Positions 1 to 64,000 of a stretch of 64,000 nt of DNA are shown piece by piece (position 1 is the stretch's first letter; the number at the start of each line of letters is the position of its first letter). The notes under the pieces were generated by a model, which saw only the letters and a program-made list of their open reading frames with translations, was not told the DNA's origin and searched no databases. Source of the DNA: Malacoraja senta. Lineage: Eukaryota. Location: assembly GCA_038087875.1 (NCBI GenBank), contig JAXLNO010005352.1:1-64000 (forward strand). Reading direction: 5' to 3'. Position numbers and translations under genes: made by a program.

Positions 1-254
1 GTCTCTGAAATTCTACTTTCATATCAGCCAACCACCAACGTTGGCAGCGCGTTCCAGGCACTCACCACCCTCTGTGTGAAAATAAAAACTTGCCCCACAG
101 ATATCCTTTAAACTTAGCCCCTCATACCTTAAAGCTAGTATTTGATTTTTCCAACCTGAGAAAAAGATTGTCTCCACTAGCTATGCCTTTCAATTTTATA
201 TCCCTCTATAAGGTCTCCCCACAACCTCAGGCATTCCAGAGAAAACAATCCAGG

Positions 255-576
255 TTTTAGTTTAGTTATAAGAGATACTGCGCGGGAACAGGCCCTTCAG
301 CCCATTGGGTCCACGCCGACCAGCGATCCCCCCCCGCACATTAACACTATCCTGCACCCACTAGGGACAATTTTTACATTTACCAAGCCAATTAACCTAC
401 AAACCTGTATGTCTTTGGAGTGTGGGAGGAAACCGAAGATCTCGGGGAAAACCCACGCAGGTCACGGGGAGAACGTACAAACTCCGTACAGACAGCACCC
501 GTAGTCGGGATCGAACCCTGGTCTCCGGTGCTGCATTCGCTGTAAGGCAGCAACTCTACTGCTGCGCCACCGTGAC
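255..576 (-). mobile_element. Full-length tRNA-derived V-SINE (HE1-like) with CR1-type tail
   Basis: On the minus strand: A box TGGCGCAGCAG, B box GGTTCGATCC, V-domain GTTCTCCCCGTG...GGTTTCCTCCCACACTCCAAAGAC, tail GGGCCTGTT...(CTAAAA)n. Confidence 0.85.
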
Positions 577-599
577 CACCCAACCCCTCCCTGAACCGT

Positions 600-2300
600 A
601 TACGCTCTGATCCAGGTAAACTGCCACTGCACCCTTTCCAAAGCCCCAATCTTTCCTCACACTTGCTCAGATTAAATTCCATCTGCCATTTCCTCACTTG
701 TTTCTGTAGCTGATCTATATTCCGAGTAAATCCTATCCCAAACAATCTTCTCCAAAAGCTTTCCCACTACTGACTTGAGGCTCACTGACCTATAATTCCC
801 TGAATTTTCCCTATTTAAATAAAGGAACAACATTAGTTACTCTCCAGTCCTCCAGTATGTCACTTCTGGCTAGGGAAGATGCAAAGATCTTCGTCAAGGC
901 TTCTGCAATTTCCTCTCTTGCCTCTCTCAATAACCTAGGATATATCACATCAGGTCCTCGGTATTTAACCACTTTAATGGTTTAAGAACACCAACACCAC
1001 CTCCACCTTAATCTCAAGATGCCCTTGCATCCTAATATTGATTGAAAGGTTGGTTGAAAAAAATACAGCATGGAAACATGCCTTTTGGCCCATCTAGTCC
1101 ATGGCGATCATCTAACACCCATTTACACTAGTTCTATATTATCTCACTTTTGCATCCACTCCCGACACACTAAGGGCAATTTACGGAGGCCAATTAACCT
1201 ATTCTCCGCACTTATCGCACTACCCTCCAAGTCTTTTTATTGGTAAAAAAAGATGCAAAGTACCCATTTAGGACCTCACCTCCCTCCCCAGACACCTCGC
1301 ACAAATTCCCTTCTTGATCCTTGAACAGTCCTACTATCTACATGATTACCATCTTGTTTGTAATATAACATTGGGATTTTCTTTAATCCAACTTGCCAAA
1401 GGCATTTCATGGGCCCTTTTGGGTCCTTATAAATGCCTGCTTGAGTTCTTTCCTCCTTTCTTTATATTTCCTTTTTCTTATTGACCAAATTTATCCTCCT
1501 TACTGGAACATGCTGGTTCTGACTTTTGACCAACTGGTCTTTAAATGACTCCCACGTCAGATATAGACTTGCCCAATAGCAATTGCTCCCAGTGTACTCA
1601 CCAGAACTCCTGCCTAATTACTCCAATTTAGGTAATTTAACCCCTGCAAGGTTCAGCTTCTCTAGAATCAAAACAATCATAAAAGTAATGGAGTTGTGAT
1701 CAGAATACCCAAAAGGCTCTTCCACTAAAACACCAGTCACCTGGTTAGGCTCATTTCCCAACTCAAGGTCCGATATTTTTCCTTGTCAGGTTGGACTATC
1801 CACATACTGTTTCAAGAAACTCTTTGATACACCTCACATATTCTGCCCCATCCAAGGCCCTGTTGCTTTTGCATCTTTCCATAATTTGTTTGCATATCCG
1901 TTCCCCTGTCTCCCGCTTGCTATTGGGGGCTTATAGTACAATCGCATTAGTGTGCTTGCACCTTCCTTATTTATAAGCCCTACCCATACTGCCTCAGCGG
2001 ACAAACTCTCCAGTTCCTCCGAGTGCTGCCGTGACAGTCTTCCTGCAAATCCTCCACCTCTTTGCCTCCCTCTCGATCATGCCTGAAACGTTGAAATGCC
2101 GGAACATTGAGCTGCTAGTCATGTCCCTCTTGCAACCACATTTTTGCAATGGCTACAATATCATTGTCTGAAGCACCAACCTAGGCTCTTAAGTTAGTCT
2201 ATTTTCTCTGTAATATTCCTTGCATTTAAATAAACACACTTCTGCTTTTCAGCATCACCATATTCTTTCCAAACCCTGCTTCTCCCTGCCTATCCTTCCT
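600..2300 (-). mobile_element. Degraded CR1 LINE fragments (host site of the Tc1 insertion)
   Basis: Remnants such as KWQMEFNLSKCE and typical CR1 ORF2 nucleotide motifs; many stops. Confidence 0.6.
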
Positions 2301-2311
2301 TTTAAGACTTA

Positions 2312-3924
2312 CAGTGGCTTGCAAAAGTTTTCATACCCCTTGAACTTTTCCACATTTTGTCACGTTACAACCACAAACGTAAATGTATTTTATTGGGATT
2401 TTATGTGATAGACCAACATAAAGTGGTGCATATTTGTGAAGTGGAAGGAAAATGATACATGTTTTTCAAATTTTTTTACAAATAAAAAACTGAAAAGTGT
2501 TGTGTGCAAAAGTATTCAGCCCCCCTGAGTCAATACTTTGTAGAACCATCTTTCGCTGCAATTACAGCTGCAAGTCTTTTGGGGTATGTCTCTGCCAGCT
2601 TTGCACATCTAGAGACTGAAATTTTTGCCCATTCTTCTTTGCAAAATAGCTCAAGCTCAGTCAGATTGGATGGAGAGCGTCTGTGAACAGCAATTTTCAA
2701 GTCTTGCCAGAGATTCTCAATTGGATTTAGGTCTGGACTTTGACTGGGCCATTCTAACACATGAATATGCTTTGATCTAAACCATTCCATTGTAGCTCTG
2801 GCTGTATGTTTAGGGTCGTTGTCCTGCTGGAAGGTGAACCTCCGCCCCAGTCTCAAGTCTTTTGCAGACTCTAACAGGTTTTCTTCCAAGATTGCCCTGT
2901 ATTTGGCTCCATCCATCTTCCCATCAACTCTGACCAGCTTTCCTGTCCTTGCTGAAGAAAAGCATTCCCACAGCATGATGCTGCCACCACCATGTTTCAC
3001 AGTGGGGATGGTGTGTTCAGGGTGATGTGCAGTGTTAGGTTTCCGCCACACATAGCGTTTTGCATTTAGGCCAAAAACTTCAATTTTGGTCTCATCTGAC
3101 CAGAGCACCTTCCTCCACATGTTTGCTGTGTCCCCCACATGGCTTGTGGCAAACTGCAAACGGGACGTCTTATGGCTTTTTTTCAACAATGGCTTTCTTC
3201 TTGCCACTCTTCCATAAAGGCCCGATTTGTGGAGTGCACGACTAATAGTTGTCCTGTGGACAGATTCTCCCACCTGAGCTGTGGATCTCTGCAGCTCCTC
3301 CAGAGTCACCATGGGCCTCTTGGCTGCTTCTCTGATCAATGCTCTCCTTGCCCGGCCTGTCAGTTTAGGTGGACGGCCATGTCTTGGTAGGTTTGCAGTT
3401 GTGCCATACTCTTTCCATTTTCGGATGATGGATTGAACAGTGCTCCGTGAGATGTTCAAAGCTTGGGATATTTGTTTATAACCTAACCTTGCTTTAAACT
3501 TCTCCACAACTTTATCCCTGACCTGTCTGGTGTGTTCCTTGGGCTTCATGATGCTGTTTGTTCACTAATGTTCTCTAACCTCTGAGGCCTTCACAGAACA
3601 GCTGTATTTATACTGAGATTAGATTACACACAAGTGGACTCTATTTACTAATTAGGTGACTTCTGAAGGCAATTGGTTGCACTGGATTTTATTTAGGGGT
3701 ATCAGAGTAAAGGGGGCTGAATACTTTTGCACGCGACACTTTTCAGTTTTTTATTTGTAAAAAAATTTGAAAACCATGTATCATTTTCCTTCCACTTCAC
3801 AATTATGCGCCACTTTGTGTTGGTCTATCTTATAAAATCCCAATAAAATACATTTACGTTTGTGGTTGTAACGTGACAAAATGTGGAAAAGTTCAAGGGG
3901 TATGAATACTTTTGCAAGCCACTG
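2312..3924 (-). mobile_element. Full-length Tc1/mariner DNA transposon (Passport-like, IR/DR type), 1613 bp
   Basis: About 213-bp terminal inverted repeats (2312-2525 and 3712-3924) starting CAGTGGCTTGCAAAAG, with inner direct repeats GCAAAAGTATTCA; TA target duplication on both sides. Confidence 0.97.
2530..3549 (-). CDS. Tc1-family DD34E transposase, 339 aa, open reading frame
   Basis: Paired-like HTH, GRPPK linker, WSDETK, QQDNDPKH and SPDLNPIE motifs; 34 residues between the second D and the E. Confidence 0.96.
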   Translation of the reverse strand: MKPKEHTRQVRDKVVEKFKARLGYKQISQALNISRSTVQSIIRKWKEYGTTANLPRHGRPPKLTGRARRALIREAAKRPMVTLEELQRSTAQVGESVHRTTISRALHKSGLYGRVARRKPLLKKSHKTSRLQFATSHVGDTANMWRKVLWSDETKIEVFGLNAKRYVWRKPNTAHHPEHTIPTVKHGGGSIMLWECFSSARTGKLVRVDGKMDGAKYRAILEENLLESAKDLRLGRRFTFQQDNDPKHTARATMEWFRSKHIHVLEWPSQSPDLNPIENLWQDLKIAVHRRSPSNLTELELFCKEEWAKISVSRCAKLAETYPKRLAAVIAAKDGSTKY

Positions 3925-4127
3925 TATTGGTCCTAACCTCTACCTTCCTATTACTCTCTCCAGTTTCTAACCTAATACTAGGTACCCATCCGACTGCCTC
4001 TCTCTAGTTTAAATTTTAATCTTAACAATTTTTTTCTCTTACCATTTTCTCTTCTGAGAAGCACCTTGACGCGCCAACTATATGGAGGAAGGAGCTATGT
4101 ACAGACAAGGTAACAAGTTGAACTTAC

Positions 4128-4373
4128 CATAGAAGTGTCCAAATCCCATGCTGAAAGCAATAACCAGTGCAAGTAAAATGCATTTATTCAGAGTGGTATT
4201 GAATCGATGCTGCTGCTGCTGTTCTCCATCCACCACATCCTCCTCTGGTTTTTCCTCTGCTTCAGAAGAAGATAGGGTTCTTTTTCGAATGCGTCGTCTC
4301 CGCAGAGTTGGGCTGGAATTACCACTGGTTTCATCGCTACTCGATTCATTCATGCTTCCTTCCATTGCAGATA
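4128..4373 (-). CDS. CCPG1: CCPG1 coding exon 5 (basic stretch plus transmembrane helix); the gene continues beyond the left edge of the window
   Basis: Translates VSAMEGSMNESSSDETSGNSSPTLRRRRIRKRTLSSSE...[22 protein letters not shown], matching vertebrate CCPG1 (ESSSDETS...RRRR...[22 protein letters not shown]). Acceptor AG at 4374-4375, donor GT at 4126-4127; phase 1 fits the upstream exon. Confidence 0.95.
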
Positions 4374-6450
4374 CTAAAATAGAAAAACATTATAAAGATT
4401 ACGCAGTCCTCTTATAATCTGTGCATTATAGTGCATCTATGATTATTAAAGATTTATGACAAGTTAATGAAACAATACATCAGATATGCCATGATCGATT
4501 TGCAGAGCTGATTCGATGGACCGAATGGCCTATTTCTGCTCCAACCTCTTATAAAAAGGGATATGAAGGGAAAAAAAAGACTGCACTTCTATTTGATTCC
4601 AAACCTAACCCAACACTCCATGAAAGAGATTAATGAAGATTCTGTGTAACATGTTGGATCAGGTTGTCATTGTATTAGTCGACTGTGAACCAGACCTTTT
4701 AGAAGCCAGTCATTCAGAAGAGAATAAAGGGATACTTATGTGGCACACCACTGCAACAACAACTAGATGCCCTGGAATCTCACAGCAAGTAGAGGGATTG
4801 CTCTGCAAATATCCACTGATGTTCCATGCAGAAAGTAGATCATTTATACATTTAGCCAGCCTCTTTGATTTCTCTTTTAATGTAGAAATCTGGAAATTTC
4901 CCCCCTTTTCACCCTACATACAAAATGCTCTTTAAGAAAAAGCAATAACACAAGAAAAAATATTTAGACTAAATATCTTACTACAAATTTGCATGGGAGC
5001 AAATATTTGACAACATTTTTTTTTAAGCAACAAAGCAGCACATCCATTGAGGAAAATAACTTCCTTCCTCCCAGTGGTTTACTTTGCCCTCTAAAAGATT
5101 TGAGGGGGGGGGGGGTGGTGGCAATGGTGGTTGGAGTGAATTATAATTACATATGTGAAGATTTGAAGTACCAAACTACACAGTGGCTGGCTTAATAGAC
5201 AAGTTAGGCAAAGCTGACCAAGAAAGATAGGTCTCAAAAGTAAGTTTCAAAGGGAAATTTCAAAATTATTATGAAACGGCTAGTGGATTATTGGAACAAA
5301 TTGCAGAGTGCAGGAGTTGACAGCACAAGGTTTTCCAATGCACAGTGGATCCCTGGGGCTTGAGGGGAAACAGCACGGCAGTTATTACGATGCAAATGCA
5401 CCAAGATCATTTGTAAACAAAGGCAAGGGCATGAAATGTATTCGTTGGTTGTGAAAGCAGAAGGTGGATATGTTAAGTGGATGAGGTTGGAAGATTATAG
5501 GACTGAAACCATAAATCACTAAAACAAGCATAAGATCAGCAATTTAGAGCATAATACAAAATATTTGTCCACTTCAACCAATTTGTCCATAAGATGAGAT
5601 CCGTCTGAAGAAGAGTCCCGACCCAAAACACTGTCTGTCTATTTCCCTCCACAGATGCTGCTTGACCCGTCGAGATCCTTGAGCAGTTTGTTTTTTGCTT
5701 AAGATTCTAGCATCTGCAGTCTTTTATGTCTCAAGCAGAAGTTGTGGCAACTCGAGTTAGACACTAGGTTGATAGAATTGGAGGCATTCCAGTGATCAGT
5801 TATGTTCCAGAGTGGGGGTGGAAGACAGACAATTGGCATTTCAGGAGGTGGCAATAAGTAGTTTGACCTCGAGTTCAGTTCAGGATTGAGGACATAGATT
5901 TTGCAGTTCAGCAGGAGGAGAGTTGAGAGATGGAACTGGATACAAGGGCCCATAATTTGTTATCATTAAATTTTAATAGAATGGTTTTGATTAGCTGTAG
6001 TGGGTCATGTTAAAAAAAAAACCATCAACATCACTACTTATGCTGGATAGGCGACGCAGCTTGGTGCAATCTGATCATGCCACTGGGAAAATCACACTGC
6101 CAGACAGATAGATGCGCGCTCCTTTGATTAATAACTCAATTTTAAATGTTCTGAAATCTCACAAAGCTGTTTCAGCATATTTTCTTTCACACTAACTTGA
6201 AAAATAATACATATCTTTAGTCCAGATAATTAAATATTTTGAAAAAAAACTATAATTTAAACAGGAATACTGAAAAATTCATAAATAAGAGATCATAATA
6301 CAAATAAATATTTTCATCGTCCAATAATAAGCAACAATCAATTTTCCTGGATGAAAAGCTGAGGTCAGAACACTAACCTGAAATATGCTTTGTAATGGAA
6401 AATTGTTACATTCGTTTGAGGGATGAGTGCATTGCTAACAAGGTCAGTGG

Positions 6451-7710
6451 TTTGTATAGGAAGGAACTGCAGATGCTGGTTTAAATCAAATATAGACACA
6501 AAATGCTGGAGTAACTCAGCGGGACATGCAGCATCTCTGGAGAGAAGGAATGGGTGACGTTTTGGGTCAAAACTCTTCTTCAGATGTCAGGGGAGAGGGA
6601 CTTACATAGATAAGGAAGTGTATAGATAAGGAAGGGTAAGGTGTGAAAACAGGACAAAGGGAATTCAGATCAGAAAATGTAGAATAAATCATTGTTAGTT
6701 GGGACAAAGTAACAACAAAGCAGAGATAAAATGTAGAGACAGTAAAGGGCCTGTTGCACTTGCATGCGATTGCATGCGTTTGGCGCGACCAAACGGAAGC
6801 GGAGTTCGCGGTAAGATCGCGCTAGACGTAATTTGCATCATACTTACCAATCAGCTGGGCAGGAGGCAGGCCGACTGAATTTGGACGTCGCACGGCGTCG
6901 GGCGGTGACGTCATCACGCAATGCCACGCGGTGACGTCATCGCTCAACATCACACGCTAGGCGTACGCCGTCAAGACGCTGCGTACAATGTCAAGACGCT
7001 GCGTACGCCCTCAATGCGCCTGCGGGCTGATAGGCCGTTGGCGCGCGAAATTTTCGGACAGTGCGGGATTTTCAGAGCCCCGCGCGATGTCGGGACCAGC
7101 CCCGCACAACTCCATACGCCTCCGCGGTTGGAAGTGGGACCGGCCCCGCGCGGCCCGTACGCCTCAAGCGACCGCATTTGGTCGCGCCAGACGCATGCAA
7201 TCGCATGCAAGTGGGACAGGCCCTTTAGATTGGTCAGAGAACTGGGAAGGAATGGAGAGAGAGGAAAAGCAAGGGTTACTTGAAGTTAGAGAGGTCAATG
7301 TTCATACCGCTGGGGTACAAGTTACTCAAGCGAAATATGAGGTGCTGTTCCTCCAATTTGCGCTGGGCCTCACTCTGACAATGGAGGAGGCCCAAAACAG
7401 AAAGATCAGTGTGGGAATGGGAGGGGGAGTTAAAGTGTTTAGCAGCCGGGAGATCAGGTAGGTTTAGGCAGACTGAGTGGAGGTGTTCAGCGAAACGATC
7501 GCCAAGCCTGTGCTTGGTCTCACCCATATACAGGAGTCCACACCTGGAACAGCAGATACAGTAGATGAGGTTGGAGGAGGTGCAAGTGAACCTCTGCCTC
7601 ACCTGAAAAGACTGTCGGGATCCTTGGACGGGGTGGAGGGGGGACGTGTAGGGACAGGTGTTGCATCTCCTGCGGATGCTGGGGAAAGTACCTGGGGCGC
7701 TGGTGGTGTT
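6451..7710 (-). mobile_element. 5'-truncated Penelope-like retroelement (GIY-YIG endonuclease end plus 3' terminal repeat)
   Basis: ORF 7276-7731 has CNTC...NLIYCICCSRCGLLYMGETKHRLGDRFAEH...HFNSPSH...LEEQHLIFRL...GMN, the GIY-YIG of Penelope-like elements. Flanked by 9-bp direct repeat GGTCAGTGG (6442-6450 and 7711-7719). Confidence 0.9.
6746..7224. mobile_element. CpG-rich MITE, PIF/Harbinger-like, nested in the Penelope-like element
   Basis: About 47-bp TIRs AGGGCCTGT(TG/CC)CACTTGCATGCGATTGCATGCGT.TGGCGCGACCAAA, flanked by TAA and TTA; no coding capacity. Confidence 0.85.
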
Positions 7711-10700
7711 GGTCAGTGGATTATTGTTCATCCACGATGTATCTTCGAACCACTTTTTTAAAATTGCGAGTCATTGTAAAGTCCCTCAAATGTTGTTGGA
7801 TAAATGGTTCCCTATTTCCACCTATTTCCAATGACTATTCAATCACACTTCTTATAGACAATGGAAAGTCTTTGTGGTCTCAGAACTCAATTCATTTAAT
7901 AATCCATCTCTCATCAGCTAATATGGCTACACTATTTCTGCACCCATCGCCTTTCTTAGTTAATAGCGACCCACTTGGATAGTGATGGTAATGCTGCTGA
8001 ATATAAATTCGTAGTCAGGCTCAACAGCAACAAACTGTTGGTTAAACTTAGGTGGTCGTGCAGCACCTGTGGATGGAAAGGAATGGTGGACATTTTGGGT
8101 CAAAACCGTGCAGCGGGGCACGGCCTGCCTTGCTGGAAGATGGTCAATACCAGAGACTTATGAGATACAAACATTCACACTTGAATGTTGCCTGATCTCA
8201 CTTCATAAACATGAGCTTCTTCATTCTCGGAGGAAATGCAAATGGAACTGCACACTACAATCAGCAATAAACTATTTCTGATCTGATGAAGGTGGGAAAG
8301 TATTTGATAAAGTAGTGGATAATAAAATAGTTTATCCCAGGAAATCACCTTCAGCACCTTCATAGCAGTGATGTATGTACTGGAGGGTTTGATTATTTGC
8401 CTCCAACAATCATCTTCCCAGATGTCGGATGTGTGACACCTGCTAGTGTTTCAGCAATTCAATTTTTAATTTAATTTTAAAGCCTTATAATAAATTTGCT
8501 TAAATTTTAAATAGTTCTCTGCTATAACCAAGTTCAGTCTCAAATATCCAAAATGCTTGAAGTCTGAAATAAACACATTGTAATAATGCTGCAAAATGTT
8601 CAAAAGGGCAGTCATCCATGTTAGGAGGAGTTAGCAATTCAGAGCAATGACCTGCCAGAGTTCTCACATATTTCTTCAGACGGGGCTAGGCTGCAACTTT
8701 CCGAAACACTGGCTCAGCTGCACTTGGAGTAATGTGCAGAGCTTTGGTCACTGTGCTTTACAAAAAGTTTGATTGCAAGGGAGAAAGTGCAGAGGAGATT
8801 CACCAGAAGCTCACCTGAAGTGGAGAATTTTAGTTATGGGGTAAGATTGGATTGGCTGGGTTTGTTTTCCCTGGAAGGAAGGGGCTGAGGGGTGACCAGA
8901 TAGAGGTACAGAAAATTATAAGAGGGATAGATAGGGTACATTGTCAGAATCAACAGAAATTGGTTCACCATATTTAAGTTTTATAACATATAGGTTGCAT
9001 CACATAAAATTAAACTTGCTACACCATTTGAAACTTTTATTTTCAAAATGTACGTGGTTGGGTTAAAGACAGAGGTGGACTTTAATGCCACCGAGGGGAG
9101 AAGGAAACCCACAGAATGTGCCTAATTCTGCTAGTTCTCCTATTTGAAGTGCACGACTTCGCAAAGGAGCAGAACTTGGTCACTTTTCCACAAGAGAAAA
9201 TCAAGTTCCTCTAGACAGGAGAAAATCAAGCTTTTTTTAGAAAGGAATCAAAGAGCAATTAAGTGGTCTTTTGGAACAGTGGTTCTCCATCCATTTCGAT
9301 AAAAGGTGTCAAAGGCCACTCATTTTAAGGAGCTGGGAGGTTTCCAGGGACCACTAGTATCCCGAAAGCTGGGGTAGCCAAGATGCTGAGTAAAAAACAA
9401 AGTGCTGGAGGAACTCAGCGGGTAGGGTATCATCTGTGGAGGAAAATGGACAGAAAATGTTTTGGGTCAGGATCCTTCTTCAGACTGCAAGTGTATCTTT
9501 TATTTCCTGTGTACTTACTAAGTAAACTTCCTTAACAGGGTAACATAGAGATGTGACAGGTAGTGCATCTGTCTCACAGCTCCTGTGACCAGGGTCTGAT
9601 TTTGACCTCTGGTGCTGTTTGTGTGGAGTTTGCATGTTCTCCCTGTGACGACAGGGTTCCCCACACGAATACTCTAGTTTTCTTCCAAACCCAGTGTTTG
9701 GATGTAACATTAATTGGCAACTGTAAAATAGCCCTATTATAGGTAACTCGTAAGATAGAATAAGTTACAAGGATCTAAGTGGGAGAGTGGGATTATTATG
9801 ATTGTTCTTAAAGCCTTAATAGACTTAGTGGACCAAAAGACTCCCTCTGGTGTAAGAATATATGCAAATATAAAACTATAAGAAATATCAACATTATCTG
9901 CCATAAGCTTTGGCACCAACTAAGGTGTCAAGAACTCAGCATGGGAGCCATTCAAGCAGCTAGACAAAACATCCTGACATAATACTAACTACTTAACAAC
10001 TCCCCTATTTTTGAAGTACACCGTGGCAACTCAGAGGTCACGTTGCTTTTTTTTAGAAATAAATGTTCATAAGCTCCCAGAAGTTAGAAATGACAGGAAT
10101 AAAACAGGGTGTCCATTAGGAAATAAGCAAGTGTATTTGAATCTGCAAAAAACAGACATTTGTATTTATTGCCAAGAACTTAGCCTGAAGAATTATATCG
10201 GTATAAAGCTGTGGTTTTAGCATAACATCAAACTAAACAATAGGACCAATAGAGGCAATGTTTTGTTATGCTCGGTGACCCAGAACAAAGGGAGAAAATA
10301 CATAAATCTGTATCCAGGTCAGCTCTGTGAGTGAAGCTTGGTATAGCTAACACATTCACCTCAATAACAGTGAATTTACAAACAAGTTTTTTTTTTGATT
10401 GCTTATAAATCGGTTTTTAAGCATTCATTATGCTTAGCTTCAGTTTTGGTCAATCATCTTAAAAAGTTGTCAATTCAAAGATCCAAATTAGTTGCAATAT
10501 AACTAAAATGTATTCAATGTGTACAGAATTACCATTAGTTTGAATGTCAAAGGCAAAGTATCTGTTATTAGAATAAAGCAATTGTCTTTTAAACTCAATA
10601 AACGGGTACGGTATTTAATAAATTAAGTTATGAATTGAAGTTAAAATTGTGAAATCTACCCCTACTCAAATATCTTCAATGCAGTTTTAACTTATTGACA

Positions 10701-10752
10701 AGAAAAATCATTACCTTGCACTCAAGCTGCACTTTAAATAACCTGTTCTTAC

Positions 10753-10963
10753 CAGTTTCGGGAGGAGCAAAAGTATACTGGCTGCTGGAGGACGAGCCAA
10801 GGTTCAATTCATCGTCATTTATGTGTTCTGTTTCTGCATCTTCGGTTGCTTCTTGAATAGTCTGAAGATCTTCCACAGGTGGTGACTCAAGGGTAACAAT
10901 ATCGGAATCATCACTGGTTGCACCAACAAAAGTACTGTCATCAGCCAATTCTTCTTTTGGTGC
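10753..10963 (-). CDS. CCPG1: CCPG1 coding exon 4 (FIP200-interacting region 2)
   Basis: APKEELADDSTFVGATSDDSDIVTLESPP...LNLGSSSSSQYTFAPPET; SDDSDIVTLE and GSSSSSQYTF are CCPG1 hallmarks. AG/GT boundaries, 211 nt, phase 0 to 1. Confidence 0.95.
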
Positions 10964-12426
10964 CTAGTTAAAAACAACATGGAAACAAGTTGTTAGTTTT
11001 TTTTAAAAAGGAAAAATTTTGTTTTCATGGCAATTCAAGTCAAATCCATAAAATGCAACCTACACTAAAAATGCACATTTCACAATTAGGAATGTTTCTC
11101 AGAAATTATATCACGTAAATTTGAAATACATTATAAAGATTTTGGCATTCAACAAGGTTTTACTGTCTACCCTCAAAATGTTCAAGAGTTTTATATCCGG
11201 AAGTTAACCCTATTGCCTTTCAGTAAAACAGCAATCTTTTAAACCCAATCCCATTTAGAATGCTTTGACTTCTGAAGCGATAAGTGATTCCCAAAGTTGA
11301 GTGGAATTCCAAAACTGCATTGGAAATAGATGGCTGCGAGTATGTATAGTTCAAGATATTAAGTGATTTTCAATAGTATCCTCTGCTGAAAAACATACAT
11401 CAAGATGAAAATAATTTTCAGTCCAGTTATAAGATGTGCACCTAAACCTAACTCTATTGATTATCTCAAATAAATCTTTAACTCTTGAATAAGAAAGTTT
11501 AAAAAACATGAAATACAACTGAGGTTTTCACATTTTCAATTATTATTTGGCAGCATCAAGCTGGCTCCCTTGCCTCTGAAATCTTAAATATACATCAGCC
11601 TTCAGATCCATACTGCATAAATGGCTTTCTCTGCATATCAGGTGACAAGAACACACCGTTCAACCGATAAATATGAAGCAAATGGATAAAATGAATAATT
11701 CTGTCTCCTTGGCAACAAACAGCCAGGTGCAGTCGCCTCATTTTTAATTATGTCAAAGCAGGCCTCATCTCAACTCAAATTTGCTTTATTGTGTTCATAA
11801 GGAATACGAGTAGAATTAGACCCTTTGGCCCATCACATCTATTCTGCCATTCAATCATGGCTGATCTATCTCTCCCTCCTAACACCATTCTCCTGCCTTC
11901 TCCCCATAACCTCTGACACCTGTACTAATCATTTGTCATGTTGGTCCATGATATTGATTGGGTCTCATCTGAACAAAACAATATTTTACACCAAGGATAT
12001 TCAATGGAAATCTGGAATACTAAGCATTCACATGTTTAGACACCAAATGTTTAATAATTAAAAAACATCATGTTACCCATTAGAATTTCTAGGCCACTGA
12101 AAATGCCCCAAAAGCCAACTCCAAAGAAAATATCTCCAAAAGAGAAAGGCTGTGACAAAAAGGTTATATACACAATAACTTCTGATGAAATCAAATATTA
12201 CAAGGAACATTTTAAGGTTTGTGTAAATTAGAAAAGCAGTGGATTCATAATTAATTAGCCAATCCACAGTTATTTCTTTATTTTAGAATCAAATTTCTGG
12301 CGACACTTTACAAATGTTAATGATTCCAACATTATTATTTAAAGAGCAACCAGTTATTACCAACCAACCATCCAATTGAATACTGCAAATGCAAGTTCAT
12401 TAAAGGCAATTTGACTAGGAGCTCAC

Positions 12427-12509
12427 CTTAGGTTCCAATTCCTTTTCCTCAGATGCAATTGAAGCACTGAGATTTTCCACTTTGGGCTCTATGTACTCAC
12501 TGCCTTTTG
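12427..12509 (-). CDS. CCPG1: CCPG1 coding exon 3
   Basis: 83-nt open exon (AKGSEYIEPKVENLSASIASEEKELEPK) with tttgctttgcag acceptor and AAG/gtgagc donor. Phase 1 to 0 exactly bridges the neighbouring exons; sequence itself is poorly conserved. Confidence 0.75.
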
Positions 12510-13898
12510 CTGCAAAGCAAATTACGGAGAATAAAAATGTTCAAAGTTTGAGACATTTATGAAGAACAAGAAGTTATTAAGTCATTGAAACAGGAGTTTT
12601 GCGATTCCTACAATGTTTATTTCTTCTCTATACTAGAGTCAGTAATCTGGCCTGTTTTCAGGAAAACACTATTACAGAGCTACATAGCAAAAGCCAACAA
12701 ATACAAATTAGCTTTCACATTTAAAGAAAATCCATAATAAATTACTCACAGCAGATTTACTGGTCCAGATTTCAATATTACAATGATACCAAAACCATCA
12801 ACATTGCCCCTTGAAATTGAAAGATTTTCAAGCTTGAGGTTTAGTACAAAATTCCCAAAGCTGCTGTCAGTGATTCTCCACAGATTACAGATGGAAAATC
12901 TTGTGCTTGATAAATCAAACAATTCTCGGTCCATTCATAGAGCCAAATAACAGGAAAGGGAAATAATTGAGCTTCTATGACTCCACATTCTATCTGATTA
13001 AAGGGAAACCAGTTAATCCAAGCAGCATAGAAATTAACCATTTAATAGAACTAAAAGGACTTTACTTATAAATTGGGAAAGATTCTATAAGGAAAACAAG
13101 CAAGTTAACGATTCCATTATGGCAGAAAAAAAAATCTACATCGGAAAATCATGCATTTGGAGTGGAAACTTCAGATCATTGAACGATCTTTTTGTTATGA
13201 TTTTTTTTCTCTAGAATTTAACTTTGACTGATGCAACAAGGCTCAATGGAATAAAATGTTCATCAACTTAACATCTCAGCCACTGAACCAACAAATACTC
13301 AGAATCTGTCTTAACTTTGACTGATGTCAGATGGTGTGGCTGCAGAGGAAAACAAAAGGTACAAATTAGGTGGGGACCCATCTCCTGATCATTAACTTAT
13401 CCTGGTTAGCAAGACAACACAATTCTAACAACCTAGTTGGTGCCTGTGAAACTGGTAATCTGTCACCCGGGCAGGATGACAATGGCTGTCCAACGTTCAT
13501 AAACTGTATCCATGCAGGAGAAGTCAAGGCAAGGAAGTCATTGAGTCAGAGTCCACACCAATCATCAGGCATCCATTTTTACACTAATCATATTTTAATC
13601 CATTTCATTTCTCATTCACTGCCCTTCAGATTCTATCACTCACCTACACCCAGGTACAATTTATAGCAGTCAATCAAAGCTGCACATTTTTGGGGTGTGA
13701 GGGGAAATTGAATCACCCAGAGGAAGTACAAACTCCACTCAGACAACACCCAAGGTAGGGATTGAACCCCAGTCACTGCACCACTTTCAAGAAAGGAGGT
13801 GGGAGTTATAAACTAGGCATTCATAAAGCTTTACATACCTGCATATATACACATTTTAGCAGAAAATGAAAAGAATCTCCATTGGCTATTTTGCTTAC

Positions 13899-13998
13899 CT
13901 TGTATTTCACATGATTGGTCAACTTGTTGATTTGTTAAAGGCTGCGAAGTGCATTCCGCCTCTCCCTTGTCTGAATTGAGTACCTCCACATCAGAACA
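13899..13998 (-). CDS. CCPG1: CCPG1 coding exon 2 (FIR1 core)
   Basis: CSDVEVLNSDKGEAECTSQPLTNQQVDQSCEIQ, homologous to human GSDIEMLNS. Acceptor ggacag, donor gtaagc, 100 nt. Confidence 0.9.
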
Positions 13999-16461
13999 CT
14001 GTCCAAAGGGAGATCATCAGTTATCAAGTATCACTTCAAGCAAGTCCAAAAGTTATGTTTACTCTTAACTTGATGGTATGCATATTCTATGCGTGAATGT
14101 AATGCTGATAAAAAATCTCTACCTTCACAGCTTTCAGATTTTCTGCTACCAAGAGAGCATCTTTAACTACACAATAATTACGGGAATATTCAAATTATCA
14201 TAGAACTCGACCAAATCAGAATCAGTTGCGTCACACACAATTATATGACTTTGTACTCTTTAAGCGACAAGGTGAACATACGTTAAGATACAGCAGTAAA
14301 GTTCCAGACTATTTTAATATAGTGCATGAACAGCACAAAATAATTTAGTGCATTTAGTCTTCTAAGCAACACATTAAAACAGTAACAGCAGTCTTCTTAA
14401 CATTCTCTCATCATAATTAGATAATTTAAAACATCATCTTAGTTCTGATTTGAATTGCTCAAACATGAGGTTCAGTCGGTCCAATCCTTCTGCTGGACGA
14501 TTGATCCCACTCCCCCATTCTGTGTGATGGATGATTTAAGAAAACTACTAAGATATTTGTAAAGATACATCAGAATAAAAATAAAATGATAAACAGTACT
14601 TCCCATAATTTTCCAAATGATTGAGATACTAGTCAAACTGAAACATGGTAATTGGAGAGCCAAAGATCATGTGAAAGAGCCCAGTGGTTCCCATTTATCC
14701 TATAATTCTTCTGCATATCAACATAATAAATGATACACATTTCCCACCATCAATACTGTTTGAGGCAATATACTTGAATTCATAAAGTATTCAACTTCCT
14801 ACAAATAACTTAAAACTGGGTGCCATGTGAAATGAAGAGGATTTGTGATTTACACACAATATTAAAAGCATTGACCATGGTCATATTTAACCATAGCATA
14901 TACACAGCATGAACAATCTAATTGCTGTGAACATTACAGCATCTACAAAGTTTATTGGATGGTTTATAGCAGTGTTTCTTAAACTATTTCAGTGTCATTC
15001 ACCCTTGAGTATCACAAAATTTCATTCACCCTCGACTAAATTTTCTTATATTTGTTGGTAATTTTCGTCTTATTCTCCCTTGTGTATAATTTTATATATA
15101 ATGTATTTTGCAACATGAGCAAAAAACATAAATTAACTAATTTCGTGAGTGTTTATTTTGATCAACTTTTTGAACATCCTAAAAATATGTAAAGAAAACT
15201 AGGTGAAAAAAAAGGTTTAATTATCACTGGACTCATGAAATTAAATGTACTCATGCCTCATCAATGTTTTAGTCTACATAAAGAAACTTAGTTTCTATTC
15301 ACTGGAAGACATCACAGAACTTTAACATTTTACAGAACCCATTGAATAAACTGAGTGTCCGGAATAATTGATTGGGGCAAGACTATCAAATTATTGAATG
15401 ATCAGGGCAGACCAAAGTAATTTTAAAATGTTTACCCCAGAACCTCTGTGCAAAGAAATTGTTCTATCATAGAATAATCTATGAAATAATGAGGCATAGG
15501 TAAGGTAGGGGAGTCAGGACGACAGGTATCTGGAATGAGGAGCCAGGGGTGCTGGTGGAAGCAGATATGGTAGTGGTGTTTAAGATACTGTTAGATAGCC
15601 ACGAGTAGGCATAATGGAGAGAAATTGATCATGTGCAGGCAGAAGGGATTAGTTTAATTTGACATCATGGTCGGCCTAGATATCGTGGGCCGAAAGGCCT
15701 GTTCCTGTGTTGTACTGTTTTGTGTTGCATAAGCAGCCTCCTGATTCACTTCTGGTAATATCCCACTTACCTCATTAACACAGCTTAACTGCTTGCAAAA
15801 GAACAGAGAATGTAAATGTTGGGCACGGCAGACTGGCCTGAACAGCTGTAAATTTAGCTCCAGAATTGAAAATGTACCAGGACCCCAGGTTGGTAAGTTT
15901 GATTTTACGAGAGTGACTCATTTCCTCTAAATTAATTGTATTTTTCTATATTTGTAAAAGCTTTTTAGGACACCATAATCTGTTGTATTCAGAATATTTC
16001 CACATCTGCATATTGTGATCAACACATCTCATCCTCAGCTGTGTGTCTATCTTTTATGGTTTAAGCTCTTTTTTAATATCGCAGTGCATACACATAAGAT
16101 TCTTACCAACATTTTGTATAATCTGTAGCTGGAGAGATTGGTTTGAAACAGATGGCAGAGTAGTGCAGTGGTTAACACTTGCTATCTCAACTCCAGGGGC
16201 TTGGCTCAATCCTGACCTTGGATGCTATCTGTGTGGAGTTTGTGGCCAAGGGGTTACCCTGAAAAATGCACCCGTAGGTTGATTAGCTACAGTAAGTTTC
16301 CCGTTATTGTAGGCAAGTGCTAACAGATTTAAAGAAGAGTCATTGGGCATACAAAAAAAGTCGAAGGGGTACAGAAAAAAAGGAGGGGGAAATGAGATTG
16401 ACAGGGTTGGTCTGCTGAGAGCTTCCATGAATTCGATGAGCCAATAGATCTTCTGCATTAT

Positions 16462-16969
16462 TTATTTTTTATTTTTTATTTTTTATTTATTAGAAGTACA
16501 ATTGTATACAATCATATTTTCATAATACATTTTATGTGCAGCTTCTTATTTTTTTTTAATAATAAAGAAGAAAAAGAAAAAGAAGTTAGATGGTTTATAG
16601 CAGTGTTTCTTAAACTATTTCAGTCATTCACCCTTGAGTATCACAAAATTTCATGTACTCATGCCTCATCAATGTTTTAGTATAGAAAAATGTGAGATAT
16701 ATAGTGTGTGGAAAAGAAAAATAGAAAGTGAAAGAAGAAAGTAAAAGAATAGAAAACAGGAAAAAGAGAATAAAAGAAGAAAAGGGAAGAAAAAGAAAAA
16801 AAAAGTAAGGAGATCTTATTTATAATCTTGACCATCCCTCGCCCAGTCACGAGTTAGCTTTTACAATTGTGTTGCACCATAAGATTCCAAAAAGATGACA
16901 AATGGAGACCAACTCGTTGTGAATTGGTCAAATTTATCTATTAGGAGGAATCGCATTTCCTCAAGATTA
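16462..16969 (-). mobile_element. 5'-truncated L1/Tx1-clade LINE 3' end
   Basis: Minus-strand LEEMRFLLIDKFDQFTTSWSPFV C-terminus, pyrimidine-rich UTR, A-rich tail, 10-bp TSD TCTGCATTAT (16452-16461 and 16970-16979). Confidence 0.8.
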
Positions 16970-19126
16970 TCTGCATTATAATAAGATAGACTGGTGCACA
17001 TTTTAATATGAAAAAAATCAAAAATTTTGAGAAAAAAACAAAACAGGTCAGGCAGCAGCTATGGAAGCAGAAACAGTCAATGTTTCAAGTCTGCGACCCT
17101 TCATCAGAAGTCTTGATATGCTGAACTGATCAAACGTCTGCCCAACTGCTTTAAAAAATGCCTCATCCTATATTCCCAGTTAAAATGCTAAAAATACTTG
17201 CCCAAAAATTAAGTTCGAAAATTTTCAAAGACACTTCACATTTCTACAAAGGAATGTTTACAAATATTGATTGTGAACAGCACACCGAGTCCTGTTGGAA
17301 TGAAGCCACATCCAAAGCAGCCATTTTCAAGGTTATAGAGAAAGGAAAAAACCCAGAGAAATACAGATGCTGGGTGCAAAAAGATAATAAGCTTTTCAGC
17401 ATTTGCAATTCTTTAATTTTCAGAGAATTGCCTGTCTGCTAAATCACAAATAGAGATCACCAACCATGTTTATGGTTGACATTAACAAACTTGGCTTAGT
17501 GGAAGGAATCAAGAGGTTGTGTGTCTGTCCATGTCTCTGACTGTCTAGCAGGGGGGAGGGGGGGTGGGAGAGAGAAACAGTGTGTTGCTATTCAGATTAA
17601 TGATCAGTGACCAATGATGTGCCTCAGGGATCAGTACTGGGTCCATAGTTGTTTTCATCCATATTAATGATTTGGATGACAACATTGTCGGCGGATGTCA
17701 AGTTTGTGAAAATTAGGGGTGCTGTGGACAGTGAAGGTGGCTGCCATCTCAGATTCCAATGGGATCTAGATGAACTGGGGGTGTGGGACATGAAACTGAT
17801 TAAATAGATATCCTAGTGAACATAGATGACCTGTAAATCTCAATAGCTGATTAACTATTTCTGTTGATCTCTTTACTTCCATTTAGTTTAATTATGTATT
17901 CATTTTCAATCAGACATTGGCAACGACACTAACTTACCAACTTACATATTTGTCTCCTCAGTTCAGAATTGGCCATACAATACTTGTCAAGTTTCCTTAA
18001 TGTGAATCCAGAATATCTCCAAGAAATTACTCATTTCAGTTGGTAATTTAGTGCCATTTCCAATGTTGGTTTCAATACCAGTAGTTAAACTAAACTGGTA
18101 AATAGATCAACAGATAAATAAGTAACCAGGGGAGGTGCAGATGTATTTTTCACATTATAATTATTGGAGGTATTGTGATGAGGTACTGTCACTGGGTAAG
18201 GGTTTCATCAGTCCAACTGATACAAGAATGCATCCCAGTTTCAGATATTAGGGCAGAGGCAGCATTTCGCCATAACGTAGAAAATATCTGAATTCCCAAG
18301 GTGATGTGAGACTGAGATTACAGAGAGCTGGTAAAAAAAAAATCATAACCAAGACTGGATGTCCTGCAGTGAGTGCATCATATTCCTTAATATTTCAATC
18401 ATTCACCAGATACAAGTCAGGAGTGCAAAATATTCTTGACTAACCTGTAATTGCAAATCTAACAACACTTAAGAGGTTCAATAGTTTCCTAATCGCTTCA
18501 GTGGCACCTCATGCAACATGTGTAATGTTTACAACCCCCATCCTCTGCCTATCATGACAGCAAGATGCATAAAATATAAGATGTCATCTATTATCCAGAC
18601 AAGAATAACAAATACATGGTTCAAAGCACCTGTCCTATCCATCCTCATCCTAAACCTGCCCTGTATCAGTATCATATACTGTCAATTCCTCATTATTACC
18701 CATCGGAATCTTTGAAGACACAACCTAACACCACAATGGGGTACCTTATTTACATTGATTACAGAGGTTCAAGAAAGTGACCCATTATCTGTCTCAACAG
18801 TAATTAAGTTTAGTCAGTTAAATGTTGGCCTGACTTCAATATCAACACCAACTCTATGAAGAACAAAATGGCCATCTTGGAAAGTCGGTGTGAAAATATT
18901 TTCCATTTCGACTTGCATGCACTAAAATAGCACATCTATTTAGTAAAGACCGAGATGATTAGACCATTATTGGTACACAAAGGAAATTCCTTTTTGTGCA
19001 ATAAAATTTTAATGGTTTTCTTCCTTTTATTTAAAAAAAAGTTCAGTTCTTTAAAGGTACGAATTGACACACACTTAAGTATTATTTATACAGTTAAAGA
19101 GATAAAACTGGAGAAAAATAGTTTAC

Positions 19127-19186
19127 TTCATGGTTAATTATGGTCCAACCACAAGAGGATTCACTATCGCTGGAATTCTCTGACAT
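19127..19186 (-). CDS. CCPG1: CCPG1 first coding exon (LIR motif); exon including 5' UTR spans 19127-19202
   Basis: ATG at 19186-19184; MSENSSDSESSCGWTIINHE is nearly identical to the human CCPG1 N-terminus MSENSSDSDSSCGWTVISHE. Acceptor tttgcag at 19203-19204, donor gtaaac. Confidence 0.96.
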
Positions 19187-19304
19187 CTTCAAGCCCAGGT
19201 AACTGCAAAACAAAGATATATTCAAGTTAATTTAAAAATCAATTGGGCATTGAATATTAGACTCGAGATGTCATGTTGCAGCAGTATAAACATTGGTTGT
19301 GCCG

Positions 19305-19403
19305 CACTTAAGGGCATTGTGTACAGTTCTGGATGTCACTTAAGAGCATTGTGTACAGTTCTGGATGTCACTTAAGGGCATTGTGTACAGTTCTGGATGT
19401 CAC
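19305..19403 (+). repeat. 3 x 32-bp tandem repeat inside a CR1 fragment (about 19260-19780)
   Basis: CACTTAAG(G/A)GCATTGTGTACAGTTCTGGATGT occurs three times in tandem. Confidence 0.9.
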
Positions 19404-20513
19404 ACTACAGGAAGACAATATCAGTAATAGAGATTGTCAAAAACATTCCCTTGAATGAAAGACTGTAGTTAAGGAGAGATTGGATAGGCTAGATCTACGA
19501 GGGGCATAGATAAGTATTTTTCCCTGGGCTGGCGTATCTCGAGCTAGAAGGTGAGAGGAAAGAAATGTAAAAGACATTGGAAGAGTGTTTTACATAAGAA
19601 GCTGCAAAGGGAAGGTAGTGGAGGCAGATACTACTGCAAGATTTAAAAGGCATATGCATAGATACTGGGACAGGAAAGGAAGAGGGCGATATGGGGGCAT
19701 GTGGATTAGTGTAGATGGGCATCACAGTTGGCATGCATCAGGTGGGTTGCAAGGATCAGTCTATGCAGTACTTTGTATTTCTAAGATTGCAATTTAAATT
19801 GTGGTCAACAGATTTCAATACAGCAATCATTCCGCCTAATACAGGGTAATGCGAGAATTATTTTGTTTGGTCATTTGCTAATGATGTCATTAGTGGTCAA
19901 TAATTCTGGGACTTTGTTTTAAAATACGGATTCTGTCAACGCGAGCCAATTCTTAAATTTGTGGAAAATGAAGTTAAAATAATCCTGGTTAAAACTGTTT
20001 AGTTTGTACATTTGAATAATTTAAATTTTAGTAAAGAAATCTTTGGATTAATAATAGATGATACCGCAAAAGAAGGATGTTTTTGTTCTGGCAACCATGT
20101 GACCCATCTTTCCAAGCTGCCTCTTATCTAGAAGGCAAGGACCCTGTTCACAAACAGCTGCACACACAAAGTCAGCTTAAAATAAAAGCGGAGCTTTCAG
20201 CACAATCTTTCTTGCTGGTAAACAATAAATCTAGGCCAATCACAAGCTAAAACTACAGTCCAGCAATTACCATTACCAATTCTGAATTTGAAGCTTTAAG
20301 ACAATCAATTGTTTGTTTTAAATTTAATGTATTCCATTCCCAATTCATTTGTTTACTGTTCTGGTCCAAATATCTTTGGTCAGATAAAATATGTTCTGAT
20401 TATTTTTATTTCAATGTCCTTATCTATTAAAAATGTAAACCATATAGGAAGGTTACAATGCCACTTCTAAAACAGGAGAAATGCAAGTAAGCCTGCCTAT
20501 TGAGTTTTCATTA

Positions 20514-21847
20514 TATGGGTGTTTCCGTAAATACAGCACTCAGTAGTGAAAATTATGGTCACCAAACTTCCAGGTTATTTTCCTGTTTTTTAATGTAATA
20601 ATCCCATTGTTTCATATCCTGTATTTTAAGTAGTGTAGATAATGGTGTATAGCCAAAATAATGAGATGAAGCAAAAATAAATAAATCTGTTTCTACAAAG
20701 AAAAATAGTAGTTTTCTTGCCTTATTTTGAGACATTTTTCAAGCAGGATTTCATCAAATAATTCAGGCTAATTTATACCAGAAGAATCACATTAATTTTG
20801 CAATTAAATAACTCTATATAAGCCAAATTCTGATTATGTTATATGATTTTTATCATTCATCACCTGATTTGATGGTTTTCTGATGCCTAAAGATTTTGCA
20901 GCAAAACGCGAGTAGCAATGTCCATTTGGTCACGTGCGAAAAGTGTGATTTAAAGGTAGTGTAACTGTTTTTTATATTTATTGTTTCTTTTTAATTGTTT
21001 ATATTCTGTTTAAGATTTCCATTGAAATACTTAATAATGAATAGAAAATCATGAAATAAAAATCTAGTTTGCACACCTATTTTATCGATCTAATTCTGTT
21101 GTCCCTCCCGTTTTCTGACCTCGTCGATGATATAAAGATTTTTTTTGCACTCGTTGCGATTAAAAAATTCATTCAACGCGTTTGTAATGACCCTGACCTG
21201 AACTACGGGCCTCATGGTGGGTTACGTGCTGACATTTTGCAAGGGAGCTTAGAAATCAGTATAAGAGACAGTATCCAAGTGGTCACGTTGTGGGCACTCT
21301 GAGCTCTGAAGAACATTGTGTTCACCTTTTTTTGCTTGGAATCATTGGTTAGTAAAAACTTTTTTGCACTTTTTCGTCCTTTTCCTGTAAATGTTGCTTC
21401 TAGTATACTATAGAAATGTTTAAATTCTGTTAAACTTTCAGTGCTTGTTGCTATGGTGTTGTAAAGTGTGTGCACTATAATGAAGGGAATCGGATTCCAG
21501 TTAACGCCATCGTTGAAAGTATGTTCCTGTCCACACAGATGCTTTTAGTTCCGGGCAAATTTCTAGTAAATTAACATCGAAAACGAAGAAAGATTTCTAT
21601 ATATTTTTCTCATTTATGTGTATTTTTAAAAAATAATAAATTTATAAATACATTTTTTCTCTTTTTTTTCAAATTTTGAAAGTTATAAATTTTGGTCAAA
21701 TTTTGATCGATTTTGATTACAAATTAGCTCAAAAGGATCATAGGTAGGCCCATTTTTAATGCTGTGGTATTTCGTTATAATTTAATAGCTTTCAAAATTG
21801 GCCACCCATGTCACAGGTTGGTACCCTAATTTACGGAAACACCCATA
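20514..21847. mobile_element. Unclassified TIR DNA transposon derivative, about 1.33 kb
   Basis: Perfect 21-bp inverted ends TATATGGGTGTTTCCGTAAAT (20512-20532) and ATTTACGGAAACACCCATATA (21829-21849); internal broken minus-strand ORF remnant near 21100-21590. Confidence 0.75.
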
Positions 21848-22125
21848 TACAAAGTCATACCACTTAACATGCAATACAAAGCTTTAAGCTTTGTGCACTT
21901 AAAGGTTTAAAAATATATTCCAATACTTAACATTGAAGTTTGGAAAACATTAAGCTTTCTATTATCTCATGCCATTAATAACAAAATGATACCATGCTGC
22001 TGCCAATTTAAATCTGTTCAAGGTATTTATAAAATTGCATGTTACTGCCTTATGAAAGTAAATTGGGAGCAAAAACTTTGATGTCACCTATGTTTTGCTT
22101 TATCCCCAGCAACCAGCCAAGATTA

Positions 22126-22432
22126 GGGGTGGCACAGCTGGTAGAGCTGCTGCATCACAGTGCCAGAGACCCGGGTTCAATCCCGACCTTGGGTGATGTA
22201 TGTGTTCTCCCTGTCCACATTTTCAATTTGCACGTGTTCTCCCTGTGACCACATGGGTTTCCTGCTACATCCCAAAGATGTGTGGGTTTGTAGGGTAATT
22301 GGTCGCTATAAATTGCCCCTAGTGTGTGGGGAGTGGATGAGAAAGTGGGGTAACAGAACTAGTGTGAACATTGGGTGGTGTAGGCTTACTTGGTGGGCCA
22401 AAGGGCCTGTTTCCATGCAGAATCTGTAAACT
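22126..22432 (+). mobile_element. V-SINE (HE1-like) copy
   Basis: GTGGCACAGCTGGTAGAGC A box, GGTTCAATCC B box, V-domain, GGGCCTGTTTCCATGC tail. Confidence 0.85.
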
Positions 22433-22766
22433 GTTCTATATTTTACAACATACATACATTCACATTAGCATGTCAGAAGGAAGATATGGATTACAGATTT
22501 GCAAATTGCCTGAAGCAATGAAAACAACAGTGTTCTAAGTATCCATGCAGTGAATTTTCAGGAATATCGTACCAAAGTCAATAAGATCAGGAAAAATTTG
22601 AATTCCACTTCAGGACTGTCAGTGGAACATTAACCAAGCTGTATACAAAAAGACTCTCTAATGAATAATTTTCTGCATATATTTCATAAAATTGTTACTA
22701 ATTCAAGATGTGCTCACTCAATTGAGATGAAAGTTTAAAAGGATAACTTCCAATAAAATGTTAAAA

Positions 22767-23808
22767 TGAATGAATTAATTAATTAATACGTTTATTGGCC
22801 AAGTATGTACACATACAAGGAATTTGCCTTGGTGCTCCGCTCGTAAGTAACAACACGACATACAGTAACAATTAAGAATGACACATATGACATTAAACAT
22901 TAATAATAAAACATTATAGTTTAAACATGTGAATGAAATAAAATACCTGGGCAAAATGAGGCTACAGACTTTTGGTTATTGAGTAGAGCTACTACTCATG
23001 GAAAAAAAGCTGTTTTTATATCTGGCTGTGGCGGCTTTGACAGTCCGGAGTTGCCTTCCAGAGGGAAGTGCTTCAAAGAGTTTGTGGCCAGGGTGAGAGG
23101 GGTCAGAGATGATCTTACCCACTCACTTCCTGGCCCTTGCAGTGTACAGTTCGTCAATGGGGAGAAGGTTGCAGCAAACAACCTTCTCAGCTGATCGGAC
23201 AATTCGCTGCAGCCTCCGGATGTTGTGCTTGGTGGCTGAGCCAAACCAGACCATGATGGAGAAGGTGAGGACAGACTCTACGATCGCAGTATAGAATTGG
23301 ACCATCATTGCCTGTGGCAGATTGTGTTTCCTCAGCTGCCGCAGGAAGTACATCCTCTGTTGGGCCTTTTTGACTGTGGAGTCGATGATGGAGTCGATGA
23401 TTTCAGGTCCTTGGAGATGATGTTTCCAAGGAACTTAAGACTCCACCGATGTGACTGTGGTGTTGTTAATGGTGAGTGGGTAGAGGGGAGGGGGGAGCTC
23501 CCCTAAAGTCTACAATCAATTTCACTGTCTTAAAAGCATTGAGCTCCAGGTTGTTACAAAGGCACCAGATCACCAGCTGTGTCACTTCCTGTCTGTAGGC
23601 AGATTCCTCCCCATCCTGGATCAGTCAAATCAGGGTTGTGTCATCCACAAACTTGAGAAGCTTGACAGAGGAGTCTGTGGAGGTGCATCCATTGGTGTAG
23701 GGAGAGTAAAGGAGAGAGAGTACGATGCCTTGCGGTGCTCCTAAGCTGAGGGTCTGCGGGTCCGAGAAGTGCTTTCCCAGCCTCACATGCTACTTCCTGT
23801 CTGTCAGG
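22767..23808 (-). mobile_element. Rex1/Babar-type LINE 3' fragment
   Basis: YFLRQLRKHNLPQAMMVQFYTAIVESVLTFSIMVWFG; upstream degraded RT (KFVDDTTLI); short-repeat tail. Confidence 0.85.
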
Positions 23809-26800
23809 ATTATGAAATTATGCATGAGATTGAATTGTTTTTAATTGCTTGGTAAATCAGTTATGTCAGAACTGTCGTCAGTAGACTATCGGGGCATAGC
23901 GAAAGAGTTTTTCTTCCCACACAAACAACTATTAGTAAATGGAATCTTTAACCACTATAGACTATCAAAGTTTATACTTTTGTTTTATCTAAAAGGGAAT
24001 TTGAATTTATAAATGTGAAAACATTCCACGGAGAAAGACTGCACTCAATACATCCAATTAAGGATTTACTACCAACACAGTGGGTTGAATTGCTTCCCTC
24101 TGTGCTATGAATTATTAGGAAAATGGCGAAACAGTGTTCTATGTATAGTAATAACAGCCAAATGAGAAGGCCTTTTATATGGAATATCAAAGATGCTGTA
24201 TCTGTTCAAGGAAAAGTTACAAATTACATGTACAGTACATGCAACTGCTATGCTTCTCCCAAAATGATCTTTCCAGTCACATATTCAAACCAAAGGTTTA
24301 AAAATAAGAGGCTTTCTTTTCAAAAAGCCATCTCTATTTTCTTTGCTGTTCATCTACTTTGAACCACTGCTAGCAAAACATGTTTCAGTATAACTATACG
24401 AAAAATGTTTTAAAATCAATTTATATGACTTGAGTGCAACATCAAAAGCTCATAATTTATACAATTTATGGCTTTCAATAGAATACTTATTTTGCACATT
24501 GCTGTGATGTTTTGCTAAGTTATAATGTTTTTCTGATTACAGTAAAATTGCCATGTACGTTATTGAAGATATTTTAATTATATGTTGAGACAGTTGTCAT
24601 AGAACCAGAGCACAGAAACAGGCCAATCTCACCAAGTTGTCCCATCCAAGCTAGTGTTGTTTGCTCGCATTTGGCCATTACCCTCTTAACCTTTCCTATC
24701 AATCTTCTATCTTGGAATAATTTCAATAGATTAAAAAGGCTCTTAAAATTTTTGCTCTGCCTTATAAAATTTTCAATGAAAGGAATAGTTCTGGATTTAA
24801 CATTTGCAATGTCTCAAAGCACAGTGGAAATAAGTTATTTTAAAATTTGACTTTAGAAGTCAATCTTGCCAATCAGATTAGAAATACAAGAAATTGTATT
24901 ATATTTCATAAATTATTGCATTACCACACAAAAATGGAAAGTTTTTTTTTCTCAATTCAAAATATATACATTTGAATAGCATTGTACTTAGCTTTTCAAC
25001 TTAGATACAAAAAAACCTTCATTTACTCCTAAAAATTACAGTGCACCATGCCCAAAATCTTAAATCTAACAATATCAACACAATCAACATCTTCAATGTT
25101 CTTTGTAGTTTTTATTTGTTTAAAAATCACAATGATGTGCAACTAAAATCTTTAATTGATTGCATCACATGACCAAAGGTCCCGTTATTCTAAAAGTTGT
25201 TCTCAACCACTAAGTGAACCGAAGGGTTAAGCAGAAAAAAACCACAAGATAGGGTGAAGGAAACACAAAAAAGTCAAAATGAGAATATAAAATAAAATAA
25301 AAACTAAAAATAGGCATTAAAGTACAGAACATCAATATGTCAATAGGTTTCTTTTAAAATTAAGACTGCATTTTAAATTCTAGTTTCATTTCTTGTCTTG
25401 TATGGTCTTCATTTTTCACATCCGCATTTTTCTAACTTTTCACTAGTGTGCCTGTTTTTAAAGCTGGTTTCCTCCAATGATCACCCTTGCTTTTTAAATA
25501 AACATTGCTCCCATTTCCAAATGAGCATAGAGACGGGGCTGAGAAATGTGTGTACTCCAGAGTGGGGACAGAGGAACCCCCATCCAGGCACCTTCATCCC
25601 CCATCCCCGAGACCCACATTTTCTTTTTACCCACCCACTTTCACTCCTCTTCCCCATCCCATCCATATCCCTCTCCCTCCCGCTTCATATTTTTCACCAC
25701 CTCCTCTTTATCTGAAATCCTTTTGTCTCCTTTTCACATCTACCCATTGTCCACTCATCTGCCCATCACTTTCCTCACCTGTATCCACCTATCACTTCTC
25801 AGGCTTGGCCCCTCCCCACCTCACTTTTCCAGCGTTCTTCCCCCTTACTAAGAAGGGACCCAACCCAAATCATTTTCCATTCCTTCCACAGATGCTGTCT
25901 GGCCCAGAGTTTGTCAAGCAGGTTGTTTTTTGGCTAAGTATGTGTCCTCTAATTTTACCTACCTCTAATATGGAGGAACCTTTCTTGCATTAGCTTATAT
26001 TATGGTAGCTCTATTGTTATATGCAAATTACAATCTCTATAAATCCCAATCAAAAACGATAGGGATTAAGATTCTAAAATGATAAAGGAAGGAAGGTATG
26101 AGCAAGGTAAACTAAGAAAACTGTTTGCTGATAAAACAACAATATTACAAATCAAAACAATACGCCACAGGTTTTTGAAAGCCTTCTCTGCCATTCTTCA
26201 AAATGATGTTCCAACTCATCCAAGTTCTTGCCTTATCACCCAAACACCCTTAAATCTCCAAACTTCCATCTTAGCCCTGAATATATATACTCAACAACTC
26301 AGCATTCAGGAAATTTGAGCAACACAGTGAATTTGGTTAAATTGCTTTTAACCAGCGAAATAAGTCATCTAATTGTGTAAAAGAAAACCAAATATGGATT
26401 TGTTGTTGGCAGGACTGAAGACCATGAAAATGAAAATGCCAACCAGACTTTTCTCAGTTTGGGCAAAAAATCAAAATAGCGAGATAATATCTCGCCGCCA
26501 ATTCACATAGTTAATCTTTGACTCCATTTATCAATTTCAATTGTGCCATTGTGGAAAATATAAATATTGCTAAACTACAGGTGGAAAATTGTTAATGAAG
26601 AAGTTTCGTTGGTGAGCTGTGGATTGCAGAAATAGATAGTGCAACAGCTTATTTCCAATAACGCTGGCGTAAAAAATTATGAAATGCGGAAATCGTTCTT
26701 TCTATGTACCGTACTTAACATTTGAAACAAAGATATACTATACGATAAATGCCTATGATTGCCACATAGTTTGGCCTTATCGCAAAGGATTGCGCTCAGA

Positions 26801-27225
26801 GCAACACTCATGATAACATACACTATCAATATGCTTGATTTCCTAATTTTGACAATATCCTGATCCAACAATAATCCAGCAACCCACAGCGCTATAGACG
26901 GCGAGTCCTCGCCTCCGCCTCCAATAACACCGGTTGACAAATGTGGCCGGTGTGGACAGGGTCGCACTGTGGAGAGGTGGGGTCAGGCTGTTGGGGAAAC
27001 ACCCTTGCCCCCGGGCTGAGAGGGTGGACAGGACAAGAGCGAAGGCTGGACATGAACTAAAGATGAGACAGGCCCTGCCCTGCCCTGCCCGGCCCGGCCC
27101 GGCTGCGATTCACATCCAGCAGCAGCGCCGGTTGATCGACCCCGGGACATCGCTGGACTGTCCTCCCCGATGGACAGCGACGCGTTTGCACGCGGGGCCC
27201 CGGACGCGGCCTTGTCTTGCCTTAC

Positions 27226-27400
27226 CTGCCTCCCCTCAGCCGGAGGTGCCTCACGCTGTGTACTGGTTAAAACCACCATCCACACCCGGCCCTTGTGATG
27301 TTTTGACTGACGACGAGCAGTGACGACGGCCGAGCGAAGCGTCAATACAAGCAGCACGAGGCCGCGCCGCATTGTGGGACTTGCAGTCCCGCGGCTCGAA
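27226..27400 (-). other. CCPG1: Probable non-coding first exon of CCPG1 (5' end uncertain)
   Basis: Strong minus-strand donor CAG/GTAAG at 27224-27225 inside the CpG island. The first coding exon has an upstream splice acceptor, so a 5' UTR exon is required. Confidence 0.6.
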
Positions 27401-27513
27401 GTCAGCGCCGGGGCCGCCGCGTCACCGGACTACGCCGCCCAGAATGCAGCGCGCGTCGCGCTGGCAGCGTCCGCCGCGGAACACGTCGCCTTCGAACAAC
27501 CCAATCAGGCGTG

Positions 27514-27527
27514 GTTACCATGGCAGC
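27514..27527 (+). promoter_or_regulatory. RFX X-box upstream of PIERCE2
   Basis: GTTACCATGGCAGC is one mismatch from the canonical GTTNCCATGGNAAC and sits about 150 bp upstream of the ATG of a motile-cilia gene. Confidence 0.7.
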
Positions 27528-27677
27528 GCTGCCACAACAAAGCAGGCGGGGAGCGAGTGGGACAGAGTGGGAGCTTAGAACGGAGCAAGTGGGGCAATTA
27601 GGGACAGAGGCGCCGGAGTGAGGAACCCTGTGGCCCATAGGGCGCCGGAGAAAGCCGTCGGGAAGACAAGAGTCACC

Positions 27678-28640
27678 ATGGCTGACTGTCCCGTCCCATC
27701 GCCTGCTCGAAGGGTCCAGTTCAAAGAACCAGAATGTGACGACTTCAAGCAGCCCTTCTTTGTTCCAAAGCAGGAATCTAATGAGCCGCCGAGGGATCTC
27801 AATTCGTCTCCCACTCGTAAGGTCCATCTTAAGGACAGCGAGTTCGACTGTCTCAACCAATTCATCGCTTCGAAGCCTGATTCTGGTGCTGTAACTTGCG
27901 ATGATCAAAACCCGCCGCCCATCACAAATAATGAATCTGAAGAGTGCGAAGCGAACAATCGGCCCTTTGCTCCAAAGGCGGACTTCGAAGACTCCGCGCA
28001 TGATGATCCCTGTGCCCCAAACACTGGAATGGATGGATTTAGAAATTCAGTCTGCGACGACCTCAGCACATCCTTCGCTCCAGCTGTTGTTGGTATTAAG
28101 GACTCCATCTGTGACAACTACTGTTTCACTCCAGGGGAGCCTTTGGGAGATCCGTTGCGTGATGATTTCAACCCTTCCACTTCTTTAATAGTTCCCTTGG
28201 ATTCAATATGTCACGACCTAAAATCAGGCCTTGAATGCAAAGACGCAAGTGGTGATCTCACGATATCCTATGCTCCACAAGTTGAGGACAAAAAGGAAAC
28301 GAGTTGCGACGATCCTATTCCCGTCCGCCCTCCAACGACAAAGGATAAGAAGCTGTGGTTTCCCTGTGCGAACCCTGGAAACCCTGTCTTTTCCTGCATG
28401 GAAAAGATCCCAACGTCGCCACAATCCCCGGCTCCATTCGTGAAACCCCAGAATCCGCTGTTCAGAACAACCTCTGCCGATTATGGATCCAATGAACCGA
28501 CTTGTGACATTGCACCCTCTGTCTACAAACCCCTATCGCAGTCGTTCTCGGCGGCGCTCCACACCGGTGGGATGTATCGTAACAGCTCCCTGAACACTAC
28601 GTCGGATAAGAAGAGAATTCACGATTTACTCGCGCTTTGA
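27678..28640 (+). CDS. PIERCE2: Piercer of microtubule wall 2 (C15orf65 orthologue, DUF4490 family); single coding exon, 320 aa with a long repetitive N-terminal extension
   Basis: C-terminal PCANPGNPVFSCM...FRTTSADYG...SQSFS...GMYRNSSLNT matches PIERCE/DUF4490 (human PCVNPGNPVFSCM...YKTNSSHYG...GFYQNNTLNT). First ATG is in optimal Kozak context (accATGg) at 27678. Head-to-head with CCPG1 and tail-to-tail with DNAAF4, as in mammals. Confidence 0.92.
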   Translation: MADCPVPSPARRVQFKEPECDDFKQPFFVPKQESNEPPRDLNSSPTRKVHLKDSEFDCLNQFIASKPDSGAVTCDDQNPPPITNNESEECEANNRPFAPKADFEDSAHDDPCAPNTGMDGFRNSVCDDLSTSFAPAVVGIKDSICDNYCFTPGEPLGDPLRDDFNPSTSLIVPLDSICHDLKSGLECKDASGDLTISYAPQVEDKKETSCDDPIPVRPPTTKDKKLWFPCANPGNPVFSCMEKIPTSPQSPAPFVKPQNPLFRTTSADYGSNEPTCDIAPSVYKPLSQSFSAALHTGGMYRNSSLNTTSDKKRIHDLLAL

Positions 28641-28764
28641 TTTTCTGCCCCCGAACAGTTCTGTATTACTATAGTAAGAAAGTGAAAACAAATGTTCCCT
28701 TTTTCTTTCAATGCCAGATTTTGGAAGAGAATGGTATACAACCAGATGGAATTTGAGACTCTTG

Positions 28765-28792
28765 GTGTGTGTGTGTGTGTGTGTGTGTGCGT
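28765..28792 (+). repeat. (GT)n microsatellite downstream of the PIERCE2 stop
   Basis: Direct reading. Confidence 0.9.
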
Positions 28793-31700
28793 GGAAAACA
28801 AAAACAATTTGATCGTTTGTATATTTAAAAATAATTTTCTGTGGTAATATGCCCGTCTATAATATAGGGGGGTTTTCAGACCTTTACCGTGACTTTTGTT
28901 TCCATTTGCATTCATTTAGCATTTTACATTTGCAGATAAAGGAATCGAATCATGGAAAAATTAAAACCCGAGGCTATTCATCGCGTCTTTTTCATCAGTC
29001 TAATCCTTCAGTATATCCTTTAGTCTCTTGCCTTGAGATCAGGTTCTTCTGGCACATGTCCAAGGACATTTAAATACGATAAAAGTTGCTATCCTTTCCG
29101 GTAGTGAGTTCCAGATCAGGGTCAAACTTTAATGGTAAAGTCTTTATCACTCTCCTCTTGTACCAATCAATACTTCCTGTTTTTGTTTTTGCCCTTGCCC
29201 TTCCACGTGTTCTGAGAGGGGCTGCAGTTGGACATCTTTCTTGCAGACAGTCGTCGGGGACATGGCTACAAATCTGGTCTCTTACATCTGACAGGAGCGG
29301 AGCTAACTGTGCTGACTGTCATTTATTGCTCTTCTGCCTTTTCCAGCCATTTGTTTAGTGTTTGATTTCTAATTCCATCTCTCATTCACACTGCAAAATT
29401 GCAACAAAAAAAACGTTATAACTTTATAGCAGTTCCCAATTCTCTTGGCGTGGATTCCAGTGATTTCAAAGTTAGACTTAAATTGCCATAGTGATTTTGA
29501 GTGAATCTAAATGATTTAGACAGCTGCACATTTGGCCAGGCATTCTCCAAAGATTTGAAACTTTTAATCCTGAAGAAGGGCCTTTGCAGTTGTATGCTGA
29601 ACCTTCTTTGAGGTAAAAACAAGTGAAAATGTCCAGTTTGGTTTAAGGAACATGGTGCCTCTGGCTTCAGATTAGTACCAATCGCGTGAGTGCAATGCAA
29701 CTCAACCTACCGAGAAATAAAGAACTTTGCCTTGCCAACAAAAGGAGCTTCATCACCGAGTCCAAGCACTGACTCTTTATAACTCTTGTATTCTTTTGTC
29801 TATGAGGTCACTCTCTAATTATTCTCATTCACTCATTGACCAGATAACCGTGTTTACAGTTTATCCCCATAGTCACTCCAGTTTTATGCTATCAGATATG
29901 TCTCCCTGCCCCCCCCCCCCCCCTCCCAACTTAACAAACTTATTTTGTCTCCTTACCAGTTCTGATGAAGTGTCTCTGACATGAAACATAGCTCTTGTTT
30001 CTTTTCCCACAGATGCAATCTAAGCTGCCAAGTGTTTACAGCATTTTATGGTTTAAGAACCGACTCTTTGATAAGGGCTCCAAGTTTTCTTTTGGAGCAA
30101 TGTGTTTTTTGTTGCCTTATATTTCTCAGTTTAAAAGGAGATTAACTAAAATATATCCTAAAATGCCTGCTGCAAAGGAAAGGTTGGCTCCCATTAACAT
30201 TGTCTGACAGGAGGTACTGAAAGTGCAATTCTTATAAACAGACATGTGCTACTGAAATAAACAATCGCCAAGCACCCTAACCTTTAGAGACAACATGTAT
30301 CGCGAGGTTATTAATCACTGATGATGATCAGAAAGAACATGGCATTACTTATATTTATGAATCATTACAGACAAACAATGATAATTTGAATAAAACCAAA
30401 AAGGGTTAATGGATTTAACCAGGGCATCTAGTTAACATCAGGTAAGCCGTTTAGCAACAAGTTGAAAAACACATTCTCACAGACTGAAATCTTTCTGGAC
30501 TTTCCAACTCTGAATCAGATCTATGCCAATATCAGGAGAGACCAAATGGTGGCGAAGAAGTAGTATACATCAGACAACGTCATAGAGCGGTCAGCGAGTA
30601 CTCAAAAATGCTTGAGTCAATGAAGTTTCATGCCATCAGATTAAACATGGGCAAGGAACCGTATTGTACATTACTGATTGCCTCTCCTTTCCCTAGTTGG
30701 TTTATCAGTACGACACACTAATTGCCACTTTTAAAGAGTTAGTGGGGATAGGACATGTGCATAACTTAACAAGTGTAACTCGGCATCACCATTATTAACT
30801 TTGATGGCCACATTCTGAAAGACATATGGCATATTGGTCTTGTAGGAGGTGGTGAGAAAATCCACACAAGGGGAAAAATCCTAGTGATCTAACAAAACTA
30901 AACTTCATGCATTCACTTTCAAGCAGCCTGCATGATCATCTGTTGTATCCATTCCCACCACCAACAGCACACCAAGTCTGCAATGTTCACCATTTTTAGG
31001 ATATACTTGCAGCAACTAGGGTGGCGCAGGCTCGGTAGAGCTGCTGCCTTACAGCACAAATAAATGAATTAGAAAGAGGTCAATGGGGCCTTGAGCAATT
31101 GAATACCTGAAAGGATTGTGATATGATTTAGAGCCAGGGATGAAGGAATGGCAATATAATTCCAGGTGAGTTTGATGTGCTGTTTTGGAGGAAAACCTGC
31201 AGCTGACGAAGACAAGAGACTGCAAGTGCTGGAATCTTGGCAATAACATTTTTGAACCTGCAGGTGATGGTGTTCTCACATATTCATTGACCTTGTCTTT
31301 ATGGGTGACAAAAGTCACGTTTTGGGAAGTGTTAGAGCAGCCCAAGCAAACATAATTTTAAATCTTTCCAAATATTTACACTTTTTGTTCTTTTGCCTTC
31401 TCTAAATAGCAAATCTATGAATGGGTTCTCAAAACACACACCTATGTATAGAGAGGACACTGGGGAAATAAATATGCTTGCTGTCCTTCAAAACTTTCCC
31501 CACAATACTGCTCCATCATAATTGCAAGCATTCATATTTGTCTCATCTTGATGGGTCCAAGCTAACTTGTTTTCTTTTCAATTTCCTTCTTTATAACGTT
31601 AACTTTTAACCAGTTACAACACACTGGTACTCTACACAAGTTTCTGTTTTTATGCAGGTAGCCTGCACATGAGCTTCGGAGGCCAGTGACAATACTTCCT

Positions 31701-33566
31701 GATCAATTTGATTGCTAATTATGCCCGTCTTGTGACCATAAAACCACAAAAAGTGCATCAGGACAAAGTCAAAATTATCAAATCATCTTTTTTCCCCATT
31801 TGTATTCCAGAAACAGCCTAACAATGGATGCGCCAGAGCCGAAAAAAATCAGAACTGTGTCTTTTTCAAAAGATTTCAGTTGTGTCTGTATTGTACAGTA
31901 TTTTTCAATTTTATAATTGTAATTCTAAGCAAATGATAGATTCCATTGTCCAAATTGATTTGGACATATCATAGAAGTAGAGTAAGAATAATACAGTATG
32001 GAAAGAAGACCTTTGGCCCAACTCATCCACGTTGAACAAGGTGCCTTCCTGATCTCAAAACAAAATACTGGAGGGTCAAGCAGCAAGCATGGAAGGAAAT
32101 GGACAGACGACATTTCGAGTTGGGACCCTTTTTCAATCTGGATTTCCCTCCACAGATGCTGCCTGATCCACCGAGTTCCTCCAGCAGTTTGTGATTTCTT
32201 CAACATTCCACACTAGCATTCTTTTGTGTTACCTTCCTGAAGTATTCACTTGTTTGTATTTGGCCAATATCCCTCCAAGCATTTCCAATCTATGAACCTG
32301 ACCAAGTCTTTTAAACGGCATGATCATTCTGGCGGCTCATTCAATATATTCACCGCCCTCTGTGTGAAAAGATATCATTTTAAATCTTTACCATTTCACC
32401 TTAAATCTATGCCTTAGATTTCTAGACTCCCTGACCCATGCAAAAAGATTGTAACTGTGCTCCTTATCTATGCCGCTCATGATTTTACAAACCTCGATAA
32501 GGTCACATGTGAAGCACAATTTCACAGGTGCAATGATACATTTTACTAGACTAAGACGTCATTAACCAATTTGATAATTGCAACATAATAGTTTATTGTA
32601 ATATTACCAAATCATGATTTTTTTTTTGGTTCAGTTCAATATAAAATTATATTTATCAATAAAATACTTCAGGTTATATCTTGGAAATACTTTTGAAAAA
32701 TGCAGGGCTATTATGGCATTATGACTATTAATAGATTATTTTAAAATAAAACCTGAACACCTTAATCCACCAAGAGTTATATTGTCTGCATTGGTCTAAC
32801 CTTTTATTTACATCTTCAACTATTTGTCCTCAATGCTTTTATTGCTTATCGAATACTTCTATCGTGTCGAAAACATAGCTGACAGTTGAGTTAATTCCAG
32901 TCTTCCATCCTTGTCTTTTAACACTGTTTTACTATTTATATTCATTCATATATAACAGGATTCTCCTTTTAAACAAAATAAATATTTAATTGATTTAACA
33001 TTTTGTGTTTAGAAAAATTCCTAAAAGAACATGACAATATAGACAGTATCTTTCTCCGTTTACCCATTCCAAAGTATACGGTGTGGTGTTTTCAGAAAGA
33101 CTTTGCAACATCTTTCAAGACTTTATAACATTTATTTATTTTAAAATATAATATATGAATTAAAAGTAGTTTGCATTTAGTTGAATTATTCAAATTTACT
33201 AAATGCGCCATTGTTGCATTATTAATCTATTTCAATTCCTTGGGTGGTAAAATATCAAATTATAGGGTATTCCAAAACTTTATGAACATTTATTGTTGTT
33301 TGGCAAATATCAGAAGCATCAATGTCCATCTTAGACTGCTTACAAAAATGACAAAAATGAACAGGAAACATTAAAGATTAGACTCTTAGGGTAAAATAGC
33401 CACAGCACAGAAACAGGCCCTTTGGCCCATCGAGTCTGTGCCAACCACCAAGCACCCAATTCTACTAATCCTAGTGTATTTAATTATCTACAAAATCCAA
33501 TCAGCCCTCTCTACCCTCAGATTCTACTCAATAGAATTCTACTTCTTACACCTATTCTACACAATA

Positions 33567-33791
33567 GGTGCAAGAAGGAACTGCAGATGCTGGTTTACAC
33601 TGAAGACGGACACAAAATGCTGGAGTAACTCCGCAGGTCGGACAGCATCTCTGGAGAAAAGGAATAGGTGATGTTTCGGGTCAAGACCTTTCATCAGGAT
33701 CTGAAGACGGATCTTGACCCAAAACATCACCTATTCTTTTTCTCCAGAGATGCTGCCTGACCTGCTGAGTTACTCCTGCATTTTCTGTCTA
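33567..33791. mobile_element. Short Penelope-derived insertion made of two inverted terminal-repeat copies
   Basis: Two opposing copies of the CTGAnGA...GACCC(G/A)AAACATCACC...AGATGCTG...GAGTTACTCC unit; 11-bp TSD TCTACACAATA (33556-33566 and 33792-33802). Confidence 0.85.
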
Positions 33792-34469
33792 TCTACACAA
33801 TATTGATAATTTACAGCAACCAACTAACCTACCAACTTGTAAGTTTTTGAGAGATGGAAGGAAAATGGAACGCCGGGAGAAATCAGGAAGTCAAAGGGGG
33901 AACGTGCAAACTCCTCACAGACAGGTCATGATTGAACCCAGGTCTTATTTGGTCCCAAAAAGTGCTGAACTAGTTTCTATAGTAAGTTTCTGTTCAACAT
34001 ATTGACCGAGAAAACAAATAATTCCTCCTCTGTGCATTGGAAGAGTGACATATAAGGTCCCCGGTGCATGAAAATCTGTGATCTGGAACGGGTAACAAAG
34101 CGTGTGATTATTCTTAAAAACTTGTTTTTTGGTGGCAACATGGTAACCGCCAATCTTATTTAGATAAAGGAATAGAAATACATCTCCTTCGCTCTACCTA
34201 GTCAATGCTCAGCTCGCAAATGTTCATGAATCTAAAATAGCATTCAACTTTACTTCATGCAAGTAGAATAGCACCAATATTTAATGCTGACCATCTTATT
34301 TAAACATTGTCACCTTACGACAAATTCAGAATCCCCTGAGAAAGTCAAAAGATGCCTGGTTTTTGATGCTGTCATGAATTACAAATCTTTGTAAGTCTTA
34401 ACAAAAATGAAAAAGATAGAAATATGATAGTTAACTATCTATTAATCCAAGACATTTTTCATATTGCTT

Positions 34470-34579
34470 TCACAGTTCAGGAGGATTTCCTTGAATCACT
34501 CGACGTATCTTCTCTGCATCTGCTCGTATCGTAGTGTTGCTTGGGTTAATCTTGAGAGCTGCTTCATAATCTTGAAGAC
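34470..34579 (-). CDS. DNAAF4: DNAAF4 last coding exon (9)
   Basis: [36 protein letters not shown]; acceptor tgacag, stop TGA at 34472-34470. Confidence 0.95.
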
Positions 34580-35023
34580 CTGTCAAAGTACAAATTAAAG
34601 CATCTGCTGAAAAATATAAATAATGTAAATACCAAGACTTCAGGAACCGTCCACCTTGAATCGCTAGAGTAGACTCGCTTTAAAAAACAATTATTGATAA
34701 TGAGGGAGCTTCAGTCATCTTGGGCAAGGAAAAGGAAAAAAATAATCTGGGTTACATTTCCAGTTCAACAAGCAGCCCCAGATAGATGCGTTCCATTGTC
34801 ACTGAGCAATGACATTAAAGCTTGGTTATATCACATCTATCATCCTCACAAACATTAGTCCTCACAAGTTACAACACTACTTTCATAAAAGGAAACGTAA
34901 AGAGGAACAAATACTGAAAAAGTGATCACTAATGCAAGTAAATGTCTACGGTAGTATCCAATATTTCTAACTATATATGTCAACACAAATTTAATACACT
35001 TAAATTTTAAAAGATCCTCTTAC

Positions 35024-35129
35024 CCTCCACATACAATTCCAACTCACAAAATGCTGTCCCTCTTCTAACATGGGCCTTCAGTCTGCTATCAGCATTGTCT
35101 GGAACTGCAGGAGTTAATAAATCAAGTGC
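35024..35129 (-). CDS. DNAAF4: DNAAF4 coding exon 8 (TPR)
   Basis: [35 protein letters not shown]; 106 nt, AG/GT. Confidence 0.95.
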
Positions 35130-35235
35130 CTATGAGAAAGAAAAAACTATTCAAAATTCAAACTGGAGCTAAGAAATAGATGGCTTTTAAAGTTTCAAAA
35201 AATTATTTTCTAATTTTTTAAGTCTTGAGAGAAGA

Positions 35236-35958
35236 ATGGTAGACTTTAAATTTGACAAACAAGTCAATGCTGTGGTAAAAGCTAGCTTCTTTCAGCTTCG
35301 GACGATAGCTAAAATAAAACAATTCCTCCAGTTTGAAGACCTCGAAAAGATCATCCACACATTCATCTCCTCCCGCCTAGATTACTGCAACTCCCTTTAC
35401 ACTGGCATCAGCCAATCTTCCCTGTCCCGCCTGCAACTGGTCCAAAACGCCGCAGCGAGACTCCTGAAGGGCACCCGAAAAAGGGACCACATCACCCCGA
35501 TCCTGGCCTCTCTCCACAGGCTCCCTGTGCGGTTCCGTATAAACTTCAAGATCCTCCTCCATGTCTACAAAGCCCTCAATGGGCTTGCCCCCACCTACAT
35601 AAAAAGTCTTCTCACCCACCACTCCACCTCCAGGCCCCTCAGATCGGCCGACTTGGGGTTGCTGAATATCCCACGGTCTAGGCATAAGCTCAGGTGCGAC
35701 CGCGCCTTTGCGGTTGCAGCCCCTAGACTGTGGAACAGCATCCCCTTTCCCATCAGAACTGCCCCCTCTTTTAAGTCAAGACTAAAGACTTATCTATACT
35801 CCCAAGCCTTTCCTGACGTCCTCCGAGTGAGGGCTACATGTATATATGTTTGTAGTTTGTTTTGTTTGTGCTATTCTTATAACAGATGTAAAGCACTTTG
35901 GCCAACGAGAGTTGTTTTTTAAATGTGCTATATAAATAAATGTGACTTGACTTGACTT
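35236..35958 (+). mobile_element. L2-clade LINE 3' end in a DNAAF4 intron
   Basis: SRLDYCNSLYTG...LQLVQNAAARLL...HITPILASLHRLPVRFRINFKILL...RAFAVAAPRLWNSIP; (TGACT)n tail. Confidence 0.9.
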
Positions 35959-37238
35959 AAACAATTGCTTTGTCCAAGACTTCAAGAAATTGCAGTGTAG
36001 TGAATGAAGCCCAGTCCATCATGCAAACCAGCCTGCCCCTGTTGACTCGATCGCCACTTCACATGCTGCCTTGGGAATGTAGCCAACATAATCAAGGACC
36101 ACTCACACTCCGGTCATTCCATCTTCTCCCCTCACCCATCAGGCATTGCATACAAAAGCTTGAAAGCACATATTACCAGATTCAAGAACAGCGTCTTCCT
36201 CACTATTATTAGACGCTTAAACGGACCTCTTATCTGCTAGGGATGAATTCCCAATCTTCCAAACTATCACACTGTGGCCCCTGCACTTAAAAAAAAATCT
36301 GCACTTTCTTTGTATATTATGCACTGTTTATTTTCTCTTTTACACTTCCTCATGTACTCATGCCTGGATAGCACGCAAAATAAAGTTATTCAATATATTT
36401 CACGCGTGTGGCAATAATAATAATGAACCAATAAATGCATTTATGATTTCATCACCTTTAAGATATACAACAACGACCAGCATTATCTTTTGGAGGATAT
36501 TTCTGTACAGAACAACTGACACATAGCAGTTGATTTTACTTACAGCAATGTAGCATTGTTAATAATCTAGTTGTCACACCATGTGTAGGAGCAGAGTATT
36601 GCATCACTTCAAAGATAAATCTCATTAACATGTAGCACTCAACATTGCCAGCCTCAGCACACATGGGTAGTTAGAAGGATTCTGAATATTTTGTGGAACC
36701 CAGATAAGTATTTTTGCCCCATTTAGTCAGCAAGAAAGCACAGTAAAAGATGTTTTTAAACTTACTTTCCCAGGCCTCTTATGAGCAGCAACTCTTCCTC
36801 TCTGACCTGACAAATATTTTGTTACCGTTCCCACACTCAGGCTACGGGTTAAAATAGCAAATCTGGTCCCGTTGACATAATTGGAACTTAATGTGCAAAT
36901 TTTAAAGAGGACCTGACCACTTTTGCCTGGAAGCCATTATTATTTACAATGTAGTAAGCTGCATAATGAAAAGTAAAGGAATGAATAGGTGATCTACACG
37001 CTATCCTCTATGAGAACGAAATATAATTCACAAAAACACAAAAGGGAAAATGAGCAGAAAAGCATAAAAAGCATAACAAATTTAGTCTTATTTTGTTGAA
37101 TAATGCAGGAGACCTTGGGTTGTTATGACCAATCCAAAATCAAAAACTCAGTTGACAGAGCAGGATTCTAAATTTAAATAGAAACTGAATCATGATTAAT
37201 CTTTGCTATTTTTCTGAATCCGATTTGCAAGAACTAAC

Positions 37239-37392
37239 CTTGGAACAGTCTTCAAGGGTTTTGTGTAAATTTCTTAGCTTAAGGTGGGTTGCAGCCCGAT
37301 TTAGATACAAAGCTGGAAGTTTGTTGTTCAATCTTATTCCCAAATTATAAGCATTAATAGCTGCAAGATAATCTCCTGAAGCAAACAGCTTG
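37239..37392 (-). CDS. DNAAF4: DNAAF4 coding exon 7 (TPR)
   Basis: [52 protein letters not shown]; 154 nt, AG/GT. Confidence 0.95.
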
Positions 37393-38337
37393 CTGAAAAA
37401 GGAAGACAATGTTTGAGCAACCATGATAAGCTGATCTATAGCTCATTGCAGAACAGTTAATCAGATCTTCATAGATCAGAAAAAGGGAAACAACCATAAG
37501 TTGTGATATTTCACTCCAGTTAATAGCAAACTACAATCCCCATGTCCCCAAATATCTTTTTGACTGTACACATATAATAGCCAGATCATCATTCTTGTAA
37601 AGGATTGGCACCATCATAGAACATAGAATAGTACAATGCAGGAACGGGCTCTTCAGCCCACCATGCCTGTGCCAACCAGATGCTAATCTAAACTAATCAC
37701 ATCTGTCTGCACATGCTTTGCATCCCTCTATTCCCCAGCTGTTCATGTGTCTGTCTAAAGGCCTCCTAAATATTACTATCGTATCTATTTCTACCAGCTA
37801 TCCTGACTGCAGTTTCCAGGCACCATCACTCTTTGTGTAAATAATTTGCATAGTAAATTGCATTTAAACTTCCCCCCACTCAGTTTATACCTGTGGCCAA
37901 GTATTTGTCATTTCTACTCTATCTATGTCTCAACTTTTCTGTTGATCACAAAAAAAACATATGGAAATGATAGAATCTAATCAGGAGTGATTTTAATCAA
38001 GCGGACAGAAAAAATAACAGTGGAAAATCTGGAATGTGGTGTATATTTATATTTTAATATATTCTATCAGTGGTACTGTTGCCCAAGGTGGAAGGTTATG
38101 GGCCCATCATATCTTCATATGATCTTTAGGCATGCAGTTTTGGCAAGATTTGCTGTATAATGATTAAAAGAAGAAACTCTGGATAATTTTCCCTTTTGCA
38201 ATCCAAAGTTATAACAACTCTTTTTGACTCCCCATGGGTCAGCTTGGGTAAGAGCAGTTAGCTTTATCAGCAAAGGCTGGGATTTTTTCTGGGACATACA
38301 TGAGTTATTTGACTCACTTTGATACACCTGGCCAGGT

Positions 38338-38633
38338 ATAGAAACATAGAAACATAGAAATTAGGTGCAGGAGTAGGCCATTCGGCCCTTCGAGCCTGCA
38401 CCGCCATTCAATATGATCATGGCTGATCATCCAACTCAGTATCCCGTACCTGCCTTCTCTCCATACCCTCTGATCCCTTTAGCCACAAGGGCCACATCTA
38501 ACTCCCTCTTAAATATAGCCAATGAACTGGCCTCGACTACCCTCTGTGGCAGAGAGTTCCAGAGATTCACCACTCTCTGTGTGAAAAAAGTTCTTCTCAT
38601 CTCGGTTTTAAAGGATTTCCCCCTTATCCTTAA
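38338..38633 (-). mobile_element. Young CR1 (HER1-like) LINE 3' end
   Basis: LRIRGKSFKTEMRRTFFTQRVVNLWNSLPQRVVEA; 3' UTR hairpin and (TTCTATGT)n tail. Confidence 0.9.
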
Positions 38634-38679
38634 GTATTGTAGGAATGAGGACATAAGTAAAAATGTTTTCATAACTTAC

Positions 38680-38789
38680 TTCCCTTTGTCCTTCAGCCAT
38701 TCTGGATTTTTTTCTTCCTCTTTTAAATCTTTAAGATCAGGGGCATCTGCATTATTGGCTCGCCTAGCTTCTGCTTGTTTTCTTAACCA
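38680..38789 (-). CDS. DNAAF4: DNAAF4 coding exon 6
   Basis: [36 protein letters not shown]; 110 nt, AG/GT. Confidence 0.95.
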
Positions 38790-40323
38790 CTGTAAATAGA
38801 AAAAGAAAAATAGTTCATGACCAATGGATCTTAACTGCCATGGATCATTCGGATTATTAATTAAATATAATCATGAATTCACAGCACACAATCAGGCCCT
38901 TCAGCACACCATGTCCATGTTGTCCATCAAGTTCTCATCTATACTAGTCCCATGTATCACCATTTGGTCTGTGGCCTTTCATGCTCTGGCAATTAAACTG
39001 TTCATTCAAATATATCTTAAATGTTCTGAGAGTATCTGTCTCCACTGTCCCCACTGGCAGTGCACTCCAGATTATTATCACCCACTGGATGAAAGAAGTT
39101 CCTTCTCCAATCTCCTCAAATCACCGCTATGGGGAAAGGTTTCCTCATACCTATCCTCATACCTATCCTACCTATACTTTCATAACTTTGTATACATTCA
39201 CATGGTTTCCCCATCACACTCTGCACCAGCAAAATAAACCCAGCCCATACAGTCTTGGCTCATAGCTAAAATGCTTCACCCCAGGCAACATTCTTGTGAA
39301 GTAAGGAACTCCACATGCGGTGACTAACTATCCGCATTTTGTGACTAACTATCTTGTGAATCTCCTCTGCACTTACTCCATTGCTGTCAAGTCTTTCCTA
39401 CTATCGTGTGACAACAAGAACTGCACTTAGTACTCGAGCTGTAACCTACCTGCCCTTAAATTATATGCTACAGCCAGTGAAAGCAAATATTCCAAGCAAT
39501 TTCTTCACCACTTTATCTACTTATGCTGCAGCCTTCAGAGATCTTTGAACTTGCCTGCGAAAGCCCCCCACCCCCGTTCGTTATTCCACCCCAAGTGCCT
39601 GCTATGCTTTGAGGAGGCACCTTATTAGTCCTTGCAAGCTGCAGACACCTCTTGTTATCAATATTAAATTTCATCTTCCATTGCACTGCCCATTCTACCA
39701 ACAGATCAATTACATCCTGTAGCCTATGACTATTTGCCTCATTGTCAACGACACTGCCGATTTTCATATAATCTGCAAACTTAATAATCAGAACACTAAC
39801 ATTCAAAACCAAATTATTGAGAAGATTATTTGCAACAGTGAGATGTGAAATAGATGAAAGAAACATTTGTGTGCAAGTTTAATTATAGCACTCCTGCACA
39901 TCTTCCCTAGGTCACAACATACCAGCACCAGCAAAGGCCCAGAGCAGTCTCAATTCTTGTACTGTGGATGGGAAATCGCATGTGGATTCAAAGAGGGACA
40001 AAAAAGGTAACCAAACTGTAAAAGAATCAGCTACACACATTGTTCAATCACAATTCATACTCTGAAATGCTACATTTTCTTTTACTTCCCTTTTTCCAAA
40101 ATGACATATTTTTATAGAAATTAACAGAAAATAGTAAGCTCCATTTATTCCATTTTATTTGAACAGTCATCTGAAAATCAATACCTTAATCAAATATATC
40201 AGTTTCCAAATGGACATGATTAACTATGTACAAACAAATGTTTCAAAACTTGTGGATTAATAAAACAAGTTTTCCTGAAATCAACTTCTAAATGTGTTTG
40301 AAGCATTTTCACAGAATCCTTAC

Positions 40324-40466
40324 CTCCTCTTCCTCAGCAATGAGGGATTCTCGCAGCGCAGTAGGAAAAACCCGTGGTGTGAATTGTATTTGTATAGTGC
40401 CCGCTGAACGTGGACATGGTATGATTTTTCCCATCGTGTTTTCAGTAAATATATCGCCAGCATTGC
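40324..40466 (-). CDS. DNAAF4: DNAAF4 coding exon 5 (DYX domain)
   Basis: [48 protein letters not shown]; [13 protein letters not shown] is the DYX1C1 signature; 143 nt. Confidence 0.95.
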
Positions 40467-41779
40467 CTGCAATTAAATCCTGATTAGAAGTTTATCATCA
40501 AATACCATACTGTAAATTTGACCTTTTAAAAAAAAACAGGTGTATGATCTATAAAATAAACAAAAGGCAACATATTTCTATTTGGTATAGATATTTCAAG
40601 AAATAATCTCTTTCTTGTGCTTAAGATATAAAACAAGGAATTTGATCAAGCAATAGGATCTGCCTATACTATGCATGAAACTAGAGCTACTTTTACAGCC
40701 CTATTTAATCTTTGCTGATAATGCGGTCTTGACATTCAAACTCAGTTAAACATTGACCACATCCAAGAAGCTGATAAATCCTAATTAGACGAATAAAGAG
40801 AGCCAATTGCTAGATCTAGGCAGCACTCTCTGCCTACTAGATCGCCTGAAAAGTTGACAAATATAGGACTTCCAGCACCAGAACTCTTTAATGAAACATT
40901 CGCCGACAACACAAATATTTATTCTGCTCATTTAGCAAGCAGCTTTATCAGCCATGCCATGATAAATCTGGATATTGGGCAAATTGAAAGGAATCAACCA
41001 GAGCAACAATGGATGGCAGTGACCAGGATAGCACTTGAGCAGGAGAAAACAATTATCAGAATAAGCATGCAAAACTCCAATAGCACCACCATTTATAAAG
41101 TGGTGACAAATTCAATGCCATAACATGTCCCAAGGGCACTAAACACAAGAAGCTGTCAAAAAGGTAGAGTTAAAGGAGTGTCATCAAGAAGAAAAGGAAG
41201 GCAGAGAGGTTTGGGGGGGAAAATGCCAGAGATTAGAAACTGGCAAACTGCCAGTGATGGGATAATTCAAGAGACCAGGGATAGTAGGGATAGTAAAAAT
41301 AAGTGAAACCTCAGAAACATTTCAAAACCTGTACAAGAATTTTAAAGATTTAGGTGTTGCTTTGGTTTTCAGTGGTTTCAACGTAATTGTACCAATAAAC
41401 TATTATCAGCTACCTTATTTAACCAAGGTTAGATAAGGCAGAACTAAAACAGAATGCTATAACAACTTAGCAGGTCCAGCAGCATCTATGAAAGACTAAG
41501 GTATATGTCGTCATTTTGGGTTAAGTCCCTGTATCGGAACTAAGAGGGAACAGGAAAAATTGTTGGTACAAAGGGAGAGGTGATTGATGGAGCCAAGTGA
41601 AGAGGGGATAATGGGAAGATGGAACCAGGGGGATGGGATGGGGGGGGGGGGTGGTAGGGTGGGGGGGGGGGGGCTTAGCTTTGCAAGAAGAAATAAATTG
41701 GAACAAGGCAAACTACAACATTGTTATGCAGGTAGACACAAAATGCTGGAGTAACTCAGCGGGTCAGGCAGCATCTCTG

Positions 41780-41812
41780 GGTGACGTTTCGGGTCGTGAC
41801 CCTTCTTCAGAC
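41780..41812 (-). ncRNA. Minimal type I hammerhead ribozyme motif in a Penelope terminal repeat (best-preserved copy)
   Basis: Minus strand reads GU-CUGAAGA-A-GGGUC.AC.GACCC-GAA-ACGU-C-AC: conserved core boxes, stem II, palindromic stem III and a GUC cleavage triplet. Stem I is only 2 bp in this copy. Confidence 0.6.
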
Positions 41813-42742
41813 TATGCAGGAGTTAGGGAGGGTACACTGGGCACAGTTGTTATTGGGCAAGTCCACATTAGGCACGTGGCAGTCATTTAAAGGCCAGTTC
41901 ATTGACATTCAGAACAAACATGTTTCAGTAAGGAGGAGGGAAAAGGATGGCAAAGTAAGGAAACCTTGGATAACCAAAGAAAAAGGAAGCACTTGAAAGG
42001 AAGAGGATGGAATCAGACAGGACCTTTGAGGAATGTAAAGAAAGGAGGAGAGAACTTAAGCGGCTGATTTGAAGGGCCAAAAGGGGCCATGAATTAGCTT
42101 TGGCATGTCTGATTAAAGAAAATCACAAAGCTCTTTGTATATATTTTAGACACAAGAGGGTAATCGTGGAAAAGGTAGGAATGCTCAAGTATAAAGGAAG
42201 GAATTTGTGCTTAGAGTCTGTGGATGTAGATGGGGGAGGTGGGGGAAGAGGGGAGTTGGGGCAACAGAAGGTGTGGGAGGAGGAGGGGGTGGGGAGAGCC
42301 CCGGCTTCGGTCCTTCAGATCGTCACCCCTCGCCCTACTCCCCCATTTACTCCTATTTCTTCTATGTTAATAACCATTGTCCTTCACATGGCACTTTCTT
42401 GTGTAATGCAACATCTATCCGTTTACATTCTCTATTTGCAACATCCAGGGGCCTGAAATTATTTTCACTTGAAGGAACTTTTTACTTGTAAACCTCACAA
42501 TATAGTAAACCTTTTACTTATAAACCTCCTCGTGATGTAGTCTTCCTAACACTGGGGAAACTAAATGTGGATTGGATCACTTTACTGCTCATAGGGACCA
42601 TCTTTTATTAGTGGTTTTGAGAAAAAAAACATTTTAAATTATTTTTATTGATTCTCTGTGGATAAGGCAAACTCAACAGCCAGCAATCTGGTTAAGAACT
42701 TAGATTGCCTCTGTATTTATCATTGATATGAAATAGGCTTAC

Positions 42743-42992
42743 CTCCTTTGAGAGAGTGCTTGTGTGGTGCTTGTGAGGCAGAATTTTGTACTTTATTTTT
42801 GCTTTTCTTCTTCTGTTCTGCCTCAGCTTTTTGCCTTGCAATCTTTATTTCCTCCTTTCTCTTTAGTTCCACTTTTCTCTTTAGTTCCTCTTCTTCACAC
42901 TTCTGAAGTTTCCACTTTTCTAATTCTTCAGTGGCTTTTCTTTGCTCTTGTCTTTTCAATTCTTCAATCTGTTCTCTATTCTTGTCCTCTAT
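42743..42992 (-). CDS. DNAAF4: DNAAF4 coding exon 4 (charged coiled coil)
   Basis: IEDKNREQIEELKRQEQRKATEELEKWK...HKHSLKG; 250 nt, AG/GT, phases consistent. Confidence 0.92.
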
Positions 42993-43984
42993 CTGTAACG
43001 TTTTAGCACAAATGCATACTTCTTAACGCAATTTTATATAGGCATCCAATCACAATTTTCTATATTTTGCAAGCATCCCATGGACTCAAAATGCACATTC
43101 AAAGTTAAATTCGAGTTTCATCTGATAACAAATAACATCATTCTTTAATTTTGAAATAAAGTTTAGATGCATCTAGCACAATAAGGTCAGTTTATTGTCA
43201 CAGGTACCAATTAAGGTACAGTGAAATTCGAAGAAGCGCATTTTTCATCTTGTTTGGAGACATGATAGAAAGACTGGCTGGACTGGGAACAATAAATAGC
43301 TGCATTTTCCCCTTTATAAAGTGATCAGAGTTTTCAGTTTTGATCAATTTAAACACAGGGAAATGCAGCAATTAAAACAGTAAGTGCAATAAAATCAGAA
43401 AATGCTGGAAACAATCAGACAACTGTAAGCAAAGTTTTGACAGAATCTGGAAATCCAGCTGCCTGTCATTTGCTTCCAGTTACATTTTGATTAGGTGGTC
43501 ATTTTTTAACAATACCATCAACAAAACCGGACAAAAAGTGTAGTTGTCACAATTGCATCATAGTTTCATTTACCTTCTTTTAAGTCATCTTATTGTGCTG
43601 TTTGAACTGGCATTTTCCACAGCTGAACCAGGTTAGTAGCATTGGTACCACTTTACACTACAATTTTTAAAATTATATTTTTTCTTAACCTGCTATTATA
43701 TTCATTATATGACGAGGAATAACTAGAACAGAAAATGTGTGAAATCTTTAGGTGGCAGAATGGATTTGTTTTTCTCAGCTTTCTATATTACAGATCTACT
43801 TTGTGGCCAACCATCTTGAGTAGTACACTTAAAGCGTTACTATTTGTGTTTGCTAAATTGCATGTTTTATTTGAATTTTAATGAAACGAGTAGTTCGTAC
43901 AAATGTCTTGACTGACCTCTTGTGCATCAAAGTACCTGTCCATAATGGAAAAAAAGAAATATTCGACATGTTCAACAATATCAC

Positions 43985-44118
43985 CTTCATCATCTTTTCC
44001 AATGAGTACTTCTCATTTTCTCGCTTTTTAACTGCTTTTTCTTTTACAGCTTCTTGTGCCTTCTCTTGAGCAGCAAGAATGGCATGCTCCCTCTTTTTTC
44101 GCAACTTTTCCTTATCAA
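43985..44118 (-). CDS. DNAAF4: DNAAF4 coding exon 3
   Basis: VDKEKLRKKREHAILAAQEKAQEAVKEKAVKKRENEKYSLEKMMK; 134 nt, AG/GT. Confidence 0.93.
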
Positions 44119-44726
44119 CTATCAAAGCAAAGTCAAAATGATTCAGAGTTACCAGGGTTTAATAATCAACACAGTTTTTGTGTTTCACACAAATTTATTT
44201 TCATCCGGTCTACATGCTGCTTGGATTAGAGGGTGTTAGAGGCCGCAGCAAGTACGAATTTCATTGTTCTATCTCGGACACATGACAATAAAACACTCTT
44301 GGCTACAAGGTACAAAGAGAGGTTGGACAAACGGAGCATCGGAGGCTGAGAGGAGACCTGATAGAAGTATATAAAATCATGAGAGGTATAGATAGATGAA
44401 ACAGTCAAAATCTTGTTTCAAAGACTAGAGGGCATAGCTTTAAGGTGAAAGGGGGAAAGTTTAAAGATATGTGGGGCAAGTTTTGTTTTACACAGATAGT
44501 CTGTAATGTGCTGCCAGGCGTGGTGGTGGAGGCAGACACGATAGTGGTGTTTCAGAGACTTTTAGATAGGCACATGGCTAATGGAGGGATATGGATCATG
44601 TATAGGCAGAGGAGATCAATTTAAACTGGCAGCATTTTCAGCACGGTCATTGTGAGGCAAAGACCTTCCCATGTTGTACTGTTTTATTTTCTATGTACGA
44701 AGAGAAATAGTTAATACTCCCCTCAC

Positions 44727-44874
44727 CTTCAACTGTTGTAAGTTGTTCCCACATTGTAGATTCTTTTTTGTACAAGGTGAAAATGACAACACCATTGCCA
44801 ACTTTAGCTGAGCTTTTTGATTCATCAATAGAAGCATATAACAGCACTTCAAAGAGAAATGGAGGGAAGTTCAC
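44727..44874 (-). CDS. DNAAF4: DNAAF4 coding exon 2 (CS/p23 domain)
   Basis: [49 protein letters not shown]; 148 nt, AG/GT. Confidence 0.95.
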
Positions 44875-45489
44875 CTTTTAAAATAATTTTTAAAAAATCA
44901 CTACCTTCAGGCACATACTGATGTCCAATGAACTAATGAACATAGTGAATCAAATCTCTAATTTTTGTCAAAATCTAAAAAAACACAAGATCATACCAAC
45001 AATTCTCTGAAACGATTTGCAGGTGTATACTATTACCATGTTCATTCTATTACATAAATGACTCAAATATCTGGCCTGAACATTCAAATGATTTATATAA
45101 CCACAGTGCAAGGACATGGGCTGAGAAAGTTCTTTGTACAACTCCACAAAGTAGTGCCGTGTGATTGAAAAGTTGCCTTAATCCAGAACTGAGCAGTTTT
45201 ATAAACATGCCAGGGTATTTTACTACCCACTAAAAGAAAAATTGACATCTGATAATTTCACGAGATTTCCGTTTATCCTAGCACGTTTTTCATCATAGAA
45301 TTCCACAGATGACATCAACAATAGAGCAGTATGAAAAATGCCTCTATCGCCTGTGAAATGTTCAAACTCACTGGTTTGTTGGTTCTTATTTACTCACAGA
45401 ACATGGTTTTAAAAACGAATTCCCTGAGAATGTGCCATCTAGAGGTTAAAACTCAAAACTGCACTCTTTCACATCACTTGAGATTTTAG

Positions 45490-46030
45490 GTTTTGGTTTA
45501 TTATTGTCAAGTGAACCGAGGTACAGTAAAAAGCTTTATTTTACATGCTATCTAATCAGATTAGATAAATAAATACATAAATAGAATCGTCAAACTCAAG
45601 TACAATAGGTGGAATAAAGGGGAAGTACATAGTGCAGAATGTAGTTCTCAGAATGTAGCAAACCAGTACCATAGACAATGTCTGCAATGGGTTGGAGGTG
45701 AATTGGACAATAGCCTAGCTGATGGGGGCCATTCAGAAGCCTGATAAAAGAGGGGAAGAAACTACTCGCGAGTCTGGTAGTTCCCACTTTCAAGTTTCTG
45801 TATCTTCTGTCCGATGGGAGTGGGGAGAAGGAAGAATGACCCGGGTGGGACAAGTCTTTGTTGGCTTGTTTTCTGAGGCATTGTGAAGTGTAGACGGGGT
45901 CAGTGATTGGGGAGAGGGGGGGGGGCGTTTTTGTCGGTGTGATGGAATGGGCTACATCTTCAACTATCTACAATTTCTTGTGGTCTTGGGCAGAGCTGTT
46001 TATGGTGCATCCGCAGAAGTTTGTAAGGAT
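45490..46030 (-). mobile_element. Degraded Rex1/Babar LINE 3' fragment
   Basis: SHPGHSSFSPLPSDRRYRNLKVGTTRLASSFFPSFIRLLN is a typical Rex1 C-terminus. Confidence 0.75.
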
Positions 46031-46215
46031 CACAGGATACGTGTGGTGTCCAGACATGGGAAATCTATAGCTTCCTGCAATCCTCCACCAATATCTCATG
46101 TGCATACCTGGACTCTCTACATTTCTTTATGAAAGAGGTAATTTGGCTAATCGAGTCTACACAGGCTCACAGACCAATCACATTACACTGTTACTTTTCC
46201 TTGAAATGTATTCTC

Positions 46216-46810
46216 ATCTAAGCCAGTTTGGAGCTGACTTCGTTTCAAAAGAGCTTTCTTAACTATGGCTTAATAACAGCAAAAAAACTTATACTGAAAT
46301 TTTGGAAAAACGCTCCCACGCCAACGATAAAAATGTGGATTTCTAATATGTCGGAACTGTTACACCTAGAAGATATGAGATTCCTCTTAGCAGGTAAACC
46401 AGACCATTTCCAAAAGATTTGGTCTCCATTTATCGACTTATTACAAATATAGGGTGCAACAACATGTTGATAATAAATGGTTTCAGGACCTGGTGAGGGG
46501 TGAGTAAAGATATGGTAGGTACATCCCTTTTATCTTGTCTTATCTTATCTTACTTTTTTTTCTTTTTCCTACTTTTGATTTTTCTCTTTTGTTTAACTCT
46601 TTCTTGTGGTTTAGGTCCCTATGGGTGTTCCTGGACCACTCTTTCACTCACTCACTTACTATCTTTGCTAACTCTTTCTATCCTTTTTCGTATTAAAGTT
46701 TAAAATAAGAAGTGGGACAAGAAATGTATAATTTTATGTTTGTTTGAGATCACTGTACTGTACAATAATTCTAATAAAAAAATAACTTAAAAAAAAGAAA
46801 GTTAAAAAAA
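46216..46810 (+). mobile_element. 5'-truncated L1/Tx1-clade LINE 3' end
   Basis: AKKLILKFWK...WISNMSELLHLEDMRF...FQKIWSPFI C-terminus, AATAAA plus A-rich tail, 13-bp TSD GAAATGTATTCTC (46203-46215 and 46811-46823). Confidence 0.85.
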
Positions 46811-47925
46811 GAAATGTATTCTCCATATATTCTGATCAACTCTCCCCATATTCTACCACTCACCTACACATTAGGAGCAATCTACAGTGACCAATTAATC
46901 TACCAAACATCTTTTGAGGAAACTGGAGCACCTGGAGGCAACCCACGTGGTCACAGGATGAATGTGAAAACTCTATACAGACAGCACTGGGGTTAGAATT
47001 GAACAAAGAATGCCGTTGCTGTGAGGCATCAGCCCACCTAACTGCCATCGTGTTGCCCAACCTCTTTGCCTGTGAGGATGAGTGAATCTCACATTATCCT
47101 CGAGACCATTCCAGGCTTCTGTTGCTGATAGTCATACACCACGAAAATAGGCTCTTCAGCCTAACTCATGCATGCTCCTGAAAAGACCTCATCTAAGCTA
47201 GTCTTGTTTGCCCATGTATGGCCCATATCCTCTAAACCTCTCATATTAATGTACCTGCCCAAATGCCTTTTAAATCTTTTTGTAACTGCCTCAACTATTT
47301 CTTTTGGAACGTCGTTCCATATACCCACCACCTTCTATAGAAACAATTGCCCCTCAGATTCCTATTATATCTTTCCCCTCTGAAGTAAATCTTGTCCTTT
47401 ACCTTGCCCCCTCTCTGTGCCAATTCTCAGTTTCTCCACACAGTCCCAATAAGGTCATCCAAATTCCATGCTCAAAGGGAAAAGATTTAATCATTATGCT
47501 TTAGCCCATGGGAGTGGATGCAGTAGGGGCAAGTAACTGTTATGTTGCAGATTTCACTAAAGTATAAGCATTGACTGCACTCATGTCCTCATGGAAAACC
47601 TCCATTAAAAACGTCACCCACGGCCCTTTTACACAAAGAATATGCTTATTGAGGGGCCTATTTTGTTGAATAGTCGGGGTGAGGACCAGCTTGTCAAGAT
47701 TCCTCTGATCTCGTGGGGATACTTCCATCCATCTCCCAGCACCTTTTTGTCTGCAAAAAACCCCACTTGTACCTATCATTACCATGCATCCTGTTTACTC
47801 TGAGCTTCATGCAAACAAAACATATTTGGACTCGTATGACAAGAAACTAATCTAATAACTGAGAATATTCAAGACAAATATTAAAGGAATGTGTTTTTTA
47901 AAATATATGTCCGTGGTATGTGGGG

Positions 47926-47957
<32 letters not shown>

Positions 47958-48269
47958 GGGGGTCAGTGCAAGACTAAATATATAAATATAAATATATATT
48001 TATGGTAAAAGAGGTAAAAGATCAGCCTTTGAGTATACTGAATGTCCAAACTCTGCCTCTCCTTCACCTCCCTCCCTCTCCTCTCCGTGAATCTGCCCCC
48101 CTTGTTCCCTTTGCCTCCCTCTCTCCAAATCATTGCCTCTCCCTTCCCTCGTCTCCTTCCTTCCTCTCCCCCTCTCCATCCTCCTCAAGACGCCCCTCCA
48201 ACCCCTCCCCCTCCCCCTCCCTTCACCCTATCTGCCGCCGGCAGTTTCCTGCCAGTTTGCCTCCCTCAC

Positions 48270-48392
48270 CTTTAAATAATCTTCCGCACAGAAGATGTCC
48301 GCTTTCCCGGCAACGACGCCCTTCAGCGGCACGGTGATATAGACCCGGGACTCCGCCTGCTCCCAGGTGTAATCCTTGACCAGCACCGGCAT
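48270..48392 (-). CDS. DNAAF4: DNAAF4 (DYX1C1) first coding exon (CS/p23 domain)
   Basis: MPVLVKDYTWEQAESRVYITVPLKGVVAGKADIFCAEDYLK; 123 nt, donor gtgagg. The nine exons join into a 1278-nt open frame (425 aa). Confidence 0.95.
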
Positions 48393-48510
48393 TTTACCCG
48401 AGGTGGCTGTCCGCCCGCCCGCCCGCCCGCTACTAGGATGCGGCTTCGGTTGCTAGGGACCAGCACATCCGGTTGTTGCTTGAATTGTACTTCCGGGACA
48501 AGTCAAGTTG
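48393..48510 (-). promoter_or_regulatory. DNAAF4 proximal promoter / 5' UTR
   Basis: Small CpG-rich patch with GC boxes (ccgccc repeats), X-box-like GTTGCTAGGGAC at 48449-48460 and ETS-like CCGGA(A/T)GT motifs. Confidence 0.6.
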
Positions 48511-48627
48511 TTGCTGGAGTGATGGAGAGAGTTTACTGTGGACCCTCATCACTGAAACAGGCAACACAAGGGGATGTATTATAGCACGTTACTGAAGAGA
48601 GAGAAAATTAATTACATTTTTTTTAAT

Positions 48628-49775
48628 GTACGATACAATACTATAGAACTTTATTTATCCCAGGATGGAAATTGATCTGCCAACAGTCATGAAAGCACAA
48701 GATATGTGAAACATGAAATTAAAGTGACGATTGGAAAGGATTGGGGATGTACAAATATTTTGAGAGGGGAGGGGGCGTCAGTCTACCCCAGGACAGAAGA
48801 GGGAGGAGTTTGATAGCCACTGTGAAAAGGGATCTCCTGTGGCGTTCTGTACTGCATCTTGGTGGAATCAGACTGTTGCTCAAGGTACTCCTCAGATTGA
48901 CTCATCAGGAAGGCTGGCTTCGTCCAGGGGGTGGAGTTGGATTCATGGGAGGTGCTCATGGAGGGGGTGAGCTGTATTGTCCAACATGCTCCACAGTTTG
49001 AGGAGCATCCTCCCCTCCAAGAGCACCTCCCATGAATCCAACTCCACCCCCTGGACGAAGCCAGCCTTCCTGATGAGTTTGTTAATCCTGTTGGCGTCTG
49101 CGGCTTTCGCTCTGTTGCCCCAGCACGCGACAGCGAAGAAGATGGCTACCACCGATTGGTAGAACATCTGCAGCATCTTGCTGCAGACTTTGAAGGAGCG
49201 GAGCCTTCTCAAAAAGTACATTCCTGTACAGGCCTCAGCGTTCCTGAACCAGTCCAGTTTACTGTCCAGGTACACTCCAAGGTATTTGTACTCCTTGGTA
49301 AAATTCACATCCACACCGTTGATGGAGACGGGGGACAGGGGTGTTCCTCTCCTCCTAAAGTCCACCACTAATTCCTTATTCTTGTCGGTGTTGAGCTGCA
49401 GGGGATTCAGCCCACACCACTCAACAAAGTTGGTGACTCCACCTCTATTCAGCTTCCCTCCCCTCACTGATGCAGCCCACAATTGTAGAGTCATCTGAAA
49501 ACTTGGCAAGAGTCCAAGTTATATCTGATTCCAAGGTGTAGATGGTGAACAGGAAGGGAGAGAGGACCATCCCCTGTAAGCCCCCTGTGTTGTTCACTAT
49601 CTGAGACTGCAGCCTGACATATTGTGGTCATCCAGTCAGGTAGTTGGTGACAGGACACCAATGGAGCATCAGGCTGCATCTTTGTCAGTTTGCTCCCTAG
49701 CAGTGCAGGCCAGATGTTGTTAAAAGCACTGGAGAAGTAAAAAAACGACACAGTGCTTCCCGGCTTATCTAGGTG
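48628..49775 (-). mobile_element. Rex1/Babar-type LINE fragment directly upstream of DNAAF4
   Basis: WCGLNPLQLNTDKNKELVVDFRR...YKYLGVYLDSKLDW...YFLRRLRSF; frameshifted RT. Confidence 0.85.
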
Positions 49776-49825
49776 AGCAAAGGAACGATTGAGCAGGTGG
49801 ATGATGGCATCCTCATGCCCCCATC

Positions 49826-50600
49826 TTTGTTTGACGTAGCATTTTCAGCAAAGAACCTAAGTAGTAATAAGCACAAAATGCTGGATATACTCAGCAGGTT
49901 CAGCAATGGAAGAAATACAAGTGTTAACTTTTCAGATCAAAGACCCTTCATCAAAACCTAATTAGTAATCTAAACTGCTGATATTTAGCCTTCTGTTCCC
50001 TCAATGTACTGTGAAAGAGGTATGTTGCAGACCTCAGGACTTTCCAAAACACTTTAGTGCCAATCAAGTGCTTTTGAAATAAAATGCAGGAAACAATAGA
50101 TCAGCTGGTCCGTAGAGGGAGAAAATGAATGATCATTTTGGACCACCCTCTTCTCATTGACGCGTTATAACTCAACAAACAGCTAAATTTACAGGTAACA
50201 AGGTTCTAGAAACAGCAATGTTATACAGGAGTAGGGTAGATCAGGTAGCCAGGGTAAAAGTAGGAGCATTAGGGACAACAGGGGTAATCTGTGTGTGAAA
50301 GCAGAAGGTGTAGGCAAGATCTGAAATGAATAATGTTCACAAAGGAAAATAACTTTGTAGCTATAGAATTCAGTGAAAGGGTAGGTTAAATTGTAGCACG
50401 TCTCCACAAATAAAAATTATTTACTCAATGCTTTAATGCGCTATATGGTGGATAAATCTCCAGGGCTAGATGGGGTATATCCCTGGCTGCAATGGGAGCC
50501 AGGTAAAGAGATCGGTGCGGTTTAGGGGCAGTAGTGGTTAAAATGGGAAATTATTGAGTTATATGAAGTTATGAGTGATATAGATAGGGTAAACTACAGA
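49826..50600 (+). repeat. Local direct duplication, copy A
   Basis: Collinear similarity with 56440-57712, e.g. AATTAGTAATCTAAACTGCTGAT and GAATTCAGTGAAAGGGTAGGTT. Confidence 0.9.
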
Positions 50601-52856
50601 CAAAGCAAATCATGGCTGAATTAGTGTTCAAGTCATGTTGAATTTATTGTCATATGTACAGCACGATGAGGTACATGTACACTGAAAATCATGCTTGTAG
50701 CAACATCACAAGTATAGACTCAAATTAAACACACAGAAACATTAATCATACATAAAGTACACAAAACATTCTACAAGAGAGGAAAAAGAAAAAAGACTGC
50801 AAAACAACAACACGTTGAGGCAAAACACAATTAGAATATCTTTCACAGGTTAATCTCAATGACAAGGAGTTAAGGTTGTTAGTAGCACGCTTGCCTCAGT
50901 AAAAAGTTATGGGTCGAATTCCACTGCGGGGACATTGCATTGGTAAAATTTACTCTAAAACCCTTTTGGTCCACGTGATAGTCAGAAAAGAATGCTCAAG
51001 CTCTACTTACCTACTGCTCTACCCCTTCCCTGTCCATAGTGTCAATACAGTATTTGCACTCAATATCAAGGTCTGCAACATACAACTGCAGCACGAGCAT
51101 TGTTTCCTAGCTAGAACTGAGGACCGGCAGAGTTATCCACTTGGTCGCATCTATTGTACGCTTATCACAGTGCAAACAGGATGCAGTAAGGTTCAAGCTC
51201 TTCAGTAAGGACATTTACAGAATGATTACATTGTGGTGATTAAATTGTAAAGATAATTACCATCTGCAACATAAATTATACTGTAATATAAAATTAAAAA
51301 AAAGAAAATTTGACATTTCTTCAGAAATAAGTGGTGAAAAAGAACTTATTTTACTCATCTCAAATTTAATTATCTGGTTGTTTTACAGATGATCACAATC
51401 TAGTAACAACAGCTTTAGTAAAGGTAGATAAAAATGCTGGAGAAACTCAGCGGGTGAGGCAGCATCTATGGAGCGAAGGAATAGGTGACGTTTCGGGTCG
51501 AGACCCTCCTTGATTAAATGTCAGCATTTCTCATTAACTGTATTCTACATTTTTCCATTTGTTATACTCATCATTTTCAAACCAATTACACCAGGGACTA
51601 TAGACGTATCATTCATAGCGTTTCATTGATCTATCACAGGCAGGCAGGCAGGCAGGCAGGCATCATCACAAAGCCCAAGATTTTGTCCATATTAAATCAA
51701 GTTTAAAATTAAACTAACTAACATGCAAAACTAACTGACACGCAAACAGCAATTAAGCCTTGCAGAGTTCTTTTTGTGGTAAATGTTGTTGCAATGTGCT
51801 TGCCAGGTGCTAATCTGCCCACAGTATGTCCTCATCAACGTGATAGTGTCATACAGTACAGTTTGTATTTTCTTATTTCTAGCAGCAAATATTATCCATA
51901 CATAATTCATAGTACCCAACATCTTTTGTTTGTCAGTTACTTGGCAAGACGTCTGTAGTTGGTCTCCTCCTGTCAAACAAAAACATCACTGTTTTACACA
52001 CCTGTAGCTTCATTCAATGTAAATCTATCTGATGATGGTTGTGATCATGGGGGAGGGGGACCCTGTCTGACCAATTTCATTGAGTGTTTTGAAAAGGTAG
52101 CAGAATGTATTGATGAGGGCAGCACAATTGATGATGTGCACATAGATCTCACAAAGGCCTTTCACAGGGTCTCAGATGAAACACTGGTCCAAAAGGTTAG
52201 AGCCCATGGGATCCAAGGCACGTTCACAAACTAAATTCCATCTGCTATTGCTCTGATCATCTTACCAACTGAGCATTCTACTAGCATTCTGCATCTTAAG
52301 ACTATCCTTCACACAATCAAAATCACTACCAATTTATGTGTCATCTGCAAACTTACAAATAATTCCTCCTACATTCATATCTAAATTATGAATGTATTAA
52401 CAAATATTAGCAGCTCCAGCATCAATTCACTTGGTACATGATTCCGATCACAAAAGCAACCCTGCACTCTCACCCTTTCCTTCCTATTATCAAGCAAAGT
52501 TTTGATCCAAGGAGCATAAGCTCAGTCTTTAAAATGATATTGATCAGTAGATAAATTGGGCAGGGCAGATGAAAATTAATCCTGATAAGTGTGAGGTTGC
52601 GCACTTTAACAGGACTATTAGGGTAGGACATACAACATAAATAGTAGTGGTGGGGGGTAATGAAGAACAGAGGGACATTGAGGCAGGTAGGGAAGGTAGT
52701 GAAGGCATACGAAATGTAATAAGTAGGAACTACAGATGTTGATTATGCCAAAGAAAGACTTTAAAGTGGAACAGCAGGTAGAGCTGTTGCACCACATTCC
52801 CAGAGACCCAGGTTAGATCCTGATCTCGGGTGCTGTCTGTGTGGAGTTTGCACATT

Positions 52857-53187
52857 ATAGACAATAGACAATAGGTGCTGGAGTAGGCCATTCGGCCCTT
52901 CGAGCCAGCACCGCCATTCAATGTGATCATGGCTGGTCATCTCCAATCAGTACCCCGTTCCTGCCTTCTCCCCATATCCCCTGACTCCGCTATCTTTAAG
53001 AGCCCTATCTAGCTCTCTCTTCAAAGCATCCAGAGAACCTGCCTCCACCGCCCTCTGAGACAGAGAATTCCACAGACTCACAACTCTATGTGAGAAAAAG
53101 TGTTTCCTCATCTCCGTTCTAAATGGCTTACCCCTTATTCTTAAACTGTGGCCCCTGGTTCTGGATTCCCCCAACATCGGGAACATT
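52857..53187 (-). mobile_element. Young CR1 LINE 3' end inserted into a V-SINE (about 52766-53400, +)
   Basis: MFPMLGESRTRGHSLRIRGKPFRTEMRKHFFSHRVVSLWNSL; (CTATTGT)n tail. The SINE V-domain is split at GTTTGCACATT | CTTCCAGTGACC. Confidence 0.85.
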
Positions 53188-56100
53188 CTTCCAGTGACCA
53201 CGTGAATTTCCTCTGGGTGCTCCAGTTTTCTCCCATATCCCAAAGTCGTGCAGGTATGCGAGCTAATTTTCCTCTGTAAATTGCCCCTAGTTTGTAGCGA
53301 ATGTGATACCATAAAACTAGTGTAAACGGGTGATGGATGGTCAGTGTGGGCTGAAAGACTTGGTTCCATGGTGAATCTCTGAACTAAACTGAACTAAAGA
53401 CACAAAATGAAAGGAGAATGCAAGGAAGGGTCCCGACCCAAAACATCACCTATCCATGTTATCCTGAGATGATGCCTATCCCATTGAGTTACTCCAGCAT
53501 TTTGTTTATTTTTAAGGCATGCAGAATATTAGCCGCCGTATAGAGTATAAGAACAAGTATATTTATGGTACAACTTGAATCCACCTCCAGTTTCCTATAG
53601 CAGCATGTTCCATATACCCAGCACCTCTGTGTGAAAAACATTGTCCCTCAGATCTCTTAAATCTTTTCCTTCTCAGCTTAAATCTATTCCTCTAATTTTA
53701 GTATCTACTACCTTTGTAAAAGAACTATGGCCATCCACCTTATTTGCACCCCTTATGATTTTATACAGTATATATATATATATATATATATCTCTATAAG
53801 GTCACCTTTTAGTCTCTTATGTTCCAGGGGAAAAAGTCCCAGCCTATCCTATAACCCAAGCTCTCCAGTCCTGGTAGCATCCTTGTGAAACTTTTTCTAC
53901 TCCTTCCAGCTTAATGATGTTTCATTCCTGTTTGGTGACCAGAACAGTGCACAATACCCCAAGTGTGGTCTCATAAACAACTAGTACAGTTGGTACGTGA
54001 CATCCCAACTCCTGCATTATTGCCTTGATGGAAGAAGGCCAGTGTATCTTTTTCAATGCCTGCAAGCTGCATTGCCACATTTATGGAACTATGTACTTGT
54101 ACACCTATGTCTCTCTGTTCTAAAACACATTAAAGGGCCCCATCATTTAATGTGTAAGTTCTGCCTGATTTAACTTACCCATTTGCAGCATCTCACATTT
54201 TTATGAGTTAAATGTCATCTCCATTCTTTGGGCCAATTCCTCAGTTCATCTGGATACTATTATCATCTTAGATAACCCTCTTCACTGTCCACTGTACCAC
54301 CAGTTTTGATGTTATCTGCAAACTTACTAACCATGTTAACAACATTGTTATCCAGACGCATGCAGAGGAGAATCACAAAAAGTGTTGTCTCTGATGGAAT
54401 GTTTCAGTTACGAGGAGAGACTGAATAAATTTGATTTCCTGTGATGGAATTCTGCTCTAATTCCATTTACATTTTCAGATGACACCAGTGCAGTGGGTAG
54501 GAAGGAACTGCAGATGCTGGTTTAAACAAAAGATAGACACAAAATGCTGGAGTAACTTACCTTGTTACAGGCAGCATCTCTGGAGAGAAGGAATACGTGA
54601 CGTTTCTGGTCGAGACACTTCTTCAGACTAGTCAGGGGAAAGGGAAACAATAGATATAGACAGTGCAGTGGGCCAGTCTCGAACAATGAAGAGAAGTAGT
54701 ACAGAGAGGAGAAAGAGAGCTTAGTAACATGTTATCATGACAAAAACTCTTCCTTAATGTCAGCAAAATGAAGGAACTAGCCATTGATATCGGAAGCCGA
54801 GTGGAGTACTCACCCTCGTCTGCATCAATGGCGCTGAAATGGAAATGTTCGAGAGCTTCAAGTTCCGAGACATAAATGACACCAGCAAAATGTCCTGATT
54901 TAAACAAAGATAGAAGAAGGAATGACTGGGATGTAAGTGATGTGTCAAAGGGCACCAAGATGTGTTTGTAATTGTTTACATTTTGAGTATTTTAGTAAGC
55001 ATACAGAGTACAATGTTCAAGTATGTTGTTTTCTTGTGATAAGCATGTACATTAATATAAATATCGAGTATTATTGTGGATTCAATACCATGGATGGTCC
55101 AGAGATGTTGATGTAATGCTCTTCTCGTGTAATCTTAATGTCTTAAAGTTACCAGCTTCACACACAAACTGCAACTGTGATTCACAAGCCATCCGCCTAT
55201 TAAGCACTGCCCATCCATTCTCCCTCACTCTTATATGTGCTCGTGATGATCAGGGGTCTAACAAGAAGCACACTGTGGGTTAGAACACATTGAGTTACAT
55301 ACAGTTAGAACTAATAAATTAAAGGTCTCTCCCAATTAATGAACAAATTAACTGAACAAATCGTCGCTAAAATACCAGGCTTTGTATAATTAATCACTGA
55401 TCAAAGTTTTTGTTTTGTTCAGTTGGAGACTAATTTTTCAAATACAGGCCATGAAACCAGTGAAATATAACATGGTATTGGTTTATTACTGTCACGTGCA
55501 CCAAAATACAGTGAAAAACGTTGTTTTAACATCTCCTTGGTTAGGTAAATGGGAAACAAGCTATGAAATAAACAAGCCATTTAAAATAGAATGGAAATTG
55601 TCTGGAGCATACGTGCTCCTCCATCTGCCAAAAATAGCCCCTGGTTGAATGACTTGTACATTACGGATTGTATTTTCAGCTTGTTAAATCCAGCTTCTGA
55701 TTTACCTTTCCTTATTGGCAAGAGAATGATGAAATTCTGACATTTTCTTTACATGGTAACTTTTTATGGTAACTGGTATCCTCCATGTAAATTACATGTT
55801 TGCAGTATCTTCTGCTGATACCATTTTTTGCAAACCAAGGTTTTTTTTTAAAGAACCGAACCTCTTTGTTAATTAGGAGAAACATGTATGACCATTCATA
55901 GTTTTTGCCCGTGAGCAGATGACTATTTGGGCCACCCCATTCTTCATTATGCTCATCTGAAACAGAAGCCCTACCTCCCCCAAACCACTTTATCGTAATG
56001 ACTCAATGTACCATGTTTCCTCACTCCATGTGTATTGTGACTATGCTTCACAGCCACTGCACATATTATTCACAGCTAATCCATCTATTTCTTTCACCCT

Positions 56101-56805
56101 TATCTGTGGTCTTGGACCACAAAAGTTCAAATACAATTAATGTTTTTATGTTGACGGACACAGAGAATCATGTTAGGACTGAACTGCTGACCCTTCTGAC
56201 TGTTGAATGTCTTACACTGGTCAAGTATTCTGTCATGCTTCATTATTAGATTACTTTCAGTTTATTACAATGTAAAGTACATAATTCAGATGGAAATTCT
56301 TAGTTAGTGTTTTGAATACAAATTATAGTAGAGACAAAGAGAATTGAAGACTGGTACTTAGAATCAGTGTGTTTCTGTTGCCTCCCATACTTAGTCATAT
56401 GTATGCATATTTCATTTTCAACAAATTAACATTGAGCTTTTTTTTAAATGTAGCGTTTTCAGCAAAGCACCTAATTCGTAATAAAAGTACAAAATGCTGG
56501 ATATACCCAGCAGGTTCAGCCACATCTATCAGAAGAAATACAAGAGTTCACTTTTCAGATCAAAAACCCTTCATCAAAATCTAATTAGTAATCTAAACTG
56601 CTGATGTTTAGCCCTCTGCTCTCTCCATGTACTGAGAAAGAAGTAACTTGCAGATCTCAGGACTTTCCAAAACACTTTAGGGCCAATCAAGTGCTTTGTA
56701 AATAAACCAGAAAAAAATGCAGGAAACAATAGATCTGCTAGTCCATGGAGAGAGAAAATGGATTATCATTTTGGTCCATCACTCCTCTCATTGGTGCATT
56801 ATATA

Positions 56806-57200
56806 TCCTTCTTAGGCCCCTCTTGGTCAGGGTTGGAGGGCACCTGTGCGTGACTTTGTTTAACGTGGGGAGACTGGTGCACAGACAGCCACCACACGGT
56901 CCTTGACATATCTGGGTCAAGATCCAGTGGCATGGAGTCCAAGACGACCGGAGACCCTTTTCTGCTGCCGCCTTCATCCGCCTTCCCAGCCGTTGTGACG
57001 CTCCACTAAGGTCAGCCATCATCCTCCGCCTGTTCCACCGTTGAGGTCTTGGTTTGATTGCTCTTCGTCAGAGTCCTCCCCTTCGACCTTACCGCCATGG
57101 GTGGCCCAACCAGGAGCATAGCTCCAGATGGCATCGCTCTCAGGATCTCAGGACCACAAAAGCTTCTCCACCACGACAAGATGACAATCCACGGAGAAGT
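56806..57200 (-). mobile_element. Non-autonomous RTE-derived bipartite element, about 395 bp
   Basis: The minus strand starts CTTGTCGTGGTGGAGAAG...GGGCCACCCATGGC...CTGACGAAGAGC (RTE 5' UTR-like) and ends GCCTAAGAAGG. ATTATA repeat at both flanks; absent from the paralogous copy A. Confidence 0.7.
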
Positions 57201-57262
57201 ATTATAAATCAGAAAACAGCTATATTTACAGATAACAAGGTTCCACAAACATCAATGTTATA

Positions 57263-57391
57263 TCTAAAAAAGGGTCTCAACCCGAAACGTCACCCATTGC
57301 TTCTCTCCAGAGATGCTGCCTGTCCCGCTGAGTTACTCCAGCATTTTGTGTCTACCTTTGATTTAAACCAGCATCTGCAGTTCTTTCCTAC
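57263..57391 (+). mobile_element. Solo Penelope terminal-repeat insertion, 129 bp
   Basis: 14-bp TSD ACATCAATGTTATA (57249-57262 and 57392-57405); empty site present in copy A. Confidence 0.9.
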
Positions 57392-60300
57392 ACATCAATG
57401 TTATACTGAAGGGTACGGTAGATCAGATAGCCAGGAAAAAAGTAGGGGCATTAGGAACAACAGGGGCAATCTGTGTGTGTAGCCAGAATGTCTGAAACGA
57501 ATAACATTCACAAAGGAAAATAATGTTGTTGCTGTAGAATTCAGTGAAAGGGTAGGTTCAATTGTAGCACGTCTCCATAAATAAAGATGATTTACTCAAA
57601 TCTTTAATGCGCTATATGGAGGATAAATCAGGGTCAGATGGGATATATCCCTGGCTGCAAAGTAGATATGATCGAGGTACAGGAAGTTATGAGTGATATA
57701 GATAGGGTACACTGCAGGAAACTTCTCCCATTATCAATGACAAATAAAGCTACAGGCAAATAAGGACACTGATTTAGGGTAAGGAGTAAGAGAATTTGAT
57801 GAGATCTGAGGGGGAACCTTCTTCATCCAGAGAGTGGTGATTACCTGGAACAAACTCCCAGTGAGAGTGATGGAAGCAGTGGCATTGACAGCATTTAATG
57901 GCCTAGATATTCGCTTAGGCATAGGACACTTTGTTCTTTTTTTCTGTTTGAATTTCTGTTAGAAATGGGATTAATCTGCATGGGTGTCCATTGGTTGGTG
58001 TGGAATTGGTGGGCAAATGGCCTGTTTCCTGCTGTTGACTCAGTGACACCATGAACATATTATATGATCGATGTATCTGATTAAAATCACAATAGCAAAC
58101 AGCATTCGAGCCCAAAATTAACTGCAGCATTTCACTTGAAAAATCCATCAGCGCATTTCAGCCACAAGCCAAAGTTAATCTAATGTTTGATGTATGATTT
58201 CTTTTCATTGTCTAATATGATTTTGTTTACTTGACAGGTTCATTTCCCCCTAAATGTTGTCATTCATCTGTCATAATAGCTGGAAGATAGAGATGGGTTA
58301 AGGTGACGGGAGACAGCTTTGAGCACAAGAAACGTGGGCAAATATGTTCCTTCAGGTGACGAGAAGTCTGGAGGAACAGCATTGTTTGACTCAATTTCCG
58401 GTCAGTCAGGCTGACTTCTCTGTCAGGCAGCAAAGACCAGACATAGTTAGGGAGCAACACGGACATAGAAATGGAGAGAGAGACCGGTAACCATGTTTGG
58501 AGATGGGGATGGAGGTCGTGGATGTCGGCTGCGGAAAATTTGGAAGAGTAGTGAACATCTGGTGAAAGGGAACGGAGGAGTCATAGGGACATCAGAAGAT
58601 CCATAACTAGCTTGTCAAAATATCCCATTCCATCTCAGTGCTGAAATTGCTGCCCCAAACCTTTAATCTTTTAATAGGTATTTTCAGAGCAATTACTTTC
58701 TTGCATAGCTGAGATAATTGTACATCCAGCAGGTCGGTCCCTGGTGAGTTCTGTGCATTCACTTGGCCCTAGTTTTCTTAATCTCCTTCATGTTGAGAGG
58801 CTTATCTTACTGTTTCTACTGCTCTGTTTCTAATTGGGAAAGCTTATTGTGTTAAGGCATGCATTGCTCGATGGGCGCTGGGGAACATTCCATGAATTGT
58901 GTTTTATTTTTGTAGAATACCATGAATGTCGGGTTAATCTCCTCTTTCCTGGTCAGAATTCCCTTCTCTCCTTTAATTATGTATTTGTGACAATGCTGCA
59001 TTTTTTGAACAGATATTTCCCTTCTATTTATCAATGAATGTAAGTATGATTACTAAATGCTAATTTCAATTTAATGAATTAAATCCTCCGTATAAAACAC
59101 AACCCACTTAACACAATGGAATAATCTGCCTCAATGGTACTATGCATGGGAGATGCAGAATTATGCTTTTCAGCATAAACAGCGAATCAAAAGTATCTAG
59201 AAAATGTATTGTTATTACCTATGTAGATGTGACTTTATACCTATAACAATAAAGGAATTTAAGAAGGTACCACGGGCCTTTATATTAATAGAAGTGTTAA
59301 GAATTTAAAGGAAAATACCTTCGGGTTCCAAGAATTCCAAAGAGGTGAAGGTTTGTAGGTTTATTGGCTTCTGTAAATTGTCCCGAGTGTGTAGAACAAT
59401 GTGGGTGGGTGATCGATGGTTGGCATGGACTTGGTGGGCTGAAGGGTCTGTTTCCATGCTGTATCCCTAAGCTAAACTAAGCTGGTACTTCAATCCATGT
59501 CTGTTAAATTTACATTTTATATTTTGTACATTTGGTGACTCTTGATTACCAGGTAAAATGCTTAGTTTGAAAGAAAATTATCTACATTTCCAGTCCAACA
59601 GTATTGGCATTGACATTCTCTGGCTCAGTAAAAAAATTAATCGCACCAGGCTCGCTTCTAACATTTCACTCAAATGTTTGTGAGTGAATGTGTATCTAAC
59701 CATCACCCTCATCTGAAACTATAATAAAATAATGAAGCAGCTACTGGAACAATCTGTGTGGCTTTGATTTGGTGTTCATACTTGGCAGCTACAGGTGCAG
59801 AAGTTGAGGTAGTTAAAGTGGAATACTGGTCTAAAGAAGGTCAGAAGATGAGAAGGCACGCAGCAGTAAAGGTTATGTCCCCCTTTGTGCGTTTACTGTT
59901 TTTGTTATGAAGATTGGCATTATGATCGGATTACTGTTCAGGATGCATGAACGGAGGGATGCTATAGGGCCATGTCGATACCACAGTGGGGTGCTCTGCA
60001 GAGAGTCTGCTAACTCAATTACAAGTCCACTGAATTAGCTTCACTGCTGACAGATAAAGGAAGGAAAAGTCAGCTTGATGTTCCAGATCTTACTGCTATT
60101 CACTGCCCTAGTTTGCAGTGCCGAACTCAAGAGTTAAGAGTGTTTTATTGTCATATATCCCAGATAGAACAATGAAATTCTTACTTGCAGTAGCACAACA
60201 GAATATGTAAACATAGTACTCTGTAAACTATATAATAAACAAGCAAAAAAGTTGTGTGTGTGTGCGTGCGACAACCCAGGGGCCTCACCATAGCTTTCCC

Positions 60301-60896
60301 CCAAGAAGTGAACCTTTTTATGTATGACATCATTGCTCAATTAGATCTACCAGGGTGAAACATGGATTGGATCATTAAGCTGTTTATTCCCAGTGAGTTT
60401 AATAGAAAATGTAGGTTCATTCAGATATACATTTGCATGATAATGTAACTATAGGGATATTCAATATTTCCAGAATTGAAGAGTCATGTATCTCAGTTAA
60501 AGAGATTTTCCAATAACCTCCAATATTTTTAATCTCTGTATCAGCAATTGCCTTTATAATTTTTCCTGCACTTGCAGCTGTACTTTGGGTGACAAAGACC
60601 TCAGCCTTCTTCAATTACCATCTCCTAGCAAGAAACCAATTGCCAGGTTTTCCAACACAATGTCACAGTGATGTTTGCTGTTCACACAAATGAGATGAAA
60701 AATGTGCTTTGTTCAGTCTCTCGGTGAAAGAAGTTCCTTCATTTTTGAAACATGTAAGGGTAAACACTGCTGTTAAATACCCAAGACTGGTGGAAATGCA
60801 AAACCAATTCCCAATAATTACTTTTTTAATCTGATTTGTAATGAGGGGACCAAATTTAGTGGCAGCACCATGTACTGAACGTCATCTCAGATGAGT

Positions 60897-60910
60897 CCAC
60901 TAGATGGTGC
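60897..60910 (+). promoter_or_regulatory. Candidate CTCF site
   Basis: CCACTAGATGGTGC closely fits the CTCF core CCASYAGRKGGCRS; motif match only. Confidence 0.45.
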
Positions 60911-61112
60911 CATGATCTGCCACATCTATCCACTAACTCTCACACACATTACACACAATGATAATGGCCCAGAACTGGAGGCTTTAAAATAGAGAAACTA
61001 CCAGCATTATTTTGTGGAATTAACAGGAACTCAGGCATTCATTTATGTTCATATAAATATAGAAATCCCAAAACTGTTATCGGTGACACTTATTAGTTAT
61101 AAGTGGCAGCAC

Positions 61113-61417
61113 AGTGGCACGGCTGGTAGAGCTGCTGCCTCACAGCACCAGAGATACGGGTTCGATTTTGACCTCATGTGCTGTCTGTGTGGAGTTTGCA
61201 CGTTCTCTCTATGACCGCGTGAGTTTCCTCTGGGTGCTCTGGCTTCCTCCCACATCACAAAGACAGGCGGGTTTGTTAGTTAATCAGCCTCTGTAAATTG
61301 CCCCCAGCGTGTAAGGAGAGGATGCGAAAATGGGATTACATAGAACTGGTGTGAACGGGTTGACTCAATGGGACGAAGGACCTATTTCCATGCTGTATCG
61401 CTAAACTAAACTAAACT
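61113..61417 (+). mobile_element. V-SINE (HE1-like) copy
   Basis: A/B boxes, V-domain, (CTAAA)n tail. Confidence 0.85.
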
Positions 61418-62096
61418 GATATTTAAAGCCGTGTTAGCAAAGGAAAGTAGTGCAGAATTAGTCAAACAAGTAGGACTTCAACACTTATATTCTGACAGCA
61501 AAGTTCCACTGAAATGGTAATGCCTAAGAATTTATCTCAAGTCAGCAGTGCTAAATGTAGCAAATATTATACCGTGGTGGCAGCCCATAGAACGTTGCTC
61601 TCATCAGTCATGATTTTTATGAATGCTATTGACAGGTAATGGTTTTCAATGGAACTGAAATGTAAATACAAGAAACTGAGATGCTGGTCTACAAAAAAAG
61701 ACACAAAGCGCTGGAGTAACTCAGCGGGCCAGGCACCATCTATATATGTGGATAGGTGACGTTTTGGGTCAGGACCAGAAATGTTGCCAGCCATGTTCTC
61801 CAGAGATGCTGCCTGACACGCTGAGTTACTCCAGCACAGTGTCTGAAATTAATGTAAAGTAGAATACATTATTGTAAAGAATCAGGATGGATTTCATGGC
61901 TTATGCCTTATAAATGGGGTATAAAAAAGTTTTTTAAACTGCATGCTGTCATAATAATTACTGAACAACTATAAAGGAATGTTTTAATGTGTGAAGACTT
62001 AACTTCCTCAGATTTATTATTTTAAACTGTTGTAAGTGTTAATATAGTCAGGATTTTACATATATTTTGCCTTCTACCTTTATACATATACATGAT

Positions 62097-62098
<2 letters not shown>

Positions 62099-62131
<33 letters not shown>

Positions 62132-62399
62132 CAGTCCGTGTACAAGATGGCGGTCGGAGGGGAGAGTGGACGCTGGCGCGAATTGGTCGCCGCTGCTCTC
62201 TCCTCAAATTGTGTTTCTTATTTTCTTTTGGTGCTTTTGAAATTGAATTCTGTCCTTGATTTGTGTACTGTGGTGTTTTTTTATTTAATTTATTCCGATT
62301 ATGTGTTTTTTGTTTTGTTGTGATTCTATGCATTGTAAGGTGTCCTTGGGTTTTAGAAAGGCGCCAGTAAATAAAATGATTATTATTATTATTATTATT
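62099..62399 (+). mobile_element. Short non-autonomous retroelement with L2-type 3' tail
   Basis: (TGTGCC)5 head, CAAGATGGCGG, T-rich body, GTAAGGTGTCCTTGGG...GAAAGGCGCC...AATAAA plus (TTA)n tail; 7-bp TSD ATGATCC. Confidence 0.7.
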
Positions 62400-64000
62400 A
62401 TGATCCAATCATTATTTCCCTCTCTATAACATATTTTAAATGTACTAAAAATTGAAGCTTACACAAATGAAACAACACAGCCGTGCAAGCATGCTGCTTA
62501 ATCAATTACAACGCAGAAGAAATAATCATCTGAATGAAGTCACAACTAGACTCTTAAAGCACTTTATCTTGATCGTATCAATATGCTATCCAAATACCAT
62601 GATGTTTCTACATTATTTTTCACGCACAAGTTTCTCCAAATCCAGCCCTCGATATTCAGATTGTTTTATTACTAGGTCCGACAGATCTGCTGTAGATGGG
62701 AAAGCAGTGATCAGTGTCACAGAGCCTAGTTGCATGAAATTATTCAAGATTAGTGGCACGTGTTATCACTGTGTAACTGATCGGGGAATGTACAGCACTG
62801 AAACAGGACATTAAATCTGCAGCATTGAAATAGGCCAAATGACCCAACTGGTCCATGCCAATATTTCCAAATCTCCACCTTCAAATTCCTGTGTTATACA
62901 AATCAAAAATGACTAAAATGTTCAAACATACATCAAAGCTGCAGGAATCAGTCTTCTGGCTATAAAATGTAATGATAGGTAATCAGACAACCTTACCCAT
63001 TGTTTCCAAAGCTCAAGTATTTTTCATAATCTTTGATTAATTTGCTTGTGGAATGCAATAGTTTGACTGTAATATTACAAGAATTTCCCTTTAATCCCCC
63101 ATCTTTCCCCTGTTCCCTTCCACCTTTATCCTCTCTCTACTTTACATTTCACTCCTCTTCCTCCCATATGTGGCACCTTTCTCTCCATTTCTCCTCTAAC
63201 ATTTGTCACTATCTCCACCTATCTGCCCATCAACCCTCCTTGCCTGTGTCCACCTGTCACTTGCCAAACTTGCCCCACAGCTCAACTCTCTCCTACCAAA
63301 TATCTCCCCTCTACTCCATTAGTCCGAAGAAGGGTACTGACCCAAAGTGTCATCTGTCATTTCCCTCTACATATGCTGCCTGCCTCGCTGCGTTCCTCCA
63401 GCCTTTTGTTTTTTGCTCAAGGTTCCAGCATCTACAGATCCTAGTTTCACCAATTTCCTTTTCCAGTCCTTGAGGCGGCTGCAAAAACAACTTAGGTGGT
63501 GGAAGGGGGTGGAAGGGGGTCTGTGGATGTTCCTACCCCAGTTCCTTTGGGAAAGTACTCCTTTTTTGTTCCGTGCCCTGTTTTTGGTTCAAATTACATC
63601 GTGTGTACACACCAGCTGTGGGACTGTATTCATGAATATGTCTATTATTTTGTGACACAGCTCTGCTTAATATTGCTCCATTCAGGTGATAGAAATCAAG
63701 ACATTTTGTGTTGTATTTTACCATTGCTATCAACAAATTGGAAGGCCTTGATGGAAGCTGCCTCCATTTTCCTTCTGCAGTCTTCATATGTCATATGTCA
63801 AAGATAGACAGAAAAAGCTGGATTAACTTAGTGGGTCATGCAGCATCTCTGGAGAAAAGGAATAGGTCGGATTGAGATCTTTCTCCAGACTGAGAGTCAT
63901 GGGAAAGGGAAACAAGAGAGATAGACGGTGATATTGAGAGATATAGAACAAAATATATGCAAAAATGTAACAATGATAAAGGAAACAGGCCATTATTAGT

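What the first reader, a model, noticed from the sequence alone, without database searches (positions are those of the whole stretch)
27678..28361. PIERCE2 with a ~228-aa N-terminal array of about 12 degenerate acidic Cys-Asp-Asp repeats
Seen: the PIERCE/DUF4490 core begins only at aa 229 (28362). It is preceded by a stop-free in-frame extension from a strong Kozak ATG. The extension parses into 15-20-aa units with a consensus near K-x-x-F-K-D-S-x-C-D-D-[LF]-N-x-x-F-A-P: RRVQFKEPECDDFKQPFFVP / KQESNEPPRDLNSSPT / RKVHLKDSEFDCLNQFIAS / KPDSGAVTCDDQNPPPIT / NNESEECEANNRPFAP / KADFEDSAHDDPCAPNTG / MDGFRNSVCDDLSTSFAP / AVVGIKDSICDNYCFTP / GEPLGDPLRDDFNPSTS / LIVPLDSICHDLKSG / LECKDASGDLTISYAP / QVEDKKETSCDDPIPVRPP. 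Known: mammalian PIERCE2 is about 120 aa, a microtubule inner protein that threads through the doublet wall and links to the outer dynein arm docking complex. Inference: the units are strongly diverged from each other yet the frame stays open, so the array looks old and selected. It could be a lineage-specific periodic spacer, a metal/Ca-binding tail or a tubulin-tail-like acidic arm on an axonemal protein.
Basis: partly seen in the sequence, partly recalled or inferred. Interest (0 to 1): 0.8.

Follow-up and report, generated by a model that had tools for sequence, protein, structure and literature searches.

The report
Skate PIERCE2 with repeat-built N-terminal extension
Sharks, rays and skates make a version of the small ciliary protein PIERCE2 that carries about 200 extra, probably unfolded, residues built from a decayed 18-residue repeat; the extra piece is real, old and transcribed, but its function is unknown.

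Summary
Window 27678-28640 (+) is one uninterrupted 320-codon ORF behind a CpG-island promoter that it shares head-to-head with CCPG1. Residues about 229-320 are a PIERCE2 core (Pfam PF14892; closest solved chains are PIERCE2, not PIERCE1).

Residues 1-228 are a degenerate tandem array of an 18-residue unit, K-V-x-x-K-D-S-V-C-D-D-[LF]-N-x-S-F-A-P. A unit model trained only on sharks scores 54 bits on the skate array, against a best of 6.7 bits in 300 shuffles. Eight units are recognised statistically and 12 by position.

The extension is open and alignable in all 14 full-length elasmobranch orthologues compared (15 with the longer Logan-contig ORF P0001). Five sharks compared have 7-9 clean units. 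The coding sequence is a single exon wherever that could be checked. A related skate's RNA contigs cover the 5'UTR, extension, core and 3'UTR without any splice.

No relative of the extension turned up outside elasmobranch PIERCE2. It is acidic (pI 4.4) and AlphaFold gives it no fold. Constraint among skates is weak (pN/pS 0.5-0.7), with islands conserved across all elasmobranchs.

Published structures put PIERCE N-termini in the A-tubule lumen on CFAP53. The likeliest reading is therefore a lineage-specific luminal tail that orders only on binding. I class it as a new variant of a known kind, of moderate interest.

The parts
26850..28640 (.). CpG island covering the shared CCPG1/PIERCE2 promoter and the whole PIERCE2 coding exon
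   Evidence: GC is 0.61-0.66 at 26850-27750. CpG observed/expected is 0.88-1.09 over 26850-28640, against 0.21-0.32 in the flanks.
27501..27541 (+). Conserved promoter/5' block: CCAAT box (27501-27505) and X-box-like GTTACCATGGCAGC (27514-27527), followed by GCTGCCACAACAAA
   Evidence: Together with the first coding bases and the last unit plus core, this is the only DNA here that still aligns between the skate window and whale shark; no other non-coding DNA around the gene does. Three-species alignment. The X-box consensus matches with 1 mismatch, 0.06 expected by chance in the window. The function is inferred, not tested.
27433..28976 (+). Approximate mRNA extent (5'UTR, CDS, 3'UTR), unspliced
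   Evidence: Runs X2, X3 and X4 of a related skate each hold one 1.5-1.6 kb contig lying on 27433/27500 to 28972/29061. Depth is 18-35 in runs of only 100-150 million letters, with no joints and no coverage of the flanks. X4 also holds a spliced CCPG1 contig, so it is RNA. ATTAAA at 28960 fits the 3' ends.
27678..28640 (+). Single-exon PIERCE2 coding sequence, 320 aa plus stop
   Evidence: The orthologous coding sequence is one uninterrupted block in Rhinoraja, Heterodontus, Rhincodon, Mobula and Hypanus.
27678..27707 (+). N-terminal tip, aa 1-10
   Evidence: M1 and A10 are invariant and P7 is kept in 9 of the 10 sequences of alignments A1, A2 and A4. This is the stretch with the highest AlphaFold confidence, though still low.
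27708..27767 (+). Unit 1 (aa 11-30), the best conserved head; contains R-R-V-Q-F and C-D-D
   Evidence: HMM hit of 18 bits. R11, Q14 and F15 are invariant; V13 is kept in 9 of the 10 sequences of A1/A2/A4. Still aligns at DNA level with whale shark.
27768..27815 (+). Unit 2 (aa 31-46), decayed
   Evidence: Assigned by position only: orthologous to shark unit 2 in alignment A1. No HMM hit.
27816..27872 (+). Unit 3 (aa 47-65)
   Evidence: HMM hit of 15.1 bits.
27873..27926 (+). Unit 4 (aa 66-83)
   Evidence: HMM hit of 9.8 bits.
27927..27974 (+). Unit 5 (aa 84-99), present in batoids and absent in sharks
   Evidence: Assigned by position. It is a gap in all sharks in A1.
27975..28028 (+). Unit 6 (aa 100-117), an insertion of about one unit seen only in skates
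   Evidence: In A1 the skate residues after K100 (aa 101-118, 18 aa, one unit length) face a gap in all sharks and rays. No HMM hit.
28029..28082 (+). Unit 7 (aa 118-135), the best unit in the window
   Evidence: HMM hit of 20.4 bits. S124 and C126 are invariant across elasmobranchs.
28083..28133 (+). Unit 8 (aa 136-152)
   Evidence: HMM hit of 14.6 bits. D142 is invariant; C145 and D146 are nearly so.
28134..28184 (+). Unit 9 (aa 153-169), with Arg in place of Cys (L-R-D-D-F-N-P-S)
   Evidence: HMM hit of 12.8 bits. R161, D162, N165 and P166 are invariant.
28185..28229 (+). Unit 10 (aa 170-184)
   Evidence: HMM hit of 6.9 bits. C178 is invariant.
28230..28277 (+). Unit 11 (aa 185-200)
   Evidence: Assigned by position. 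C187 and A199 are invariant.
28278..28334 (+). Unit 12 (aa 201-219), with the conserved P-I-P tail
   Evidence: HMM hit of 10.5 bits. E207 is invariant; E203, K205, P213, I214 and P215 are nearly so.
28335..28361 (+). Basic linker (aa 220-228) joining the array to the core
   Evidence: Alignment A1. Phmmer alignments to human and bovine PIERCE2 start here, at aa 218-228.
28362..28637 (+). PIERCE2 core (aa 229-320): P-C-A-N-P-G-N-P-V-F-S-C-M through H-D-L-L
   Evidence: Pfam PF14892, 50.3 bits. 7ung_G PIERCE2 E 2.4e-15, against about 1e-6 for PIERCE1. 74-96% identical among elasmobranchs.
28641..28976 (+). 3'UTR with a (GT)14 microsatellite (28765-28793) and ATTAAA (28960-28965)

Best explanation
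SHOWN. This is the skate orthologue of PIERCE2 (C15orf65/Ccpg1os), a microtubule inner protein of motile cilia. In elasmobranchs its single coding exon begins about 200 codons further upstream than in other vertebrates. The added part was built by tandem amplification of an 18-codon unit before sharks and batoids split. It has since decayed, and it has gained or lost whole units: 7-9 scored in sharks, 12 by position in this skate. It is transcribed as one unspliced mRNA with the core and starts at a conserved Met in a strong Kozak context. No conserved internal Met could start a short form. It is acidic (net charge about -20), rich in Pro, Asp, Ser and Cys, and is predicted to have no fold of its own.

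INFERRED. In solved doublets the PIERCE N-terminus lies inside the A-tubule on CFAP53, and only the C-terminal part crosses the wall to the outer-dynein-arm docking complex. The extension should therefore sit in the A-tubule lumen. I take it to be an extra luminal chain that becomes ordered only on binding, as the core itself does. On this reading the conserved N-tip/unit 1 and the six C-proximal units (the V-x-F patch, the D-S-x-C-D-D turn and the F-A-P cap) are short contact motifs on CFAP53, other MIPs or the tubulin inner surface. The variable units 2-6 would be a length-tolerant connector. The net effect would be extra luminal cross-bracing of the doublet beneath the dynein docking site.
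For: Identity and orthology:
- Pfam and PDB matches.
- CCPG1 lies head-to-head in the window. Its exon 1 is spliced from 27226 to 19202, and the CCPG1 start and N-terminus were read at 19186(-).
- The same arrangement is seen in Rhinoraja, Rhincodon and Chiloscyllium.

Repeat:
- Statistics.
- Clean head-to-tail 18-residue units in sharks.

Age and retention:
- 14 full-length elasmobranch orthologues from 4 shark orders, 2 ray genera and 4 named or unnamed skates are all open and alignable over the extension, with Cys, Asp, Arg and Pro positions invariant.
- Flanking non-coding DNA no longer aligns between skate and whale shark.

Transcription: unspliced contigs with consistent ends.

Restriction to elasmobranchs:
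- An exhaustive profile search of 1.84 billion representatives found only these proteins, plus three spurious archaeal repeat proteins.
- A short PIERCE2 (P0010) and the mammalian chains have only 14-27 residues before the core.

Disorder: AlphaFold pLDDT 38.7 and 39.5, with no secondary structure.

Topology and precedent: PMC8595878 states that Pierce N-termini bind CFAP53 and that algal FAP182 carries a large N-terminal luminal domain. Mouse PIERCE1 (167 aa) and Tetrahymena CFAP182A (173 aa) also vary at the N-terminus.
Against: - No protein-level evidence and no structure for any elasmobranch axoneme.
- Short-term constraint is weak (pN/pS 0.50-0.72, Fisher p 0.02-0.16).
- The middle of the array is poorly conserved (majority fraction 0.35, occupancy 0.67).
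- The unit resembles no known MIP repeat or any solved chain and no Pfam family.
- Gnomon models in Chiloscyllium include isoforms that keep the extension but drop the core. That would not fit a purely luminal role.
- Tissue of expression is unknown because run identities are coded.
- A run of organism A (X1, RNA by its spliced CCPG1 contig, which matches the window exactly) laid no PIERCE2 contig, although it holds 0.19 of the sampled CDS words.
Confidence: 0.5

Rival explanations
1. Tolerated filler. The array arose by replication slippage in a promoter-proximal exon. It persists as a disordered tail without specific partners. It stays open only because a stop or frameshift would destroy the essential core downstream, since no internal start is available.
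For: pN/pS is 0.5-0.7 among skates, and 0.97 for aa 28-118 in one pair. Unit number varies and whole-unit indels occur. No fold is predicted. No conserved internal Met exists, so frame maintenance is enforced by the core.
Against: Specific residues are invariant over the whole of Elasmobranchii: A10, R11, Q14, F15, S124, C126, D142, R161, D162, N165, P166, C178, C187, A199, E207. Meanwhile flanking DNA has become unalignable. A neutral tail should have shrunk by in-frame deletion in at least some of the 14 lineages, but the shortest is still 180 residues.
Confidence: 0.3
2. Metal-binding or redox array. The regularly spaced Cys-Asp-Asp triplets, with neighbouring Ser and Asp, chelate Zn or Ca, or form disulfides that stiffen the flagellum.
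For: Cys is the most conserved repeat position, present in 24 of 32 shark units and 12 times in the window's extension. Acidic composition, pI 4.4.
Against: No match to any known metal site, Pfam family or solved chain. One Cys per unit with Asp partners is not a recognised site. Several orthologous units have Arg, His or Gly at the Cys position, and that replacement is itself conserved (R161 invariant). AlphaFold sees no compact structure.
Confidence: 0.1
3. Regulatory scaffold. The R/K-V-x-F heads of units 1 and 3 dock protein phosphatase 1, or another enzyme, before or after assembly. This is the idea in the scan's note s1-191482.
For: R-[RKNT]-V-Q-F fits [RK]-x(0,1)-[VI]-{P}-[FW] in 9 of the 10 sequences of alignment A4 and is the best conserved spot of the extension. 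Sharks have a second K-V-H-F in unit 3.
Against: The lumen of the A-tubule is not a place where PP1 is known to act (topology from PMC8595878). Scyliorhinus canicula has K-F-Q-F. Unit 3 is K-V-H-L in this skate and lacks the basic residue in rays. The motif is short and is simply the head of the generic repeat unit.
Confidence: 0.05
4. Not translated. The extension is a long 5'UTR that happens to be open, and the real protein is a short PIERCE2.
For: Other vertebrates' PIERCE2 is 109-122 aa. The window has two upstream ATGs in the putative 5'UTR.
Against: The frame is open in all 14 orthologues, with in-frame indels only. M1 is invariant in a strong Kozak context, and no conserved Met lies near the core. 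An open frame of 228 codons has a chance probability of about 2e-5 per species, an estimate from stop-codon frequency. The uATG at 27520 is specific to this species.
Confidence: 0.03

Closest known systems
Mammalian and zebrafish PIERCE2 (C15orf65, Ccpg1os), e.g. chains 7ung_G, 7rro_G, 8i7r_N
   Same: The core is homologous (about 40% identity over aa 228-316, including the P-C-x-N-P-G-N-P-V-F-S-C-M stretch). Genomic position next to CCPG1 on the opposite strand is the same. The presumed role is a wall-piercing MIP linking CFAP53 to the outer-dynein-arm docking complex (PMC8595878).
   Different: Those proteins are 120-122 aa, with about 25 residues before the core. This one has 228, made of 12 repeat units. 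It also lacks the last ~8 residues by which the mammalian chains and P0010 run on beyond the aligned D-L-L.
Chlamydomonas FAP182 and Tetrahymena CFAP182A
   Same: A PIERCE-like C-terminal wall-spanning part preceded by a larger N-terminal part that sits in the lumen (PMC8595878). CFAP182A is 173 aa with the core at its C-terminus.
   Different: The addition in FAP182 is a folded nucleotidyltransferase-like domain. Here it is an unfolded, acidic short-repeat array with no detectable homology to it.
Short tandem microtubule-binding repeats of other MIPs (Mn, PYG, GFG repeats; SNYG module) described in PMC10973386
   Same: The concept is shared: short repeated linear motifs in proteins that are disordered alone and bind the luminal tubulin surface periodically. 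The PIERCE core itself carries the SNYG module.
   Different: The consensus sequences are unrelated. The unit here is acidic and contains Cys. Neither a profile search of solved chains nor a Pfam scan found any link. Binding is not shown.
PIERCE1 (C9orf116)
   Same: Same Pfam family. Mouse PIERCE1 (167 aa) also has a longer N-terminus.
   Different: The match is weaker (E about 1e-6 against 2e-15 for PIERCE2). PIERCE1 sits at a different locus and has no repeats.

Membership tests
PIERCE1/2 family (Pfam PF14892, PIRC1_2) | Match to the family profile above Pfam's gathering score | tested here: met
   50.3 bits against a cut-off of 27, E 2.8e-13, aa 242-311 on profile positions 29-102 of 103.
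PIERCE2 orthologue (as opposed to PIERCE1) | Closer in sequence to experimentally identified PIERCE2 than to PIERCE1 | tested here: met
   Human, bovine, pig and mouse PIERCE2 chains give E 2.4e-15 to 2.6e-12. PIERCE1 chains give 1e-8 to 4e-4.
PIERCE2 orthologue | Conserved position head-to-head with CCPG1 (the mouse gene name is Ccpg1os) | tested here: met
   A spliced CCPG1 contig joins 27226 to 19202 on the minus strand. The CCPG1 start and N-terminal peptide were read at 19186(-). CCPG1_N/CCPG1_C genes are called upstream on the opposite strand in Rhinoraja, Rhincodon and Chiloscyllium.
PIERCE2 orthologue | Small size (about 110-125 aa) with a short N-terminus that contacts CFAP53 | tested here: not met
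   320 aa, with 228 residues before the core. This is the departure that makes it a variant. Contact with CFAP53 is not testable here.
SNYG-module MIPs (PMC10973386) | [ST]-N-x-x-[ILVY]-G motif followed by a short helix | tested here: inconclusive
   The aligned stretch reads T-T-S-A-D-Y-G, where human has T-N-S-S-H-Y-G. The Y-G is kept (Y269, G270 invariant), but the strict pattern as printed in the paper is not matched letter for letter.
Microtubule inner protein that pierces the A-tubule wall | Physical location in the doublet: N-terminus luminal, C-terminal part outside on CCDC114/151 | not testable with these tools
   Known only for mammals (PMC8595878). It is inferred here from 74-96% conservation of the core among elasmobranchs and its homology to the solved chains.
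PP1-docking proteins (RVxF) | [RK]-x(0,1)-[VI]-{P}-[FW] in an accessible disordered region, conserved, plus demonstrated PP1 binding | tested here: inconclusive
   The pattern is present and conserved in 9 of the 10 sequences of alignment A4. Accessibility is doubtful given the luminal topology. Binding is not testable here.

The most novel reading that the evidence does not exclude
The 18-residue K-V-x-x-K-D-S-V-C-D-D-L-N-x-S-F-A-P unit is a new class of luminal binding repeat. It would turn elasmobranch PIERCE2 into a long filamentous MIP running along CFAP53 and the protofilaments under the dynein docking site. This would be a lineage-specific reinforcement of doublets, analogous to the extra sperm MIPs of mammals and possibly tied to internal fertilisation and long sperm storage. 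Isoforms that carry the array without the core (seen in Chiloscyllium models) could then act as free luminal or cytoplasmic partners.
Probability: 0.2. Interest if true: 0.65.

Novelty: new variant of a known kind. Interest (0 to 1): 0.4.

Why it matters
PIERCE1 and PIERCE2 are the only known proteins that thread through the microtubule wall and couple the 48-nm luminal pattern to the 24-nm dynein docking pattern. Their loss causes laterality defects.

An ancient vertebrate lineage has more than doubled the size of PIERCE2 with a repeat array and kept it in every shark, ray and skate orthologue compared. That shows the luminal end of this linker is evolvable. It also offers a natural experiment on what can be placed in the A-tubule lumen.

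If the units prove to be binding motifs, they would add a new module to the catalogue of MIP-microtubule recognition elements. If they are filler, the case is a clean example of a repeat-born disordered tail held open only by the essential domain downstream.

For annotation, the case shows that the 'uncharacterized protein LOC...' entries of sharks and rays are PIERCE2.

Tried and rejected
- Tandem Repeats Finder on the DNA found nothing in the extension. Direct-repeat search found only three weak 16-19 nt remnants, at spacings 156, 162 and 207. The repeat is visible only at protein level.
- BLASTP of the extension against itself returned only the identity hit, so I wrote my own masked Smith-Waterman.
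- The profile search hit three archaeal 2,400-2,600 aa 'beta strand repeat' proteins (E 1e-9 to 2e-5). hhalign gives 2% probability, so this is a match of periodicity only. Rejected as homology.
- A Pfam scan of the extension alone and of the Heterodontus extension gave nothing.
- The ESM Atlas feature search gave no usable hit.
- A unit profile and an N-tip profile against solved chains gave only chance hits (affibody, a restriction enzyme). The N-tip is therefore not recognisably the mammalian CFAP53-binding N-terminus.
- Searching with the 92-aa core alone found a single short relative, P0010. Mammalian PIERCE2 was not returned although it shares a 10-residue word. That tool's silence about short PIERCE2 in chimaeras or bony fish therefore carries no weight.
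- A direct Pfam test of minus-strand ORFs for CCPG1 domains found none, only a Tc1/mariner remnant. CCPG1 was instead identified by the spliced contig, its N-terminal peptide and the Rhinoraja annotation.
- dN/dS on the core among skates is uninformative because there are only 2-3 synonymous changes.
- DNA of five orthologous loci could not be fetched because the files are too large. Deeper codon analysis was therefore impossible.
Full report
WHAT IS THERE.

Window 27678-28640 on the + strand is a single open frame of 320 codons. The ATG lies in gtcaccATGg. An in-frame stop lies upstream at 27576, so the frame cannot start earlier. The region from about 26850 to the end of the coding sequence is a CpG island: GC is up to 0.66 and CpG observed/expected is 0.88-1.09, against 0.21-0.32 in the flanks.

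Pfam places PF14892 (Piercer of microtubule wall 1/2) at aa 242-311, with 50.3 bits against a cut-off of 27. A phmmer search of all solved chains gives PIERCE2 of human, pig, cattle and mouse as best hits (E 2.4e-15 to 2.6e-12, aligned from aa 218/228 to 316). PIERCE1 scores far behind, at 1e-8 to 4e-4. Those PIERCE2 chains are 120-122 aa, with about 25 residues before the conserved P-C-x-N-P-G-N-P-V-F-S-C-M. The window protein has 228.

THE REPEAT IS REAL.

- The extension's best gapped self-alignment outside the main diagonal scores 82, against 38 +/- 7 in shuffles (z about 6).
- The best ungapped offsets are 18, 36, 52, 70, 88 and 105.
- Successive masked self-alignments put units in register along the whole array.
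- I seeded an HMM with one shark 18-mer and iterated it on five shark orthologues only. It converged on 38 units lying head to tail, 7-9 per protein, with the consensus K-V-x-x-K-D-S-V-C-D-D-[LF]-N-x-S-F-A-P.
- That shark-only model, which never saw a skate sequence, finds 5 units and 54 bits in the window's extension. In 300 shuffles it finds at most 1 unit and 6.7 bits.
- A model iterated on all species finds 8 units and 108 bits, against a shuffle maximum of 9.2.
- At DNA level only faint remnants survive.

IT IS OLD, AND IT IS FOUND THROUGHOUT THE ELASMOBRANCHS SAMPLED.

Full-length relatives with the extension exist in these species:
- Sharks: Carcharodon, Heterodontus (named pierce2), two Scyliorhinus, Rhincodon, two Chiloscyllium, Hemiscyllium.
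- Rays: Mobula, Hypanus.
- Skates: Rhinoraja, Amblyraja (named C15orf65 homolog), Leucoraja.
- Several Logan contigs.

All align over the whole extension. Indels are in frame, several spanning about one or two unit lengths, the clearest an 18-residue, one-unit insertion in skates. Invariant positions include M1, A10, R11, Q14, F15, S124, C126, D142, R161, D162, N165, P166, C178, C187, A199 and E207.

Conservation is uneven:

| Region | Majority fraction | Occupancy |
|---|---|---|
| aa 1-27 | 0.61 | 0.96 |
| aa 28-118 | 0.35 | 0.67 |
| aa 119-183 | 0.61 | 0.97 |
| aa 184-228 | 0.67 | 0.99 |
| core | 0.86 | 1.0 |

Between the skate window and whale shark, blastn still aligns only a 49-nt promoter block, the codons of aa 7-20, and the stretch from aa 198 to the end. 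All other non-coding DNA around the gene has diverged beyond recognition.

An exhaustive HMMER search of 1.84 billion representative proteins with the extension profile found only elasmobranch PIERCE2 clusters and three archaeal repeat giants. hhalign dismisses the archaeal hits at 2% probability. A short PIERCE2 from another organism (P0010, 109 aa) has 14 residues before the core. Its ATG sits directly behind a splice acceptor, with no open frame upstream. I could not examine chimaeras or bony fishes directly, and the word-indexed search is demonstrably insensitive for short PIERCE2. 'Elasmobranch-specific' is therefore likely but not proven.

GENE STRUCTURE, NEIGHBOURS AND EXPRESSION.

The orthologous coding range equals three times (length + 1) in Rhinoraja, Heterodontus, Rhincodon, Mobula and Hypanus, which means a single coding exon.

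CCPG1 lies upstream on the opposite strand in Rhinoraja, Rhincodon and Chiloscyllium. In the window, contigs of two runs end at 27226 and continue with letters that match 19173-19202 exactly. This is a CCPG1 exon 1 to exon 2 junction. Exon 2 opens with the CCPG1 start and its Trp-containing N-terminal peptide. This is the arrangement that gave mouse Pierce2 its old name, Ccpg1os (PMC8595878).

Three runs of a related skate (about 93% identical) each hold one contig of 1.5-1.6 kb:
- Each contig lies on 27433/27500 to 28972/29061.
- Depth is 18-35 in runs of only 100-150 million letters.
- There are no joints and nothing on the flanks.
- The only indel listed inside the coding sequence is a 3-nt deletion.

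Such depth cannot come from genomic DNA at that run size, and one of the runs also carries the spliced CCPG1 contig. The 3' ends fit ATTAAA at 28960. The extension is therefore transcribed in one piece with the core. Tissue is unknown.

SELECTION.

Among three skates pN/pS of the extension is 0.50-0.72 (Fisher p 0.02-0.16). It is 0.39-0.97 for aa 28-118 and 0.60-0.73 for aa 119-228. This is weak purifying selection at best. The core has too few changes to judge.

The case for function therefore rests on three long-term facts. Every lineage keeps 180-230 open codons. Specific residues are invariant. No lineage has trimmed the tail.

A caveat applies. No conserved internal Met exists, so any frameshift in the tail would also kill the core. 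An open frame alone therefore does not prove that the tail itself is useful.

PROPERTIES AND LIKELY MECHANISM.

The extension has pI 4.4 and a net charge of about -20. It is 12% Pro, 13% Asp and 5% Cys. The core is basic, with pI 8.7. AlphaFold2 with 10- and 14-sequence alignments gives pLDDT 38.7 and 39.5 and no secondary structure, for the extension and the core alike. The core is known to be ordered only on the lattice, so this says 'no autonomous fold', not 'no structure when bound'.

Gui et al. (PMC8595878) state three relevant points:
- Pierce1 and Pierce2 bind CFAP53 through their N-termini.
- They protrude through the wall to reach CCDC114/151 with conserved C-terminal regions.
- Algal FAP182 carries a large N-terminal domain that mammals lack.

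The skate extension should therefore lie in the A-tubule lumen. N-terminal enlargement is also the family's usual mode of variation (mouse PIERCE1 167 aa, Tetrahymena CFAP182A 173 aa).

My best reading is a luminal chain that orders on binding. Its conserved ends (the tip with unit 1, and units 7-12) would make contacts, and its variable middle would be a connector. I put about 0.9 on the shown part and about 0.5 on the whole statement including this mechanism. The main rival (0.3) is tolerated filler. Metal or redox chemistry of the Cys-Asp-Asp triplets (0.1) and PP1 docking by the R-V-x-F-like heads (0.05) are possible but unsupported. An untranslated leader is very unlikely (0.03).

COMPARISON AND NOVELTY.

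It is a PIERCE2 orthologue by profile, best hit and synteny. It fails only the size criterion. The repeat matches no Pfam family, no solved chain and none of the published MIP repeat classes (PMC10973386). Databases already hold the predicted proteins, mostly as 'uncharacterized'. No paper in the held library mentions PIERCE2 together with sharks, skates or such an extension. I class it as a new variant of a known kind, with interest 0.4.

Noticed in passing
window 27501-27541: A CCAAT box and an X-box-like (RFX-type) palindrome, GTTACCATGGCAGC, about 150 nt upstream of the PIERCE2 ATG. It is conserved between skates and whale shark while the surrounding non-coding DNA is not. This fits regulation as a motile-cilia gene from a bidirectional CpG-island promoter shared with CCPG1.
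   Followed up: partly
window 27520-27522: An upstream ATG that opens a 33-codon out-of-frame uORF lies inside the X-box-like motif. It is specific to this species, since Rhinoraja and whale shark read AAG there. A second uATG at 27444 is in frame but is stopped at 27576.
   Followed up: partly
window 19097-19231 (-) and 27226-27284 (-): CCPG1. The non-coding exon 1 ends at 27226 and is spliced over about 8 kb to exon 2 at 19202. Exon 2 holds the start codon (19186, minus strand) and an N-terminal peptide with the G-W-T-I-I motif, which from memory resembles the LC3-interacting region of human CCPG1.
   Followed up: partly
P0016 and P0017 (Chiloscyllium plagiosum isoform X2, C. punctatum): Predicted isoforms of 158 and 209 aa keep the repeat extension. 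They then splice from inside the coding exon to a short alternative end and lose the PIERCE core. If real, the array can be made without the wall-piercing part.
   Followed up: partly
window 28362-28637 compared with 27678-28361: Among skates the synonymous divergence of the core (pS 0.03-0.05) is three to five times lower than that of the extension (pS 0.12-0.18). The counts are small (2-3 changes), so this may be noise. It could also reflect a constraint at the nucleotide level.
   Followed up: no
P0011, P0012, P0013 (archaeal, 2444-2618 aa): Giant Thermoplasmata 'beta strand repeat-containing' proteins have a repeat of similar period (K-V-N-F-V-D-S-L-L-N-N-T-N-I-S-I...). They are picked up by the extension profile at E down to 1e-9. 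hhalign rejects them, so this is coincidence of period and a few residues.
   Followed up: yes
window 2533-3561 (-): A stop-free 343-aa Tc1/mariner (Sleeping-Beauty-like) transposase remnant with HTH_Tnp_Tc3_2, HTH_SB and DDE_3 domains.
   Followed up: no
window 7279-7770 (-): A 164-aa open segment with a weak, sub-threshold GIY-YIG match (E 7e-4, 20.3 bits against a cut-off of 22.6). It may be a Penelope-like retroelement fragment.
   Followed up: no
window 28765-28793: A (GT)14 microsatellite in the PIERCE2 3'UTR. Contigs of relatives are cut or gapped there.
   Followed up: no
L003 1600-1640: In the unidentified organism that encodes the short PIERCE2 (P0010), the ATG follows a polypyrimidine tract and CAG acceptor directly. 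A 5'UTR intron therefore precedes the coding exon there, whereas the elasmobranch mRNA is unspliced. In the skate the conserved P-I-P-V-R-P-P codons just before the core are pyrimidine-rich and followed by AAAG. This may or may not be a relic of such an acceptor.
   Followed up: no
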